DNA from: a bacterium
GTDB lineage: Bacteria > UBA8248 > JACPRG01 > G963555815
Reading direction: 5' to 3'
Assembly (NCBI GenBank): GCA_965261595.1
Contig: CBDHDG010000006.1
Location: 640,001 to 704,000 of the forward strand
DNA length: 64,000 bases
The notes beneath the pieces were generated by a model that was not told the DNA's origin, ran no database searches, and was given only the letters and a program-made list of their open reading frames with translations. Below are positions 1 through 64,000 of this stretch, piece after piece (the stretch's first letter is position 1; each line of letters opens with the position of its first letter). The translations under genes and the position numbers were made by a program.

Positions 1-464
1 CGCGGGAATTCGCCCGGCACGCCTCGGAGGTGGTCGCCCGCTCCGCTCGGGCGGCGGGACGGGATGGAAAGGACGTCGACCTCGCGATACAGGCGCACCT
101 GGCGATCACCGACGACGCGGCCGGGGCCGTCGAGAGCCTCAAGCGGGCCTGCCTCATGATGGCCGGCGGGGAATACTCTCTCGATCTGGTTCCGAAGTAC
201 GGCCTGACGCTGGAAGAAGTCAATCCACTGCGCGAGATGGTCCGCTCGGGCGACCTCGATAAGGCCGAGGGGCTCGTCACGGAAAGGATGGTGCGGGCCT
301 TCTCCGTCATCGGAACGGCGGAGGAATGCGTGTCCCAGGTCCGCGAGATGGCCGATGCCGGAGTTACTCACCTCATCGTTTCAAGCGGCGGGAAGTGGTC
401 GAACGAGGAGATCCTGGAGAACATCCGCCGCATCGGAAAGCACATCATCCCGCGCTTTCGGTGA
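1..464 (+). CDS. LLM-class (luciferase-like, possibly F420-dependent) oxidoreductase, C-terminal part
   Basis: Begins before the window; Mer-like C-terminus 'VRAFSVIGTAEECVSQVREMADAGVTHLIV...IGKHIIPRF'. Confidence 0.75.
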   Translation, partial: REFARHASEVVARSARAAGRDGKDVDLAIQAHLAITDDAAGAVESLKRACLMMAGGEYSLDLVPKYGLTLEEVNPLREMVRSGDLDKAEGLVTERMVRAFSVIGTAEECVSQVREMADAGVTHLIVSSGGKWSNEEILENIRRIGKHIIPRFR

Positions 465-516
465 TCCGGAAGCAAAGTCCGATCATTCTCAACAATGAAG
501 GGGGGGGGACGACTCC

Positions 517-1917
517 GTGACCGTAACCGAAGCGGCCGGGATCCGCGACCTCCGGTCGAGCCTGGAAATCCTCGAACGGGGCGGCCGGCTCCACCGGATC
601 GACCGGGCGGTCGACCTGGACCGCGAGCTGGGAACGGTGGCCTTCGAGGTGGAAAAACGCGGGATCGGCGCGGTCCTTTTCAACCAACCCGCCCGCGACC
701 CTTCCGGCCCCTACCACCCCGACGCCGCCGGCATCCCCGTCGTCGCCGGCGTTCTCAGCCACACCGAACAGGTGGGCCTCATCCTGGGGTGCGCGACGGA
801 CGATGTGGTGACCCGCCTCGCCTCGGCCATGGAGCGGCCACTCCGGCCCGTGGAGAGGAAGGACGCCCCTTTCCTGGAAAACGTCCTGCGCGACGAAGCC
901 GACCTCAACCGTCTTCCCATCCCCCGGCACACGGAGAAAGACGGCGGGGACCGGGACGGGCGGTTCATCAGCGGCGGCGTGGTCTTCGCCCGGGACCCCG
1001 AGACCGGCCAGGCCAACGCCTCCTTCCAGCGCTTCCAGCTTCAGGGCGCGCGCCGCACCGGGATCCAGATCAACAACTGGCGGCACCTCCTGACCTTTTA
1101 CGAAAAGGCCGAGGCCCGAAACGAGGCCCTGCCCATCGCCATCGCCCTGGGGACGGACCCGGTGGTGTCCATCGCGGCGGGGATCCGGACCGAGATCGAC
1201 GAAATGGAGTACGCCGGATCGCTGCGGGGCCGGCCGATGGAGATGACGCTCGCCCCGGCGACGGGCATTCCCGTCCCCTCGGAGACGGAGATCGTCATCG
1301 AAGGGGAGATCCCGCCGCACCACCGGGAGGCCGAAGGCCCCCTCGCCGAATTCACCGGCCATTACAGCGGGGTCTACCAGGCGCCCGTCTTCGAGGTGAG
1401 CGCGGTCTCCCACCGGACGAACCCCATCTTCCAAACCATCGTCCCGGCCTCCCTGGAGCACCGGAACCTGGGCGGCTCGCTTCCCCGGGAGCCCGTCCTC
1501 TACAAGTTTGTCAAGCACGTCGCGCCGAACGTCCGGAACGTCCACCTGCCGCCTTACGCGAGCGGGTTCATGGCGGTCATCTCGCTGAAACCGGAGCATC
1601 CCGGCCAGCCCAAGAACGTGGCCCTGGCCGCTATGACCAGCCACGTGAACATCAAGGTCGTCGTCGTGGTCGATCAGGACGTGGACATCTTCAACCCGAT
1701 GGAAATCCTCTGGTGCCTGTCCACCCGCGTGGACGCCCGCCGGGACCTGTTCACCGTGCCGTATTCGCAGGGACACGAGATGGACCCCTCGACCGAGGCC
1801 GGGGGGATCGCGACGAAGGTGGGGATCGACGCCACGCTCAACCCGCGCGGCCGGGAATCCCTGGAAAAGGTCACGTATCCGCCGATCGACCTGTCGAAGT
1901 ACTTGGGAGGTTCTTAA
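517..1917 (+). CDS. UbiD-family (prFMN-dependent) decarboxylase
   Basis: 466 aa; motifs 'PIPRHTEKDGG', 'EGPLAEFTGHY', 'VVVVDQDVDIFNPMEILWCLSTRV', 'TKVGIDAT'. Confidence 0.92.
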   Translation: MTVTEAAGIRDLRSSLEILERGGRLHRIDRAVDLDRELGTVAFEVEKRGIGAVLFNQPARDPSGPYHPDAAGIPVVAGVLSHTEQVGLILGCATDDVVTRLASAMERPLRPVERKDAPFLENVLRDEADLNRLPIPRHTEKDGGDRDGRFISGGVVFARDPETGQANASFQRFQLQGARRTGIQINNWRHLLTFYEKAEARNEALPIAIALGTDPVVSIAAGIRTEIDEMEYAGSLRGRPMEMTLAPATGIPVPSETEIVIEGEIPPHHREAEGPLAEFTGHYSGVYQAPVFEVSAVSHRTNPIFQTIVPASLEHRNLGGSLPREPVLYKFVKHVAPNVRNVHLPPYASGFMAVISLKPEHPGQPKNVALAAMTSHVNIKVVVVVDQDVDIFNPMEILWCLSTRVDARRDLFTVPYSQGHEMDPSTEAGGIATKVGIDATLNPRGRESLEKVTYPPIDLSKYLGGS

Positions 1918-1967
1918 ACGTCACCACCTCTGGGGGGCTTCTTGAAAGACGCCCCCCACACTCCCTG

Positions 1968-2020
1968 GTAGGGCGGGCTTCCAGCCCGCCATCCGATGGC
2001 GGCCAAGATGGCCGCCCTAC
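1968..2020. repeat. GTAG-type REP pair (REPIN-like)
   Basis: GTAGGGCGGGCTTCCAGCCCGCC-N7-GGCGGCCAAGATGGCCGCCCTAC, two inverted hairpin units. Confidence 0.75.
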
Positions 2021-2187
2021 CACTTGGTCAAGCCTAAAGGCTTGGCCGAAGCGCGACTGTGGGCGAAACGGCTGACTATCGGCCTTGCCGCGCGGGACGC
2101 TTCTTTGGCCGTCCTCCGAGGGACGGGATGAAGGGTCCACCGACCCGATGGAAGCGCCCCCCGCTTTCCTCCGCACAGGAGCATTCC

Positions 2188-3537
2188 ATGGAAGCCGTTG
2201 ACGTTCTGATTCGCGACGGGATTGTGGTCACACTGGACGACCAAGACAACATCCTTCGCGGCTCCGTGGCTGTCCGGGACGACCGGATCGTCGCGGTCGG
2301 AACCACCGAGGAGCAGGACGCGGCGGTGGAAGCCGGGAAGACCCTGGACGCCCGCGAGCGAATCGTCCTGCCCGGCCTCATCGACATGCACAACCACCTC
2401 CGGGACCTGGCGCCCGGCCTCTCCATCGGGCAGGGGCTCAAGCTGGACGACTACCTCCGGGCCGGCTGGGAGATGCAGCAACACCTGACCGCGGAGGACT
2501 ACCATCTCGGGGCGACGCTGGGGGCTGTCCGGCTGCTCAAGGCCGGCGTCACCACCGTCGTGGACCACTGCTATCCCTTCCACCTGCCGGGGCTGGAGGA
2601 GGCGGTCCTGCGGGCCTTCGGCGACACCGGCATCCGGGGGTGCCTGGCCCGGGGGATCATGACCAAGCCCTTCGAGCCCATCTGCGAGACGCGCGAGGAG
2701 GCCCTGAACCGCATCCGCCGGCTGGTCGATGACGGGAAGGTCCCGGCCGAGCGGCTCTTCATCGCGCCCGTCTCCTTCCGCCAAGCTCTCCCCGACGACT
2801 ACCGGGAGGCCAGAAAGCTGGCCGACGAGCTGGGCGTCGGGACGTACACCCACATCGCCGAGACCACGCAGGAGGTCGAGGGCATCATCAAGGAATACGG
2901 CGAGCGCCCCATTCACTTCCTACACGAATTGGGCTTCTCCGGACCCGGGACCGTCCTCGTCCACTGCGTCCTGCTGGACGACTCGGAGATCGAGCGCCTG
3001 GCGGAGACCCGGACGACCGTCGTCCACTGTCCCTCGAACCACATGAAGCTGGCCAAGGGGATCACGCGCGTGCCGGACCTGCTGAAGGCCGGGGTGAACA
3101 TGACGCTGGGCGTGGACTTGATGGAGAACCTGTGGGTCGAGATGCGCAACGAGCTTCAGCTTCAGAGCATCGCCAACCTGAACCCCCAGGCCGTCCCCCC
3201 GATGGCCCCGCTGCACATGGCGACGCGCAACGGCGCGCGGGCGTTGGGGATGGAAGGCGAGCTGGGCGTGCTCAAGGCCGGGGCCAAGGCCGACATCACC
3301 ATGGTGGACATCGGCGGCGCCTCCGCCCACCCCTTCATCGACGCCGTGAATCATCTGCTTTGGCGGACCGAAGCGGCCGACGTCAGGACCGTTCTGGTGG
3401 ACGGGAAGATCGTCCTGGACGACGGGAAGCTCCAGACCCTCGACGAGGCCGAGACGCTCGACCGCATCGAAAAAGCCGCCCACGCCTACATCCGCCGGGC
3501 GGGGAAAGAGGGTTTGGTTCCGGATTACGCGCGGTGA
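2188..3537 (+). CDS. Amidohydrolase family protein (MtaD/SsnA-like deaminase)
   Basis: 'LPGLIDMHNH', 'HIAET', 'VHC', 'HCPSNHMKLAKG', 'GAKADI'; ATG 2188 after CAGGAG. Confidence 0.88.
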   Translation: MEAVDVLIRDGIVVTLDDQDNILRGSVAVRDDRIVAVGTTEEQDAAVEAGKTLDARERIVLPGLIDMHNHLRDLAPGLSIGQGLKLDDYLRAGWEMQQHLTAEDYHLGATLGAVRLLKAGVTTVVDHCYPFHLPGLEEAVLRAFGDTGIRGCLARGIMTKPFEPICETREEALNRIRRLVDDGKVPAERLFIAPVSFRQALPDDYREARKLADELGVGTYTHIAETTQEVEGIIKEYGERPIHFLHELGFSGPGTVLVHCVLLDDSEIERLAETRTTVVHCPSNHMKLAKGITRVPDLLKAGVNMTLGVDLMENLWVEMRNELQLQSIANLNPQAVPPMAPLHMATRNGARALGMEGELGVLKAGAKADITMVDIGGASAHPFIDAVNHLLWRTEAADVRTVLVDGKIVLDDGKLQTLDEAETLDRIEKAAHAYIRRAGKEGLVPDYAR

Positions 3538-3538
3538 A
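3452..3538 (+). repeat. Direct repeat copy 1 (3' end of amidohydrolase gene)
   Basis: 87 bp, about 5 mismatches to 5728-5814. Confidence 0.9.
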
Positions 3539-3626
3539 TTTCTTTCTGTTTAACAGGGTGTTGTATGATTTCGTGTTAGAATTTATGCGGTGTTGGTTTT
3601 CTAGCCGGTTGCGGAGCGGCTATCCG

Positions 3627-3753
3627 TGTCATTCCGAGTGTAGCGAGGAATCGCGCTCGCTTGAAATTTCTTCCAACCTTCTGCAAAAACAAGGGAGTTC
3701 TGGCTTGAGCAGATTCCTCACTGCGGGTCGGTTGACCTTCGGTCGGAATAACA
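3627..3753. repeat. Palindromic TGTCATT...AATAACA element (MITE/REP-like)
   Basis: Inverted ends TGTCATTCCGAG...CGGAATAACA; related element at 40962-41125. Confidence 0.65.
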
Positions 3754-3878
3754 GATTGAGAGTGATTGACGCCCTGCAAGGGGTCTATTGACAGAGTTTT
3801 CCGCAATCTGCCGGGTAGGTTTCTGACAAAAGAACGGTTACGAGAATCGAGCCGGAAACCAGGAAAAAGGATTTCGAA

Positions 3879-4649
3879 TTGCCGAGAAGAGCGGTCACGG
3901 CGAAGGAATTACGCGAATACGTTCGCATAGAACAAGATCCGCGGGAACTCCCGGCTTACGGGATTGCCGAAGCGGCTCACTTTCTCTACATGCCCCCCTC
4001 GACTCTCCGGTATTGGGTCAGAGATCAAAAACACCCGCGTCATCCGAACAGAACAACTTCCAAACCGATTATCATTCTGCCTGATGAGGAATACCCACTC
4101 CTATCCTTCGTCAATTTGGTGGAAGCCCACGTTTTAGACGCATTTCGCCGCGCACATAGGCTGCCGTTACAAACCATGCGCAAGGCCCTCGATTTTTTGG
4201 AAGCCCATTTAAAATCCAAATACCCTTTGGCTGAAGAACAGTTTGAAACTGACGGGATTGATCTTTTCATACACAGGTTTGACCAATTGATTAACCTTTC
4301 CAGAGAAGGTCAGTTGACCATAAAGGGCTTCGTGACATCTTATCTACGCCGAATTGAGCGGGACCCTTCGGGTTTACCCATCAGACTCTACCCGTTCACG
4401 AGAAAGCGGAAACCCGACGAGCAAATGAGAGGACATCTCGAAGGAGAGTTGGAGCCAAAGCTCATTGTGATAGACCCTTCGATTTCGTTCGGCCGGCCGG
4501 TATTGACAGGCACACGGATTCCGACAGCGATCATTGCGGAACGTTGGAAAGCAGGTGAGTCCATCGATGAGCTGGCGAAAGATTATCAGCGTGGGCAAGA
4601 TGAGATAGAAGAAGCAATTCGCTGTGAACACCCCGCCAAAGCCGCCTGA
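3879..4649 (+). CDS. VapB45-like antitoxin (HTH + DUF433)
   Basis: 'YGIAEAAHFL..PPSTLRYW', 'LSFVNLVEAHVL', DUF433 'IDPSISFGRPVLTGTRIPT...GESIDELAKDY'. Confidence 0.88.
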   Translation: MPRRAVTAKELREYVRIEQDPRELPAYGIAEAAHFLYMPPSTLRYWVRDQKHPRHPNRTTSKPIIILPDEEYPLLSFVNLVEAHVLDAFRRAHRLPLQTMRKALDFLEAHLKSKYPLAEEQFETDGIDLFIHRFDQLINLSREGQLTIKGFVTSYLRRIERDPSGLPIRLYPFTRKRKPDEQMRGHLEGELEPKLIVIDPSISFGRPVLTGTRIPTAIIAERWKAGESIDELAKDYQRGQDEIEEAIRCEHPAKAA

Positions 4650-5058
4650 CCCTCCGATATTCTTTATTGATCATAGCCTCGGAACAATCACGATCGCCGA
4701 TGCCATTCGCGATGCGGGCGAGGAAATCCGCATTCTCAGGGAACACTTCCCTGAAAATATAAGGGATCGCGATCTACTAAAAAAGATCGGTGAAAGAAGA
4801 TGGGTGTTCCTGACAAAGGATGAAAGAATACGGTACAGGAGCGTAGAGCAAGCGGCATTGGTGGAAGCGAGCGTCGGTGCGTTCGTCCTGACATCAGGAA
4901 ACCTCTCGGCATCTGAGATGGCTCATGCATTTGTCAAGGCAATCCCCGCCATGAAGCGCTTCATGAGCCGTATTCCCCCACCGTTCATCGCGAGGGTTAC
5001 GAGAACTGGACGGGTCGAAGCGATTTATCCTGAGAAGAAGTCCAAGCGCCCGACCTGA
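4624..5058 (+). CDS. VapC45-like PIN-domain toxin
   Basis: 'IFFIDHSLG', 'WVFLTKDERIRYR..E'; overlaps the DUF433 gene. Confidence 0.85.
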   Translation: MNTPPKPPDPPIFFIDHSLGTITIADAIRDAGEEIRILREHFPENIRDRDLLKKIGERRWVFLTKDERIRYRSVEQAALVEASVGAFVLTSGNLSASEMAHAFVKAIPAMKRFMSRIPPPFIARVTRTGRVEAIYPEKKSKRPT

Positions 5059-5159
5059 GGACCGGGCTTCTTGTAAAGGTTCCTTTCAAATCCGGAAAGA
5101 CCTTGGCCCCGAAGACCAACACTTCGATCTTAAAGCAGGCTCGAATTGAGAATGTGTAG
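5058..5159 (+). pseudogene. hicA: C-terminal remnant of HicA toxin
   Basis: Reads RTGLLVKVPFKSGKTLAPKTNTSILKQARIENV*, like the HicA end (VP...L..GT..SILKQA); no start; 12 bp upstream of hicB. Confidence 0.65.
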
Positions 5160-5171
5160 GAGAAGAGGAAG

Positions 5172-5681
5172 ATGAGGTATCCGGTCATCCTGGAGCCGGC
5201 GCCCGAAGGCGGATATAGCGTGATGGTTCCCGACCTGCCCGGCTGCTTTTCTCACGGCGACACTTATGAGGAGGCCGTCGATCACGCGAGAGAAGCCATC
5301 GAGCTTCACCTGTTCAGCCTGCAAGAGGAAGGCCTCAAGGCTCCGTCTCCGAGGACGGTCAAAGAGATTCGCGAAAAAGGGAATCCGGAATTCGAGTACG
5401 CCCTTGTGCAAATCGACCTCGCCCGGCTGGGGAAGGGTGTGCGTCGCGTCAAGACCCGCCGGATTCAGGTGACGATGCCGCCTCAGTTGCTGGCCGCCAT
5501 TGAAGAACAACGCCATCAGCGCGGGATGGACCGGAGCAAATGGCTTCAAGAAGCCGCTTGGCTCAGACTAAAAAAGGAAAAATGGACAGGCGCTTTCAAG
5601 AATAAGAAAACCCGTGTTGCCGGCCAGAAGGTCCGCTCAAAGAAAAAGGAGCGATCCGGGACCACCCCCGCAAAGAGCTGA
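5172..5681 (+). CDS. hicB: HicB-family antitoxin with C-terminal RHH
   Basis: 'YPVILEPAPEGGYSVMVPDLPGCFSHGDTYEEAVDHAREAI'; RHH 'RIQVTMPPQLLAAIE...DRSKWLQEAA'. Confidence 0.9.
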   Translation: MRYPVILEPAPEGGYSVMVPDLPGCFSHGDTYEEAVDHAREAIELHLFSLQEEGLKAPSPRTVKEIREKGNPEFEYALVQIDLARLGKGVRRVKTRRIQVTMPPQLLAAIEEQRHQRGMDRSKWLQEAAWLRLKKEKWTGAFKNKKTRVAGQKVRSKKKERSGTTPAKS

Positions 5682-5727
5682 CGGATCCCCGAGCGACAGT
5701 TGTCATAAAGCAGCAGCAACGACATTT

Positions 5728-5814
5728 AGACGCTCGATCGCATCGAAAAAGCCGCCCACGCCTACATCCGCCGGACGGGGAAAGAGGATTTGATCCCGGA
5801 TTACGCGCGGTGAA
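5728..5814 (+). repeat. Direct repeat copy 2 (duplicated amidohydrolase 3' end)
   Basis: AGACGCTCGATCGCATCGAAAAAGCCGCC...GCGCGGTGAA matches 3452-3538. Confidence 0.9.
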
Positions 5815-5939
5815 CTTGAAAAGAAACGTTCGCTTGACCCACGTCCCTGAACAAAGGCCGGTCCATTGATTCGCCGGGGCGGAGTCCGGCCGGCTCCGCC
5901 TCCCCGGCTGAGTTCGAGGAGGCGGGACCGGCGGAATTC

Positions 5940-6452
5940 CTACAGACTCCTGCCTCGGTGACCCCACCCCCTCTTTCCTGAAAAACCGCCCGCGTGGCGC
6001 GAAAACATCCGGCGGATGAAGGGCTTGGCCTTTTTTCTTTGCTCGGGGGTCAAGACTTCCCGGATCTGGAAGAAGGCGTCCATCCGGTTGCGGATCATTT
6101 TCTCCGTGGCCTGAGCGATTTGACTGACTTTTCCGTCGACCTTCCCTTTGTCCACCTCATCCTGCGTCAGGAGCTCGGCCAGCTCGATTCCGGCCACCCG
6201 AACGTCCGCGCGTGCTTTGACGGCTTTCTTTCTGGCTTGCGTCATGAGGGCCGCGATTTTGTCGGCCTGCTCGTCCGTGAGGCCGAGCTTCTCGCTCAAC
6301 CGGCTGAAGCGATTTCCGAAACCTCCTCCGCCTCTCCGCCCATAGGCGTTCCGGTAGCCCCGATCCGATTCGGCAAGCGTGACCCGGGCGACGACGCCTC
6401 CGGCGAGCAGGAGCGTCAGGGCCAGGATGATCCATTTTGCGGCTTTCTTCAT
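5940..6452 (-). CDS. Spy/CpxP/ZraP-family periplasmic protein
   Basis: Signal peptide MKKAAKWIILAL; LTXXQ motifs 'LGLTDEQ' and 'VLTPEQR'. Confidence 0.85.
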   Translation of the reverse strand: MKKAAKWIILALTLLLAGGVVARVTLAESDRGYRNAYGRRGGGGFGNRFSRLSEKLGLTDEQADKIAALMTQARKKAVKARADVRVAGIELAELLTQDEVDKGKVDGKVSQIAQATEKMIRNRMDAFFQIREVLTPEQRKKAKPFIRRMFSRHAGGFSGKRGWGHRGRSL

Positions 6453-6708
6453 TGTTTGCTTTTCCTTCCAGTCCATGGGTGAATAAGGTTGTCGCAGGGT
6501 GGAACCGACGCGCCGGTGCTAAAGCAGGAAGGTGACCCAGCCGGCGAGCCCCCCCACAACGAAGAGGGCGAAGAGCGCCTTCCCCCAAATTCCGCATCGA
6601 CCCATTCCACACTTCCTTTCCCCGTCTCTTTTCACGCCTTGCTCTTCTTTCATGCTCGGTCCTCCTTCCGGGCCGCCCGGTTCAACTCCATTCCCTCAAT
6701 CGGAAAAT

Positions 6709-6733
6709 CACCCATTAGACAAAAGGGGGTTCC
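6709..6733 (-). promoter_or_regulatory. Conserved motif upstream of Spy-like gene (candidate ECF promoter or operator)
   Basis: Minus strand GGAACCCCCTTTTGTCTAATGGGTG; 20/25 identical to 8601-8625. Confidence 0.55.
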
Positions 6734-6873
6734 ATCGGGCGCGAACGAAAGGCTTCGGGATGAGCCAAACGGTGGACGCGGCTCAGAGGAAAGAGCGGTG
6801 GACTGATTTCATCGGGAGGAAAGCGGGCGAACGTCGGCGGCGCCTGGCGGGGGGGAGGGGGAGGGGGGGGATG

Positions 6874-7281
6874 TCAATGGCCCCAGCGTCTTCGGCGGCC
6901 CCGGCGGCCTCCCCGGCGATGCCGCCTCTCGCGGAATTTCTTGATGAGTCTCTCGAATTTTCGGTCCTGTTCCGGATTCAAGACGGGGCGAATCCGCTCG
7001 CCGCCCTTTTCCAGAACCCGGTCTATCTTCCGGAACGCTTCCGCGCGGACATCGCCCAATTCCTTCCAGGTCGTCCGGAGGACGGGGGCGATTTCCGCCC
7101 GCTGGGCTTCGGAAAGATCGAGCTTCCGGGAGAGGAATCCGAGGATGCGCGCCTGCCTTTTCTCCGGGCCTCCTCTCCAACCCCCGCCCCAAAAGCCCAG
7201 GTAGGCCCGATCCAGAAGCACCCCGCCTCCCATCCCGAGCAGGAACACGCCGATCAACGCCCAAAGGGCCTTCCGCTTCAT
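6874..7281 (-). CDS. Membrane-anchored Spy/CpxP-like periplasmic sensor protein
   Basis: N-terminal TM 'LWALIGVFLLGMGGGV'; 'LDLSEAQ' and 'VLNPEQ' motifs; overlaps the anti-sigma stop. Confidence 0.75.
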   Translation of the reverse strand: MKRKALWALIGVFLLGMGGGVLLDRAYLGFWGGGWRGGPEKRQARILGFLSRKLDLSEAQRAEIAPVLRTTWKELGDVRAEAFRKIDRVLEKGGERIRPVLNPEQDRKFERLIKKFRERRHRRGGRRGRRRRWGH

Positions 7282-7736
7282 TCTTCCGTCGCTCCCGCCC
7301 ATTGGTTCAGGACCGCGTCCGGCTCGATCAGGCTGATGAGGGGAAAGTCGGACTCCTGAAGTCCCGCTCCGTCCCCCTCCCCCCCCACCGCCCCACGCCA
7401 GAAGGCCGCGCCGCCCAGGAGCAGCAAAATGAGCGCAAACGCGGGCGCCAGCCTGCGGGTCCACAGGAGGAGGACCTCGCTGAACGACTCGGACTGATCC
7501 AACCGTTTCTGGATCCTCGCCATCACCCCCGGCCAGAGCGAGTCCCGCAACACGGGCTCAGGCGCGGCGGCGAAGAACCGCTTCCAGAAAACCTCTTCTT
7601 TCAGAAGAGGCCGGCAGTCGGCGCACGAGCGGTGGTGCTCGGCGGCGTCCTCCGGCATCTCGCTATGGGATGCGGCCGGCCCTGCCTCCCCCTCCCCCTC
7701 CCGCTCCAGCCACGATTTGAAATCTTCACACTTCAT
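7278..7736 (-). CDS. Zinc-binding (zf-HC2) transmembrane anti-sigma factor
   Basis: MKC...'HHRSCADC' (HxxxCxxC), one TM helix, coupled to the ECF sigma. Confidence 0.85.
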   Translation of the reverse strand: MKCEDFKSWLEREGEGEAGPAASHSEMPEDAAEHHRSCADCRPLLKEEVFWKRFFAAAPEPVLRDSLWPGVMARIQKRLDQSESFSEVLLLWTRRLAPAFALILLLLGGAAFWRGAVGGEGDGAGLQESDFPLISLIEPDAVLNQWAGATEE

Positions 7737-8374
7737 GACCCGCCTCCTCCCCCCTCCCCCCGTCCCCCCCGTATGAATTCCGGGGCGTACGGTGAAAGCG
7801 CCTCGCGGAGCCTTTTTCGCGCCCGGGAATGCCTGGACTTGACCGTCCCGACGGAGCATTTCAGCACCCGGCTCACCTCCAGATAGGAAAGCCCCTCGAT
7901 ATCCTTGAGGGTCACGATAACGCGCATCCGGTCCGGCAGGCTTGCGACCGGCCGGCCCACCAGCTTCCGAAGAACCTCCGGGGGCCCGCCGGAAGGCTCT
8001 TCGGCCTCCAGGCCGGGTTGACCGACCCACCCGTCGAGCGCTTCGACGGCCTCTCCCTCTTCTCCCCGCGAGATCGCGTCATCGAGCGAGGCCCGCCGGG
8101 ATTCCTTCTTCATTTCGTCCCGAGCCCGGTTGACGGCGATCCGGTAGAGCCAAGTGCCGAAGGCCGCGTCCCCCCTGAACTTCTTCAGAGAAAAATAGGC
8201 CTTCACGAAAACCTCCTGGACAACGTCCTCGACGTTGCCGTGTCCATGCCCGATCAGGCCCGAAACCAGCCGGTGAATTCGGGCCTGGTAACGCTCGACC
8301 AGGAAGCGATAGGCCCGGGCGTCACCTTCCTTTGCCCACCGGACCGACCCCCGCTCCTCGTCCGCCTTCGCCAC
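7733..8374 (-). CDS. ECF sigma-70 factor (RpoE-like)
   Basis: Region 2 'EDVVQEVFVKAY...FGTWLYRIAVN'; region 4 'LKDIEGLSYLEVSRVL..SVGTVKSRHSRAR'; start uncertain. Confidence 0.92.
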   Translation of the reverse strand: MAKADEERGSVRWAKEGDARAYRFLVERYQARIHRLVSGLIGHGHGNVEDVVQEVFVKAYFSLKKFRGDAAFGTWLYRIAVNRARDEMKKESRRASLDDAISRGEEGEAVEALDGWVGQPGLEAEEPSGGPPEVLRKLVGRPVASLPDRMRVIVTLKDIEGLSYLEVSRVLKCSVGTVKSRHSRARKRLREALSPYAPEFIRGGRGEGGGGGS

Positions 8375-8600
8375 AACGGCAATGCCCTTCCTTCCGGCGC
8401 CTGCGTGCCGGCCAAACCGCGGATGAAGGCGCTCGCGCTCATCACAACTTGGCGGCGCACGCCACGTGTGAGTTGATCGACCGGGCGTCCTCTTTGGGGC
8501 AAGCGTCGTTCGGCCGATGCGAGACCTCCGTCGCTTAGCATCCGGAACAAAGGCCATCCAAGAGGAACCGAACCTCCTTGAGTCACTCAACAAACCGACA

Positions 8601-8625
8601 CACCCATTTGACGGTCGGGGGTTCC
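8601..8625 (-). promoter_or_regulatory. Conserved motif upstream of ECF sigma (candidate autoregulatory site)
   Basis: Minus strand GGAACCCCCGACCGTCAAATGGGTG, matches 6709-6733. Confidence 0.55.
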
Positions 8626-8702
8626 CTCCGCGGCGATGTCCGAGCAAAGAACGGAAAAAGGGGCCGTCTCGGGGGCCGTGAACGGCGGACCTTCGGGAGC
8701 AT

Positions 8703-9134
8703 TCAGGGCCTCTCGGATCGGGACCGCGCCCCTCCCCCTCCCCCCAGCCCTCTCAGGGATTTCTCCAGCCCCTTCAGGGACTTGCCAAGCCCTTTGAAAG
8801 ATTCGAGCTCAGGAAAAAGATCGGCCACAAGATCGGACTCCTTCTCGGTCAGCAAACGGAATCCAATCCGGACGCAATCCGTCTGGCTCCACCTTTTTTC
8901 TTTGATCTTGCTTCGGACCGCCATGGTGACAAAGGGCCCGGCCAGCGTTTTGAGCCGAGCGATCGCGGGATGCCGGACGGTCTCCCTGTCGATGGCCCTC
9001 CGGCTCGCCGCAACGGCCTCGACGGTCAGAATGTCGTACGGCAGGACGGATTGATAGCGGGTGTACACCATGATAATCGCTCCGCCCAGGACGAAACCCA
9101 GGAGCAGGGTCAGGACACTCTTCAAGGCGGTCAT
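8703..9134 (-). CDS. Hypothetical protein with N-terminal TM
   Basis: MTALKSVLTLLLGFVLGGAIIMVY; AAGGA upstream. Confidence 0.6.
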   Translation of the reverse strand: MTALKSVLTLLLGFVLGGAIIMVYTRYQSVLPYDILTVEAVAASRRAIDRETVRHPAIARLKTLAGPFVTMAVRSKIKEKRWSQTDCVRIGFRLLTEKESDLVADLFPELESFKGLGKSLKGLEKSLRGLGGGGGARSRSERP

Positions 9135-9192
9135 TCGAAGTTCCTTGGCCGGCGGCCCTCGAGGCGACGGGGGTCGGGTGGGGCCGGGGGGG

Positions 9193-10059
9193 TCAGCGCG
9201 GCTCGGCGAGGCCGCCGTAAGTCTCAGGCCGGCGATCGCGGAAGAACTGCCACCGGTTGCGCGCCTCGCGCACCGTGTCCAGGTCGATGCCCGCGACGAC
9301 CAGCTCGTCTTCGTCCTCGCCCGCCCGGGCGAGGATCTTCCCGCGCGGATCGACGACGTAGGTCGAGCCATAAAACTTGCCGATGTTCCACGGGGCCTCG
9401 GTCCCTACGCGGTTGATGGCGCCGATGAAAACACCGTTGGCGACGGCGGAGGCCGGCTGCTCCAGCTCCCAGATGGTTTGGCTGAGCCCGGCCGTGGTGG
9501 CCGAGGGGTTGACGATGTACTCGGCCCCGTTCAGCGCCAGGGCGCGCCACCCTTCGGGGAAGTGCCGGTCGTAGCAGATGTAAACCCCCAGCTTGAGAAA
9601 GGCCGTCTCGAAGACGGGGTAGCCGCTGTTTCCCGGCTTGAAGAAGAATTTCTCGTAGAACCCGGCGACCTGGGGCAGGTGCGTCTTCCGGTACTTTCCG
9701 AGGTAGGCGCCGTCGGCGTCGATGACCGCGGCGGTGTTGTAGTAGACGCCGGCCATCTCCTCCTCGACGACCGGGACGATCATCACCATCCCGTGCTTCT
9801 TCGCGAGCGCCCGCATGCGCCCGACAGTCGGGCCGTCCGGAACGGCCTCGGCCGCGTCGCACCACTTGATGTCCTGGCTGGGGGGGAAATAGGGCTGGGT
9901 GAAAAGCTCCTGAAGGCAAAGGACCTGAACGCCCCGCTTGCCGGCTTCCTCGATGAAGGGGGCATGGGCTTCGGTCATGACCTCGCGGATCTCGTCCGGC
10001 GGCAGGTCCGTCCCGCATTTCAGGGACATTTGTATCAATCCAACTTTGACCTCGCTCAT
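9193..10059 (-). CDS. Nitrilase-superfamily C-N hydrolase (beta-ureidopropionase / N-carbamoylputrescine amidase-like)
   Basis: E-K-C triad 'CLQELF', 'YRKTHLP', 'ICYDRHFPE'; end 'FFRDRRPETY'. Confidence 0.92.
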   Translation of the reverse strand: MSEVKVGLIQMSLKCGTDLPPDEIREVMTEAHAPFIEEAGKRGVQVLCLQELFTQPYFPPSQDIKWCDAAEAVPDGPTVGRMRALAKKHGMVMIVPVVEEEMAGVYYNTAAVIDADGAYLGKYRKTHLPQVAGFYEKFFFKPGNSGYPVFETAFLKLGVYICYDRHFPEGWRALALNGAEYIVNPSATTAGLSQTIWELEQPASAVANGVFIGAINRVGTEAPWNIGKFYGSTYVVDPRGKILARAGEDEDELVVAGIDLDTVREARNRWQFFRDRRPETYGGLAEPR

Positions 10060-10337
10060 CCTTCCTCCGGCCCTTTTCAGATTGATGATCCACAGACACC
10101 GGCCCCGCGCGGGCGGGGATGACACAGGTTACACCGATTTTATGAAGGTTGGCGAGTTCGCGTGCGCGGGCTCAATCATTCAACTGATCTGATGTGATTT
10201 GTCATTCCGGTGAGCCGGCTGGTGGCCGTCCCGACGGCCGCCCGCAGCGAGCGTGATTGTCCGGTTGGATTGATTTTCCAATCGGGTACACTGATACAGG
10301 TTTCTGACAAAAAACCCAATAACAGGAGGAAACACCC

Positions 10338-10628
10338 ATGTATGCGCGCATCAATCTGCTGCATTTCAAGCCGGGGACGTTGGATAAAGGGCACCAAAGC
10401 GCGCGCGTAGCTTCCGCCGCGTACAAGGCCCTCAAGGGGTTCAAGTCGATGGTCTTCATTGGGGATGATGAAGCGAACGAATTCGGATCGTTCAGCCTTT
10501 GGGAAACAAAGGAAGACGCCGAGGCCGCCTCGGAAGGGTTAAGGCCCAGAATGATGGAGGAGGTGGGCGATCTGTTCAGCGCCCCGCCAACAACCAGGGT
10601 GTTCGAGGTGCACAAGGTGGAAGCGTAG
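10338..10628 (+). CDS. ABM/dimeric alpha-beta barrel small protein
   Basis: 'MYARINLLHFKPG...SFSLWETKEDAEA'; RBS AGGAGG. Confidence 0.75.
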   Translation: MYARINLLHFKPGTLDKGHQSARVASAAYKALKGFKSMVFIGDDEANEFGSFSLWETKEDAEAASEGLRPRMMEEVGDLFSAPPTTRVFEVHKVEA

Positions 10629-10780
10629 GCTCGGTTTCTCGCCAGCCTAAAATCTAACCCGTGGGCGCATGCTCCTCTTGCTCGCCCCATTGAGAACCCT
10701 CACTTCCTCTCGGTTCCATCCTTCTCGGGCGAAGCCGGGAACCCCCTAGCGGCGCGTGGAGGGCGCGTCGCTGACTTTTC

Positions 10781-11785
10781 CTAGACGTGATTCCTGAGCA
10801 TGAGCTCCTTCGGATTGGGGTCCAGGTAGACCTGCCCCTGGAGATAGCCGACGTCGAAGCGCCGGATGTAGTGGCGGATGAGAGTCAGCGGGACAATCAA
10901 AGGAATTAAGCCGTATCGGTAGTCATCGATGAGTCCTAGGAGGACCTGTTTGGAAGCTGCATCGAGGACCTTTTTGAAATATCCACTAATGTGGATCAGG
11001 ACATCCGTATTCCTTTTTGGCGTTGCCATCTTGGCCAAAGCACTCATGAATTCAAATTCATACTGAGAGCGGACTTTATCCCGCGGCACGGCCTTCGCGT
11101 CAGCAACAAGGCGGCCCATCCGCCGATAGGCCTGTTCTGAATGCGCGCGTAGTTGGAACTTATGGGCTGTGTGAAAGGCAACCAAATCGCCCACAGTCCA
11201 TCGCTTAGAAAAAAGCCGCCTTAACCGGTGGTAAGCGAATATCCGCTCTACGAAGTTCTCCCGGAGGCGCGGATCGTTTAGTCGTCCTTCCTCCTCAACC
11301 GGCAAGAGCGGTGACGCTTCCAAGAGTACCTCCGCAAAGACCCCCCGTCCCGATTTCGAAGGAACCTTGTTGGGATCGTACACCTTGACCCGCTCCATTC
11401 CGCAGGTGGGCGAATCCTTCTTCAAGATGTAGCCGGATAGATCCTCCCGTGTGAGCTCATTCACTCGTCGCTCCGCGCACGCACGCATGGAGTTGGTGTG
11501 ATCAACGCCTGGCTTGGGCATTATGAGACGGATACCGTTGTCCATCCGAACGAGACGCAGGGTCTCTCGGGGCGTCCCCAGGCCTATCTCCACCTCCGGG
11601 CAAACCGGCACCCACTCAACGAAGCAGCCAAACGTGTCGACCAGGAAGCTATCTTTGGCGTGACCCCCATTAAACCGGACCTTCTCTCCGAGCAGGCAGA
11701 AAGAAATTCCAATTCGAATGGGTGTCGACTGCTGATCCGTCGAACTTTGGCTTCTGTTATTGCTTGCCATTTCGATGCGCCTCAT
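10781..11785 (-). CDS. ybgA: YbgA family (DUF523 + DUF1722) protein
   Basis: 'IGISFCLLGEKVRFNGGH', 'PVCPEVEIGLGTPRE', 'SPTCG', 'VEEEGRLND', 'ELMLRNHV'. Confidence 0.92.
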   Translation of the reverse strand: MRRIEMASNNRSQSSTDQQSTPIRIGISFCLLGEKVRFNGGHAKDSFLVDTFGCFVEWVPVCPEVEIGLGTPRETLRLVRMDNGIRLIMPKPGVDHTNSMRACAERRVNELTREDLSGYILKKDSPTCGMERVKVYDPNKVPSKSGRGVFAEVLLEASPLLPVEEEGRLNDPRLRENFVERIFAYHRLRRLFSKRWTVGDLVAFHTAHKFQLRAHSEQAYRRMGRLVADAKAVPRDKVRSQYEFEFMSALAKMATPKRNTDVLIHISGYFKKVLDAASKQVLLGLIDDYRYGLIPLIVPLTLIRHYIRRFDVGYLQGQVYLDPNPKELMLRNHV

Positions 11786-11792
11786 CGGGCCG

Positions 11793-13188
11793 TTAGCCTT
11801 TGCTGCCCTTTTCTAGGCTTTCAATTCTCTGGATATAGGCTTTGCTGTCGAATTTTCTGGAAGTGCTTTCGTAGGACATATAGCGGATTTTTCCGAAGAC
11901 CGTCCGCTCTGGTCCCCATGCCCTGTCGTGCTTGCCGCCAATCGCCCATGCGATGCCCGTATATCCGTTGGGGTCTCTTCCGTCCAACTCATAGCGATCA
12001 TTCAAACGAATGCAAATATTCAATGCCTCCTCTGGAGATCGTGTCCATTGCAGAATCTTTTTTGCCCAATACATACGCAGATATCCGTGCATCCACCCTG
12101 TCATCACCATCTGCTTCTGTGAAGCATTCCAGAGTGGATCATGGGTCTCAGCATTCTCGAGCGAAACCTCTTTGTACCTATAGGACCGAGGGTCCGAGGC
12201 ATGTTCCCGCAACGTCCGCCGAGCCTATTTCTCACAGCTTTCGAGGGAATCGTAATGGGGGTTGAAGCGTACGAAGTTGACCGCTAGCTCACGGCGAACG
12301 ATCAACTCCTCTAAGAAAGCTTTTTTATCCACTGCTGGGGCATCCGCTTCTTGAACTGCCAAAGCCACGGTGTGCGGGCTGATCTGCCCAAAGTGTAGAT
12401 ACGGTGAAAGTTGGCTGGTCTCGTTCAACTCGGGGTGGTTTCGGTTCCTAGCGTACCCCTTGAGGGCATCACCGATGAATTGTTTAAGCGCTCTCAGTGC
12501 GTGAAGCGTACCTCCGCGGAGATGGCTCACTGGCTGAACGGAGCGATCGATGTCCAACCCCTCGAGAAGGTAGGTGTCTGGTTCGAGAGTGTACAGGCTG
12601 CGTAGCGCTTTCCACGGGACGTGCACGTGGGTATTACCAACGGGGACCAGGAACTGGTCGAGTTGATCTCGAATTTTTGGCCTAATGGTACGTGCGGCGT
12701 AGTGTTCCTTCTCAAGCAGGACAGAGGGGACGATGACATCTGCGTCCACCGTCCAAAAGGGAGCTTCCAATCGGACGGTGACCTTCTGCCTCCTGCGCTC
12801 GGCTCCCCGCAGCGGATTCTCGTCGCCTATTACGAGGCAGGGGCGTACCTTTTCACAGAACTTTAGGAGACAGTGATTCGGCTGGCGGCGGACCACAAAA
12901 CCGATTCCGCGGCGACGGAGCCGATCGGCTGTCTCTACCAGACCTTCGACCAGAAAATGGAAGTGCCGTAAGTTGGCGCCGACCCTGAGGGGACAAACCG
13001 AAGAAGACGACGACGGGTTTCCTCAAGAGGTTAGCAGCCTGAACGGCAGTCTCCAGGACGGGGTTATCAACCGCTCGCTGTGCCCGCTGCATCCAGTAAA
13101 CTACAGCGTTGCCTTCAAGGTTGGGGGAACCACCCAGTCGAACAAAAATACGCGGATCCTCTGTTAAAGATTCGATGGTTTTCTTCAT
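11793..13188 (-). pseudogene. phr: Class II CPD photolyase, disrupted
   Basis: 'VVYWMQRAQRAVDN', 'SQLSPYLHFGQIS', '[12 protein letters not shown]', 'LDGRDPNGY'; frameshift near 12980 and in-frame TAG at 12225 (conserved Trp). Confidence 0.88.
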
Positions 13189-13193
13189 CGTTT

Positions 13194-14656
13194 TTATGTT
13201 TGCTGGGCAAAGGCGGCAATGCGACGTAGCATGCGTGAAAAAATCAAATGATGGACTGGATACAACGCGTACCAATAGATCAGTCCCCAAAGGCCGAGTG
13301 GATCGAAGACTACTGTTTATCGAATCACAGATCCCTGTGAGCTCTCTTTCACTTCAAACTCGAGCCAGGCCCGCCCAGGGAGTTTCATTTCGGCGGAAAG
13401 TCGAAGCCTTTTATCCGGTTCAATGGCGTCCACCCGCCAAAAATCCAAGGTGTCTCCTACCCTTATTGACTCGGGATCCCTGCGCCCCCGTCTGATACCA
13501 ACACCACCTAAGAGCAGATCGAGGAAACCCCTAATCCGCCAAAGCGTGTTTCCGTAATACCAGCCTGCGCTTCCTCCAATGAGGCGTATGGGTCTGAAGG
13601 CATCGGCAGGGTGAACGCCGACGGAAATCTCTCGGAGGTCAACGATCCGGGTTCCGAACCGAGTGCCGCCCCAATTTCGTCGAGACCCGCCTGAGGAGAA
13701 CGCGTCCGACCATCGGGTCTCGGCCAGTTCGCAAGCCTCATTGGATAACGCTCTCTGGATGGCCTCCTCCAATCCGCGCGCTTTAATTCCGAAAACGGAA
13801 ATGGCGGAGGGGTCTTGGACCAGCGTGGGATTCTGCAGGCTATCGATGAGCTTGCGACCAATACGCGCATAAATTGGCGTCACCAAACCCAACCAGAGAC
13901 TAGATAGCCTCGGCTCAACACGGGCACGGAAATCATCAAGCGGCGAAGCCCACGTTGTTTTGCATACTCTTTCATGATCCCACCGTAGGAAACTTGATCC
14001 GTACCCCCAATTTCGAAGATTCGATTTTCCTCAACAGGGAGGTCCAAAGCAGCGACTAGGTACCCCAGAAGGTCTTCGATGGCAATCGGCTGGGCCGGTG
14101 TAGAAACCCACTTTGGACAGATCATTATAGGAAGCCGTTCAACGAGAGTACGGATCAATTCAAACGACAGGCTTCCTGAACCAATCACGATAGATGCCCG
14201 GAATTCAGTTACGGAAACGCCGCTTCCCCTCAGAACGTTCCCAACCTCCTGGCGGCTCCGCAGGTGGGGGGAGAGATTCTGTCCTCGGCCGTCTCCCAAA
14301 CCGCCGACATAGATGATCTGCCGCACCCCTGACGAGCGTGCCGCCTCTCCGAAGTTGCGAGCCGCCGTCCGGTCCTGATCTTCGAAATCGTGTTTCGACC
14401 CCATCGAGTGAATCAGATAGTAGGCTGTATGCACGCCTGAGAGCGCTATAGGCAGAGAATCACGGTCCAGGCAATCGGCGGGAATGACCTCCGTATCCGG
14501 TCCAACGCGCGGTCGCAAAGACTCGGGCCACCGAGCCATACAGCGCAAGTGACGGCCCGCTTCTTCAAGAGATTTCCTAAGCCTTCCGCCCACGTATCCC
14601 GTCGCGCCGGCAATTAGGATGATTGGTCTTTCTTTGGATGGAATCAGATGTGCCAA
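13194..14656 (-). pseudogene. ybjT: YbjT-like SDR + DUF2867 oxidoreductase, disrupted
   Basis: 'GATGYVG', 'HLRSRQEVG', 'AEMKLPGRAWLEF'; frameshift near 13900; TAA at 13317 followed in frame by 'TVVFDPLGLWGLIYWYALYPVH'. Confidence 0.85.
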
Positions 14657-15001
14657 TTCGTACGGCCTTCGCAGCTTAGGTGGGTGTTTTGGGTTTGGAT
14701 CCTAGAGGGAAAACAGATTACGTAGACCGAAGAGGCCTATCCCATCCCGCAAGGGGGCAAACGGCGGTTCACGGTGAATTCCGAAATCCGTCTAGGAATT
14801 CTCGGAATTCGGAGAATCTCTGAATTCTGACCGCACCAATCGCATCCAGAGTATTGCGATAGTTCTCCGAGGCCCTGCCCTACGCCGGTCACCTACCTCG
14901 CCCAGGGGATCCTCTACCCCGACACAATCGAGGGCGTTTCCTTCCGAGGTCCCTCAACCACTATTAAATCTCACCGTGGAATCCGCGGATAAATCAATAC
15001 G

Positions 15002-15044
15002 AAAAAAGGAGGCGGCCGGCACCGTGATCCCCAGCCACCTCCTT
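15002..15044 (-). terminator. Rho-independent terminator after tRNA
   Basis: Minus strand AAGGAGGTGGCTGG...CCGGCCGCCTCCTTTTTT. Confidence 0.65.
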
Positions 15045-15052
15045 GCGTTTTC

Positions 15053-15129
15053 TGGCGCGCGATGCAGGACTCGAACCTGCGACCTTCGGCTCCGGAGGCC
15101 GACGCTCTATCCAGCTGAGCTAATCGCGC
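15053..15129 (-). tRNA. tRNA-Arg(CCG)
   Basis: GCGCGATTAGCTCAGCTGGATAGAGCG-TCGGC-CTCCGGA-GCCGA-AGGTCGCAGGTTCGAGTCCTGCATCGCGCGCCA; 77 nt, CCA end. Confidence 0.97.
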
Positions 15130-15228
15130 TTGAACATTCGTCTAGCCGAAAGATATTCCCACGCCGGGGGACTGTCAATCATTCGGCGGCGGGGGCTTCC
15201 AGTCCCGGCCGGCCGAAGGCCCCCGGCC

Positions 15229-16212
15229 TCAGCCTATCCCGACGACGACGTTGCCGACCGCCTGTCCGCCCTCGACGGCCTCGTGCGCGGCGGCGAGGTC
15301 CGCCAGGGGGAATTCGGCCGCGATGGGGAAGGTGAGCTTGCCCGCCTCCATGACGCGGACGAGGTCTTCGCAGGCTTGGCGCTTGGCCTCCTCGGGCATG
15401 GTGTAGAGGAAGACCTGCCGGACGACCGTGTTGAGGAACATGAAGGGATAAAAGGGGAGCTTCGGCTCCATCTCCCCCATGGACGCGTACGTGGCGATGG
15501 CCCCGTTGTTCTTCAGCGCCCCCAGGCTGGCCTGGATGTTCCCGCCGAAATCGACCTCCACGATCCGGTCCACCCCTTCGCCGCCGGTGACCTCCCGGAC
15601 CCGCTCGGCGACGTTCTCCGTCCGGTAATTGACGACGTGATCGGCCCCGGCTCCCCGGGCGCGCTCCGCCTTCTCGTCCGAGCTCACCGTGGCAAGAACA
15701 GACGCGCCACCCCACTTGGCTAGCTGCACCGCGCAATGTCCAACGGTTCCGGCCCCGCCGGTCACCAGGACAATCTTCTCCTGAACCGGACCATCCGCGA
15801 ACACGCAACGGTGGGCAGTCATCCCGGGAATACCCACGCACGCCCCCTCCACATCGGTCACACCCTCCGGCAGGCGGACGGCCTGTCCGGCGGGCAGGGC
15901 GATGAATTCCGCCGCCGTCCCGAAGGGCCGGTCCCACTGTCCGTTAAAGACCCAGACCCGCTCGCCGACGCGGGCGGGATCGACGTCCGGACCCACCCGA
16001 TCGATCTCCCCGGCCCCGTCGCTGTGCGGAACGACACGGGGGAATTTCATGGGGCCGCGAGCGCCCAGTCGATTCTTGGCGTCGGACGGATTCACGCCCG
16101 AAACGGCCAGGCGGATCCGCACCTCGCCCGCTCCCGGCTCCGGCGCGTCCATCTCTCCGACCCGGATGACTTCCCCGGCCGGACCCTGTTTCTCGTACCA
16201 TCCCGCCCGCAT
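15229..16212 (-). CDS. NADPH:quinone reductase (zeta-crystallin/MDR)
   Basis: 'SGVNPSD', 'PHSDGAG', 'VTGGAGTVG', 'VEVDFGGN'. Confidence 0.92.
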   Translation of the reverse strand: MRAGWYEKQGPAGEVIRVGEMDAPEPGAGEVRIRLAVSGVNPSDAKNRLGARGPMKFPRVVPHSDGAGEIDRVGPDVDPARVGERVWVFNGQWDRPFGTAAEFIALPAGQAVRLPEGVTDVEGACVGIPGMTAHRCVFADGPVQEKIVLVTGGAGTVGHCAVQLAKWGGASVLATVSSDEKAERARGAGADHVVNYRTENVAERVREVTGGEGVDRIVEVDFGGNIQASLGALKNNGAIATYASMGEMEPKLPFYPFMFLNTVVRQVFLYTMPEEAKRQACEDLVRVMEAGKLTFPIAAEFPLADLAAAHEAVEGGQAVGNVVVGIG

Positions 16213-16488
16213 CGGCCCTCCTCCATCTGTTCCGGGAATGCGGCCCGCGGCCGCGGGCCTCCCGGGGGATTCTCGATAAACCCCTGTGAACGGAAAGCCG
16301 ATCATGCATCCCGGACAAAATCCGCGCAAGCCCCCCCGGATTCCCTCCCGCCCGCTCCCCACGCACAACCCGCACGGGCGTTGACTCCCCCGGGAAGTAC
16401 CGATATATATTGAATTCGGACGGGGGTCCGCCGTTGAGACCGCGGACGGGCCGGGTGATTCCGACATGAATAAATTTGGAGCAAAGGG

Positions 16489-17046
16489 ATGGCCGTGTCC
16501 CCGCTGACGCACGTAGACCCGTCGGGACAGGCCCACATGGTGGACGTGGGCGAAAAGGCCGTGACGCGCCGGGAGGCGACGGCCCGGGGACGGGTGTGGA
16601 TGAAGCCCGAGACACTGGACCTGATCCGCGAGAACGCCGCGGCCAAGGGGGATGTCCTGGGCGTGGCCCGGGTGGCGGGAATCCAGGCCGCGAAAAAAAC
16701 AGGGGAGCTGATCCCCCTCTGCCACCCCCTGAGCGTCTCGGGCGTGGACGTGGAGTTCTCGCTCGGCGAGGGGGGGCCGGAAACCTCGGCCGCCGCGGAA
16801 GCCACGGGGGACACGGCGTGGGTGGACATCGAGACGCGGGCGCGGATCACAGCGCAAACGGGCGTAGAGATGGAGGCGCTGACGGCCGCCGCCGTCGCGG
16901 CCCTTACGATTTATGACATGTGCAAGAGCGTGGACCGGTCGATGGTCATCTCCGACATCCGTCTGGTGAGCAAATCCGGCGGGCGGAGCGGAGATTATTC
17001 GAGGGCTGGCGAGCCGCGGGCCGGGGAGCCGGGCAATCCAGGATGA
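16489..17046 (+). CDS. moaC: Cyclic pyranopterin monophosphate synthase
   Basis: 'MVDVGEK', 'KGDVL', 'LIPLCHP', 'TGVEMEALT', 'YDMCK', 'KSGGRSG'. Confidence 0.97.
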
Positions 17047-17185
17047 AGGAAAGGCGGGCCGCCGAGAGAGAACGACGGGCTTCGGGCGGGCCGGAATGCG
17101 TTTTCATTCATCTCAACAGTTCATACACGCGGGGCGATTGGGAAGAGTGGTTTTATTATCTGGTTGATGAGGGGAGGGGTGCGGC

Positions 17186-18214
17186 GTGAGGTTGACTTGG
17201 TTGCGATCCTTATGGGTCCTTCTCGGAGCGGTGGCCGGATATGCCCTCGGCGCGGTTTCCTCGGGCAGCGTCTTTGCGGCCGGGATCGGGGCGGTGACGG
17301 GCGTCGCCATCTCCGGCCTGGTGGTGGTGGCCGATTGGTGGTTGTCGGGTTATTCGCCGCGCAGCGTCGGCGGCGGGTTCCTGGGGATCCTGTTCGGACT
17401 CCTTTCCGCGAAGCTGCTGGAGGCCCCGGTGCTGGCGCTGCCCCTCAACTCGCCCGTCGTCCTGTCGACCCTGGTCCTGGCCCTGTACGTGGGGGGCGGG
17501 TGCCTGGGCCTGTTGGTCGGGCTGCGCAAAGGGGAGGGGTTCACCCTGTACACGGAGGGAACCCGCGCCGAGCACGAGGGACAGGCGCGGCGTCCGGAAA
17601 CCGTGAAGATCCTGGACACCAGCGTCATCATCGACGGCCGAATCGCCGACATCAGCGAGACCGGTTTTGTCGAAGGGACCATCATCGTCCCCCAGTTCAT
17701 TCTCAAGGAGCTTCAACACATCGCCGACTCCTCGGATTCCCTGAAACGAAACCGGGGCCGGAGGGGGTTGGACATCCTTCAGAAGATCCAAAAGGACCCC
17801 AACCTGCGCGTCCAAGTGGTGAATCAGGATTTCCCCCACATCCGTGAGGTGGACGCCAAACTGGTGGCCCTGGGCAAAGAGCTGGATGCCAAGCTCGTCA
17901 CCAACGACTTCAACCTCAACAAAGTGGCCGAGCTCCAGGGGGTCCCCGTTCTCAACATCAACGACCTGGCCAACGCCGTGAAACCCGTCGTCCTGCCCGG
18001 CGAGGCCATGACCGTCTTCGTCCTGAAAGAGGGCAAAGAGTACGGCCAGGGCGTGGCGTACCTGGACGACGGCACCATGGTGGTCGTGGACAACGCCCGG
18101 AAGAATATCGGCCGCAACGCCGATGTCGTCGTCACCAGCGTTCTGCAAACCACCGCGGGCCGGATGATCTTCACCCGGCTCAAAGAAAACGTGGAGCGGA
18201 TGACCGCCTCCTGA
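17186..18214 (+). CDS. PIN/TRAM-domain membrane protein (YacL-like)
   Basis: 'KILDTSVIIDGRI', 'RGRRGLDIL', 'TNDFNLNKVA', 'GVAYLDDGTMVVV', 'TSVLQTTAGRMIF'. Confidence 0.95.
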   Translation: MRLTWLRSLWVLLGAVAGYALGAVSSGSVFAAGIGAVTGVAISGLVVVADWWLSGYSPRSVGGGFLGILFGLLSAKLLEAPVLALPLNSPVVLSTLVLALYVGGGCLGLLVGLRKGEGFTLYTEGTRAEHEGQARRPETVKILDTSVIIDGRIADISETGFVEGTIIVPQFILKELQHIADSSDSLKRNRGRRGLDILQKIQKDPNLRVQVVNQDFPHIREVDAKLVALGKELDAKLVTNDFNLNKVAELQGVPVLNINDLANAVKPVVLPGEAMTVFVLKEGKEYGQGVAYLDDGTMVVVDNARKNIGRNADVVVTSVLQTTAGRMIFTRLKENVERMTAS

Positions 18215-19038
18215 TGGCCGCGTCCCGCCCTCCCCCTCCCGGACCACCCGGAAACGGGGGGGCCGTCAAAGCCGCCGCCATCATCCCCGCCGCGGGCGCG
18301 GGAACCCGATTCGGCGTCCACGGGAACAAGGCATCCAAGCAATTTCGCGACCTGGGCGGGTTGCCCTTGCTCGTTCACGTCCTGCGGGCCTTCGAGCGCT
18401 CGATCGTTCAGGCGGTCTACATCGCCGCGCCCCCCGGACGCGCGGTCTGGGTGCGGCGGGAAATGGTCCAACGCCACCGGATCCGGAAGGTCCGGGCCGT
18501 CTGGGCCGGCGGGGCGAGCCGCGGAGAATCGGTCCGCCGGTGCGTGGACCGGATCCCCGCCGCCTACAACGTCCTCGTGGTTCACGACGGGGTGCGTCCA
18601 CTCGTGACGCCCGCGCTGATCGACAGCGTCACGGCCGCCGCCTTCGAGCATGGCGCGGCCCTGGCGGCCGTCCCCGAAACCGATACGGTCAAATCCGTCC
18701 GGAAGTCCGGGACCCGAGAGCCGGGGGAAGAGGGGGGAGGGGAATGGGTCCGAAGGACCGAGCGGCGGGAAACCCTGTGGCGCGCCCAGACGCCCCAGGC
18801 GTTCCGTGCGGAGGTCTTTCGTGACGCCCTGCGCCGCGCCGCCGAGACCGGATTCGACGGGACCGACGACGCGTCGTTCGTCGAAGAAGCCGGAGGGCGC
18901 GTCCGGATTGTCCCGGGGGATGCACGCAACGTGAAAGTGACGGACCCGACCGACTTGTTGCTGGCGGAGGCCCTATGGCTCGACGCAACCGGGGGACGCC
19001 GCGCCGGGAAGGGGCGGCCTGGAGGCGGGCCGTCTTGA
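18214..19038 (+). CDS. ispD: 2-C-methyl-D-erythritol 4-phosphate cytidylyltransferase
   Basis: 'IPAAGAGTRF', 'VHDGVRP', 'AQTPQAF', 'TDDAS', 'NVKVT'. Confidence 0.95.
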   Translation: MAASRPPPPGPPGNGGAVKAAAIIPAAGAGTRFGVHGNKASKQFRDLGGLPLLVHVLRAFERSIVQAVYIAAPPGRAVWVRREMVQRHRIRKVRAVWAGGASRGESVRRCVDRIPAAYNVLVVHDGVRPLVTPALIDSVTAAAFEHGAALAAVPETDTVKSVRKSGTREPGEEGGGEWVRRTERRETLWRAQTPQAFRAEVFRDALRRAAETGFDGTDDASFVEEAGGRVRIVPGDARNVKVTDPTDLLLAEALWLDATGGRRAGKGRPGGGPS

Positions 19039-19520
19039 TTCGGGTCGGGGTGGGATACGATGTCCACGCAACGGCCCTGGGCCGCAAGCTCGTCCTGTGC
19101 GGCGTGGAGATCCGTCACGAGCGAGGCCTGGCGGGCCACAGCGACGCCGACGTCGCCCTCCACGCCCTGTGCGACGCCCTGCTCGGGGCCGCCGCCCTGG
19201 GAGACATCGGCGGGCACTTCCCGGACACGGACCCGGCGTACAAGGACGTTTCGAGCCTCGTCCTTCTCGAACGCGTCCGGGCCGTCCTGGAAGAGAAGGG
19301 CTTTCAGCCCCTCAACGTGGACTTGACGGTCGTGGCCCAGGAACCCAAGTTGGCCCCTTATGTCCCGGAGATGAGAAAGCGGATCGCCGCATGCCTGAAA
19401 CTTCCCCCGGATGGCGTCAGCGTGAAGGCCACGACGACCGAACGCCTCGGATTCACCGGTCGGGAAGAGGGAATCGCCGCACACGCCGTTTGCACGATTC
19501 ATTCGCCGCCCAACGCCTGA
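19035..19520 (+). CDS. ispF: MECDP synthase
   Basis: 'GVGYDVH', 'GHSDADV..HALCDALLGA', 'KATTTERLGFTGREEGIA'. Confidence 0.97.
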   Translation: MIRVGVGYDVHATALGRKLVLCGVEIRHERGLAGHSDADVALHALCDALLGAAALGDIGGHFPDTDPAYKDVSSLVLLERVRAVLEEKGFQPLNVDLTVVAQEPKLAPYVPEMRKRIAACLKLPPDGVSVKATTTERLGFTGREEGIAAHAVCTIHSPPNA

Positions 19521-19542
19521 TTCACCGGCTTTAGAAAGCTCC

Positions 19543-21030
19543 ATGACCCTTCGCCTCTTCAACACCCTGTCGCGCACCCTCGAGACCTTCGAGCCGCTGA
19601 CTCCGAACCGGGCCGGGATCTACATCTGCGGCGTGACGGTGTACGACGACGTTCACCTGGGCCACGCCCGGGCCGCCCTGTCTTTCGAGATCATCCGGCG
19701 CTACCTCCGGCTCACAGGCTATGAAGTCACCTACGTACGGAACTTCACCGATGTGGATGACAAGATCATCGCGCGCGCCCAGGAGGAGGGAGTCTCCTCC
19801 GAGGAGATCGCCGAGCGGTATATCCGGGCCTTCTCGGAGGACATGGGACGGTTGGGCGTTCCGACCGCGGACGTCGAGCCCCGGGCCACCGAGCACGTCC
19901 CCGCCATGGTGGAGATGATCGAGGGCCTCATCCAGAAAGGGTTCGCCTACGCCTCGGCGGGGGACGTTTACTTCGCGGTGAGGAAATTCGCCGATTACGG
20001 GAAACTCTCTCGCAAGAACCTGGACGACCTGGAGGCCGGCGCGCGGGTGGAGGTGAACGAGCAAAAGAGGGACCCGCTGGATTTCGCCCTCTGGAAAGCC
20101 GCCAAACCCGGTGAGCCGGACTGGGATTCGCCCTGGGGAAAGGGGCGTCCGGGGTGGCACATCGAATGCTCCGTCATGTCGCATCACATCCTCGGCGAGA
20201 CCTTCGACATCCACGGCGGCGGGGAAGACCTGATTTTCCCTCACCATGAGAACGAGCTGGCGCAATCCCGCGCTTACGCCGAGGGAGCGTCCGCCCGATA
20301 CTGGCTTCACAACGGCCTCGTCCGCGTTCAGCAGGAAAAGATGTCCAAGTCCACGGGCAATTTCTTCACCCTCAAGGCGATCCTCGAAAAGTTCCGCCCC
20401 GAGGTCGTGCGGTTTTTCCTGGCCGGCGCCCAGTACCGGAGCGCCCTGGAATATTCCGACGACGGCGTCGCGGCGGCCGGCCGCGGCCTCGACCGGCTTT
20501 ACAACGCCTGCCTTCGGGCGGAGGAGGCCCGCGCGGCCGAAGGGGCGAAGCCGGGGCCGGACGGCGGAGCAGACGAAACGCTGGAAGGGGCGATCCAAAC
20601 CTTCGAGTCGGATTTCACCGAAGGCATGGACAACGACATCAACACCCCCCAGGCCATCGGGGCCATGTTCACCCTGGCCCGCGAGATCCACGGCGCGCTG
20701 GATCGCGCCGCCTCCTCCGGAGCGGCCGCCCCGGCGGAATCGCTTCAAAAGGCCGTGCGCTCCTTGCGGGAACGGGCCGAGATCCTGACGTTCCTCACCC
20801 ATCCCCCCCGTCAGTGGTTCCAACAGGCGTACGCGCCCGAGGAGGCGGTCGACGCGGCCTCCGGATCCCCGGATGACGAAACCATCAAGCGCTTTATCCG
20901 CGAGCGCGAGGAAGCCCGCGCCCGAAAAGACTGGGCGGAGGCCGACCGCATCCGGGATGAGCTGAAGGCCCATGACATCATCCTGGAAGACAGCGCCGCC
21001 GGCACCGGCTGGAAGCGGGCTCAGGGGTGA
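19543..21030 (+). CDS. cysS: Cysteine--tRNA ligase
   Basis: 'CGVTVYD..HLGHAR', 'GRPGWHIEC', 'FPHHENE', 'KMSKS'. Confidence 0.98.
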   Translation: MTLRLFNTLSRTLETFEPLTPNRAGIYICGVTVYDDVHLGHARAALSFEIIRRYLRLTGYEVTYVRNFTDVDDKIIARAQEEGVSSEEIAERYIRAFSEDMGRLGVPTADVEPRATEHVPAMVEMIEGLIQKGFAYASAGDVYFAVRKFADYGKLSRKNLDDLEAGARVEVNEQKRDPLDFALWKAAKPGEPDWDSPWGKGRPGWHIECSVMSHHILGETFDIHGGGEDLIFPHHENELAQSRAYAEGASARYWLHNGLVRVQQEKMSKSTGNFFTLKAILEKFRPEVVRFFLAGAQYRSALEYSDDGVAAAGRGLDRLYNACLRAEEARAAEGAKPGPDGGADETLEGAIQTFESDFTEGMDNDINTPQAIGAMFTLAREIHGALDRAASSGAAAPAESLQKAVRSLRERAEILTFLTHPPRQWFQQAYAPEEAVDAASGSPDDETIKRFIREREEARARKDWAEADRIRDELKAHDIILEDSAAGTGWKRAQG

Positions 21031-21878
21031 GCCCGAAACGCATTCGGACCTTGGCCCGGGGGCGGGGGGAAGAGAGACCCCGGACGCTCTATGGTCTCCG
21101 GCCGGTCCGGGACGCGCTGCGGGCGGGCCGCCGGACGATTGAAGAAGTCTGGGTTCTCTCCGGCCGCGGGGACCCCGCTTTGGCCGAGGTTGTGGAAGCG
21201 GCCGAGCGGGCGGGCGCGCCGCTCTCGCGGGCGGACCGCGGCCGGCTGACCGAGCTGGCTGGAAGCCCGGACCACCAAGGCGCCGTCCTCCGCGCGGGGC
21301 CGCTCCCCCTTCTTCCGCTGGAAACGGTGGCGGGGGAATCACCCCCGGGGGGAAACAGGGGGGACGGACGGACGGACGTCTCAACGCAGACCCTCCTGGT
21401 TCTGGACGGCATCGTGGACCCCAGAAATTTCGGCGCGCTTTGCCGCTCCGCCCTGGCGCTGGGTTGCCGGGGCGTTGTGTTTCCCAAGGACCGATCGGCC
21501 GGTCCGACGCCCGCGGCGGCCAAGGCGGCGGCCGGGGCGTTGGAGTTTCTTCCGCTGGCGCGCGTCACGAATCTGGCGCGCGCGCTGGAATCGCTCAAGG
21601 AATGGGGCTGGTGGATCGTCGGCTTGGCCAAGGAGGGAGAGCAATCGCCCGGGGAAATCCGGTTCGACGCCCCGGCGGCCCTCGTCGTCGGCGGCGAGGG
21701 AAGCGGACTGAGGCGGCTGGTGCGAGAGCGGTGCGATCACCTCATGCGGATTGAGACGAATCCGGACTTTCCGACGCTGAACGCCTCGGTGGCGGGGGCG
21801 GTCGCCCTCTATGAAATTCAGAGGAAACGAAGAGCCGTGAGAGAAGGGGGGGGGGGGGGAGGCCGAGAGCCTTCCTGA
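21027..21878 (+). CDS. rlmB: 23S rRNA (Gm2251) methyltransferase, TrmH/SpoU family
   Basis: 'HQG', 'DPRNFGALCRSA', 'GGEGSGLRRLV', 'LNASVA'; follows cysS. Confidence 0.9.
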   Translation: MSPKRIRTLARGRGEERPRTLYGLRPVRDALRAGRRTIEEVWVLSGRGDPALAEVVEAAERAGAPLSRADRGRLTELAGSPDHQGAVLRAGPLPLLPLETVAGESPPGGNRGDGRTDVSTQTLLVLDGIVDPRNFGALCRSALALGCRGVVFPKDRSAGPTPAAAKAAAGALEFLPLARVTNLARALESLKEWGWWIVGLAKEGEQSPGEIRFDAPAALVVGGEGSGLRRLVRERCDHLMRIETNPDFPTLNASVAGAVALYEIQRKRRAVREGGGGGGREPS

Positions 21879-21884
21879 CAGGCC

Positions 21885-22667
21885 TTACTCCATGTGCCAG
21901 CCATGGCTCGCGATGACGGATTGGCCGGTCAGGGCGCCTGACGGAAAACTCGCCAGAAAGACGGCTATGGCCGCGATATCCGCTGTGGTCGTGAACTCCC
22001 CATCCACCGTGTGCTTGAGCATCACGTCACGGACGACTTCCTCCTCGCCAATACCCATCTCGTCCGCCAACTCGGGGATTTGCCTCTCCACCAAGGGGGT
22101 GCGCACAAAGCCCGGGCAGATGACGTTCGCCCGCACACCGCGCCCGGCCCCCTCCCTGGCCACCGTCCTGCAAAGCCCGAGCAAGCCGTGCTTTGCGGTG
22201 ACATACGGGGCCTTCAGGGGCGAAGCATCCTTCGAGTGCACGGAGCCCATATAGATCACCGCCCCGCCGCGCCCCGATTCGTACATGGGACGAAGGGCCG
22301 CCCGCGTGGTCAGAAACGCGCCGTCCAAGTGGACCGCGATGATCCTCCGCCAGTTGTCGAAAGAAAGCTCGACGACGGAATCGAGATGCTGGACGCCCGC
22401 GTTGCTGACCAGCACATCGAGCCCCCCATAAGCCCGGACAACCGAGTCGATCCCCGCATCGACGGCTTTTTCCTCGGTCACGTCCATCGCCACCGCCATG
22501 GCCGCGCCGCCGGTCCGCTCGATTTCAGCGGCCGCGGCCTCCACCCCTTCGAGGTTCACATCCGCGACGGCGACCTTTGCGCCCTCACGCGCGAAGGCGA
22601 GCGCGATTTCCCTGCCGAGACCGCTGGCGGCGCCCGTCACGACGGCGACTTGATCTTTCATCCGCAT
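21885..22667 (-). CDS. bdhA: 3-hydroxybutyrate dehydrogenase
   Basis: SDR 'TGAASGLG', 'NAGVQH', 'GSVHSKDASPLKAPYVTAKHG', 'ICPGFVRTPLVERQI'. Confidence 0.92.
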   Translation of the reverse strand: MRMKDQVAVVTGAASGLGREIALAFAREGAKVAVADVNLEGVEAAAAEIERTGGAAMAVAMDVTEEKAVDAGIDSVVRAYGGLDVLVSNAGVQHLDSVVELSFDNWRRIIAVHLDGAFLTTRAALRPMYESGRGGAVIYMGSVHSKDASPLKAPYVTAKHGLLGLCRTVAREGAGRGVRANVICPGFVRTPLVERQIPELADEMGIGEEEVVRDVMLKHTVDGEFTTTADIAAIAVFLASFPSGALTGQSVIASHGWHME

Positions 22668-23179
22668 GTTCGAGCCTCCCGGCCACCGGCGCTTCCGGTG
22701 AACGTGGATGGGTCGGGGGGGGGGAGAGGGGGGGGGGTGAAGCGGCGTCCCGCAAGGGCAATGTCGAAGCCCTCAGCCCGGGCCGCGCCTCTGAAGGGAA
22801 TCCTCCATTGGAGGCCAACCTGGATATCTCAAAATTCAATCGTGTCCTAATTTTAAAGCTTGGACGGTGATTTTTTCTGTTTGGCTAACGGCGGGCCTGG
22901 TCCGTCATGCCTGATGGCGTGGATTATTATTTGGATAATCTTCAGCCTTTGTAATCGACAGTATCCGTTGAACCGCCGAGAAATAGGGAGCTCTATCCGC
23001 TAGGAATGTTCCCAAGACATCATCCGGGACAACCAGAATGCCAACATCGATTTCTCCATGCATAATGTCATCTCTCAGATGGATCAAATCCACGATGACC
23101 AAATCGCTCCTTCCGGAAACCTGAATTTCAACCCCGATGGACTTACCCCGGTTTCGTGGAGAGTTAAGCACTTGGGTTT

Positions 23180-24028
23180 TCAGGGTGTGCGTTGTTGTCT
23201 CCTTTCGTAGTTAACGGGTGACAGGTTGTCGATGGAGGAGTGCCGACGATGCGGGTTGTAGAAGCCCTCGATGAACCCGAACACCTCCATGCGCGCCTCG
23301 GCCCGGGTGCGGAAACTGTGGCGAGCGAGGAGCTCGCACTCCAGCGTGGCGAAAAAACTCTCACACAGCGCGTTGTCGTAGCAGTCCCCGACCGAACCCA
23401 TGGAGGGACGCACGCCCGCCTGCCGGCAGCGCTGCCCAAAGGCGACCGAGGTGTACTGCGTGCCCTGGTCGGAGTGGTGGATGACGGCCCGGGGACGGCG
23501 CTTATACAGCGCCATGTCGAGCGCGTCGAGCACCAACTCGGCCCGCAGGTGTGTGGCCATCGACCACCCCACGATGCGCCGGCTGAACGCATCGAGCGCC
23601 ACGGCCAGATACAAAAACCCCGCCCATGTCGGAACGTAGGTGATGTCGGCCACCCACAGCCGGTCGGGGGCCTCGGCCGTGAAGTTGCGGTCCACCAGAT
23701 CAGGGGCCGGCCGCGCCTCCTGCCGGCGCTGCGTCGTGCGCGCTCCCTTGCGCCGACTGACGCCCGCAAGTCCCGCCCCACGCATCAGCCTGGCGACGCG
23801 CTTGCGGCCCACACGCACTCCCTCAGCCTCCAACTCGGCATGGACGCGCGGCACGCCGTAAGTCCCCCGAGAACGCTCGTGGATCGCCTGAATGCGTTTG
23901 GTGAGCGCCCGATCGGCACACGAGCGGGCACACGGCGCGCGCCTGCGCCACGCGTAGTAGCCGCTGGAGGAGACGCCCAGCACCCGGCACATGGTGGCGG
24001 TCCGATACATGGCCTGGTTCGCCCTCAC
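23180..24028 (-). CDS. IS3-family transposase OrfB
   Basis: 'LWVADITY', 'HHSDQGTQY', 'DNALCESFF', 'FYNPHRRHS'. Confidence 0.95.
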   Translation of the reverse strand: MRANQAMYRTATMCRVLGVSSSGYYAWRRRAPCARSCADRALTKRIQAIHERSRGTYGVPRVHAELEAEGVRVGRKRVARLMRGAGLAGVSRRKGARTTQRRQEARPAPDLVDRNFTAEAPDRLWVADITYVPTWAGFLYLAVALDAFSRRIVGWSMATHLRAELVLDALDMALYKRRPRAVIHHSDQGTQYTSVAFGQRCRQAGVRPSMGSVGDCYDNALCESFFATLECELLARHSFRTRAEARMEVFGFIEGFYNPHRRHSSIDNLSPVNYERRQQRTP

Positions 24029-24339
24029 GAACCCGTAGATCCGGACGGGATCGAATCGGTATCCCGAGCAAACCAGGCCGCGGCTTTTGCTAAGATCTCC
24101 CGCTCCTGGCGGAGCTGTCGGTTCTCGCGGCGAAGTCGGCGCAACTCCTCCCGCTCATCGCTCGTGAGCCCGTCTTTGCGACGCCCCTCGTCAACGTCGG
24201 CTTGATGGGCCCAGGTGCGGATCGTCTGCGCCGAGGGCTCGAACTCGTGCGCCAGCGCCTCGGGCGTGCGTCCCGCCCGGACCAACTCTACCATCTGGCA
24301 GCGGAACTCCATTGGATAGCGTGGGTGAGTCTGTGGCAT
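24025..24339 (-). CDS. IS3-family transposase OrfA
   Basis: HTH plus 'ELRRLRRENRQLRQEREILAKAAAWFA'. Confidence 0.92.
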   Translation of the reverse strand: MPQTHPRYPMEFRCQMVELVRAGRTPEALAHEFEPSAQTIRTWAHQADVDEGRRKDGLTSDEREELRRLRRENRQLRQEREILAKAAAWFARDTDSIPSGSTGS

Positions 24340-25341
24340 CGTGAACACCTCCTTTACCCCCAAATCATCAGGTGTCCACCAAACCGGGTCAACTCCACAT
24401 TTGGTCCAATCCACCCCTCCGGTTTGCTTCTTAGTCCAGCCTTCATCTGGTGAAGAGTTGAACCGGGCATCTATCAGCTCCCTGACCACTTTTCCGCTAT
24501 TGGCGTTTTTGGATTCCTCAACACGTAATGAAAAACCTGTGATTATTTCACGCAATTCCTCGTAAAGTGGCTGCAAACCAAGCCGCTTTAGTTTCTCGGT
24601 GGCCCCACCGAAACTCTGGAATTCGGTGATTTCAGGCATTGCTCTATCGGAAGATTGAAAGAAGTTTTTTGGCGGGTTCTTGACCGATTTGGTCTGGGAA
24701 ATGCCCTTGTAGCCGTTCAAGAATGGGGGTGCACTCATTAATTTCAGATCCCACCCAATATCGCTGTTGCTCTTGGGCCGATTGGTATGTGGAGCCGCCA
24801 CCACCAAATGGGTCCAACACAATTTCTCTTGGATTTGTGGAGATCTGAATACACCGTGTGGGGATCATGGGCTTGAGCTCATTGATATGCCAACGGGCTT
24901 TAAACTTGCCGTGTCTCGCTGGTGAGGTATCTTCCCAAAAGTCAGTTAAATTTAACCCTTCCGGGTTCAGATATTTCCGGTGCCCACCGTAATCCTTTTG
25001 ATCTCCCCCACAATGTCGACAGGTCGGAATCGGAACCCTCACCCGATTGAAGGTTTTCAAGTCGCCCTTTGTAAAATAAAGCAGGGCGTAGTGGGCGGGA
25101 TACAGCTTCTTTCCCCTGGGATATGTTCCTTTCATGGTAAGGGCTATCCAGTGGCGGAATACCATACCCTCATCTTCTAGGTGTCCAGCAAGCCGATATC
25201 CCCATTTAGGCAAAATATACACAAGGATTGCTCCTCCTGGCCTTAAAACCCGAACAGATTCATCAAGCCATCCGTAGCACCATTCCAAATAATCGTCTGC
25301 TTCTAGGTTGTCGCGGAAGTCTCCATTTCCATATTCTTTTT

Positions 25342-26241
25342 GGCGATTGTAAAAGATATGACACCGGATTAGGCTGGTGTCGTGGACCTGAAGAGCTTTG
25401 AAGTCCTTGTAAAATCGGAAGCTACAGCGAGACGCCATCTGCTCATGGCGTGTCAGAAAAACGGGCGTAAAATCTGCCCTCGTTGTGAGGGTCGAAAACG
25501 CTACGTTTTGGGCACGCGGGGGCGCTTTCGCTGCGCTGGGTGTCGGTACACCTTCGGGCCGTTCACGGGCCGCTGGCTGGGCCAACTTCGCCTCTCGGCC
25601 CGGCAGTGGCTTTGGGTGGTGAAGCTCTTTGAGCTGGAGGTCTCGGCCTGCAAGATGGCCCAGCAACTCGCCGTGAGCTATCCGACAGCGCTGCGGGCCG
25701 TGACGACGCTCAGGCGCAGTCTTGTGGCCGGCACGCCGGGGGGACAGGAGCTTCTTCGAGGGGAGGTGGAGGCGGACGAGGCCTACTTCGGGGGCAAGCG
25801 CAAGGGCAAGAGAGGCCGAGGCGCAGCGGGTAAAGTCCCTGTTTTCGGCATATTGGAGCGGGGCGGCCGGGTGAAGGTGGAGGCGGTCGGCAACGTCAAG
25901 GCCCAGACCCTTTTGGCCTCCACCGTGAAGTTGGTCCGTCGGGGCAGCGTGGTCTACACCGACCGCTACCGGGTCTATGACGCCCTGATGTTCTGCGGCT
26001 ATCGCCACTTGCGGGTGGATCATGATCGGCGCTTCAGTCGGGGCAAAGTGCACATCAACGGCCTGGAAGGCTTTTGGGCCTACGCCAAGGAGAGGCTCAT
26101 CAAACATCATGGGGTGTCCAAAGAGCGGTTCCCCCTCTACCTGAAGGAGATGGAATTCCGTTACAATCACCGACACCAGGATCTCTTTCCCCTGGTGGTC
26201 CAACATCTCACTCAATTGGTGTCAAAACCTTTATAATCCCC
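25342..26241 (+). mobile_element. IS1595-family element (900 bp)
   Basis: 24-bp imperfect IRs GGCGATTGTAAAAGATATGACACC / GGTGTCAAAACCTTTATAATCCCC; 8-bp TSD TTCTTTTT. Confidence 0.95.
25382..26236 (+). CDS. IS1595-family transposase
   Basis: Zn ribbon CPRC...CAGC, 'VEADEAYFGG', 'YTD', 'HINGLEGFW', 'EMEFRYN'. Confidence 0.95.
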   Translation: MDLKSFEVLVKSEATARRHLLMACQKNGRKICPRCEGRKRYVLGTRGRFRCAGCRYTFGPFTGRWLGQLRLSARQWLWVVKLFELEVSACKMAQQLAVSYPTALRAVTTLRRSLVAGTPGGQELLRGEVEADEAYFGGKRKGKRGRGAAGKVPVFGILERGGRVKVEAVGNVKAQTLLASTVKLVRRGSVVYTDRYRVYDALMFCGYRHLRVDHDRRFSRGKVHINGLEGFWAYAKERLIKHHGVSKERFPLYLKEMEFRYNHRHQDLFPLVVQHLTQLVSKPL

Positions 26242-26582
26242 TTCTTTTTTCAGGTTAAACGGTGGATCGGCAAAAATGCAGTCAACTGAATCGTCTTTAA
26301 TCCAAGCGAACAAATCCATGCAGTCGGCATGGAACAGCATCCCAAAACGGGTTGTAAGAACCGGCTGGCCTGCACCCACGACGCTCTTGGGAGTCACGCG
26401 ACATTTCCTCCATTGTCCACACATGCTCTGCGCGCCCCGCTTTCATCGCGGGGGTCAGCCTGAAGCTTCGGTGAACCCAACTGGAATTGTACCACGCGAA
26501 ATGGAGAGAAGAAGCCGCCTTCAGGTTTTTGATTTGACAGGATGAAAGAAGGTTTGCCTCTTCTCTTTGTAAAGAACCGGGG

Positions 26583-27104
26583 CTAAATCCTGAGGACGAA
26601 TGACGTGTAGACGACCGTCACCACCAGGAGGAAGAACACCACGCCGTACAGGCGGGTGGACAAACGATGGAGCCTCTGGAACCGCTCGCGGAGCCGGACC
26701 AGCTCCGCGGATCTTTCGGTGGACGCCCCCCTCCCCCCCGCCCCGCCCGGCTTGCCCTGGATTTCATGGACCCGGACCCGCGCCTCTCTGGCTTTCGGCA
26801 GAACCACCCAGCCCCCGTAGTAGTTGAGGCCCGCCATCGCCGCGACGAGGACAAACGGGATCCACCGCTTCGCCGGAGATAGCCCCCCCCAGGAAAGAAT
26901 CGCCAACGGGATGATCGACGCCAGGGCGATGAGGGCGCAAACCGCGCCGGTCTCGAAATAAACCGGCAGGGCGAGACCCACCACCCGGCCCGCCAGGTCG
27001 GGCATGCGTGTGAAGAGCGCCGCCGTCAGGATCAGCAGGAAAGCCGTGGCCCCCAGCCAGACGCCGATCGAGGTGTTGAAGCAAAACCGCAGAAAGGTTT
27101 TCAT
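26583..27104 (-). CDS. DUF4149-like membrane protein
   Basis: Four hydrophobic helices; 'FQRLHRLS'; coupled to glcF. Confidence 0.75.
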   Translation of the reverse strand: MKTFLRFCFNTSIGVWLGATAFLLILTAALFTRMPDLAGRVVGLALPVYFETGAVCALIALASIIPLAILSWGGLSPAKRWIPFVLVAAMAGLNYYGGWVVLPKAREARVRVHEIQGKPGGAGGRGASTERSAELVRLRERFQRLHRLSTRLYGVVFFLLVVTVVYTSFVLRI

Positions 27105-28507
27105 CCTCGGCCTCCCGCTCGGGATTCAGGGCCGCCGGTTTCCGCTTCATACGCCTCGGCCAAAAGCTCGACCGGATGGAGAACCCGCATCCCCCCCCCC
27201 CCCCCCCCCCCCTCCCCCCCCTTCTCCTTCAACCCGCTCTCGATTTGGATGATGCATCCCGGGTTGGCCGCGACGACCACCGAGGCGCCCGTATCCAGGA
27301 TGTGGCCGACCTTTCGTTTCAGCAGACGCCCCGCCATCTCGGGCTGGGTGAGGTTGTAGACCCCCGCGCTGCCGCAGCACCAGTCCGATTCGGCCAGCTC
27401 CCGCACCTCCACGCCCGGCAGCGCCCGGAGGATTTCCATCGGCGGTTTGCGGACCTTCTGCCCGTGGACCAGGTGGCAGGCCTCATGGTGCGCGACAGCC
27501 AGCGGCGCGTTTTCGCGGAGGCCGGGCGGCCCGGAGGGGGGGCGGAACTCCTGCTCGACGAGGAACTCCGAAATGTCCCGGACCTTCGCGGCCAGGCGCC
27601 CGGCCTTCTCGCGATAGACCGGGTCTCCTTCCAACAGCTCGCCGTACTCCTTCATCATCGAGCCGCATCCGGCGGAATTCGTGACGATGAAATCCGCCCC
27701 GGAGTCCAGGAAGATATCGATGTTCTTGCGGGCGAGCTCCCGGGCGGTCCGCCGGTCCCCGGAATGGCCGTGAAGCGCCCCGCAGCACACCTGCCCCCGC
27801 GGAACCTCGACGGTGTGTCCGTTCTCCGCGAGGACCCGGATGGTGGCCAGGTTGATGTGGCCAAACGAGACCCGCATGACGCAGCCCGTGAGGAGGGCGG
27901 CCGAGGCCCGGCCTTCCTTGCCGTTCGGGGCGCCTTTCTCCACCCGCCGGCGGACCGACGCCGGCGTCACCGGGGGCGACAAGGCCTCCAGCTCCCCCAG
28001 TCGGCCCAGAAATTTCAAAATCCCGCTCCCCCGAACGAGGCGTTGCAGCCCGCTCCTCCGATACGCGCCGAGGAGCGCGGCGGCGGCCGTGAGGCGCCCG
28101 GGATGCGGGAGAAGACCGCGCAGGGCGATCCGCCGAAGCCGCCCGCCCTCGCCGTCGCGCTCCCGCGCCGCTTCCACCTTCGTCCGCGCGGCCTCGATGA
28201 GGCTGTGGTACCGGACGCCGGAGGGGCAGGCCGTCTCGCAGGCCAGACAGCCCAGACACAGGTCGAGGTGATCGCGGACGATGGCGGTGTAATCAATCCG
28301 TCCCTCTCCAGCGGCCCGCATGAGATAGATTCGCCCGCGGGGAGAGTCCATCTCGTTTCCGAGCTCGGAATACGTCGGGCAAGAGCTCAGGCAAAGCCCG
28401 CAGTGGATGCAGTCCGAAAGCTGGTCCGGGTCGGGTGACTCGCCCCCGAGGGGACGGTTATCCCTATCCGGACCCGCGGGCTTTTCCGTGAACAGCTTGG
28501 ATGTCAT
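27101..28507 (-). CDS. glcF: Glycolate oxidase Fe-S subunit
   Basis: 'CIHCGLCLSSCPTY', 'CLGCLACETACPSGV', two CCG domains. Confidence 0.93.
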   Translation of the reverse strand: MTSKLFTEKPAGPDRDNRPLGGESPDPDQLSDCIHCGLCLSSCPTYSELGNEMDSPRGRIYLMRAAGEGRIDYTAIVRDHLDLCLGCLACETACPSGVRYHSLIEAARTKVEAARERDGEGGRLRRIALRGLLPHPGRLTAAAALLGAYRRSGLQRLVRGSGILKFLGRLGELEALSPPVTPASVRRRVEKGAPNGKEGRASAALLTGCVMRVSFGHINLATIRVLAENGHTVEVPRGQVCCGALHGHSGDRRTARELARKNIDIFLDSGADFIVTNSAGCGSMMKEYGELLEGDPVYREKAGRLAAKVRDISEFLVEQEFRPPSGPPGLRENAPLAVAHHEACHLVHGQKVRKPPMEILRALPGVEVRELAESDWCCGSAGVYNLTQPEMAGRLLKRKVGHILDTGASVVVAANPGCIIQIESGLKEKGGEGGGGGGGMRVLHPVELLAEAYEAETGGPESRAGGRG

Positions 28508-28548
28508 GGACGTTCAGCTCCCGGGATTTTCATGACGCGGCCGGGGGG

Positions 28549-29925
28549 TCAGATTCTTCCGAAGAATCGGCCGGGATTCATGATCCCTTTGGGGTCGAGG
28601 GCGAGCTTGGCCCGCCGCATCAGCCGGCGGCTCGTATCGCCGACGGAGGTCTCGTCAAACAGGTCCAGCTTGTCCCGCAGGGCCGACGATCGGGTTTCGA
28701 TGACGGCATATCCCCCCACCCGTGCGGCGGCCTCCCGCAACGCCCGGACGGCGCGCTCGGCGCGCCCGATCCCGAGGAGGTCTTCTTTTCCTTCTTCCCA
28801 GCCGAACCTCATCCGGATGATGCCGTTGCCGGCGTGCACCTGCCCGTGAAACCGGAACCCCTCGGCCTCCCCCGCCATCCGCGCCCGCTCGACCGTCTCC
28901 CCGACCCGCGTCAGCGGGACCCCCACCCGGCAGGCGAAGCCGGGCCCCCGGGCGGAGTCGTGAAACGGGCCCGCCCGGCTCAGGGATTTCCTCACGGCGT
29001 CCGATTTCTCGGGTCCCGGCCGGACAATGGGTCCCACGCCCCAGGCGCGGCAGGCCTCTTCCGCCCGGTCCAGCTGCCCGGCAATCCCCGCGTCGTTGTC
29101 CCTGAAGCTGACCAGGAGGATGTTCCGCGCCCCGGCCGCTTCACCCAGGAGCGCGTCGGAGGAGAGCGAGCCCCCCGTCAGCCACTCCAAGCTCACCGGC
29201 AGGATCCGCTCCGAGAGAATCCGCGTAACGGCGGACTGGACGGCGCCCGCTTCATCGAACCCGGCCAGCAGGGCCCCTTCCCGGACCTTGAGGGAGAACG
29301 TCTTGAGGGTGACCTCGGTGATGAATCCCAGCGCGCCCAGGGACCCGATGTACAGTTTGTTGAGATCGAACCCGGCGACGCTCTTGACCACCTTGGCCCC
29401 GAAGCGGACCGGCGTTCCGTCGGCCATGACGACTTCCATGCCGAGGACCAGGTCGCGCGGGGTTCCGAATCCCAGGCGGAGGGGTCCGCTGGAATTCGCC
29501 GCGCAAATCCCGCCCAGGGTGGCCCCGTCGCCCTCGAGGGGATCCAACGGCAGAAACTGCCCGCGCTCGGCGAGGAATTCGTTGGCCGCCCCCAGGGTGG
29601 CGCCCGCCCGGAGGGTGGCGACGAAGTCCGCCTCCTGGTGTTCGGCCATCCCGTTGAGGCGGCTCAGGTTCACCACCCAGTCGCGGCGTGTAGCCGGGTA
29701 GCCGTGATGCTGTTTCGTCCCTCCTCCCCAAGGGATGAGACCCAGCCCGGCGGCCTGGGCCTCTTTCACCAGGGCGGACAACTCCTCTCGGCTCTCGGGA
29801 TAGAGGGTCAGCCGGGGGGGAGGGGCCGGGCCGTCGAAGGCGTCCCGCGCGGCCTCGCCCTCCAGGACGCGCTCGGCGCCCAGGATCTTCCGGGCGGCTT
29901 CATCCGCGCGCTCCGAGTCAGTCAT
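28549..29925 (-). CDS. glcE: Glycolate oxidase FAD-binding subunit
   Basis: 'GGGTK', 'ATLGGICAANSSGP', 'VVKSVAGFDL', 'DPKGIMNPGR'. Confidence 0.9.
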   Translation of the reverse strand: MTDSERADEAARKILGAERVLEGEAARDAFDGPAPPPRLTLYPESREELSALVKEAQAAGLGLIPWGGGTKQHHGYPATRRDWVVNLSRLNGMAEHQEADFVATLRAGATLGAANEFLAERGQFLPLDPLEGDGATLGGICAANSSGPLRLGFGTPRDLVLGMEVVMADGTPVRFGAKVVKSVAGFDLNKLYIGSLGALGFITEVTLKTFSLKVREGALLAGFDEAGAVQSAVTRILSERILPVSLEWLTGGSLSSDALLGEAAGARNILLVSFRDNDAGIAGQLDRAEEACRAWGVGPIVRPGPEKSDAVRKSLSRAGPFHDSARGPGFACRVGVPLTRVGETVERARMAGEAEGFRFHGQVHAGNGIIRMRFGWEEGKEDLLGIGRAERAVRALREAAARVGGYAVIETRSSALRDKLDLFDETSVGDTSRRLMRRAKLALDPKGIMNPGRFFGRI

Positions 29926-29961
29926 CCGAATCCTCCTCCGACATTCATGTTCCGCCGACCC

Positions 29962-31404
29962 TCAGATCCAGACCCCGGCAGGCAGTCGCCGGCGGGCGGC
30001 GCCGCGCACCTCGCCGCAACGGCCCGGCGTGGGGAAGACCTTCGCCGGGTTGCAGCGCCCGTCCGGGTCGAAGACCGCCTTGACGCGCTTCATGGTTTCC
30101 AGGGCCGCTTCGCTGAACTGGACGGGGATGTCCATCATCTTCTCGATGCCGATCCCGTGTTCGCCGCTGAGTGAGCCGCCCAGCTCCACGCAGGCGTGCA
30201 GGATCTCCGAGCCTGCCTGAATGACCCGGTCCGTCTCCCCGGGCTTGCCGTCGTCGAACAGGACCAGCGGATGGAGGTTGCCGTCCCCGGCGTGAAAGAC
30301 GTTGGCGATGGAGAGGCCGTACTTTCGGCCGATCCCCTCGATGCGCCGGACGGCTTCGGCGATGCGGCTCCGGGGGACGGTCCCGTCGAGGCAGTAAAAG
30401 CCGGGGCTGACCTGCCCGAAGGCGCCGAAGGCGTTTTTCCGTCCCGCCCAGAGCCTCGCGCGCTCCTCTTCACTCCGGGCCACGCGGAACTCGGTGCTGT
30501 CATTCCGGCGGCAGTGACCCTCAATCGTATTCACCCACTCGTCCATCCCGGCCACGGGGCCGTCGATCTCGATGAGAAGAACGGCGGCCGCCGATTCCGG
30601 GAATCCGCTTTGGAGCGTCTTCTCGACCAGTTGAATGGTTTGCCGGTCGATCATCTCCAGGGCGGCCGGAATGAGACCGTCGGCAATGATATCCGAAACG
30701 GCGTCGCAGGCGCACTCCATCGAGTTGAAGACCGCGATCATCGTCTTCACCCCCTCCGGCAGCGGCAGCAGACGCACCGTGATCTTCGTAATCACCCCCA
30801 GCATCCCCTCGGACCCGATCCCGAAGCCCCGGAGATCCAGGCCGGGGGTGTCCTCCACCGTCCCGCCCAGCTCCACCACCTCGCCGTCGGGGAGGACCAT
30901 TTCGAACCCCACGATGTGGTTGGTGGTGACGCCGTATTTCAGGCAATGGGGCCCGCCGGAGTTTTCGGCCGCGTTCCCTCCGATGGTGCAGGCCGCCTGG
31001 CTGGAGGGATCCGGCGCATAGTAATAGCCGTCCCCTTTCACTGCCTGGGAGAGATGCAGGTTGACGACGCCCGGCTGGACGACCGCCCGGCGGTTGGGAA
31101 GGTCCACTTCCAGGATCCGGTTCATCCGGCTGAACCCGATGAGGATGCCGTTCTCATGGGGCAACGCGCCGCCGCTCAACCCCGTTCCCGCCCCGCGTGG
31201 GACGATGCAGGCGTTGTGCCGGGCGGCGGCCCGAACGGTGTTTTGCACCTCTTCGGTGGTCCCCGGCAACACGACCGCCAGGGGCAGGTTGGCATAGATG
31301 CTCAGGGCGTCGGATTCGTACGTGAGAAGCTCCTCCGGCGCCGCGAAAACGTTCTCCGGGCCGACGGCTTCTCGCAACTCGGTCACCATCCGCCCTGTAT
31401 CCAT
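29962..31404 (-). CDS. glcD: Glycolate oxidase subunit
   Basis: 'PRGAGTGLSGG', 'APDPSS..ACTIGGN', 'FHAGDGNLHP', 'GEHGIG'. Confidence 0.93.
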   Translation of the reverse strand: MDTGRMVTELREAVGPENVFAAPEELLTYESDALSIYANLPLAVVLPGTTEEVQNTVRAAARHNACIVPRGAGTGLSGGALPHENGILIGFSRMNRILEVDLPNRRAVVQPGVVNLHLSQAVKGDGYYYAPDPSSQAACTIGGNAAENSGGPHCLKYGVTTNHIVGFEMVLPDGEVVELGGTVEDTPGLDLRGFGIGSEGMLGVITKITVRLLPLPEGVKTMIAVFNSMECACDAVSDIIADGLIPAALEMIDRQTIQLVEKTLQSGFPESAAAVLLIEIDGPVAGMDEWVNTIEGHCRRNDSTEFRVARSEEERARLWAGRKNAFGAFGQVSPGFYCLDGTVPRSRIAEAVRRIEGIGRKYGLSIANVFHAGDGNLHPLVLFDDGKPGETDRVIQAGSEILHACVELGGSLSGEHGIGIEKMMDIPVQFSEAALETMKRVKAVFDPDGRCNPAKVFPTPGRCGEVRGAARRRLPAGVWI

Positions 31405-31943
31405 CGTTCCGTCCCGGTCCCGCCATCCACTGGTTTGAAAAACGCCGCGCCGCTTTCGGGACTCCCATTATATTCGGAATCCGGGCCGGAGACGAGGGGG
31501 GGGGATCCGCCGGGCCTCGTCCGCCGGTTTTCCCGGACGGATGGATGACCGGGCCGTGCGAGCGGCGTTTTCCATTGGAGGACCCGATGGGTTGACGCGG
31601 CGATCCATCAACCCGGGCGCATCCATCGACGTGATATGGTCAAGTGGAAGGTCAATGACCCATCGCGGGTCCACTCCTTTCGCGAAATCGGTGTAGGCGC
31701 CTCCGCCCGATTGCGGACCCATCGAAGCAGAGAAGGCGGGCAAGGGGTCAACCAACCCAAGGGACCATTCGCGTCTTTCGGGTCTTGATATGTAAAACCA
31801 TTTACGAGAGATCAAATAAGATGACAAACCTACGCAATAAAATTATTTTCCGAACCCCCCCGCAACGATGTTACGTGAATTATTAACGATAGTTATCTGT
31901 CGTCAGTTCTCTTTATTTCTGGGGAACCTCCGGGGAACCTCCA

Positions 31944-31972
31944 TTGACCACGGGAAACATCTGTGTTAAAGT
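31944..31972 (+). promoter_or_regulatory. Sigma70-type promoter upstream of carD
   Basis: TTGACC-N17-TAAAGT with extended TG. Confidence 0.6.
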
Positions 31973-32131
31973 GCTGGAACGTACACTTTTGAAGCGCCTA
32001 TCCGGCCGTAAGAAGGGCCCCGGACGGAGCGGGTATTCAATTCAGCCTCCGGTGACCGGGCATCTTCGATACATTTGGGCGGCCTCCCCCAGCGATTCGT
32101 CCCTTGGATCCATCATCTGTTAGGAAAACCC

Positions 32132-32698
32132 ATGGCAACAAAGCTCAAGAGCGACAAACGCTCCTTCCGAAAGGGGATGAGGATTATTTATCCCCTTCAT
32201 GGTGAAGGAAAAATCGTCGGTTTGGTGGAAAAAGAGCTTCCGACCGGGTCTAAGCGGTTTTACGAAATCCAACTGGACGGTCAGCCGGATGCCAGTGTTT
32301 TTGTCCCCCGTGACGCGGCGAGGCAGTTCGGTCTGCGGCCTCCCATGCGACAGGCCGATGTACCCAAAATTCTGACAATCCTCAAGAAGAAGGCCAGCGA
32401 AGAGAAGGTCGAGCTCAATTGGCGGACCTGGAAAAATCGGTACGAGGAACAAAAGCGGATGCTTCGCGAAGGCAACGTCACCGGTCTCGCGGAGGTGGTT
32501 CGCAATCTCCATGAGTTCTCCAAAGGCCGGACATTCAGCAGCAAAGAGCTGAAACAGCTCTATCAATATACGTACGATCAACTCACCCGGGAGATCTCCG
32601 AGGCGACCAAGAGCAGTCTGGAAGACGCCGAGAAACTCGTGAACAAGGCCCTCGGGCCGACCCCTGCCCGGAAAGACCAGAAGAAAGCCGCATCGTGA
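32132..32698 (+). CDS. carD: CarD/CdnL-family transcription regulator
   Basis: 'IIYPLHGEGKI', 'VFVP....FGLRP', 'WKNRY', 'LAEVVRNL', 'LTREIS'. Confidence 0.9.
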   Translation: MATKLKSDKRSFRKGMRIIYPLHGEGKIVGLVEKELPTGSKRFYEIQLDGQPDASVFVPRDAARQFGLRPPMRQADVPKILTILKKKASEEKVELNWRTWKNRYEEQKRMLREGNVTGLAEVVRNLHEFSKGRTFSSKELKQLYQYTYDQLTREISEATKSSLEDAEKLVNKALGPTPARKDQKKAAS

Positions 32699-32943
32699 AA
32701 TCCGAGAAGACGGAATCCAAGAACGGCAAGGACGATTCCTGCTCCGTGATTCATTGCAATAACCCGCCGGTGACCGACGGGTATTGCGACACGCACCTCG
32801 AGCGCTTGGAGTTGATCAAGGAATCCCACGGACACGTAAAGCAGATCCAGTTGCGCGCGCGCGAGGATGAAAAAGGCCCGGCCATCGAGAGCAATCAGGA
32901 AGCCGCCCCATCGTTCGGCCAAACCGAAGAATACATCGAGTAG
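32695..32943 (+). CDS. Small hypothetical protein with Cys/His zinc-ribbon motif
   Basis: 'CSVIHC..PPVTDGYCDTH'; GTGA overlap with the carD stop. Confidence 0.55.
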   Translation: MKSEKTESKNGKDDSCSVIHCNNPPVTDGYCDTHLERLELIKESHGHVKQIQLRAREDEKGPAIESNQEAAPSFGQTEEYIE

Positions 32944-33309
32944 GTTTCTCAACCTCCCAACCCTTGCCCCGACGGAATCCCCATCCGTGGAGTTTTCCTC
33001 TGAAAACCCCGTGTCCGCATCCGAATCAGGCCTTTCTAAGGTGAATGTCCGGAGCGTCCGCTTCGGCGGCCTCGTTGATGGGGCGTCCTTTCGTTTGGTC
33101 ACGCCTTTCACAAGCGACCCGCCCTCGGCGCAAAGCATGTCCCCGCCCTCATGAGGCACACAATTTGCTTATCTCCTTACCCGGGGCCGAAGCGGGGTCC
33201 CCGGAAGCCACGTGAAACTCTTGGTTGCCAGTTCGCGCGGAAAACCTTAGATTGTTAGTCGACTCGCGGCCGACAGGCCCTCACACTCGGATCTCCCGGG
33301 AAGCGGTGA

Positions 33310-34197
33310 ATGAAATCTGACAAAACTCAAACGCGGCGCGTGACCTCGGCGGCCGGGACGCTTGGAATTCTGGGTCTCGGTTTGGCGTTGATCGGTTGCT
33401 CGAACGTCGCGCTGCAACGCATGACGCCGAGCAACGTATCGGCCACTGTCCGTCCGGACATCCGGAAATACAACCTGCGCAACATCGCGGTCATGCCCTT
33501 TCGGAACAACACCGATTCTCCGGAAGCCGGGCACAAGGTGGCCGCGTTCTTTTACCACGAGATGGCGACCCGGAAGCGGTACTCGGTGACGCCGCCCGTC
33601 CGGCTGGATCTGACCGAGGAGATCGAGCTCGAATTCCGCGTGGACCCGAGCCGCCGCGCGGGAAGCGTCAACCGCGAAGAAAACCTCCGGCTGCTCGGCC
33701 GCGCGGTTTCAAACTATCTCAAACAAGTCGCGCCCTACACGACGACCGAAAGCCTGGTCTTTTCCGGCGAGACGCCCGCGAAATCTCCGGATGAGGATTC
33801 GGGAGCGATGATGGGGGAGATCCGATCGTCCGCCGTGAAGCCCGGCGAAGAATCACAGGCCTTGGATGCCGTCGTGACCGGCGTGATCACCCGCTACCGG
33901 AACCGGGACGGAACCCCGCTCACGGCGGACCATCCCTCATCGGTGTCGTTCGACGTCTATCTGATCAGCGTCTACGACGGCAAGATCCTGTGGAGTGCCA
34001 CGTTCGAGGAGACCCAGGAGTTCCTGAGCGAAAACCCCCTCCTGCTCCCGCGGTTCCTTGAAGGCGGCGCACTCTGGCAGTCCAACGACAAGCTGGCCCG
34101 CATCGGGATGGCGCGTGTGCTGGACACCTTCCCCGGCATCGCCAAACGGACCCGGGCCGGCGTCCCCGGGCCTCCCGTGGCCTCCGCCATACCCTGA
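33310..34197 (+). CDS. Putative lipoprotein (CsgG/PelC-like fold)
   Basis: Lipobox 'LALIGC'; 'IAVMPFRN', 'DAVVTGVITRY', 'DGKILWSA'. Confidence 0.7.
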   Translation: MKSDKTQTRRVTSAAGTLGILGLGLALIGCSNVALQRMTPSNVSATVRPDIRKYNLRNIAVMPFRNNTDSPEAGHKVAAFFYHEMATRKRYSVTPPVRLDLTEEIELEFRVDPSRRAGSVNREENLRLLGRAVSNYLKQVAPYTTTESLVFSGETPAKSPDEDSGAMMGEIRSSAVKPGEESQALDAVVTGVITRYRNRDGTPLTADHPSSVSFDVYLISVYDGKILWSATFEETQEFLSENPLLLPRFLEGGALWQSNDKLARIGMARVLDTFPGIAKRTRAGVPGPPVASAIP

Positions 34198-34252
34198 AGA
34201 TCTCCTCCGGGGGGATATGTTTCCCCCCCCATCCACCCCTAAGGTTTTCGAT

Positions 34253-34960
34253 TCATCCTTTCTCCAAATCTTTCATCCTGATTCTGCCTTTCGGCAGGGC
34301 GGCGAGGATCTTCGCTTTCCCTTCCCAGGGACACTGCTTCCGGACGGGGCATTCGCCGCATCGGGGATTCCGGGCCGTGCAGACTCTTCGGCCGTGGAAC
34401 GTGAGGAGATGGTTGAAGCCGGGGACCAGGTCCTTGGGGACCACCTCCCGAAGCTGAAACTCCGTCCGGTCCGGATCGCGCGCGTCCGCGAGATGAAACC
34501 GGTGAGAGAGCCGGAACACGTGAGTGTCCACGGCGATGGCCGGGACGCCGAAGCCGTCGTTGAGGAGGATGTTCGCTATCTTCCGGCCCACCCCGGGCAG
34601 TGCGACCAGGGCATCGAAATCGTCGGGCGTCTTCCCGCCGTGCGTCTTGCACAGGATCCGGCATGAGGCGATGATGTTCCGGGCCTTGTTCCGGTAAAAA
34701 CCGCAGGAGTGGACCCACCGCTCGACCTCCCGCTGCCCCGCCCGGGCGAAGCGGGCCGGGGCCGGAAACTTCCTGAACAACCGCGGCGTGGTCCGGTTCA
34801 CCTGTTCGTCGGTGCACTGGGCGGAGAGGATGGAAGCCACCAGAAGCTGGAACGTCCCATCGTAGTCGAGCCCGCAGCGCGCGTCCGGATAGGCCGCGGC
34901 CAGCCGCTTCAGGATGGCCCGCGCGCGACGCTTCTTGGCGGTCTTCGCGGGATCGGCCAT
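34253..34960 (-). CDS. nth: Endonuclease III
   Basis: 'LSAQCTD', HhH 'LPGVGRKIAN', 'AVDTHV', FCL 'CTARNPRCGECPVRKQC'. Confidence 0.95.
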   Translation of the reverse strand: MADPAKTAKKRRARAILKRLAAAYPDARCGLDYDGTFQLLVASILSAQCTDEQVNRTTPRLFRKFPAPARFARAGQREVERWVHSCGFYRNKARNIIASCRILCKTHGGKTPDDFDALVALPGVGRKIANILLNDGFGVPAIAVDTHVFRLSHRFHLADARDPDRTEFQLREVVPKDLVPGFNHLLTFHGRRVCTARNPRCGECPVRKQCPWEGKAKILAALPKGRIRMKDLEKG

Positions 34961-35247
34961 TTGTCGTTTCAAACCTTTCTCCGAAATCACAGAGGCCGGG
35001 AAGATGTCTCTTCGCCAGCATTGTATCGAAACAGCGGGGGTCATGCCGGTCCCATCCTCAGCGGGCGAGTGGCCCGACCCGCCGGATTCCCCGTGCGGGC
35101 GATCGCCGCTCTCTTGCCGGGATCCCGAATCGGCCCGGGCCATGGGTCCTCTTTTGTGATAAAAAACCATTTCATAACGCGGCCCGGCGCTGTGGCTGCT
35201 TCAAGAGAAGAGGAAACCCTTGCACCCGTCAATCTTCCAGGCCGTCC

Positions 35248-36357
35248 ATGAATGACCGTCCGGCTGTTCCCTACGTCGACTTACCGAAACAGGCGCATCG
35301 GATCAAACAGGAGCTGATGACCTCCATCGAGCGCGTGATCGACCACGGAGGCTACGCCCTGGGGCCGGAGTTGCGTGATTTCGAAGAGCGGATTGCGGCT
35401 TACTGCGGGACGCGCTTCGCGGTGGGCGTGGGAAGCGGCACGGCGGCGCTCATCCTGGCGCTGCGATCACTGAATATCGGACCGGGGGATGAGGTCATCA
35501 CCGCCCCGAACTCCTTTATCGCTTCGGCCGGCGCGGTGGCCATGGTGGGGGGGCGGCCGGAGTTCGTCGACGTGGACGCGGAAACGATGAACCTGGATCC
35601 GGAGCGGCTGGAGGGGGCCGTTACGTCCCGGACGAAGGCCATCATGCCCGTTCACCTGACCGGCCAATCGGCCGACATGGACCCGATCCTCGAAGTGGCC
35701 GGGCGTCACGGGATTCCGGTGATCGAGGATTCCGCCCAGTCCGTCGGCGCGACCTATCACGGCCGCCGCGTGGGAGGCCTGGGGCGGCTGGGCTGTTTCA
35801 GCTTCCATGCGCTCAAAAACCTGCATGCCTATGGGGACGCCGGGGTGATCACCACAAACGACGAAGCCCTCAGCCAGTGGCTCCTCAAGGCCCGCAATCA
35901 CGGTATGCGGGACCAGAAGTGCGAGTTCTGGAGCGCCAATGACCGGATGGACACCCTCCACGCCGCCGTGTGCGGCGTCAAGTTGACCTACCTGGACGAT
36001 TGGACGCGGGAGCGGCGGGAGATCGCGGCGGAGTACCGCGACGCGTTGCGGGACCTTGTCGGTGTGCCCGACGAGGCCCCCGGATGCCTGCACGTCTATC
36101 AGACCTTCATGATCCGGGCGGATCGCCGGGACGATCTGCTCCGGCATCTGCAATCCAGAGGCGTGGACGCCAAGGTTCATTATCCCGTTCCCCTCTACCA
36201 GCAAGCGCCGGCGAGGGCCCTGGGCAACCGGCCGGAGGATTTTCCGGTCGCCCATTCCCTTTCCCGGCGGGTCGTCAGCCTGCCCCTTTATCCGGAGCTG
36301 ACCCGGGACCAGCGAGACGCCGTCATCCAGGGCGTGCGCTCGTTCTACGAGGCGTGA
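35248..36357 (+). CDS. DegT/DnrJ/EryC1/StrS aminotransferase
   Basis: 'GSGTAAL', 'PVHLTG', 'IEDSAQS', 'SFHALKNL', 'VHYPVPLY'. Confidence 0.92.
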   Translation: MNDRPAVPYVDLPKQAHRIKQELMTSIERVIDHGGYALGPELRDFEERIAAYCGTRFAVGVGSGTAALILALRSLNIGPGDEVITAPNSFIASAGAVAMVGGRPEFVDVDAETMNLDPERLEGAVTSRTKAIMPVHLTGQSADMDPILEVAGRHGIPVIEDSAQSVGATYHGRRVGGLGRLGCFSFHALKNLHAYGDAGVITTNDEALSQWLLKARNHGMRDQKCEFWSANDRMDTLHAAVCGVKLTYLDDWTRERREIAAEYRDALRDLVGVPDEAPGCLHVYQTFMIRADRRDDLLRHLQSRGVDAKVHYPVPLYQQAPARALGNRPEDFPVAHSLSRRVVSLPLYPELTRDQRDAVIQGVRSFYEA

Positions 36358-36479
36358 CCCCCATGCGGCGCGAAGCTCGTCCGGAGCCACCGTCAAGCCG
36401 TTCGAAGGCCCGTTCTGAGGCCGTCCCCTCTCGGGGAAAGCTCGTCCGTCCTGTAGAGCGCAATCCCTCTCCCTCGCCC

Positions 36480-37676
36480 TCACCACCACCTGTGCTCGCA
36501 GCGGCTCAGGACTTCGCGGCCCGTCTCCGTGATCCGGACCGTGTCTTCCAGCGTGGCGCAGCCGAAGCGCTCATCCAGGAGAATGCTCTCGTAATTCACC
36601 GTCTCGCCGGGCCGGAGGACGTAATCCTTCTCGACCGGCCGGGGAAGGTCGCGGAACTTCGTCGTCCCGAGACCGTGACCTTTTAAGTAATAGCGTCCAG
36701 CGTATCCCTTTCCGTCCGCGACCCGCAGCGCCGCCGACTCCGCCTCGCCGAGGGTTTTTTCCGGCGCGGTCGCCTCGATGGCCGCCAGGAGTCCCAGGCG
36801 GGCGCATTCGAGGAAGTTCAGCTCGTCCCCTTGCGCCGTCTCGTCCACCTTGATGACCCGGGCCAGGTCCGTCCCGTAGCCTTCCCACTCCGGCTCGATG
36901 TCCAGGAAGAGCAGGTCGCCCTTTTCGAGCTTCCGGTCCGTCGGAGCGACGTTCTTGAGCAGGGTCCGCCTGCCCGAGACGAGACAGACCGGAAACGGGC
37001 CGTACAGGTTTTGCGACCCCGCCCGGAACATGGCCGCCACCGCCTCCGCCGCCACCTCGTTCTCCGTGACGCCCGGGCGGGCGGTCTCGCGGGCGGCCTT
37101 GAGGCCCTCGACGCCCATCCCGACGACCTTGCGGATGACCGCCAGCTCGGCCGGGCTCTTGACGGCCTTCTCGGCCAGGTAATCGCGCGTCGCCTCAACG
37201 ATCCGGTCCGGCGGGATGATCTCCCGGACCCTCGATGAAAGCGCGAAGTTGAAGGCGTCTTCGCCCACGAATCCGACGCGGCCCCCGGCGGGCAGGGACG
37301 AGACGGCGTCCCGGAGATGGCCCATGAGCTCATCCGGGTCCGCGGCGACGGGCCGGGCTGGCCGGTAGTCCCGCACCCAGGTCATCCACGCGCCGCTCTG
37401 GATAGGCTCCATGCGGAAGAGCGAATCCGTCCCCAACACAGGCTCGCCCTCGCGGGGGAGAAGGAGGAAGGTGTAGCCGACGTAGCTGTCGAAGTTGGCG
37501 ATCCAGCGGACGTTGCCGCTCTGCCTGGGCGCGGCGAAGAGGAGGAGGGCCGAGAGGTCCCGGCGGTCCATGAGCCGCCGGAGCCGGTTCAGCCGGTCCT
37601 CGTACTCGGTCTCCTCGAAGGGCAGAGACATCCACCTCTGTCGCGCGTCCCAATCGGCGGGCAGGATTCCGGGCAT
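36480..37676 (-). CDS. M24-family (Xaa-Pro peptidase/creatinase-like) protein
   Basis: Creatinase N-domain, 'VKSPAEL', 'DLAR', 'GHGLG', 'LEDTVRITETG'. Confidence 0.85.
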   Translation of the reverse strand: MPGILPADWDARQRWMSLPFEETEYEDRLNRLRRLMDRRDLSALLLFAAPRQSGNVRWIANFDSYVGYTFLLLPREGEPVLGTDSLFRMEPIQSGAWMTWVRDYRPARPVAADPDELMGHLRDAVSSLPAGGRVGFVGEDAFNFALSSRVREIIPPDRIVEATRDYLAEKAVKSPAELAVIRKVVGMGVEGLKAARETARPGVTENEVAAEAVAAMFRAGSQNLYGPFPVCLVSGRRTLLKNVAPTDRKLEKGDLLFLDIEPEWEGYGTDLARVIKVDETAQGDELNFLECARLGLLAAIEATAPEKTLGEAESAALRVADGKGYAGRYYLKGHGLGTTKFRDLPRPVEKDYVLRPGETVNYESILLDERFGCATLEDTVRITETGREVLSRCEHRWW

Positions 37677-37736
37677 CTTCAAAGGGGGCTCCTTGACGGA
37701 TATTTTCAGTGTAGTGTCTCCAAAATAAATTGACAC

Positions 37737-38163
37737 TGGACCGCCCCTGGGTTATTGGACACTCGGGTGAGGGTATTCGACCTCATGCGGCCTCCGCAAC
37801 TTGAGCGAGTTTTTCCTGCCTTGCCTGGGCCGGCGTTCGGTAGCCGTAGCCCTTGAGAATCCAATGATGGTTGTACAGGTTCTTGAACTCAAGCAGCGCC
37901 CACCGCAGTTCCTCTACGGTGGCGAAAGAGCGCACCCACAGGAGATTCTCCTTCAAGATGCGGATAAACCACTCACAGTAGCCATTTCCCTCGGGCGCCC
38001 GCACGAAGCTGGGCGAACTGGTCATGCCCAGGTAGGCGATCTCCCGCTGAAAGTCATCGGACAGATAGGCGGGGCCGTGGTCGTGACGAACTTTAAGCCC
38101 CTCGGCGACGTCCGCCTCCAAGCCGGCGAAGCGCTCGGCGACCCCCTGCCGGATCGGCTCCAG
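37737..38163 (-). mobile_element. IS3-family element B, partial (right 427 bp)
   Basis: IRR plus 3' part of orfB, abutting the full copy at 38164. Confidence 0.9.
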
Positions 38164-39567
38164 TGGACCGCCCCTGGGTTATTGGACACTCGGGTGAGGG
38201 TATTCGACCTCATGCGGCCTCCGCAACTTGAGCGAGTTTTTCCTGCCTTGCCTGGGCCGGCGTTCGGTAGCCGTAGCCCTCGAGAATCCAATGATGGTTA
38301 TACAGGTTCTTGAACTCAAGCAGCGCCCACCGCAGTTCCTCTACGGTGGCGAAAGAGCGCACCCACAGGAGATTCTCCTTCAAGATGCGGATGAACCACT
38401 CACAGTAGCCATTTCCCTCGGGCGCCCGCACGAAGCTGGGCGAACTGGTCATGCCCAGGTAGGCGATCTCCCGCTGAAAGTCATCGGACAGATAGGCGGG
38501 GCCGTGGTCATGACGAACTTTAAGCCCCTCGGCGACGTCCGCCTCCAAGCCGGCGAAGCGCTCGGCGACCCCCTGCCGGATCGGCTCCAGGGCCTCGAAG
38601 CGGTTGCCGCTCTTGGCCGCATGGATCCCCACGCAGTCCACCGAGCAGTGATCCACCGCCACGAACACCGAGGCCATCCCCTCCTCGGTGGTCACCGTCG
38701 TCGTCATGTGCGTGCCCCACATTCGGTCGGGCCGCTCGGTGCGGATGGTCCCGTTGTGGGCCTTGGGACCTCGGGGTTTGCCCACCCGGTGGGGGGCCTG
38801 AAGCCCCGCCTCCCGCATCAGGCGACGCACCCGCTCCTTGCTGGTGCGGATGCCCGCGAAGCGCAGCCTCGCCCACACCTTGCGGTAGCCCTCGCCATGG
38901 AAGGGAGAGTCCTCCAGGACCTGCCGGATGTGGCCGAGGAGTTCCGCATCGGTGCACGGGCCCACAGGGCCGCGCTTATTGGGCGTGGGGCGTTCATGAA
39001 CGGGGACCGCCTCTTGCCGCCGTTGCGCGTAGACCGTGGAGCGCGCCAAGCCCCAAAGGGCGCACACCCGCTTCAGGCCGTAGGCTCTGCCCGTGGAGGT
39101 GAAGCGGGCCTGACTCATCGCCTCCACCTCCTGCCGGCTAAAGGGCGGCCGGCCTCCAGGCGGTCGATCTTCTCCCGCAGGACCTCGCCCTCCATCGTGA
39201 GTTCGCCCACCTTGGCCTTGAGCCGGGCGTTCTCCTCGTCCCGCTCATCCGCCGGGCGGGCTTTGAGCGCCGCCTCGCCCGCGCGAAGGAACGCCTCGCG
39301 CCAGGCGGAAAGCCGAGCCGCTGTCGTGCCCAACTCGCGGCAGAGCGTCTCCAGGCTCTCGCCCCGCAAAAGACGCAGGACCGCCTCCCGCTTGCGCTGG
39401 CAGGAGAACCGACCCCGCTCACTGCGATGCCCTGGGGCCTTGGCTCCGTTCGCCCTACGGGCGCCCTCCGCCAAAGCCCCCTCTTGCTTTTGTTCGTTCA
39501 TCGCGACACCCCTTTCTCCATGAATCATGGATCAATCGAGTGTCCAACAAAACCCTAGAGCGGGGGA
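38164..39567 (-). mobile_element. IS3-family element B (1404 bp); orfA 39115-39501, orfB 38210-39118 with D->H at the first DDE Asp
   Basis: IRR TGGACCGCCCCTGGGTTATTGGACAC, IRL TCCCCCGCTCTAGGG...; TSD ACAC flanks 37737-39567. Confidence 0.93.
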
Positions 39568-39865
39568 ACACTACACATATTCCGGAGAAGGCGGGCAGGA
39601 TGCCCGGCCTACCGGACAGGGACAATCCGGGTCTCGATATGTAAAACCATTAAGGCCGCACTGGCAGACCAACTGCCAGTGGCACCCCTTTTTAGGAAGT
39701 CGCACCGGAGAAAACGGGCGGCCACCCCCCACATTTCGGGGTTTTGGGCGCGTTGAGATTATATCAGGCAATCCGCCGAGATCCGTGGAAAACGGGTGTT
39801 TCCATGATGCTGCGGTGTGTAAGCGCGCCCTGTTGTGTAGGCTTTACGGACGAGCGCCTTCGTGT

Positions 39866-40012
39866 AATCTGGAGGAGGCGGACCTCCGGGATGCCCGTCG
39901 GAAGGGGGCGCATTTGGAGAGGGCGGATCGTCGGTCCGCAATAAACCTGAGCTGAGAGCAGGGTGAATCGGCGCACTGCTACACGAAGGAACTGTTGCCG
40001 GAAGAGCTGCGG
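39866..40012 (+). pseudogene. Pentapeptide-repeat protein remnant
   Basis: NLEEADLRDARRKGAHLERADRRSAINLS*EQGESA...LPEELR; internal stop, no start. Confidence 0.5.
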
Positions 40013-40123
40013 AATTTGGCGGACCTGGAGGACAGGCCGCACGAGGATGATGAGTCTCACCAGACCGAAGCGGAGGCGTGAGTGGCTGAGTCGGCGCTGG
40101 CGGTAATTTTGCGGGAGTGTGAC

Positions 40124-40196
40124 GGGCCGGTACAGAGCCCGGCCCCTACATGTCCATTGCAGGATTGCGTGTAGGGGCGGGGCTCTGTACCCGCCC
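40124..40196. repeat. GTAG-type REP pair
   Basis: GGGCCGGTACAGAGCCCGGCCCCTAC ... GTAGGGGCGGGGCTCTGTACCCGCCC. Confidence 0.75.
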
Positions 40197-40293
40197 CAGA
40201 AGTATCAGGGAATCCTCCGGATACTTTATTTTCGTGACCCGCTATGTGTTAGGATATTATTCATGCCATCCTCAATAGCGCAACGGATTGATG

Positions 40294-40854
40294 TTAAGGG
40301 CTAATCTGGGCGTACCGAAAGCAATCCACCGTATGATCGTTGACCATCCCGACGGCCTGCATGAAGGCGTAACAGATGGTCGAGCCGACGAAGTTGAACC
40401 CCCGCCGTTTCAGGTCTTTGCTCATGGCGTCGAATTCGGGCGTTCGGGCGGGAACTTCATCGGTTGAGCGCCGGGTGTTCACCTTGGCCCGCCCCCCGAC
40501 GAACCCCCAGATGTAGGCGTCGAAGCTCCCGAACTCCTCCCGGACGGCCAGGAAGGCCCCCGCGTTCCGGATGGTGGAATCGATCTTGAGGCGGTTGCGG
40601 ACGATGCCGGGGTCGGCGAGGAGCTGGTTCACCTTCCGCTTGCCGTACCCGGCGACGATCTCGGCGTCGAAACCGTCGAAGGCCGCGCGATACCCTTCCC
40701 GCTTTTTCAGAATGGTGTCCCAGCTCAAGCCGGCCTGGGCGCCTTCGAGGATGAGAAACTCGAACAACGTCCGGTCGTCATGGACCGGAACGCCCCACTC
40801 CTCGTCGTGGTAGGGGGTCGAAAGCCCGCCCGTCGCCCATGGACGCCGCTGCAC
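40294..40854 (-). CDS. tag: DNA-3-methyladenine glycosylase I
   Basis: 'YHDEEWG', 'LEGAQAGLSW', 'IVRNRLKI', 'FVGSTICYAFMQAVGMVNDH..DC'. Confidence 0.93.
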   Translation of the reverse strand: MQRRPWATGGLSTPYHDEEWGVPVHDDRTLFEFLILEGAQAGLSWDTILKKREGYRAAFDGFDAEIVAGYGKRKVNQLLADPGIVRNRLKIDSTIRNAGAFLAVREEFGSFDAYIWGFVGGRAKVNTRRSTDEVPARTPEFDAMSKDLKRRGFNFVGSTICYAFMQAVGMVNDHTVDCFRYAQISP

Positions 40855-40961
40855 CTGTCGAGCCTCGGATCTTCGGACCGGCGGAGAAGAGAGGGGACGC
40901 CATCGGCGGGCGGCTCGCCCGCGCCGGTTTATTACGGGGAGCGATAAATACTTGACACCTT

Positions 40962-41125
40962 TGTCACCCTGAGCGACGGGCGAACAACGTCCGGCAAGGA
41001 AGGCCTGAAGACGCATCGCAGCGAAGGGTCTCGCCGCGGCCCTTCCCGTAGCGTGATCCGACAATCGGTACAACAACAATGCGAGATTCTTCGCGCGAGT
41101 CGGTTGACTCCCGCTTAGAATGACA
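40962..41125. repeat. Palindromic TGTCA...TGACA element (MITE/REP-like)
   Basis: TGTCACCCTGAGCG...GAGATTCTTCGC..GCTTAGAATGACA; same architecture as 3627-3753. Confidence 0.65.
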
Positions 41126-41147
41126 TGTCAACTATAAAGTGACCGCC

Positions 41148-41597
41148 TTAGTAATTATCCCGCCAGGGATTCCAGCAGCCGCCTCTTCTCTTCCGATATC
41201 TGTTTGGGATAACACTCGCGTCGTCGAAGAGGTCTTCCGGCGGCCCTTCGGGGAAGAATTCCACGAACGCGTCGATCTCGGGCTCGAAGACCGGGCACGT
41301 ACTGCTTCGCCAGCCGATCCGAAACTTCGCGACGGCCTCCTTCGCCTCCCGGTCCGCGTCCTTCTTAAGCACCTTGGCGGTCGCCCTCACGGCGCGGGTC
41401 CCGGTCTGAATCCCCACGTTGGGATTCGCGATGAGGTTATGCACCCAGTCCCGGTTCGTTTTCGGAAACGGGGAGGCACCGATGAGCCGGCCGTCCCAGT
41501 AGTACACCCGGATTTGCACGTGGTGAGGCGTTTGTGTCTTTCGGCCCGTCGTCGTGATGAAGGGCTGAATCTCGGTCCCGTTCGCGGGCGTTTCCAT
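41148..41597 (-). CDS. Deazaflavin(F420)-dependent nitroreductase family (DUF385)
   Basis: 'ITTTGRKTQTPH', 'RDWVHNLIANPNVGIQ'. Confidence 0.75.
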   Translation of the reverse strand: METPANGTEIQPFITTTGRKTQTPHHVQIRVYYWDGRLIGASPFPKTNRDWVHNLIANPNVGIQTGTRAVRATAKVLKKDADREAKEAVAKFRIGWRSSTCPVFEPEIDAFVEFFPEGPPEDLFDDASVIPNRYRKRRGGCWNPWRDNY

Positions 41598-41787
41598 TGT
41601 CGTTCTCTTTGACTCCGGCGGAACCACCGAATCGGGGCGTGATTGTTGACGGATTCCATGTCCGGAGGATATCCTACCCGTAGGATATTCTAGCGTTATC
41701 TCCAATTTACATTCAACCGTGGCCGGGGGAGGGAAAGCGGTCTCTTCCATCAACCCCCATCCATGTCGTCCAAGGGAGACCCACGCT

Positions 41788-42720
41788 TTGAAGATCGACA
41801 TTCACGCCCATGAGTTTCCGGAAAACTACCTGCGCGAGATTCACCGCATGGTCGAACGGGGGGAGTTCCCCGAGGTGGCGGAGACCCTGACGCCGTGGCG
41901 GATCGACGACCACCTCGCCCTCATGGAGCGGGAGGGCGTCGATATGCAGGTCCTCTCGCTGGCGGCGGCCCGATACGTGGAAGACCGGCCCCAGGCCCGG
42001 GCCCTGGCCCGGATGGTGAACGAGGCCTTCGCCGACGCCGCCGCGAAGCACCCCGGGAAGTTCGTCGCGTTCGCCTGCGTGCCGCTCGCCTTCGTGGACG
42101 ACGGGATCGCGGAGCTGGAGCACGCCGTGGGGACGCTGGGGATGCGGGGGCTCATCCTGGGGACGAACGTCGCGGGCAAGCCCTTGAACGCGCCCGAGCT
42201 CCGCCCGTTCTTTGAAACGGTCAACCGGATGAAGCTGCCCGTCCTCATCCATCCGATGTACCCGGACTGGCCTGAATCCTACTCCGATTACCGCCTCGAC
42301 CTGTGGCTCGGCTGGCCCTATGAGACCACCCACGCGGTCAGCCGGATGATCCTCTCGGGGATATTCGACGACTTTCCGGATTTTCCCCTCATCGTCTCCC
42401 ACCTGGGGGCGAACCTGCACTACATGTGCGAGCGGATCGGAAACGCGTCCCATCTGGGCTCGGCGAAGGCGGGCGTGATGGAATACCTGCGGCGCTTCTA
42501 CTACGACACGGCCGGTCCCGTCCCGGCGGCGGCGGTCGGCTGCGCTCTTGAGATGTTCGGCAGCGGGAAAATCCTCTTCGGCTCCGACGCCCCCTTCGGG
42601 CCCGGCCACGGAGAGGCGTTCATCCGCAAGGGGATCGCCTGCATCGAGGATCAGGCCCGCGGCGGCGAGGAGAAAGAGGCCATGTTCTCCGGCAACGCGC
42701 GCGGGATTCTCGGAATTTAG
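41788..42720 (+). CDS. Amidohydrolase-2 family (ACMSD-like decarboxylase/hydratase)
   Basis: 'IDIHAH', 'LIHP', 'SHLGA', 'YYDTA', 'ILFGSDAPF', 'GNARGIL'. Confidence 0.9.
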   Translation: MKIDIHAHEFPENYLREIHRMVERGEFPEVAETLTPWRIDDHLALMEREGVDMQVLSLAAARYVEDRPQARALARMVNEAFADAAAKHPGKFVAFACVPLAFVDDGIAELEHAVGTLGMRGLILGTNVAGKPLNAPELRPFFETVNRMKLPVLIHPMYPDWPESYSDYRLDLWLGWPYETTHAVSRMILSGIFDDFPDFPLIVSHLGANLHYMCERIGNASHLGSAKAGVMEYLRRFYYDTAGPVPAAAVGCALEMFGSGKILFGSDAPFGPGHGEAFIRKGIACIEDQARGGEEKEAMFSGNARGILGI

Positions 42721-42809
42721 GCCGGGTTTCTCACAAAGCTGATGGTCTCGTGTTTGGCTTAGGCTTTGTCGCGTTGATGGTGGCGAATACACGCAACGGT
42801 CAGTTGTTC

Positions 42810-42835
42810 GGGCGGGGACGGGGACCCGCCCCTAC
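42810..42835. repeat. GTAG-type REP unit
   Basis: GGGCGGG...CCCGCCCCTAC hairpin. Confidence 0.65.
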
Positions 42836-42868
42836 GGGTAAAGAGGGGTTTTTTGCGTGATTATGCCC

Positions 42869-42897
42869 TTGACACATAGTGCCACAAGATGTATATT
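42869..42897 (+). promoter_or_regulatory. Sigma70 promoter in IS1595 left end
   Basis: TTGACA-N17-TATATT; same at 63422-63450. Confidence 0.8.
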
Positions 42898-42909
42898 ATA
42901 GGGTATGAG

Positions 42910-43068
42910 CTACTCATCCCCTGAATCATCCGATCTTTCTTTGACGATACGGTCTACTTCGGCCATCACTTCTTCCCCGAAAATGCACGTCATCAGGTGC
43001 ATGTCGTCATGCTTTAGCGCATCTTCGGGAAGTTTCCGTTCCTTTTTCTTAGGAGCATCTTGACCCAT
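42910..43068 (-). CDS. Small conserved IS1595-associated protein (52 aa)
   Basis: MGQDAPKKKERKLPEDALKHDDMHLMTCIFGEEVMAEVDRIVKERS...; homologous to 63465-63620. Confidence 0.6.
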   Translation of the reverse strand: MGQDAPKKKERKLPEDALKHDDMHLMTCIFGEEVMAEVDRIVKERSDDSGDE

Positions 43069-43712
43069 GCAAAGCCTCCTTTCCATGCTGGACAAGTATA
43101 AAAACGATGACGAATGCCGCAATGCCATTGAGGAAATTCGCTGGCCCAATGGCGTTGCCTGTACTCGGTGCGGGGATATGAGCATCGGAGAAATTCCGAA
43201 GCGCAATCAATACCAATGCCACGGTTGCGGATATCAGTTTTCCGTGACGAGTGGAACCATCATGCACGATTCCCGCCTTCCCTTCCGCAAGTGGTTCATG
43301 GGGATCTACCTCATGTGCGTATCGAAGAAAGGGGTATCGGCAAACCAGTTGAAGGAAACTCTCGGAACCACATATCGTACGGCTTGGCACCTTTGCCACC
43401 GCATTCGTGAGGCAATGGGAAATGACCCCCTTGAAGGTCCTACGCTGGTGGGCGTTGTCGAGGTGGATGAAACCCTGATCGGCGGCAAGAAGAAGGGCAA
43501 GGGGCATGGATACAGGGGGAACAAGCAGTGGATCGCTGGAGCCATCCAGCGCGGCGGGAAGCTCCGCGTCCAGCGCATTCCGAACATTCGGCGCAAGACC
43601 CTTCATCCCGCATTTCCCATATGGATGATAATTTTTAACGCCCCGAAGGCCGTTTTCTCGTGTAAAATCAAAGTGTTGGCCTCTCCCTGCCATCATCTTG
43701 CGAGGGGACCCG

Positions 43713-45059
43713 ATGGGTGAAGCGAAAAAGAGGCCGTTGAGGCTCCAATTCGACGGTCGGCTCAGGCTGGAGTTTCACGGAGCAAAGGTTACGAGTGACG
43801 CCGGTTTGCTTGCCTATCGTGAACTGGATGAGGTGTTGGGGCTGACGAAGGCGGCCGAGGGGTTTCTGTCCGATTCACGGACGGGCGGGAACACCCGGCA
43901 CAGCCTCACCGCTTTGGTGCGCCAGTCGGTCTACAGCCGCCTGGCAGGATATAAAGACACCAATGATGCCGAGCGGCTCTGTGTCGATCCCGCCATGCGT
44001 CAGGTGGTTGGGGGGCGAGCGAAGTATCACACCGCTGCCTCCACCAGCCAGATGAGCCGATTCGAGACGCAGACCCTCACCCGGCCCCTTAACCTCAAGG
44101 CGCTGAGCGGTCTGCCCGGTGTGTTGGTGGATCGTGTCCGCAAACGCAAGCCGATTCGCAAGCTGATCCTGGACATGGACAGTTCGGTCAGCCCGACCCA
44201 CGGTGAGCAGGAAGGCTCTTCCTACAACGGCCACTTCGGCTGCACCTGCTATCACCCACTGTTTTGCTTCAACCAGTTTGGCGATCTGGAGCGGGCGCTG
44301 TTGCGCAACGGCAAGGTCCACAGCGCTGATGACTGGTGGTCTGTATTGGAGCCGGTGGTAGCTCGCTACCGGGATGCGAAGGTCTGTCGGTTTTTTCGAG
44401 GCGACGCGGCATTTGCCAAGCCGGAGGTGTACCGATACCTTGAGGCGGAGGGCTACTCCTATGCGATTCGGCTTCCGGCCAACGCCATCTTGTACAGGGA
44501 CATCGAATGCCTTCTGACCCGGCCGGTTGGCCGACCGCCCAAAAGGCCCATTATCTTCTACCACAGCGTCTCCTATCAGGCGGCTAGTTGGGAGAAGCCT
44601 CGCCGGGTGGTGGTGGCGGTCGAGTGGCACCAGGGCGAGTTGTTTCCAAGAGTCAGCTTCATCGTGACCAACCTGCACTGGCGGGAAGAGAACGTCGTGA
44701 GGTTCTACAACCAGCGTGGGACGGCGGAGCAGTGGATCAAGGAGGGCAAGTACGCCCTGAACTGGACGCGCCTGTCCTGCCACGGCTTTGAAGAGAACCA
44801 GGTCCGCTTGCAACTATTTGCCTTGGCGTACAACCTGGCAAACTTCCTGCGGCGGCTGGCGTTGCCCAGAGCGGTGAAGCACTGGTCGCTGACGACGTTA
44901 CGCGAGAAGCTGATTAAGATTGGGGCCAAGGTGGTCACCCACGCCCGGTACACCACCTTCCAGATGGCCGAGGTGGCCGTGCCGCGTCAACTGTTCAGGG
45001 CAATCCTTGAACGAATTCGACGGTTGTGGTTACCGCCTCCCGTACCAGATACCGGATGA
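43713..45059 (+). CDS. IS1380-family transposase
   Basis: 'TSDAGLL', 'LDMDSS..PTHG.QEG..YNGHF', 'RGDAAF', '[15 protein letters not shown]'. Confidence 0.95.
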
Positions 45060-45499
45060 CGGAGCAGATGGCCCGGAAGCTTAGTGACGTGGTGGAGACG
45101 GGGGATCAGTCTGCGCCGAACTCCCCTGAGTGTGCCGGTAGAGCTGGGTTTTCAAGGGATTGCGGCTTTAGGACGGCCGTTGCCCCTCGATTGAGCAGAG
45201 GGTTCTGCAAAGAGACCCTGAATCTGTAGTAAAATGGGGTACTTTGATGACACAGGAGGACCGCAGGATGGCTAAGAGTGGTCATCTGGGAAATCCCGGT
45301 TTAAATCAAGACAACTCTTGTATTGACCACCCGTTGCTCTTTAACTCAATTAGAGCCCTCTTTACCGGGGCTGTCAACACCATTTCGGGCGCCTGAAACC
45401 CTGATCGGAGCGGTATCCGCCATTGGAAAACCATGTCAGCGCCGGCGTGTAAACGGGCTTGACCACCAGGTTTGGAGTCTTCGTCATTTTGCCCTTGTG

Positions 45500-45908
45500 T
45501 GGACTCCGCTTAGGGTCGCTAGACAGGCACCGGGCATCATCGCTTGATTCTCTCCAAGATAAGGGCAAATGTCTTCCTGGATACACCGACCTCGGCCAAC
45601 TGGAAGGTGATGTGGCGGGCGTACCGCACGAGCCGGCCGCCCATTTTGAGGAGCTTAAGCTGAAGGCCGCGTAACGACCAGTGCTTGATCCCTCTCGGCA
45701 GGCCAGCAATCCCGCATCCGAAGTCATTCTGGTTCCGTGAAACTCAAGCCTCAGCCGACGCTCAAAACGGACCTTCAACGCCCACTTTTTCGCTTCACCC
45801 ATTGGATTACCCCGCGAGAGGATGGCTCGGGGAGGCTCATGCATTGATTTTACTCCAGAAAATGTCCTCCGGTCCGACAAAAGTTATGATCCATATGGGA
45901 TATCTGGG
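45500..45908 (-). pseudogene. Internally deleted IS1380 relative (MITE-like)
   Basis: N-term [37 protein letters not shown] joined to C-term-like 'KLLKMGGRLVRHARHITFQLAEV'; left boundary approximate. Confidence 0.8.
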
Positions 45909-46268
45909 TTCATGACTTCATCCAGCGCACAGTGAAGGACGAGGCCGAGGCGATCTATACGGACGAGTTGAAGTCCTATATCGGTGTAGAGGATCATGAC
46001 ACACGCCATGAAACGGTTAACCATTCCGAGGAAGAATGGGTGATTGGAGATGTTCACACCAACAGCATCGAGGGCGTGTGGTCCCTGTTCAAGCGGTCCA
46101 TTATCGGAACCTTCCACAAGATGAGCGTCAAGCATATGGACCGTTACCTTGAAGAACTCGAATGGCGACACAACAACCGAGACAACCCCCACATCTTCAT
46201 GGACACTCTTAAGCGAATCATGAACACGGAACCCCTAGAGTACAAGAGACTCACGGCTTGAGGAAGGG

Positions 46269-47435
46269 CTACGATAGAATCCCATCGGTCTTGAGTTTTG
46301 AAATCAGATAGGATTGGTCTCTATCGCCCTTTGTGCTGTTGCAAGCTCCGCACAGAAGTTGAAGGTTTTCGAGTCCATCATGACCTCCCTTGCTCCGTGG
46401 CACAATATGGTCAACCGTCAAATTCCTGAACTGGAAAAACGTCCGGCAACCGCCGCACTTCCCTTCCTGAAGCCCAAATAGCTGATGCCGGTGCGTCCGG
46501 TAATTCGGGAGCCGTTCAAGGTCCGTCCGCGTTGGTATGTCTGTTCGGCGGATAGGCTCGAAGTTATGGAACAGGTCAATCTCCTTGCGGATGCGGACCT
46601 GAACCAAGTCTGACGCCTTCTCCGCTATATCGATCCCCACCCAGTGACGGTGAAGCCTCTCGGACGCGACACAAGCCGTGGCGCATCCTGCGAATGGGTC
46701 CAGCACCATGTCGTCCTCATTGCTACTCGCCTTGATGATCCGGCTTAGGAGGGATAGGGGCTTTTGGGTAGGATATCCTAATCGCTCCGTCGCTTGTGAT
46801 CCAATGGGCCGGATATCGCTGATGATGTCCTGAATGGGGTTTCCTTCTGATACAGAAAGATACCTCTTATGCTGAGGGACTTTCCCTTTTGGGGGCCAAT
46901 AGACATGACCTGTTGCATCCAAAACATCCAGTCTTTCTTGACATGACATTTCTGCATATCCTTCCGGGAATGGAAAATCCTTTGGCAATGCACGATCTGG
47001 AGGTATTTCCCAATGCCGACCCTTGTTGGATGGGTTCACGTCACGCCACGGCATTCCTGATGAACCATGTCTGACCCCCGGACCATCGAGAGTTACTAAA
47101 CGGAACCTCCCTCTTTCATCTGAGAATCGGTAGAAATTTTCAACATATGTCGGATCGTAGTCCTCATAGACTCGATTCCAGGTGTATTTACCTGACTTTG
47201 TATAGAACAAAATGGTGTCATGGATAGGCCCCCATCGCTTCGATCTTCCATGCGCCCCAGTGCGCTTCCAGATAGTTTCATTGCGGAAATTTCTGCGTCC
47301 GAACACCGCATCCATAAGCAACTTCAGGTAATGGCTGGCCGTTGGATCGCAATGGAGGTAGATTGATCCTGTCTCCTTCAAGACTCGGCGCATTTCAAGC
47401 TGCCTCACCGCCATCATGATCAGGTAGGACTTCAT
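46269..47435 (-). pseudogene. Beta-class DNA methyltransferase fused to C-terminal HNH nuclease, N-terminus removed by IS
   Basis: 'IYLHCDPTASHY', 'GYPTQKP', 'LDPFAGCAT'; HNH 'CGGC...VDHIVPRSKGGHDGLENLQLLCGACNSTKG'; DPPF motif missing. Confidence 0.85.
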
Positions 47436-48840
47436 TCCCCCGCTCTAGGGTTTTGTTGGACACTCGATTGATCCATGATTCATGGAGAAAGGGGTGTCGC
47501 GATGAACGAACAAAAGCAAGAGGGGGCTTTGGCGGAGGGCGCCCGCAGGGCGAACGGAGCCAAGGCCCCAGGGCATCGCAGTGAGCGGGGTCGGTTCTCC
47601 TGCCAGGCGCAAGCGGGAGGCGGTCCTGCGTCTTTTGCGGGGCGAGAGCCTGGAGACGCTCTGCCGCGAGTTGGGCACGACAGCGGCTCGGCTTTCCGCC
47701 TGGCGCGAGGCGTTCCTTCGCGGGGGCGAGGCGGCGCTCAAAGCCCGCCCGGCGGATGAGCGGGCCGAGGAGAACGCCCGGCTCAAGGCCAAGGTGGGCG
47801 AACTCACGATGGAGGGCGAGGTCCTGCGGGAGAAGATCGACCGCCTGGAGGCCGGCCGCCCTTTAGCCGGCAGGAGGTGGAGGCGATGAGTCAGGCCCGC
47901 TTCACCTCCACGGGCAGAGCCTACGGCCTGAAGCGGGTGTGCGCCCTTTGGGGCTTGGCGCGCTCCACGGTCTACGCGCAACGGCGGCGAGAGGCGGTCC
48001 CCGTTCATGAACGCCCCACGCCCAATAAGCGCGGCCCTGTGGGCCCGTGCACCGATGCGGAACTCCTCGGCCACATCCGGCAGGTCCTGGAGGACTCTCC
48101 CTTCCATGGCGAGGGCTACCGCAAGGTGTGGGCGAGGCTGCGCTTCGCGGGCATCCGCACCAGCAAGGAGCGGGTGCGTCGCCTGATGCGGGAGGCGGGG
48201 CTTCAGGCCCCCCACCGGGTGGGCAAACCCCGAGGTCCCAAGGCCCACAACGGGACCATCCGCACCGAGCGGCCCGACCGAATGTGGGGCACGGACATGA
48301 CGACGACGGTGACCACCGAGGAGGGGGTGGCCTCGGTGTTCGTGGCGGTGGATCACTGCTCGGTGGACTGCGTGGGGATCCATGCGGCCAAGAGCGGCAA
48401 CCGCTTCGAGGCCCTGGAGCCGATCCGGAAGGGGGTCGCCGAGCGCTTCGCCGGCTTGGAGGCGGACGTCGCCGAGGGGCTTAAAGTTCGTCACGACCAC
48501 GGCCCCGCCTATCTGTCCGATGACTTTCAGCGGGAGATCGCCTACCTGGGCATGACCAGTTCGCCCAGCTTCGTGCGGGCGCCCGAGGGAAATGGCTACT
48601 GTGAGTGGTTTATCCGCATCTTGAAGGAGAATCTCCTGTGGGTGCGCTCTTTCGCCACCGTAGAGGAACTGCGGTGGGCGCTGCTTGAGTTCAAAAACCT
48701 GTACAACCATCATTGGATTCTCGAGGGCTACGGCTACCGAACGCCGGCCCAGGCAAGGCAGGAAAAACTCGCTCAAGTTGCGGAGGCCGCATGAGGTCGA
48801 ATACCCTCACCCGAGTGTCCAATAACCCAGGGGCGGTCCA
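47436..48840 (+). mobile_element. IS3-family element B (orfA +1 frameshift; orfB intact, WGTD)
   Basis: TCCCCCGCTCTAGGG...GGCGGTCCA, 1405 bp. Confidence 0.93.
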
Positions 48841-48841
48841 G

Positions 48842-50245
48842 TCCCCCGCTCTAGGGTTTTGTTGGACACTCGATTGATCCATGATTCATGGAGAAAGGGG
48901 TGTCGCGATGAACGAACAAAAGCAAGAGGGGGCTTTGGCGGAGGGCGCCCGCAGGGCGAACGGAGCCAAGGCCACAGGGCATCGCAGTGAGCGGGGTCGG
49001 TTCTCCTGCCAGCGCAAGCGGGAGGCGGTCCTGCGTCTTTTGCGGGGCGAGAGCCTGGAGACGCTCTGCCGCGAGTTGGGCACGACAGCGGCTCGGCTTT
49101 CCGCCTGGCGCGAGGCGTTCCTTCGCGCGGGCGAGGCGGCGCTCAAAGCCCGCCCGGCGGATGAGCGGGACGAGGAGAACGCCCGGCTCAAGGCCAAGGT
49201 GGGCGAACTCACGATGGAGGGCGAGGTCCTGCGGGAGAAGATCGACCGCCTGGAGGCCGGCCGCCCTTTAGCCGGCAGGAGGTGGAGGCGATGAGTCAGG
49301 CCCGCTTCACCTCCACGGGCAGAGCCTACGGCCTGAAGCGGGTGTGCGCCCTTTGGGGCTTGGCGCGCTCCACGGTCTACGCGCAACGGCGGCGAGAGGC
49401 GGTCCCCGTTCATGAACGCCCCACGCCCAATAAGCGCGGCCCTGTGAGCCCGTGCACCGATGCGGAACTCCTCGGCCACATCCGGCAGGTCCTGGAGGAC
49501 TCTCCCTTCCATGGCGAGGGCTACCGCAAGGTGTGGGCGAGGCTGCGCTTCGCGGGCATCCGCACCAGCAAGGAGCGGGTGCGTCGCCTGATGCGGGAGG
49601 CGGGGCTTCAGGCCCCCCACCGGGTGGGCAAACCCCGAGGTCCCAAGGCCCACAACGGGACCATCCGCACCGAGCGGCCCGACCGAATGTGGGGCACGCA
49701 CATGACGACGACGGTGACCACCGAGGAGGGGATGGCCTCGGTGTTCGTGGCGGTGGATCACTGCTCGGTGGACTGCGTGGGGATCCATGCGGCCAAGAGC
49801 GGCAACCGCTTCGAGGCCCTGGAGCCGATCCGGCAGGGGGTCGCCGAGCGCTTCGCCGGCTTGGAGGCGGACGTCGCCGAGGGGCTTAAAGTTCGTCACG
49901 ACCACGGCCCCGCCTATCTGTCCGATGACTTTCAGCGGGAGATCGCCTACCTGGGCATGACCAGTTCGCCCACCTTCGTGCGGGCGCCCGAGGGAAATGG
50001 CTACTGTGAGTGGTTTATCCGCATCTTGAAGGAGAATCTCCTGTGGGTGCGCTCTTTCGCCACCGTAGAGGAACTGCGGTGGGCGCTGCTTGAGTTCAAG
50101 AACCTGTACAACCATCATTGGATTCTCAAGGGCTACGGCTACCGAACGCCGGCCCAGGCAAGGCAGGAAAAACTCGCTCAAGTTGCGGAGGCCGCATGAG
50201 GTCGAATACCCTCACCCGAGTGTCCAATAACCCAGGGGCGGTCCA
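48842..50245 (+). mobile_element. IS3-family element B, tandem copy (orfB WGTH)
   Basis: 1404 bp; separated from the previous copy by a single G. Confidence 0.93.
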
Positions 50246-50293
50246 CCAGCGTGTGTTGAGCAAGCCCGGACGTTCTGTTCCGCGCGGGGGTCT

Positions 50294-50477
50294 GTAGGGG
50301 CCGGTACGGGGACCGGCCCCTACATTTAAGGGCGATGCTTGTCTGGCAGAACGTTTGTCCGTGGCTGCACGGAGTGGGTTGGGTTGCTCATGAACCGGCT
50401 CATATCGGGAGACCGACGACCCGCCCCTCCGGGCACACAACGCTTTCCGTCGTAGGGGCCGGTCCCCGTCCCGGCCC
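50294..50477. repeat. GTAG-type REP units
   Basis: GTAGGGGCCGGTACGGGGACCGGCCCCTAC (50294-50323) and GTAGGGGCCGGTCCCCGTCCCGGCCC (50452-50477). Confidence 0.75.
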
Positions 50478-50604
50478 GTCACACTCCCAGAGGGAACAGA
50501 ATGCTGGAACTTGGTCAGCACCCGTCCGTTGGGTCAATGATTCAAAGCCAACTGGTTCAATCGACCTACACCGTTCGGGCGTTTAAGTTGGTGAGAAATC
50601 CAGC

Positions 50605-52282
50605 TCAACCGCCGGAGATGGGCAGACGGACCCGGAACCGCGTCTCGCCGGGTTTCGAGTCCAGCGTGACCTCGCCCTTGTGATTCTCGCACACGATGCG
50701 CTCTACGATCTGCAGCCCGAGGCCGGTCCCCTCGCCCACGTCTTTCGTCGTAAAAAACGGCTCGAATATCTTTGACTGAATCTCTTCGGGAATCCCCGGA
50801 CCGTTGTCGGTGACTTCCACGGTGACGGTCCCCCCCCCCGCCTCTTGCGCCGTTCGGAGGCGGATGATTCCTTTTGTTCCCGCGGCGTCGATGGCGTTGT
50901 CGATGAGGTTCGTCCACACCTGGTTGAGCTCCGCGCCGTAGGCGTCGATGGGCGGAAGGTCCGGGTCGAACTCCCGATGGACGACGATCTCATGCTTCCT
51001 CAACTTGTGGTCGAGGATGGTCAGGGTGTCTTCCAGGCCCTGATGGACGTCCACGTCCTGCCGGGGGGCCCGGTCCATGAATGAATAGGACTTGACCGCG
51101 GCCACGAGGTCCGAGATGCGCCGGGTCGCCCGGTTCGTCTCGCGGACCAGGGCGTCGGCCGCCAGGGAGCGCTCCAACCAGGAGAACGCGGCCACGTAGG
51201 CCTCCTCGGGCAGCGCCGCGGCCAAGGATTCCAGCGGCTCGACCGATAGTCCCACCTGCGAGAAGATCGGCGCCATCCTCCAGCCCTCCTCGATATCGTG
51301 GTCTTCCAGCCAATCGGAAATCCGGTCTTCCATCTCGCTCTGCCGCAAGGGGTCCACAGGGGCGGCGGTTTCCGGATTCGGCGCGGCCTCCCGCTTGACC
51401 CAAAAGATCCGCTCGAGCTGGTCCGGCGTCAGCGACTTGCGGGCGAGGGCCATGGAGTGTTCCGCGACCGAGCGCAGCACCTCCTTCAACTCCTGCGTGG
51501 CCCGGAGCGAAGCCGCCGCCGGGTTGTTCAAATCGTGGGCGATCCCGGCCGAGACCTTTCCCAGGGCGGCCATTTTCTCCTGCTGCTGGAACCGCAGCTC
51601 GTTCTTCGCCTTTTCGAGCTCCTGGGCGCGCTCGACCTCCGAATGATGCAGCCGGGCGTTGTCGATCGCGCCGGCGACCTGGTTGGCTGACGATGGTGAG
51701 GAGAATCTCGTCCAGCTCGTCGAACGCGTTGGCCTGGACGCGCTCCACGGCGTACACGCCCACGAGACCGTCTTTGACCACGAGCGGGATGGCAATCTGG
51801 CTTTGCGCGTCGGGCAGGCCCGGCAGCGACGCGGCCTCCTGGAGCTTGTCCGCCTGGCCAGCCGCCTCCATGCGCGCGCGAACGGCGGACAGGTACGAAA
51901 GCTGGGTCTGGATGTTCCCCATGCGCATCATGCGGCGCCTTTTGGCGACGACGCCGATGACGCCCTGGCCGACCTTGACCTCCGCCCCGATTCCCGCGCT
52001 CTCGTACCCCCGGCTCGCGGCGAGCGTCAGCAGCTCCCCGGCGGGATCGGCCAGGAGGATCATGCAGTGCTTGAACCCGAGCACCGCGCCCATGGAGTCC
52101 AGGATGATGTCCAGGAGCTTGCCGAGGTCGAGGGTGGAATTAATTTCCGAGGAGATTTGCCGGATGATGTTGACTTCTTTGGTCTTGCGATCGATTTCGG
52201 CGTTCAGGCCGTCGATCACCTTCTGGCGCCGTGCATCCCGCTCCGGGGCCGATTCGCCGTTCTCTTCTTGGGCCGCCATCAT
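50605..52282 (-). pseudogene. GAF-domain sensor histidine kinase with 1-bp frameshift
   Basis: GAF in ORF 50990-52348; 'GIAHDLNNP', 'QVWTNLIDNA', 'DNGPG', '[14 protein letters not shown]'; extra base near 51690 (mutation or sequencing error). Confidence 0.85.
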
Positions 52283-52384
52283 GTCCTTCCGTCCGGTCCC
52301 GCACGCAAGCCGAAACGCATGATCCATCCAACGCCCCACTTCAACCAACCCGCCGCTTTGCCGATGTCCGGCGGGAGGGGGCCC

Positions 52385-54056
52385 CTATTCGGTCGAAGTC
52401 CGGAGGCTCATCTTGCGCACGGAAGAGACCCGGTAAACATCCGCGGCCTGGAGCTTGAAGACGCCGCTCATCCCGGTCATCGAGGCGATGGCCTCGATCT
52501 GCATGTCCAGCTCGTCGAACATGGGTCCTTCGGTTTCGGAATGATCGAATTCCAGGTCCACGCGCCAAGTCTGAAGCGTTCCGGGATTTGTGACAAAGTG
52601 GACTTACCCCGGTTTCGTGGAGAGTTAAGCACTTGGGTTTTCAGGGTGTGCGTTGTTGTCTCCTTTCGTAGTTAACGGGTGACAGGTTGTCGATGGAGGA
52701 GTGCCGACGATGCGGGTTGTAGAAGCCCTCGATGAACCCGAACACCTCCATGCGCGCCTCGGCCCGGGTGCGGAAACTGTGGCGAGCGAGGAGCTCGCAC
52801 TCCAGCGTGGCGAAAAAGCTCTCACACAGCGCGTTGTCGTAGCAGTCCCCGACCGAACCCATGGAGGGACGCCCGCCCGCCTGCCGGCAGCGCTGCCCAA
52901 AGGCGACCGAGGTGTACTGCGTGCCCTGGTCGGAGTGGTGGATGACGGCCCGGGGACGGCGCTTATACAGCGCCATGTCGAGCGCGTCGAGCACCAACTC
53001 GGCCCGCAGGTGTGTGGCCATCGACCACCCCACGATGCGCCGGCTGAACGCATCGAGCGCCACGGCCAGATACAAAAACCCCGCCCATGTCGGAACGTAG
53101 GTGATGTCGGCCACCCACAGCCGGTCGGGGGCCTCGGCCGTGAAGTTGCGGTCCACCAGATCAGGGGCCGGCCGCGCCTCCTGCCGGCGCTGCGTCGTGC
53201 GCGCTCCCTTGCGCCGACTGACGCCCGCAAGTCCCGCCCCACGCATCAGCCTGGCGACGCGCTTGCGGCCCACACGCACTCCCTCAGCCTCCAACTCGGC
53301 ATGGACGCGCGGCACGCCGTAAGTCCCCCGAGAACGCTCGTGGATCGCCTGAATGCGTTTGGTGAGCGCCCGATCGGCACACGAGCGGGCACACGGCGCG
53401 CGCCTGCGCCACGCGTAGTAGCCGCTGGAGGAGACGCCCAGCACCCGGCACATGGTGGCGGTCCGATACATGGCCTGGTTCGCCCTCACGAACCCGTAGA
53501 TCCGGACGGGATCGAATCGGTCTCCCGAGCAAACCAGGCCGCGGCTTTTGCTAAGATCTCCCGCTCCTGGCGGAGCTGTCGGTTCTCGCGGCGAAGTCGG
53601 CGCAACTCCTCCCGCTCATCGCTCGTGAGCCCGTCTTTGCGACGCCCCTCGTCAACGTCGGCTTGATGGGCCCAGGTGCGGATCGTCTGCGCCGAGGGCT
53701 CGAACTCGTGCGCCAGCGCCTCGGGCGTGCGTCCCGCCCGGACCAACTCTACCATCTGGCAGCGGAACTCCATTGGATAGCGTGGGTGAGTCTGTGGCAT
53801 CGTGAACACCTCCTTTACCCCCAAATCATCAGGTGTCCACCAAACCGGGTCAACTCCAAAGGACCATCGCGTAAGGGTTCTCTCGGATGTTCCGGTGGGT
53901 CTTGTTGAAGAACTGGTGGGTGAGGGCCACGTGCGATTCATCGACGTAATAGACCTGAGAGAGGAATGTCGCGTTCGGGACCCCCTGGGACGAGGCCGTA
54001 ATGATGGCGGATGGAATGACCCCCTGCAAGGCGGGCTTGATCTCGTCGGGAAGCAT
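52385..54056 (-). pseudogene. PNPOx-like (split-barrel) protein interrupted by IS3 element A
   Basis: N-half 'QGVIPSAIITAS..GVPNATFLSQVYYVD..HVALTHQFFNKT..NIRENP'; C-half 'ETEGPMFDELDMQIEAIASMTGMSGVFKLQAADVYRV'. Confidence 0.82.
52599..53858 (-). mobile_element. IS3-family element A, copy 2 (orfA 53486-53800, orfB 52641-53489)
   Basis: Near-identical to 23138-24397; 3-bp TSD AAG. Confidence 0.95.
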
Positions 54057-54105
54057 GGTGATCGGACCTCCGGATGGGGTTCAACCGGGTCGGGGCGGCT
54101 GATGG

Positions 54106-54580
54106 CTATGGATTGGGAATGAATTCGATTTTATCGCCCGCGGCCGGGCCCGGCGTCTGATCGAAGACTTCCTCCAAACGAAACGACACCGCCGTGGAAG
54201 GGTCGTACACCATGCTCCCGAAATATCCTTCCGGCACGCCCAATGGGGTGTAGTGTGCGATCGCCTTCTCCCTGTAGGCGTCTTGAAAGGCCTTTTCCCC
54301 ATCGTCCACCGGCCGCGCTTCGATAAGCCTCCCCTTGACCTGGTAGGTCTCGTGGCTGCCGCCTTGGGACGCCGTGACGGCGACCCGGCCGTTCTCCCTC
54401 AGATCCCGCAGGACGTCCTCGCCCTCCACGTCGGGCAGGAAGAACGTGATGACGTCTTTTTCCGCGTCGGCGGTCAAACCAAAAGCATACGCGCCGGATG
54501 GCCGCAACGCCTCGCTCGCCGTTCCGACAAGCAACACCACCAGACCCGGTCAGAAACTCCACCAGCTTGTCAGGAATCAC
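54106..54580 (-). pseudogene. PNPOx-like FMN-binding protein, frameshift near 54540
   Basis: 'MIPDKLVEFL..', 'VGTASEALRP', 'LRENGRVAVT...HETYQVKG', 'VFDQTPGPAAG'. Confidence 0.75.
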
Positions 54581-54866
54581 ATCCCCCTCCCCTTCCTTCC
54601 TGTAGGGACGGGCCGCGCGGAGGCCAATCGCTTCCGGGACCCCGGTCCTCGATAACGACCCGATCGATCAAACGCCATTCCATGACAGGTTCGCGTCTTT
54701 CCCGAACTCCGGCCCGGCCCCGGGCAACCCGTTCCGCGCGGTTTTCAATATTTCACTTTTCCCAACCGGGAGGTCCGGGCGCGATTGGGAAACATTAAAT
54801 GGATGGCCGTTCGAGCGCAAGACCGGAGGCGGTCCCGTCCCGCGCCGCCCGAACCTTCAAATCCCA

Positions 54867-56360
54867 TCACGCTTGATCGAATGGAATGGCCGAATATTTC
54901 CGCGAGACCGCGTGGAGGTGCGGGCGCAGCGACTCCGCCTCGGCCACGGCCTCGGGAAGATTCTCCCGGAGCCGCCTGGCCGCCCCTTCGACGATTCGGA
55001 GCATCTCCTCCCGATCCGCCACGAGGGCGCGCCCGTCCCGGACGACCTCTTCCCCCTCGATGAAGACGCTCTCGACCGACTCTCCGTCCTCGGCGAAGGC
55101 CAGGGCGCTCACCGGGTCGAGCCAGGGCTCGAAGTTGAGCGTCCGGTCCAGGACAACGAGGTCCGCCTGCTTCCCGGTCTCGAGGGTCCCCAGCTTATCC
55201 TCCATCAACATCACCGCCGCCCCGCCCCGGGCGGCCATGCGGAGGGCCTCGAAGGGCGAGACCCCGCGCGCTGCGTCCCCGTCCCGGACGCAATGGATCA
55301 GCGCCGCGAGGCGGGCCTGATAGAAGACGCTCCCCTTGTCGCTGCTGTTCGCCCCGTCGATGCCGAGGCCGACCGGGACCCCGGCGTCCAGGAACTTCCG
55401 CACGGGGGCGATCCCGCTCCCCAGCTTGAGGTTCGAGCCGGGATTGTGCGCCACCCGGCACCCGTTCTCCGCCAGGAGCTGAACGTCCGAATCGGTGACC
55501 CAGACGGCGTGGGCGAAGGACGTCCGGGGAGTGAGATAGCCCAGGCCGTGAAGATGCTCGGGGATGGTTTTCCCATACACGCCTTGCGCGTGATGGGCCT
55601 GTGTCTTCGTCTCCAACAGATGGGTGTGAAGGGGGACATCCCGTTTTTCCGCAAGCTCCATGCACCCGAGAAGAAACCGGTCCGTGGACCGCTGGGGCGC
55701 GGACGGCCCTACCGCCCCTGTGATCCGGGAGGACCCGGCGGACTCGGCCTTATCGAGGGCGGCCTCGGCGCGCTCCAAGAGGAGCTCCGCGGAGGGGGCC
55801 GTGTCCGCTTCGAGCAGCTCGCGGAGGGGACCCGGCAAACCGGCCAAATCGATGGGCATCTCCTCGCGTCTCGTCTTGTCGGCAAGCAAGGGGCAAAGCA
55901 CCGCCCGCAATCCGGTCGCCCGGTAGGCGTCGATCACGGCGTCCAGCCGCTCGTCAACGGCGGCCGGCCCGGCCGACATGTGGTGAAGACCAGCTGTGAC
56001 GCCGTTCTCCAGCATCTCGACACAGGCGAGCGTCACGAAGGCCGTGAACTCCTCCTTGGACAAATTCAAGTACTTGACGGCGGAGACCTTGAAGGGGAGC
56101 CATGGCTCGAGGGGCAGGGAGTGGCTCAGGCTTCGCACAGCCATCTCTTCGAAGTGGCAGTGGCAATTGACCGTGCCCGGAAGGACAAGCCGCCCCCCGA
56201 GGTCCCGGACGGGCCCGGTGAAGTCCGCCGGCATTTCCAGGTTCGGCCCGACGGCCTCGATGACGCCCTCCCGGACAAGGATCGCGCCCCCTTCGATCAC
56301 CTCGTCTTCCCGGGCCAACGTGATGATGACGCCGTTTTTGAGAAAGAGGTCGCCCGCCAT
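54867..56360 (-). CDS. Amidohydrolase family protein (AtzA/MtaD-like)
   Basis: 'PGTVNCHCH', 'GPSAPQRST', 'HTHLLET', 'FAHAVW', 'HNPGSNLKLGSG', 'GIDG'. Confidence 0.9.
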   Translation of the reverse strand: MAGDLFLKNGVIITLAREDEVIEGGAILVREGVIEAVGPNLEMPADFTGPVRDLGGRLVLPGTVNCHCHFEEMAVRSLSHSLPLEPWLPFKVSAVKYLNLSKEEFTAFVTLACVEMLENGVTAGLHHMSAGPAAVDERLDAVIDAYRATGLRAVLCPLLADKTRREEMPIDLAGLPGPLRELLEADTAPSAELLLERAEAALDKAESAGSSRITGAVGPSAPQRSTDRFLLGCMELAEKRDVPLHTHLLETKTQAHHAQGVYGKTIPEHLHGLGYLTPRTSFAHAVWVTDSDVQLLAENGCRVAHNPGSNLKLGSGIAPVRKFLDAGVPVGLGIDGANSSDKGSVFYQARLAALIHCVRDGDAARGVSPFEALRMAARGGAAVMLMEDKLGTLETGKQADLVVLDRTLNFEPWLDPVSALAFAEDGESVESVFIEGEEVVRDGRALVADREEMLRIVEGAARRLRENLPEAVAEAESLRPHLHAVSRKYSAIPFDQA

Positions 56361-56530
56361 TTTACGCCTCCCGAAGGGGTTCACAGTGTGATTGCGAAGA
56401 GAGTCGGATGGAACGTCAAGCCCCGATTCTGACCTTCCCCCCCTTGGGTTGTCAAACGATCCGCCAAGATGCCGCCGCCCGAAGATTCGGTCCCGCGGCG
56501 CCCCCTCAGGACGGCCCCCTTTAAGATCGA

Positions 56531-57991
56531 TCAATCCTCCGTTTGGGGGTTGTCCGGTTCCTTCGTTTCGGGCTTTGGCTTGAGGACGCGTAGGCCGACG
56601 AGGAGGTCCACGACCTGGCGGCGGTGGAAGGCCAGGAAGATCAACAAGGCCCCGGCCAGGACGCCGCACCCGGCGAGCCGTCCCGCCCAGCACGGGCGCC
56701 CAAAGCGGCGGCCAAACCCCCGCCCGGCGGCGCACGAACCAGGGGGCGAGCAACAGGATCACCCCCTCGCTCGCCACCGTCGCCCACGCCGCGCCCTGCC
56801 CGCCCCAGCGGGGAATCCAAAGCAGGTTGAGGACGACCTTGAGCCCGGCGGCGACGATGCGGCTGGTCAAAAACCCCGGCCCCTGGATCCCGACGGCCAC
56901 CATCGCGTGGGCGAAGGCATTGTTGAGGTAAATGAGGAACGCGGCGACGGCCAGGATTCTCAGGATCCCGACCGCCTCGGTGAACCGGGGACTGATGAGG
57001 TGGTAAATGAGGTCGGGCGCCAGGACCACCATCGCCCCGCCCGCCAGCGCGCCCAGGAGCGCCATGTAACTGATCGTTTGGCGGTAGACGTAGCCGAAGG
57101 CGGCCCCTCCCCTTCCCCCCCCCCTCCCCCCCCCTCCCCCCCGGGCTGGGTCCATCGCTCGGCCAGCAGGGGGGCCAGCGAGCTCATCATCAGGCCCGAG
57201 CCCAGGAGCGCCATATCGATGAAGCGGTGCGCCGCCGCGTACTGGCCGACCGCCTCCGATCCCTGGAGCCGGTCCAGCATGAGCTGGTCGACCTTGAAGT
57301 AGACGATCCACAAAATCCCGGTGAGGCCGACCACGGCCGACTCGCGCAGGATGAACCGGGTCCGTTCCCGGTCCCAGGTCCACACGAACGGCGCAAACGC
57401 TCTCCAGCGCAGGTAAAGCAGCGCGGCGCGCGGGACGCGCACGAACAGGTGGGCGACGATGAGCCATTCCAGCGGCCAGCCCGCGGCCTGTCCGGTCAGG
57501 ACGATCCCCAGGGTCAGGAGCTGAGAGCAGACCGAGGCGATGGCCACGCTGCCCCCGCGCAGGCGGGCCTTGTGGGCGATCTCGAAGGTGTCGAACGCGG
57601 CGACGAAATGGGTGAGGAGCAGGGCGATCACGGCCCCGGTGTAGGCGGGCGGAAATCCCCGGGACAGGATGTAGAGCGTCCCGACCCCGACGGCCCCTGC
57701 GGCGAAGAGCAGCTTGAGGACGATCCCGGCGGTGAGCAGGGCGTTGGCGTGTTTTTCGTCCTTGGCGAGATCCCGGATGAGGATGGTGTCGAACCCGAAG
57801 TTGACGAGAACGCCGGTGAAGCTCAGGAAGACGAACGCCAGGGCGTACTGTCCGTACCCGGCGACGCCCAGGTGCCGGGCAAGGGCGCGGGCGATAAAGA
57901 TCCCGATCAGGGCGTTGACGACCACCCCGAGGGTGAGAAAAGACGTGCTCGCGAAAATCCGGGTCTTGGCCCCGACGGGGTCTCGGTTCAA
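56531..57991 (-). pseudogene. Wzx/MOP-family polysaccharide flippase with apparent frameshifts
   Basis: 'ARHLGVAGYGQY', 'DQLML...AVGQYAAA', 'LNLLWIPRWG.QGAAWAT'; frame breaks in poly-C near 57110-57140 and near 56680. Confidence 0.75.
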
Positions 57992-58117
57992 CGGCCGGTC
58001 ATCCTCAGCGTGGAGAATGGCGGAAATCCCGGGGCCGATGCCGTCCGCCTCGAACGCGGCGCCGGGATAGAGGCGGGAACCCCAATATACGGTGTTCGCG
58101 ACCCATTGCCCACCGCC

Positions 58118-59017
58118 TCAAGCCAAGATCACCCAAGCGCCGCCGCCCACGGTGAGAAGGCCGCCGAAGATCACCCTGCGCGACACCCGCTCCAACCGCC
58201 GGAGCATGAGAACGGAGAACAGGATGACAAACAGGGGCGAGGTCTGGACCAGTGTAAATACGATCGGGACCTGCCCGAGGCTGACCGCATAGAAAACGCT
58301 GTACAAAGCCACCATGGCCGTCAGCCCCGCCGGCGCGATCCAAGGCCATGCGCGGCGCGCGTCGAAGCGGAACCGGTTCTCCCGGGGAAAAAGGAAGGCC
58401 AGGAGCGGGTAGAAGAGCAGGCCCTCCGTGACCCCCACCCAGGCCCCGAGGAGGGGAGAGGGCACATGCGTCATGCTGATCTTGAAAATGTTCGATGCAA
58501 TCCCGCCGGACACCCCGGCAAGGAGCGGGAAGACGGCGCCGATCCCCCCTCCCCAAGCGGAAAGTTTCCCCGGAGCGGCCGGGCGCTTTTCGGGTTTCTC
58601 GGCAGAGATCGTGATGATCCCTGTCATGGCCAAGCCGATTCCCAGGTAGTGAACCGGCGTCAACCGCTCGCCCATGACAACCACGGCGAAGGCGGTCGCG
58701 AAGATCGGGCCCGACCCCTTGATGGGCGCCGAGCGGGCGACGCCGATCCGCTGGATGCCGAGCAGATAGAAGGTCAAAAAAAGAACGGGGTTCAAAAAAC
58801 CCGCCAGGGCGAACCAGAGAAAGCCGGTGAGCGTGAGGGCGGAAAACAGGCCCCCCGCCAGCGCCAGGGCCGTAAAGCCCACCCACTCCACCGCCGCCGT
58901 GGCGATGCACGCCGAGATCGGCGTGGCGAACCGCAACGCGTTTCTGAGGCAGATATCGCTCAGGGCGTAGAACAGGGCCGCGATAAGGGCGGCGAGGATC
59001 GCGGGGGTGGGAGTCAT
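58118..59017 (-). CDS. EamA/DMT-family transporter
   Basis: About 10 TM helices in two repeats; 'GVARSAPI..SGPIF....MGERL', 'TSPLFVILFS'. Confidence 0.88.
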   Translation of the reverse strand: MTPTPAILAALIAALFYALSDICLRNALRFATPISACIATAAVEWVGFTALALAGGLFSALTLTGFLWFALAGFLNPVLFLTFYLLGIQRIGVARSAPIKGSGPIFATAFAVVVMGERLTPVHYLGIGLAMTGIITISAEKPEKRPAAPGKLSAWGGGIGAVFPLLAGVSGGIASNIFKISMTHVPSPLLGAWVGVTEGLLFYPLLAFLFPRENRFRFDARRAWPWIAPAGLTAMVALYSVFYAVSLGQVPIVFTLVQTSPLFVILFSVLMLRRLERVSRRVIFGGLLTVGGGAWVILA

Positions 59018-59382
59018 GAATCACTCGAACGCCGCGGCGCGGCGGAAAGGGGTGGAGCGTTCTCCGGTGACGGAAAACGCCCGAATCGGTTCTTGTCGCC
59101 GGCTGATGGGTTGGCCGAACGGCCTTGAACCGGCCCCAGAGGTCTCCAGGCACGGTATCGAATGGAGGGAAATTTTGTCAAGCGCCGATTTCGCAAGTGA
59201 AACGACATCTTCCTCAAGGGGTTTTGCGATTACTCTTCCTTTGAGATAATGTCCGTGAAGGAAGGGAAAGGGGTGCAGATGGGCGATTTGCGTCGTAACC
59301 TGATCATTCAAGACCTAACCCCCTTTATTTCCTGAACTAGGTTCTTGAGGCCCAACCAATGCCTCGCGAGAACACGTATAAA

Positions 59383-62300
59383 CCCGCATTTCCCATATGG
59401 ATGATAATTTTTAACGCCCCGAAGGCCGTTTTCTCGTGTAAAATCAAGGTGTTGGCCTCTCCCTGCCATCATCTTGCGAGGGGACCCGATGGGTGAAGCG
59501 AAAAAGAGGCCGTTGAGGCTCCAATTCGACGGTCGGCTCAGGCTGGAGTTTCACGGAGCAAAGGTTACGAGTGACGCCGGTTTGCTTGCCTATCGTGAAC
59601 TGGATGAGGTGTTGGGGCTGACGAAGGCGGCCGAGGGGTTTCTGTCCGATTCACGGACGGGCGGGAACACCCGGCACAGCCTCACCGCTTTGGTGCGCCA
59701 GTCGGTCTACAGCCGCCTGGCAGGATATAAAGACACCAATGATGCCGAGCGGCTCTGTGTCGATCCCGCCATGCGTCAGGTGGTTGGGGGGCGAGCGAAG
59801 TATCACACCGCTGCCTCCACCAGCCAGATGAGCCGATTCGAGACGCAGACCCTCACCCGGCCCCTTAACCCCTCAAGGCGCTGAGCGGTCTGCCCGGTGT
59901 GTTGGTGGATCGTGTCCGCAAACGCAAGCCGATTCGCAAGCTGATCCTGGACATGGACAGTTCGGTCAGCCCGACCCACGGTGAGCAGGAAGGCTCTTCC
60001 TACAACGGCCACTTCGGCTGCACCTGCTATCACCCACTGTTTTGCTTCAACTGGACCGCCCCTGGGTTATTGGACACTCGGGTGAGGGTATTCGACCTCA
60101 TGCGGCCTCCGCAACTTGAGCGAGTTTTTCCTGCCTTGCCTGGGCCGGCGTTCGGTAGCCGTAGCCCTCGAGAATCCAATGATGGTTGTACAGGTTCTTG
60201 AACTCAAGCAGCGCCCACCGCAGTTCCTCTACGGTGGCGAAAGAGCGCACCCACAGGAGATTCTCCTTCAAGATGCGGATGAACCACTCACAGTAGCCAT
60301 TTCCCTCGGGCGCCCGCACGAAGCTGGGCGAACTGGTCATGCCCAGGTAGGCGATCTCCCGCTGAAAGTCATCGGACAGATAGGCGGGGCCGTGGTCGTG
60401 ACGAACTTTAAGCCCCTCGGCGACGTCCGCCTCCAAGCCGGCGAAGCGCTCGGCGACCCCCTGCCGGATCGGCTCCAGGGCCTCGAAGCGGTTGCCGCTC
60501 TTGGCCGCATGGATCCCCACGCAGTCCACCGAGCAGTGATCCACCGCCACGAACACCGAGGCCATCCCCTCCTCGGTGGTCACCGTCGTCGTCATGTCCG
60601 TGCCCCACATTCGGTCGGGCCGCTCGGTGCGGATGGTCCCGTTGTGGGCCTTGGGACCTCGGGGTTTGCCCACCCGGTGGGGGGCCTGAAGCCCCGCCTC
60701 CCGCATCAGGCGACGCACCCGCTCCTTGCTGGTGCGGATGCCCGCGAAGCGCAGCCTCGCCCACACCTTGCGGTAGCCCTCGCCATGGAAGGGAGAGTCC
60801 TCCAGGACCTGCCGGATGTGGCCGAGGAGTTCCGCATCGGTGCACGGGCCCACAGGGCCGCGCTTATTGGGCGTGGGGCGTTCATGAACGGGGACCGCCT
60901 CTCGCCGCCGTTGCGCGTAGACCGTGGAGCGCGCCAAGCCCCAAAGGGCGCACACCCGCTTCAGGCCGTAGGCTCTGCCCGTGGAGGTGAAGCGGGCCTG
61001 ACTCATCGCCTCCACCTCCTGCCGGCTAAAGGGCGGCCGGCCTCCAGGCGGTCGATCTTCTCCCGCAGGACCTCGCCCTCCATCGTGAGTTCGCCCACCT
61101 TGGCCTTGAGCCGGGCGTTCTCCTCGTCCCGCTCATCCGCCGGGCGGGCTTTGAGCGCCGCCTCGCCCCCGCGAAGGAACGCCTCGCGCCAGGCGGAAAG
61201 CCGAGCCGCTGTCGTGCCCAACTCGCGGCAGAGCGTCTCCAGGCTCTCGCCCCGCAAAAGACGCAGGACCGCCTCCCGCTTGCGCTGGCAGGAGAACCGA
61301 CCCCGCTCACTGCGATGCCCTGGGGCCTTGGCTCCGTTCGCCCTGCGGGCGCCCTCCGCCAAAGCCCCCTCTTGCTTTTGTTCGTTCATCGCGACACCCC
61401 TTTCTCCATGAATCATGGATCAATCGAGTGTCCAACAAAACCCTAGAGCGGGGGACAACCAGTTTGGCGATCTGGAGCGGGCGCTGTTGCGCAACGGCAA
61501 GGTCCACAGCGCTGATGACTGGTGGTCTGTATTGGAGCCGGTGGTAGCTCGCTACCGGGATGCGAAGGTCTGTCGGTTTTTTCGAGGCGACGCGGCATTT
61601 GCCAAGCCGGAGGTGTACCGATACCTTGAGGCGGAGGGCTACTCCTATGCGATTCGGCTTCCGGCCAACGCCATCTTGTACAGGGACATCGAATACCTTC
61701 TGACCCGGCCGGTTGGCCGACCGCCCAAAAGGCCCATTATCTTCTACCACAGCGTCTCCTATCAGGCGGCTAGTTGGGAGAAGCCTCGCCGGGTGGTGGT
61801 GGCGGTCGAGTGGCACCAGGGCGAGTTGTTTCCAAGAGTCAGCTTCATCGTGACCAACCTGCACTGGCGGGAAGAGAACGTCGTGAGGTTCTACAACCAG
61901 CGTGGGACGGCGGAGCAGTGGATCAAGGAGGGCAAGTACGCCCTGAACTGGACGCGCCTGTCCTGCCACGGCTTTGAAGAGAACCAGGTTCGCTTGCAAC
62001 TATTTGCCTTGGCGTACAACCTGGCAAACTTCCTGCGGCGGCTGGCGTTGCCCAGAGCGGTGAAGCACTGGTCGCTGACGACGTTACGCGAGAAGCTGAT
62101 TAAGATTGGGGCCAAGGTGGTCACCCACGCCCGGCACACCACCTTCCAGATGGCCGAGGTGGCCGTGCCGCGTCAACTGTTCAGGGCAATCCTTGAACGA
62201 ATTCGACGGTTGTGGTTACCGCCTCCCGTACCAGATACCGGATGACGGAGCAGATGGCCCGGAAGCTTAGTGACGTGGTGGAGACGGGGGATCAGTCTGT

Positions 62301-63094
62301 GCCGAACTCCCCTGAGTGTGCCGGTATAGCTGGGTTTTCAAGGGATTGCGGCTTTAGGACGGCCGTTGCCCCTCGATTGAGCAGAGGGTTCTGCAAAGAG
62401 ACCCTGAATCTGTAGTAAAATGGGGTACTTTGATGACACAGGAGGACCGCAGGATGGCTAAGAGTGGTCATCTGGGAAATCCCGGTTTAAATCAAGACAA
62501 CTCTTGTGTTGACCACCCGTTGCTCTTTAACTCAATTAGAGCCCTCTTTACCGGGGCTGTCAACACCATTTCGGGCGCCTGAAACCCTGATCGGAGCGGT
62601 ATCCGCCATTGGAAAACCATGTCAGCGCCGGCGTGTAAACGGGCTTGACCACCAGGTTTGGAGTCTTCGTCATTTTGCCCTTGTGTGGACTCCGCTTAGG
62701 GTCGCTAGACAGGCACCGGGCATCATCGCTTGATTCTCTCCAAGATAAGGGCAAATGTCTTCCTGGATACACCGACCTCGGCCAACTGGAAGGTGATGTG
62801 GCGGGCGTACCGCACGAGCCGGCCGCCCATTTTGAGGAGCTTAAGCTGAAGGCCGCGTAACGACCAGTGCTTGATCCCTCTCGGCAGGCCAGCAATCCCG
62901 CATCCGAAGTCATTCTGGTTCCGTGAAACTCAAGCCTCAGCCGACGCTCAAAACGGACCTTCAACGCCCACTTTTTCGCTTCACCCATTGGATTACCCCG
63001 CGAGAGGATGGCTCGGGGAGGCTCATGCATTGATTTTACTCCAGAAAATGTCCTCCGGTCCGACAAAAGTTATGATCCATATGGGATATCTGGG
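59383..63094 (+). mobile_element. IS1380-family transposition unit, copy 2, interrupted by IS3 element B
   Basis: Same ends and tail as 43607-45908; TSD ATAAA; additional +2 frameshift near 59870. Confidence 0.93.
60052..61455 (-). mobile_element. IS3-family element B (intact orfA; orfB with WGTD)
   Basis: 1404 bp; 4-bp TSD CAAC inside the IS1380 transposase. Confidence 0.95.
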
Positions 63095-63270
63095 ATAAAG
63101 AGCGTTGCTTCCGCCTCTGGCTCGCCGAGAAGTCCGTCCGTGAAATGTGGAATGAAATGAGGCGGGAAATCTTGGAAAGCTCCATTCGAAGTTGGGTCAC
63201 GGATTGGGAGAGGGGCAAACAAGGAAGCTGGATCCCAAAGACCAAAGAGCATGGCTCAGAGGCTATAGCC

Positions 63271-63408
63271 GTAACCCTGATTTTCGCATACGGCTCAAAT
63301 CTCGACTGTGCACAGATGCGGGGCCGCTGTCCATCAGCTAGGTTTCATTGCATTGCGAAGCTCAAGGATCACCGGCTCGCGTTTCCCCGGAAATCCAAGA
63401 AAAGGAAT
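63271..63408 (+). pseudogene. Gamma-glutamylcyclotransferase N-terminal fragment interrupted by IS1595
   Basis: 'LIFAYGSNLDCAQMRGRCPSARF..IAKLKDHRLAF'. Confidence 0.75.
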
Positions 63409-63464
63409 CGTGATTATATACTTGACAAAGTGAGCCACAATATGTATATTTAGAGCATGAACAA

Positions 63465-63620
63465 TTACTCAACAACCTTATCCTTCTCGGACCTATCGGC
63501 AACAACTTTGTCGACCTCTTCCATGACTTCTTTTCCAAAAATGCACTCCATGAGGTCATGGTTGTCTTTCTCCAGAACGTCATCCGGCAATGTCTTTTTC
63601 TTGGGAGATTTTTGATCCAT
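63465..63620 (-). CDS. Small conserved IS1595-associated protein (51 aa)
   Basis: MDQKSPKKKTLPDDVLEKDNHDLMECIFGKEVMEEVDKVVADRS...; homolog of 42910-43068. Confidence 0.6.
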   Translation of the reverse strand: MDQKSPKKKTLPDDVLEKDNHDLMECIFGKEVMEEVDKVVADRSEKDKVVE

Positions 63621-64000
63621 GGAAAACCTCATATCCTTGATTGACAAATTCAACTGCGATGACAAATGCCGTGAGGCTCTTGAGGCAATACGCTGGCCCG
63701 CTGGCGTTTGGTGCACCCGTTGTGGCGACCTAAACGTACTTGAACTGACCAAGCATAATAGGTGGGAATGTAAATCATGCGGCTACCAGTTCAGCGTTAC
63801 GGCTGGAACCATTATGCACGATTCCCACCTCCCGTTGCGCAAGTGGTTTATCGCTATCTACCTCATGTGTGAGTCCAAAAAGGGCATTTCCGCCAACCAA
63901 ATGAAGCGGACGCTTGGCGTTTCCTACAAAACGGCTTGGTATCTCTGCCACCGAATCCGCCAAGCGATGGGAAACGATCCCTTTGAAGGCCCTACGCTTG
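63619..64000 (+). CDS. IS1595-family transposase, partial
   Basis: MENLISLIDKF...'IRWPAGVWCTRCG', 'FSVTAGTIMHDSHLPLRKWF', 'KKGISANQ', 'TAWYLCHRIR'. Confidence 0.92.
   Translation, partial: MENLISLIDKFNCDDKCREALEAIRWPAGVWCTRCGDLNVLELTKHNRWECKSCGYQFSVTAGTIMHDSHLPLRKWFIAIYLMCESKKGISANQMKRTLGVSYKTAWYLCHRIRQAMGNDPFEGPTL

Follow-up and report, generated by a model that had tools for sequence, protein, structure and literature searches.

Elements of the IS1595 family are taken to carry one gene, and in the available text of PMC8101967 the family is said to have 'a single transposase gene'. If such elements also conceal a conserved second gene, their annotation would have to change. The window, by which we mean the whole 64-kb stretch of DNA that was analysed, holds two copies of an IS1595-type left end, here called W1 and W2, each with a leader of ~169 nt from the -10 hexamer to the transposase ATG (43067 in W1, 63619 in W2). 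The question raised by this locus is what the leader encodes, and on which strand. A first-pass annotation had proposed that the strand opposite the leader encodes an accessory or regulatory protein whose transcript would be antisense to the transposase leader.

Layout of the two copies in the window

Two copies of the sequence CGTGATTAT lie in the window, one at 42856 and one at 63409, both on the plus strand, against a shuffle expectation of 0.17 per window; two occurrences were reached in 1 of 100 shuffles. Similarity between W1 and W2 begins at the left terminal inverted repeat, and the succession proposed for them, namely an element end, a promoter, a leader and the transposase ATG with a minus-strand ORF facing the leader, is in place at both sites (Table 1). 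The promoter TTGACA-N17-TATATT lies 13 bases in from the end and is the sole promoter-like site in a 601-nt scan of each copy (42700-43300 for W1). About 165 bp separate the left end from the transposase start. The minus-strand ORF has 52 aa in W1 and 51 aa in W2, and its start codon does overlap that of the transposase in one palindromic CATG. The claim that the amino-acid pattern has outlasted the DNA is also borne out: the two small peptides share 26 of 47 residues (55%; 35/47 positives, 74%), and their DNA is identical at 98 of 153 aligned bases (64%). By comparison, the terminal repeat and promoter are 81% conserved, and the transposase N-termini are identical at 86 of 127 residues (68%).

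Table 1. Coordinates of the features of both copies, counted from the first base of the window. Shine-Dalgarno motifs and promoters are assigned from sequence.
Feature	Copy	Position	Strand	Remarks
Left terminal inverted repeat	W1	42856..42879	+	Begins CGTGATTAT; includes the -35 hexamer; element end in related loci
Transposase promoter, TTGACA-N17-TATATT	W1	42869..42897	+	11/12 match; -35 inside the terminal repeat
Plus-strand ORF, 52 aa	W1	42905..43063	+	ATG 7 nt past the -10; TGA 3 nt short of the transposase ATG
Small protein gene, 52 aa + stop	W1	42910..43068	-	ORF 43068..42913, stop codon 42912-42910; basic N-terminal tail, then predicted two-helix hairpin
Transposase Shine-Dalgarno, AGGAG	W1	43051..43055	+	11 nt 5' of the ATG; within codons 5-6 of the small gene
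Palindromic CATG	W1	43066..43069	both	Contains both start codons
IS1595-family transposase, 5' part	W1	43067..43606	+	Covers the zinc ribbon, the HTH and the beginning of the DDE domain; interrupted by IS1380
Small-gene Shine-Dalgarno, AAGGAGG	W1	43075..43081	-	6 nt 5' of its ATG; within transposase codons 3-5
Transposase, 3' part past the IS1380 insertion	W1	about 45932..46261	+	ORF aligns with the C-termini of intact relatives
Left terminal inverted repeat	W2	63409..63432	+	CGTGATTAT
Transposase promoter, TTGACA-N17-TATATT	W2	63422..63450	+	11/12 match
Plus-strand ORF, 52 aa	W2	63457-63615	+	TGA 3 nt short of the transposase ATG
Small protein gene, 51 aa + stop	W2	63465..63620	-	ORF 63620..63468, stop codon 63467-63465
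Shared CATG	W2	63618..63621	both	Contains both start codons
Transposase, 5' part	W2	63619..64000	+	Extends beyond the window end

W1 is a dead element: an IS1380 insertion at about 43607 interrupts its transposase. No right end of W1 was found in the window, where the best inverted match was 16/24. The W1 transposase matches PF12760 at E 1.6e-12 and NF033547 at 99.5 bits (cutoff 75), and that of W2, a fragment ending at the window edge, matches PF12760 at E 3.2e-11 and NF033547 at 73.2 against the same cutoff of 75.

A probable protein-coding gene on the minus strand

A word-index search for homologues of the small protein returned just two close relatives, and profiles reached further. A first profile of four sequences, searched against 1.84 billion representatives (50% clusters) at E<=1e-3, matched 37 proteins, mostly 45-60 aa long, with the common motif M.Q.PKKKRRKLP.D....D.E.ME.IFGKR.MKEVD. 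Three long matches made of several stretches (P0025, P0035, P0039) were left out of sequence retrieval. A 30-sequence profile found 233 clusters (90% identity) at E<=1e-3 among 4902 candidates. Among the 120 of these clusters that were listed, the only name was 'hypothetical protein', and none had a Pfam domain.

The small protein is without match to a known family or fold. Pfam and NCBIfam, DNA-binding families included, gave 0 families at E<=1, and a profile search of the PDB gave 0 sequence matches at E<=10. The best matches in PHROGs (E 0.056-0.079) were to families of unknown function, and PADLOC returned no informative match. A tblastn search of plasmid and phage collections yielded a single chance match, E 0.7, inside an ABC permease gene.

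Coding capacity was compared over nine DNA sequence types, namely W1, W2 and seven that come from other genomes. In 9/9 types the minus frame is free of stops, and it has a mean BLOSUM62 score of 2.34 per column, compared with 1.28, 0.90, 0.43, 0.43 and -0.02 in the other five frames. In a core of 35 codons compared over 36 pairs, the minus frame has a mean pN/pS of 0.42, a value that overstates the true ratio because pS (0.4-1.06) is near saturation; the plus frames give 0.54, 0.96 and 1.65. A ratio near 1 in the minus frame, which the first-pass annotation had named as a refutation of its proposal, is not what was found. Near-identical copies offer too few variable sites to show purifying selection: leaving out the altered tail of L014, seven Bryobacterales copies (L008-L014) differ at one K/R codon and at three sites that are synonymous, and four further copies (L015-L018) differ at three non-synonymous sites. 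Taken with the linkage, the shared CATG and the Shine-Dalgarno motifs described below, the frame comparisons make it very probable that the minus-strand ORF is a genuine protein-coding gene.

Linkage to a subgroup of IS1595 elements

A genome scan with an 11-sequence alignment gave 71 matching stretches, 20 of which passed tblastn and corresponded to 19 loci. Eighteen of these are true members (HMM E<=3.9e-19) and fall into seven sequence types; L019, which fits the search pattern, was dropped as a non-member (HMM E 0.041). The hosts of the 18 loci comprise Binatia, Acidobacteriota, two Bryobacterales genomes, Gemmatimonadetes and two unclassified MAGs. In all 18 the small gene stands head-to-head with an IS1595 transposase; homologues unlinked to IS1595, another objection foreseen at the outset, did not turn up among them. 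In addition, five database ORFs (P0022, P0024, P0031, P0032, P0042) continue into the transposase antisense.

Left ends were set at a (C/G)G..ATTAT motif by comparing copies within genomes. In related loci, right repeats match the left at 18-24 of 24 positions, and exact 8-bp target duplications flank 11 of the 14 loci where both ends could be sought, with 7/8 at L015. Full-length relative transposases carry PF12760 and PF12762. The elements thus have the marks of IS1595: a zinc ribbon and a DDE domain in the transposase, terminal inverted repeats and, in related loci, 8-bp duplications. In most of the nine types, a TTGAC(A/G) or TTGAGA hexamer with a TAnnnT-like -10 occupies the place equivalent to that of the window promoter.

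These elements probably belong to the ISNwi1-like subgroup of the ISfinder scheme, with which they share the zinc ribbon PF12760, the IS1595 DDE domain, 8-bp duplications, (C/G)G..ATTAT ends and, in some members, passenger genes. The ends CGTGATTAT, GGTAATTAT, GGTGATTAT and CGTTATTAT fit what is presumably the ISNwi1 end consensus, ggnnatTAT. The small gene is missing from three plasmid IS1595 elements whose transposases are 36-42% identical. These observations support the view that the small ORF is a gene specific to this IS1595 subgroup. Environmental metagenomes abound in the transposase of this subgroup: among 8000 candidates that were scored, 7953 reached E<=1e-30, compared with 233 clusters for the small protein. 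Whereas the IS1595 description, in the available text of PMC8101967, speaks of one gene, a second conserved gene is present here in all nine types.

The shared start and nested ribosome-binding motifs

The CATG is kept in eight of the nine types, and this although the transposase N-terminus varies by up to five residues. In the remaining type, L003, CATTATG replaces CATG and the two starts abut with one base between them.

Each gene keeps a putative Shine-Dalgarno motif inside the coding sequence of the other. On the plus strand, GGAG or GGGG lies 8-11 nt 5' of the transposase start in 9/9 types, and the small-protein residues encoded over it vary (AP, SP, PP, HS, NS). On the minus strand, GAGG lies 6-12 nt 5' of the small ATG, again in 9/9 types, and in most of them it is the complement of the transposase Asn-Leu codons AAC CTC. 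In the L008 and L015 types these codons read AAT CTT, and a new GAGG appears instead within the N-terminal extension that their transposases carry. Among the signs in the sequence that the small ORF is translated, this shift of the motif is the best. Synonymous-site conservation in the 5' codons of the transposase is 0.55-0.61 for scanning windows that start at 1-16 and 0.63-0.68 for those that start at 51-56, versus 0.50 overall, a slight rise that is too weak for placing a signal. The locus represents a clean natural case in which one palindromic start would serve two genes and their ribosome-binding motifs are nested in each other, and may be useful for the study of antisense overlap and for small-protein discovery.

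A predicted transposase-binding protein

AlphaFold2, run with 130 sequences, gave a model with a disordered basic tail (residues 1-21) and two helices (22-30 and 32-50) joined at an invariant glycine, at a mean pLDDT of 69.7. The tail is rich in lysine and arginine (consensus M.Q.PKKKRRKLP), and the helices carry the motif D.E.ME.IFGKR.MKEVD. The model contains no strand and no HTH geometry. Foldseek found 0 matches to it in the PDB, and in the ESM Atlas the best score was 0.77, to 'hypothetical protein' clusters. Profiles, PDB, Foldseek and the model itself all fail to place the small protein among ribbon-helix-helix, HTH or Xis-like proteins.

When the small protein of L001 was co-folded with its own 295-aa transposase, the score was 0.80 (runs 0.80, 0.00 and 0.81), compared with 0.00 for the best of three controls. 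In calibration, 116 of 157 solved complexes attained the 0.80 mark, as did 2 of 215 mismatched pairs, figures that hold only roughly here since our own alignments were used. The runs share at least 6% of contacts, at a partner pLDDT of at least 35. The small protein makes its contacts through residues 8-43, with the hydrophobic side of each helix; the transposase contributes residues 2-24, 74-98 and 272-276, which we read from the sequence as the N-terminal helix, the opening helices of the HTH region and a C-terminal segment. Interface residues are not more conserved than others, either in the small protein (entropy 1.46 versus 1.50 for the rest of residues 1-44, p=0.47) or in the transposase, where the interface is slightly less conserved (0.92 versus 0.71); conservation therefore adds no support to the predicted interface. 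The co-fold suggests that the small protein binds its transposase. Of the earlier proposal, the conserved gene specific to an IS1595 subgroup is supported, and the accessory or regulatory role has gained backing in silico through the co-fold (0.80 versus 0.00).

We lean, if only modestly, towards a regulator of transposition that would target the transposase protein and, probably, work as an antisense RNA too. On this view the ~165-bp leader of the IS1595 subgroup holds a second gene, hidden on the opposite strand and encoding a protein of ~50 residues. This protein would be a transposase-binding partner, and its helical hairpin, as modelled in one co-fold, may dock its hydrophobic face onto the N-terminal helix, the first HTH helices and a C-terminal segment of its own transposase. 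We somewhat favour a negative regulator over a cofactor that transposition requires and that would add contacts to DNA through its basic tail. If the predicted binding is true, the small protein would add a new kind to the transposase partners that ISs encode, one without relation to the transposase itself.

The strongly basic N-terminal tail conserved in the family also invites another reading, in which the small protein is a DNA-binding factor that acts on the terminal repeats, together with the -35, and represses the promoter or shapes the transposition complex, like InsA of IS1. The -35 of the transposase does sit inside the terminal repeat, and a two-helix protein of ~50 aa with an exposed hydrophobic face could dimerise. 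Nevertheless, the protein matches no Pfam or NCBIfam DNA-binding family at E<=1, its model is without strand or HTH geometry, and the co-fold puts the hydrophobic face on the transposase. DNA binding as the main role is plausible but unlikely, and the two roles are compatible.

Antisense geometry and transcription

Any messenger of the small gene would match the transposase leader in full complementarity, its ribosome-binding site and start codon included, and would read through the transposase promoter. If the gene is transcribed, mutual interference would be expected, as such an mRNA would cover the promoter, leader, ribosome-binding site and start of the transposase gene. From this geometry, the two genes of one copy may antagonise each other via transcriptional interference and RNA pairing, and the mutual-exclusion switch suggested by the first-pass annotation would follow from the same geometry, on condition that the minus strand is transcribed.

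As to the source of this transcript, no conserved sigma-70-like site was found within 260 nt, and no sigma-70-type promoter at >=9/12 in the transposase body of nine elements. Transcription may possibly start from a non-canonical promoter or, in larger elements, from the promoter-like sequence that points inward from the right end, or may reach the gene by read-through from outside.

A more far-reaching version would make the leader a two-strand coding unit. The minus-strand mRNA would silence the transposase message and encode a binder of the DNA-binding region of the transposase; in most members, the leader itself would be translated as an upstream ORF from a leaderless ATG, with wobble positions common to both frames, and would pass ribosomes to the transposase start. 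The CATG would thus be the pivot of a three-layer control, at the levels of transcription, RNA and protein, within 165 bp. We regard this version as speculative and, taken as a whole, rather unlikely.

Passenger genes and the minimal element

Element lengths range from 1159 to 2342 bp. The smallest element, L007 (1159 bp), contains the two genes only, and in the larger ones passenger ORFs on the minus strand fill the space from the right end to the transposase stop. Passenger ORFs of 124-228 aa occur in L001, L003, L004 and L005; their ATG lies 49-51 nt in from the terminus and is preceded by a -35 in the repeat and a -10-like hexamer that, by eye, resemble those of the left end.

These ORFs are of unknown function, with a Pfam hit for just one of the six scanned, and their presence allows the small gene itself to be viewed as a passenger that serves the host or the maintenance of the element, is unrelated to transposition control and owes its position to an accident of compaction. 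However, unlike the passengers, it is found in all nine types, the 1159-bp element included; its start is locked to that of the transposase in eight of the nine; and its co-fold with the transposase passed the controls. A mere passenger is thus improbable.

The plus-strand ORF

A plus-strand ORF, which the first-pass annotation had passed over, is present in both copies in the window. In six of the nine types (W1, W2, L001, L003, L004 and L005), an ATG 6-7 nt past the -10 opens an ORF of 52-57 aa that ends with a TGA 3 nt before the transposase ATG, and in the other three (L007, L008/L011 and L015-18) the frame is broken or out of register with this layout. The plus and minus frames have third codon positions in common and are therefore inseparable by base conservation.

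The plus-strand ORF might itself be the functional frame, a leaderless upstream ORF of 52-57 codons that couples translation of the transposase, with the minus ORF as its shadow; in a milder form, both strands would code. Its ATG is the first of the transcript in those six types, and the right-end passenger ORFs begin in a like layout, so such starts may be used in these hosts. The comparisons nevertheless speak for the minus strand, whose frame is intact in every type, including the three in which the plus frame is broken, and is better conserved both in BLOSUM62 score (2.34 versus 1.28) and in pN/pS (0.42 versus 0.54). The plus-strand peptides of W1 and W2 align across 27 residues only. When synonymous codons of the minus gene were resampled, the plus frame stayed open at P = 0.43-1.00 per type, as expected from the minus protein alone. 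Coding on the plus strand would also leave the relocated minus-strand GAGG unexplained. Since the two frames have wobble positions in common, the plus-strand ORF is taken as most likely a shadow of the minus-strand gene, and the reverse relation is very improbable.

It is scarcely credible that the conservation is owed instead to structure in the leader RNA or to DNA sites bound by the transposase, with the ORF incidental, and this reading has been largely refuted: the leader of ~169 nt is unusually long for an IS, and its repeat and promoter are well conserved (81%), but its folding shows no excess over dinucleotide shuffles on either strand (z -1.41 to +1.17 in nine types) and RNAalifold yields no consensus pairs, on which grounds the structured RNA was rejected, and the protein motif is held over 233 clusters with conservative exchanges while the DNA is 64% identical.

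Comparison with known regulatory systems

Regulation of transposition by a factor that the IS itself encodes is known in kind; a protein from the opposite strand that is unrelated to the transposase would, as far as the sequences tell, be a new form. IS10 in Tn10 produces RNA-OUT, a short, non-coding and stably folded antisense RNA with a defined promoter. As in the RNA-IN/RNA-OUT pair of IS10, the outward transcript of the elements described here would pair with the ribosome-binding site and start codon of the transposase; unlike RNA-OUT, the antisense strand very probably codes for a conserved protein and shows no detectable fold, and no sigma-70-like promoter was found on it. InsA of IS1, OrfA of IS911 and the Tn5 inhibitor are encoded on the same strand as the transposase and have sequence or domains in common with it. 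The small protein would resemble them as an element-encoded protein that tunes transposition via the transposase or its DNA sites, but its gene lies on the other strand, and it resembles neither the transposase nor any known family. In the literature on IS1595 elements that was covered, no second or antisense gene was found described.

SR7/SR7P of Bacillus subtilis is a dual-function antisense RNA that also encodes a small protein, according to the available part of PMC7834092. Here, too, one transcript could both base-pair and encode a protein of about 40-50 aa. SR7, as far as that text goes, is chromosomal and non-mobile and has no start codon shared with another gene, whereas in the IS1595 elements both activities are predictions. 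The minimal 1159-bp element, L007, makes for a directly testable system.

Leader region and right ends of the IS1595-family elements

In both IS1595-family copies of the window, the leader that carries the small minus-strand gene, head-to-head with the transposase, is also open on the plus strand. Each plus-strand leader ORF starts right after the -10 hexamer and stops 3 nt short of the transposase ATG, and it has its third codon positions in common with the minus-strand small gene.

The right ends were compared in related loci fetched from other genomes, each with a small gene and an IS1595 transposase. In L001, L003, L004, L005 and L018, the motif TTGAC(A/G) is also found within the right terminal repeat, with a TAnnnT hexamer some 17-18 nt behind it. 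Beyond the hexamer, at nt 49-51 counted from the right terminus, an ATG opens an inward passenger ORF. This promoter-like arrangement is of the leaderless type and has its mirror image at the left end. RNA transcribed from it would cross the transposase in antisense orientation, heading for the small gene.

Some copies of the element have decayed in Bryobacterales genomes. In L015 (left end at reverse-complement coordinates 3122-3292) the transposase frame is broken, and the left end and promoter are gone from L014 and L017; the core of the small ORF is still intact in all three.

Insertions and other features in the window

Features of the window
Feature	Window positions	Strand or orientation	Remarks
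52-aa leader ORFs, copies 1 and 2	42905-43063; 63457-63615	plus	
GC-rich palindromic repeat, GGGGACGGGGACCCGCCCC type	42806-42836; 50294-50323; 50451-50478		three occurrences
IS1380-family element	43607-45913; 59383-63108		two copies
IS1380-family transposase	43698-45059		NF033539, 385 bits
1405-bp element, two copies	47436-48840; 48841-50245	head-to-tail	directly abutted
1405-bp element, third copy	60052-61456	inverted	
DNA methylase (PF01555) with fused C-terminal HNH nuclease domain (PF01844)	46269-47435	minus	

One of the GC-rich palindromes, followed by a T-run, directly precedes the left end of copy 1, which suggests that this copy was inserted beside a terminator-like or REP-like site. 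Its transposase gene is split by one IS1380-family copy. The other IS1380-family copy is itself interrupted by the third 1405-bp element, and the insertions are thus nested.

In each of the two abutted 1405-bp copies, an ORF of 102 aa overlaps one of 305 aa, an arrangement that makes the element look like a putative two-ORF element of the IS3 type. The tandem pair (47436-50245) resembles a transposition intermediate. Between this pair and copy 1 lies the methylase-HNH gene, whose start adjoins the 1405-bp element and whose end is situated 8 nt past the IS1595 transposase stop. Its possible origins are a passenger carried by the decayed IS1595 copy and a host gene that was truncated.
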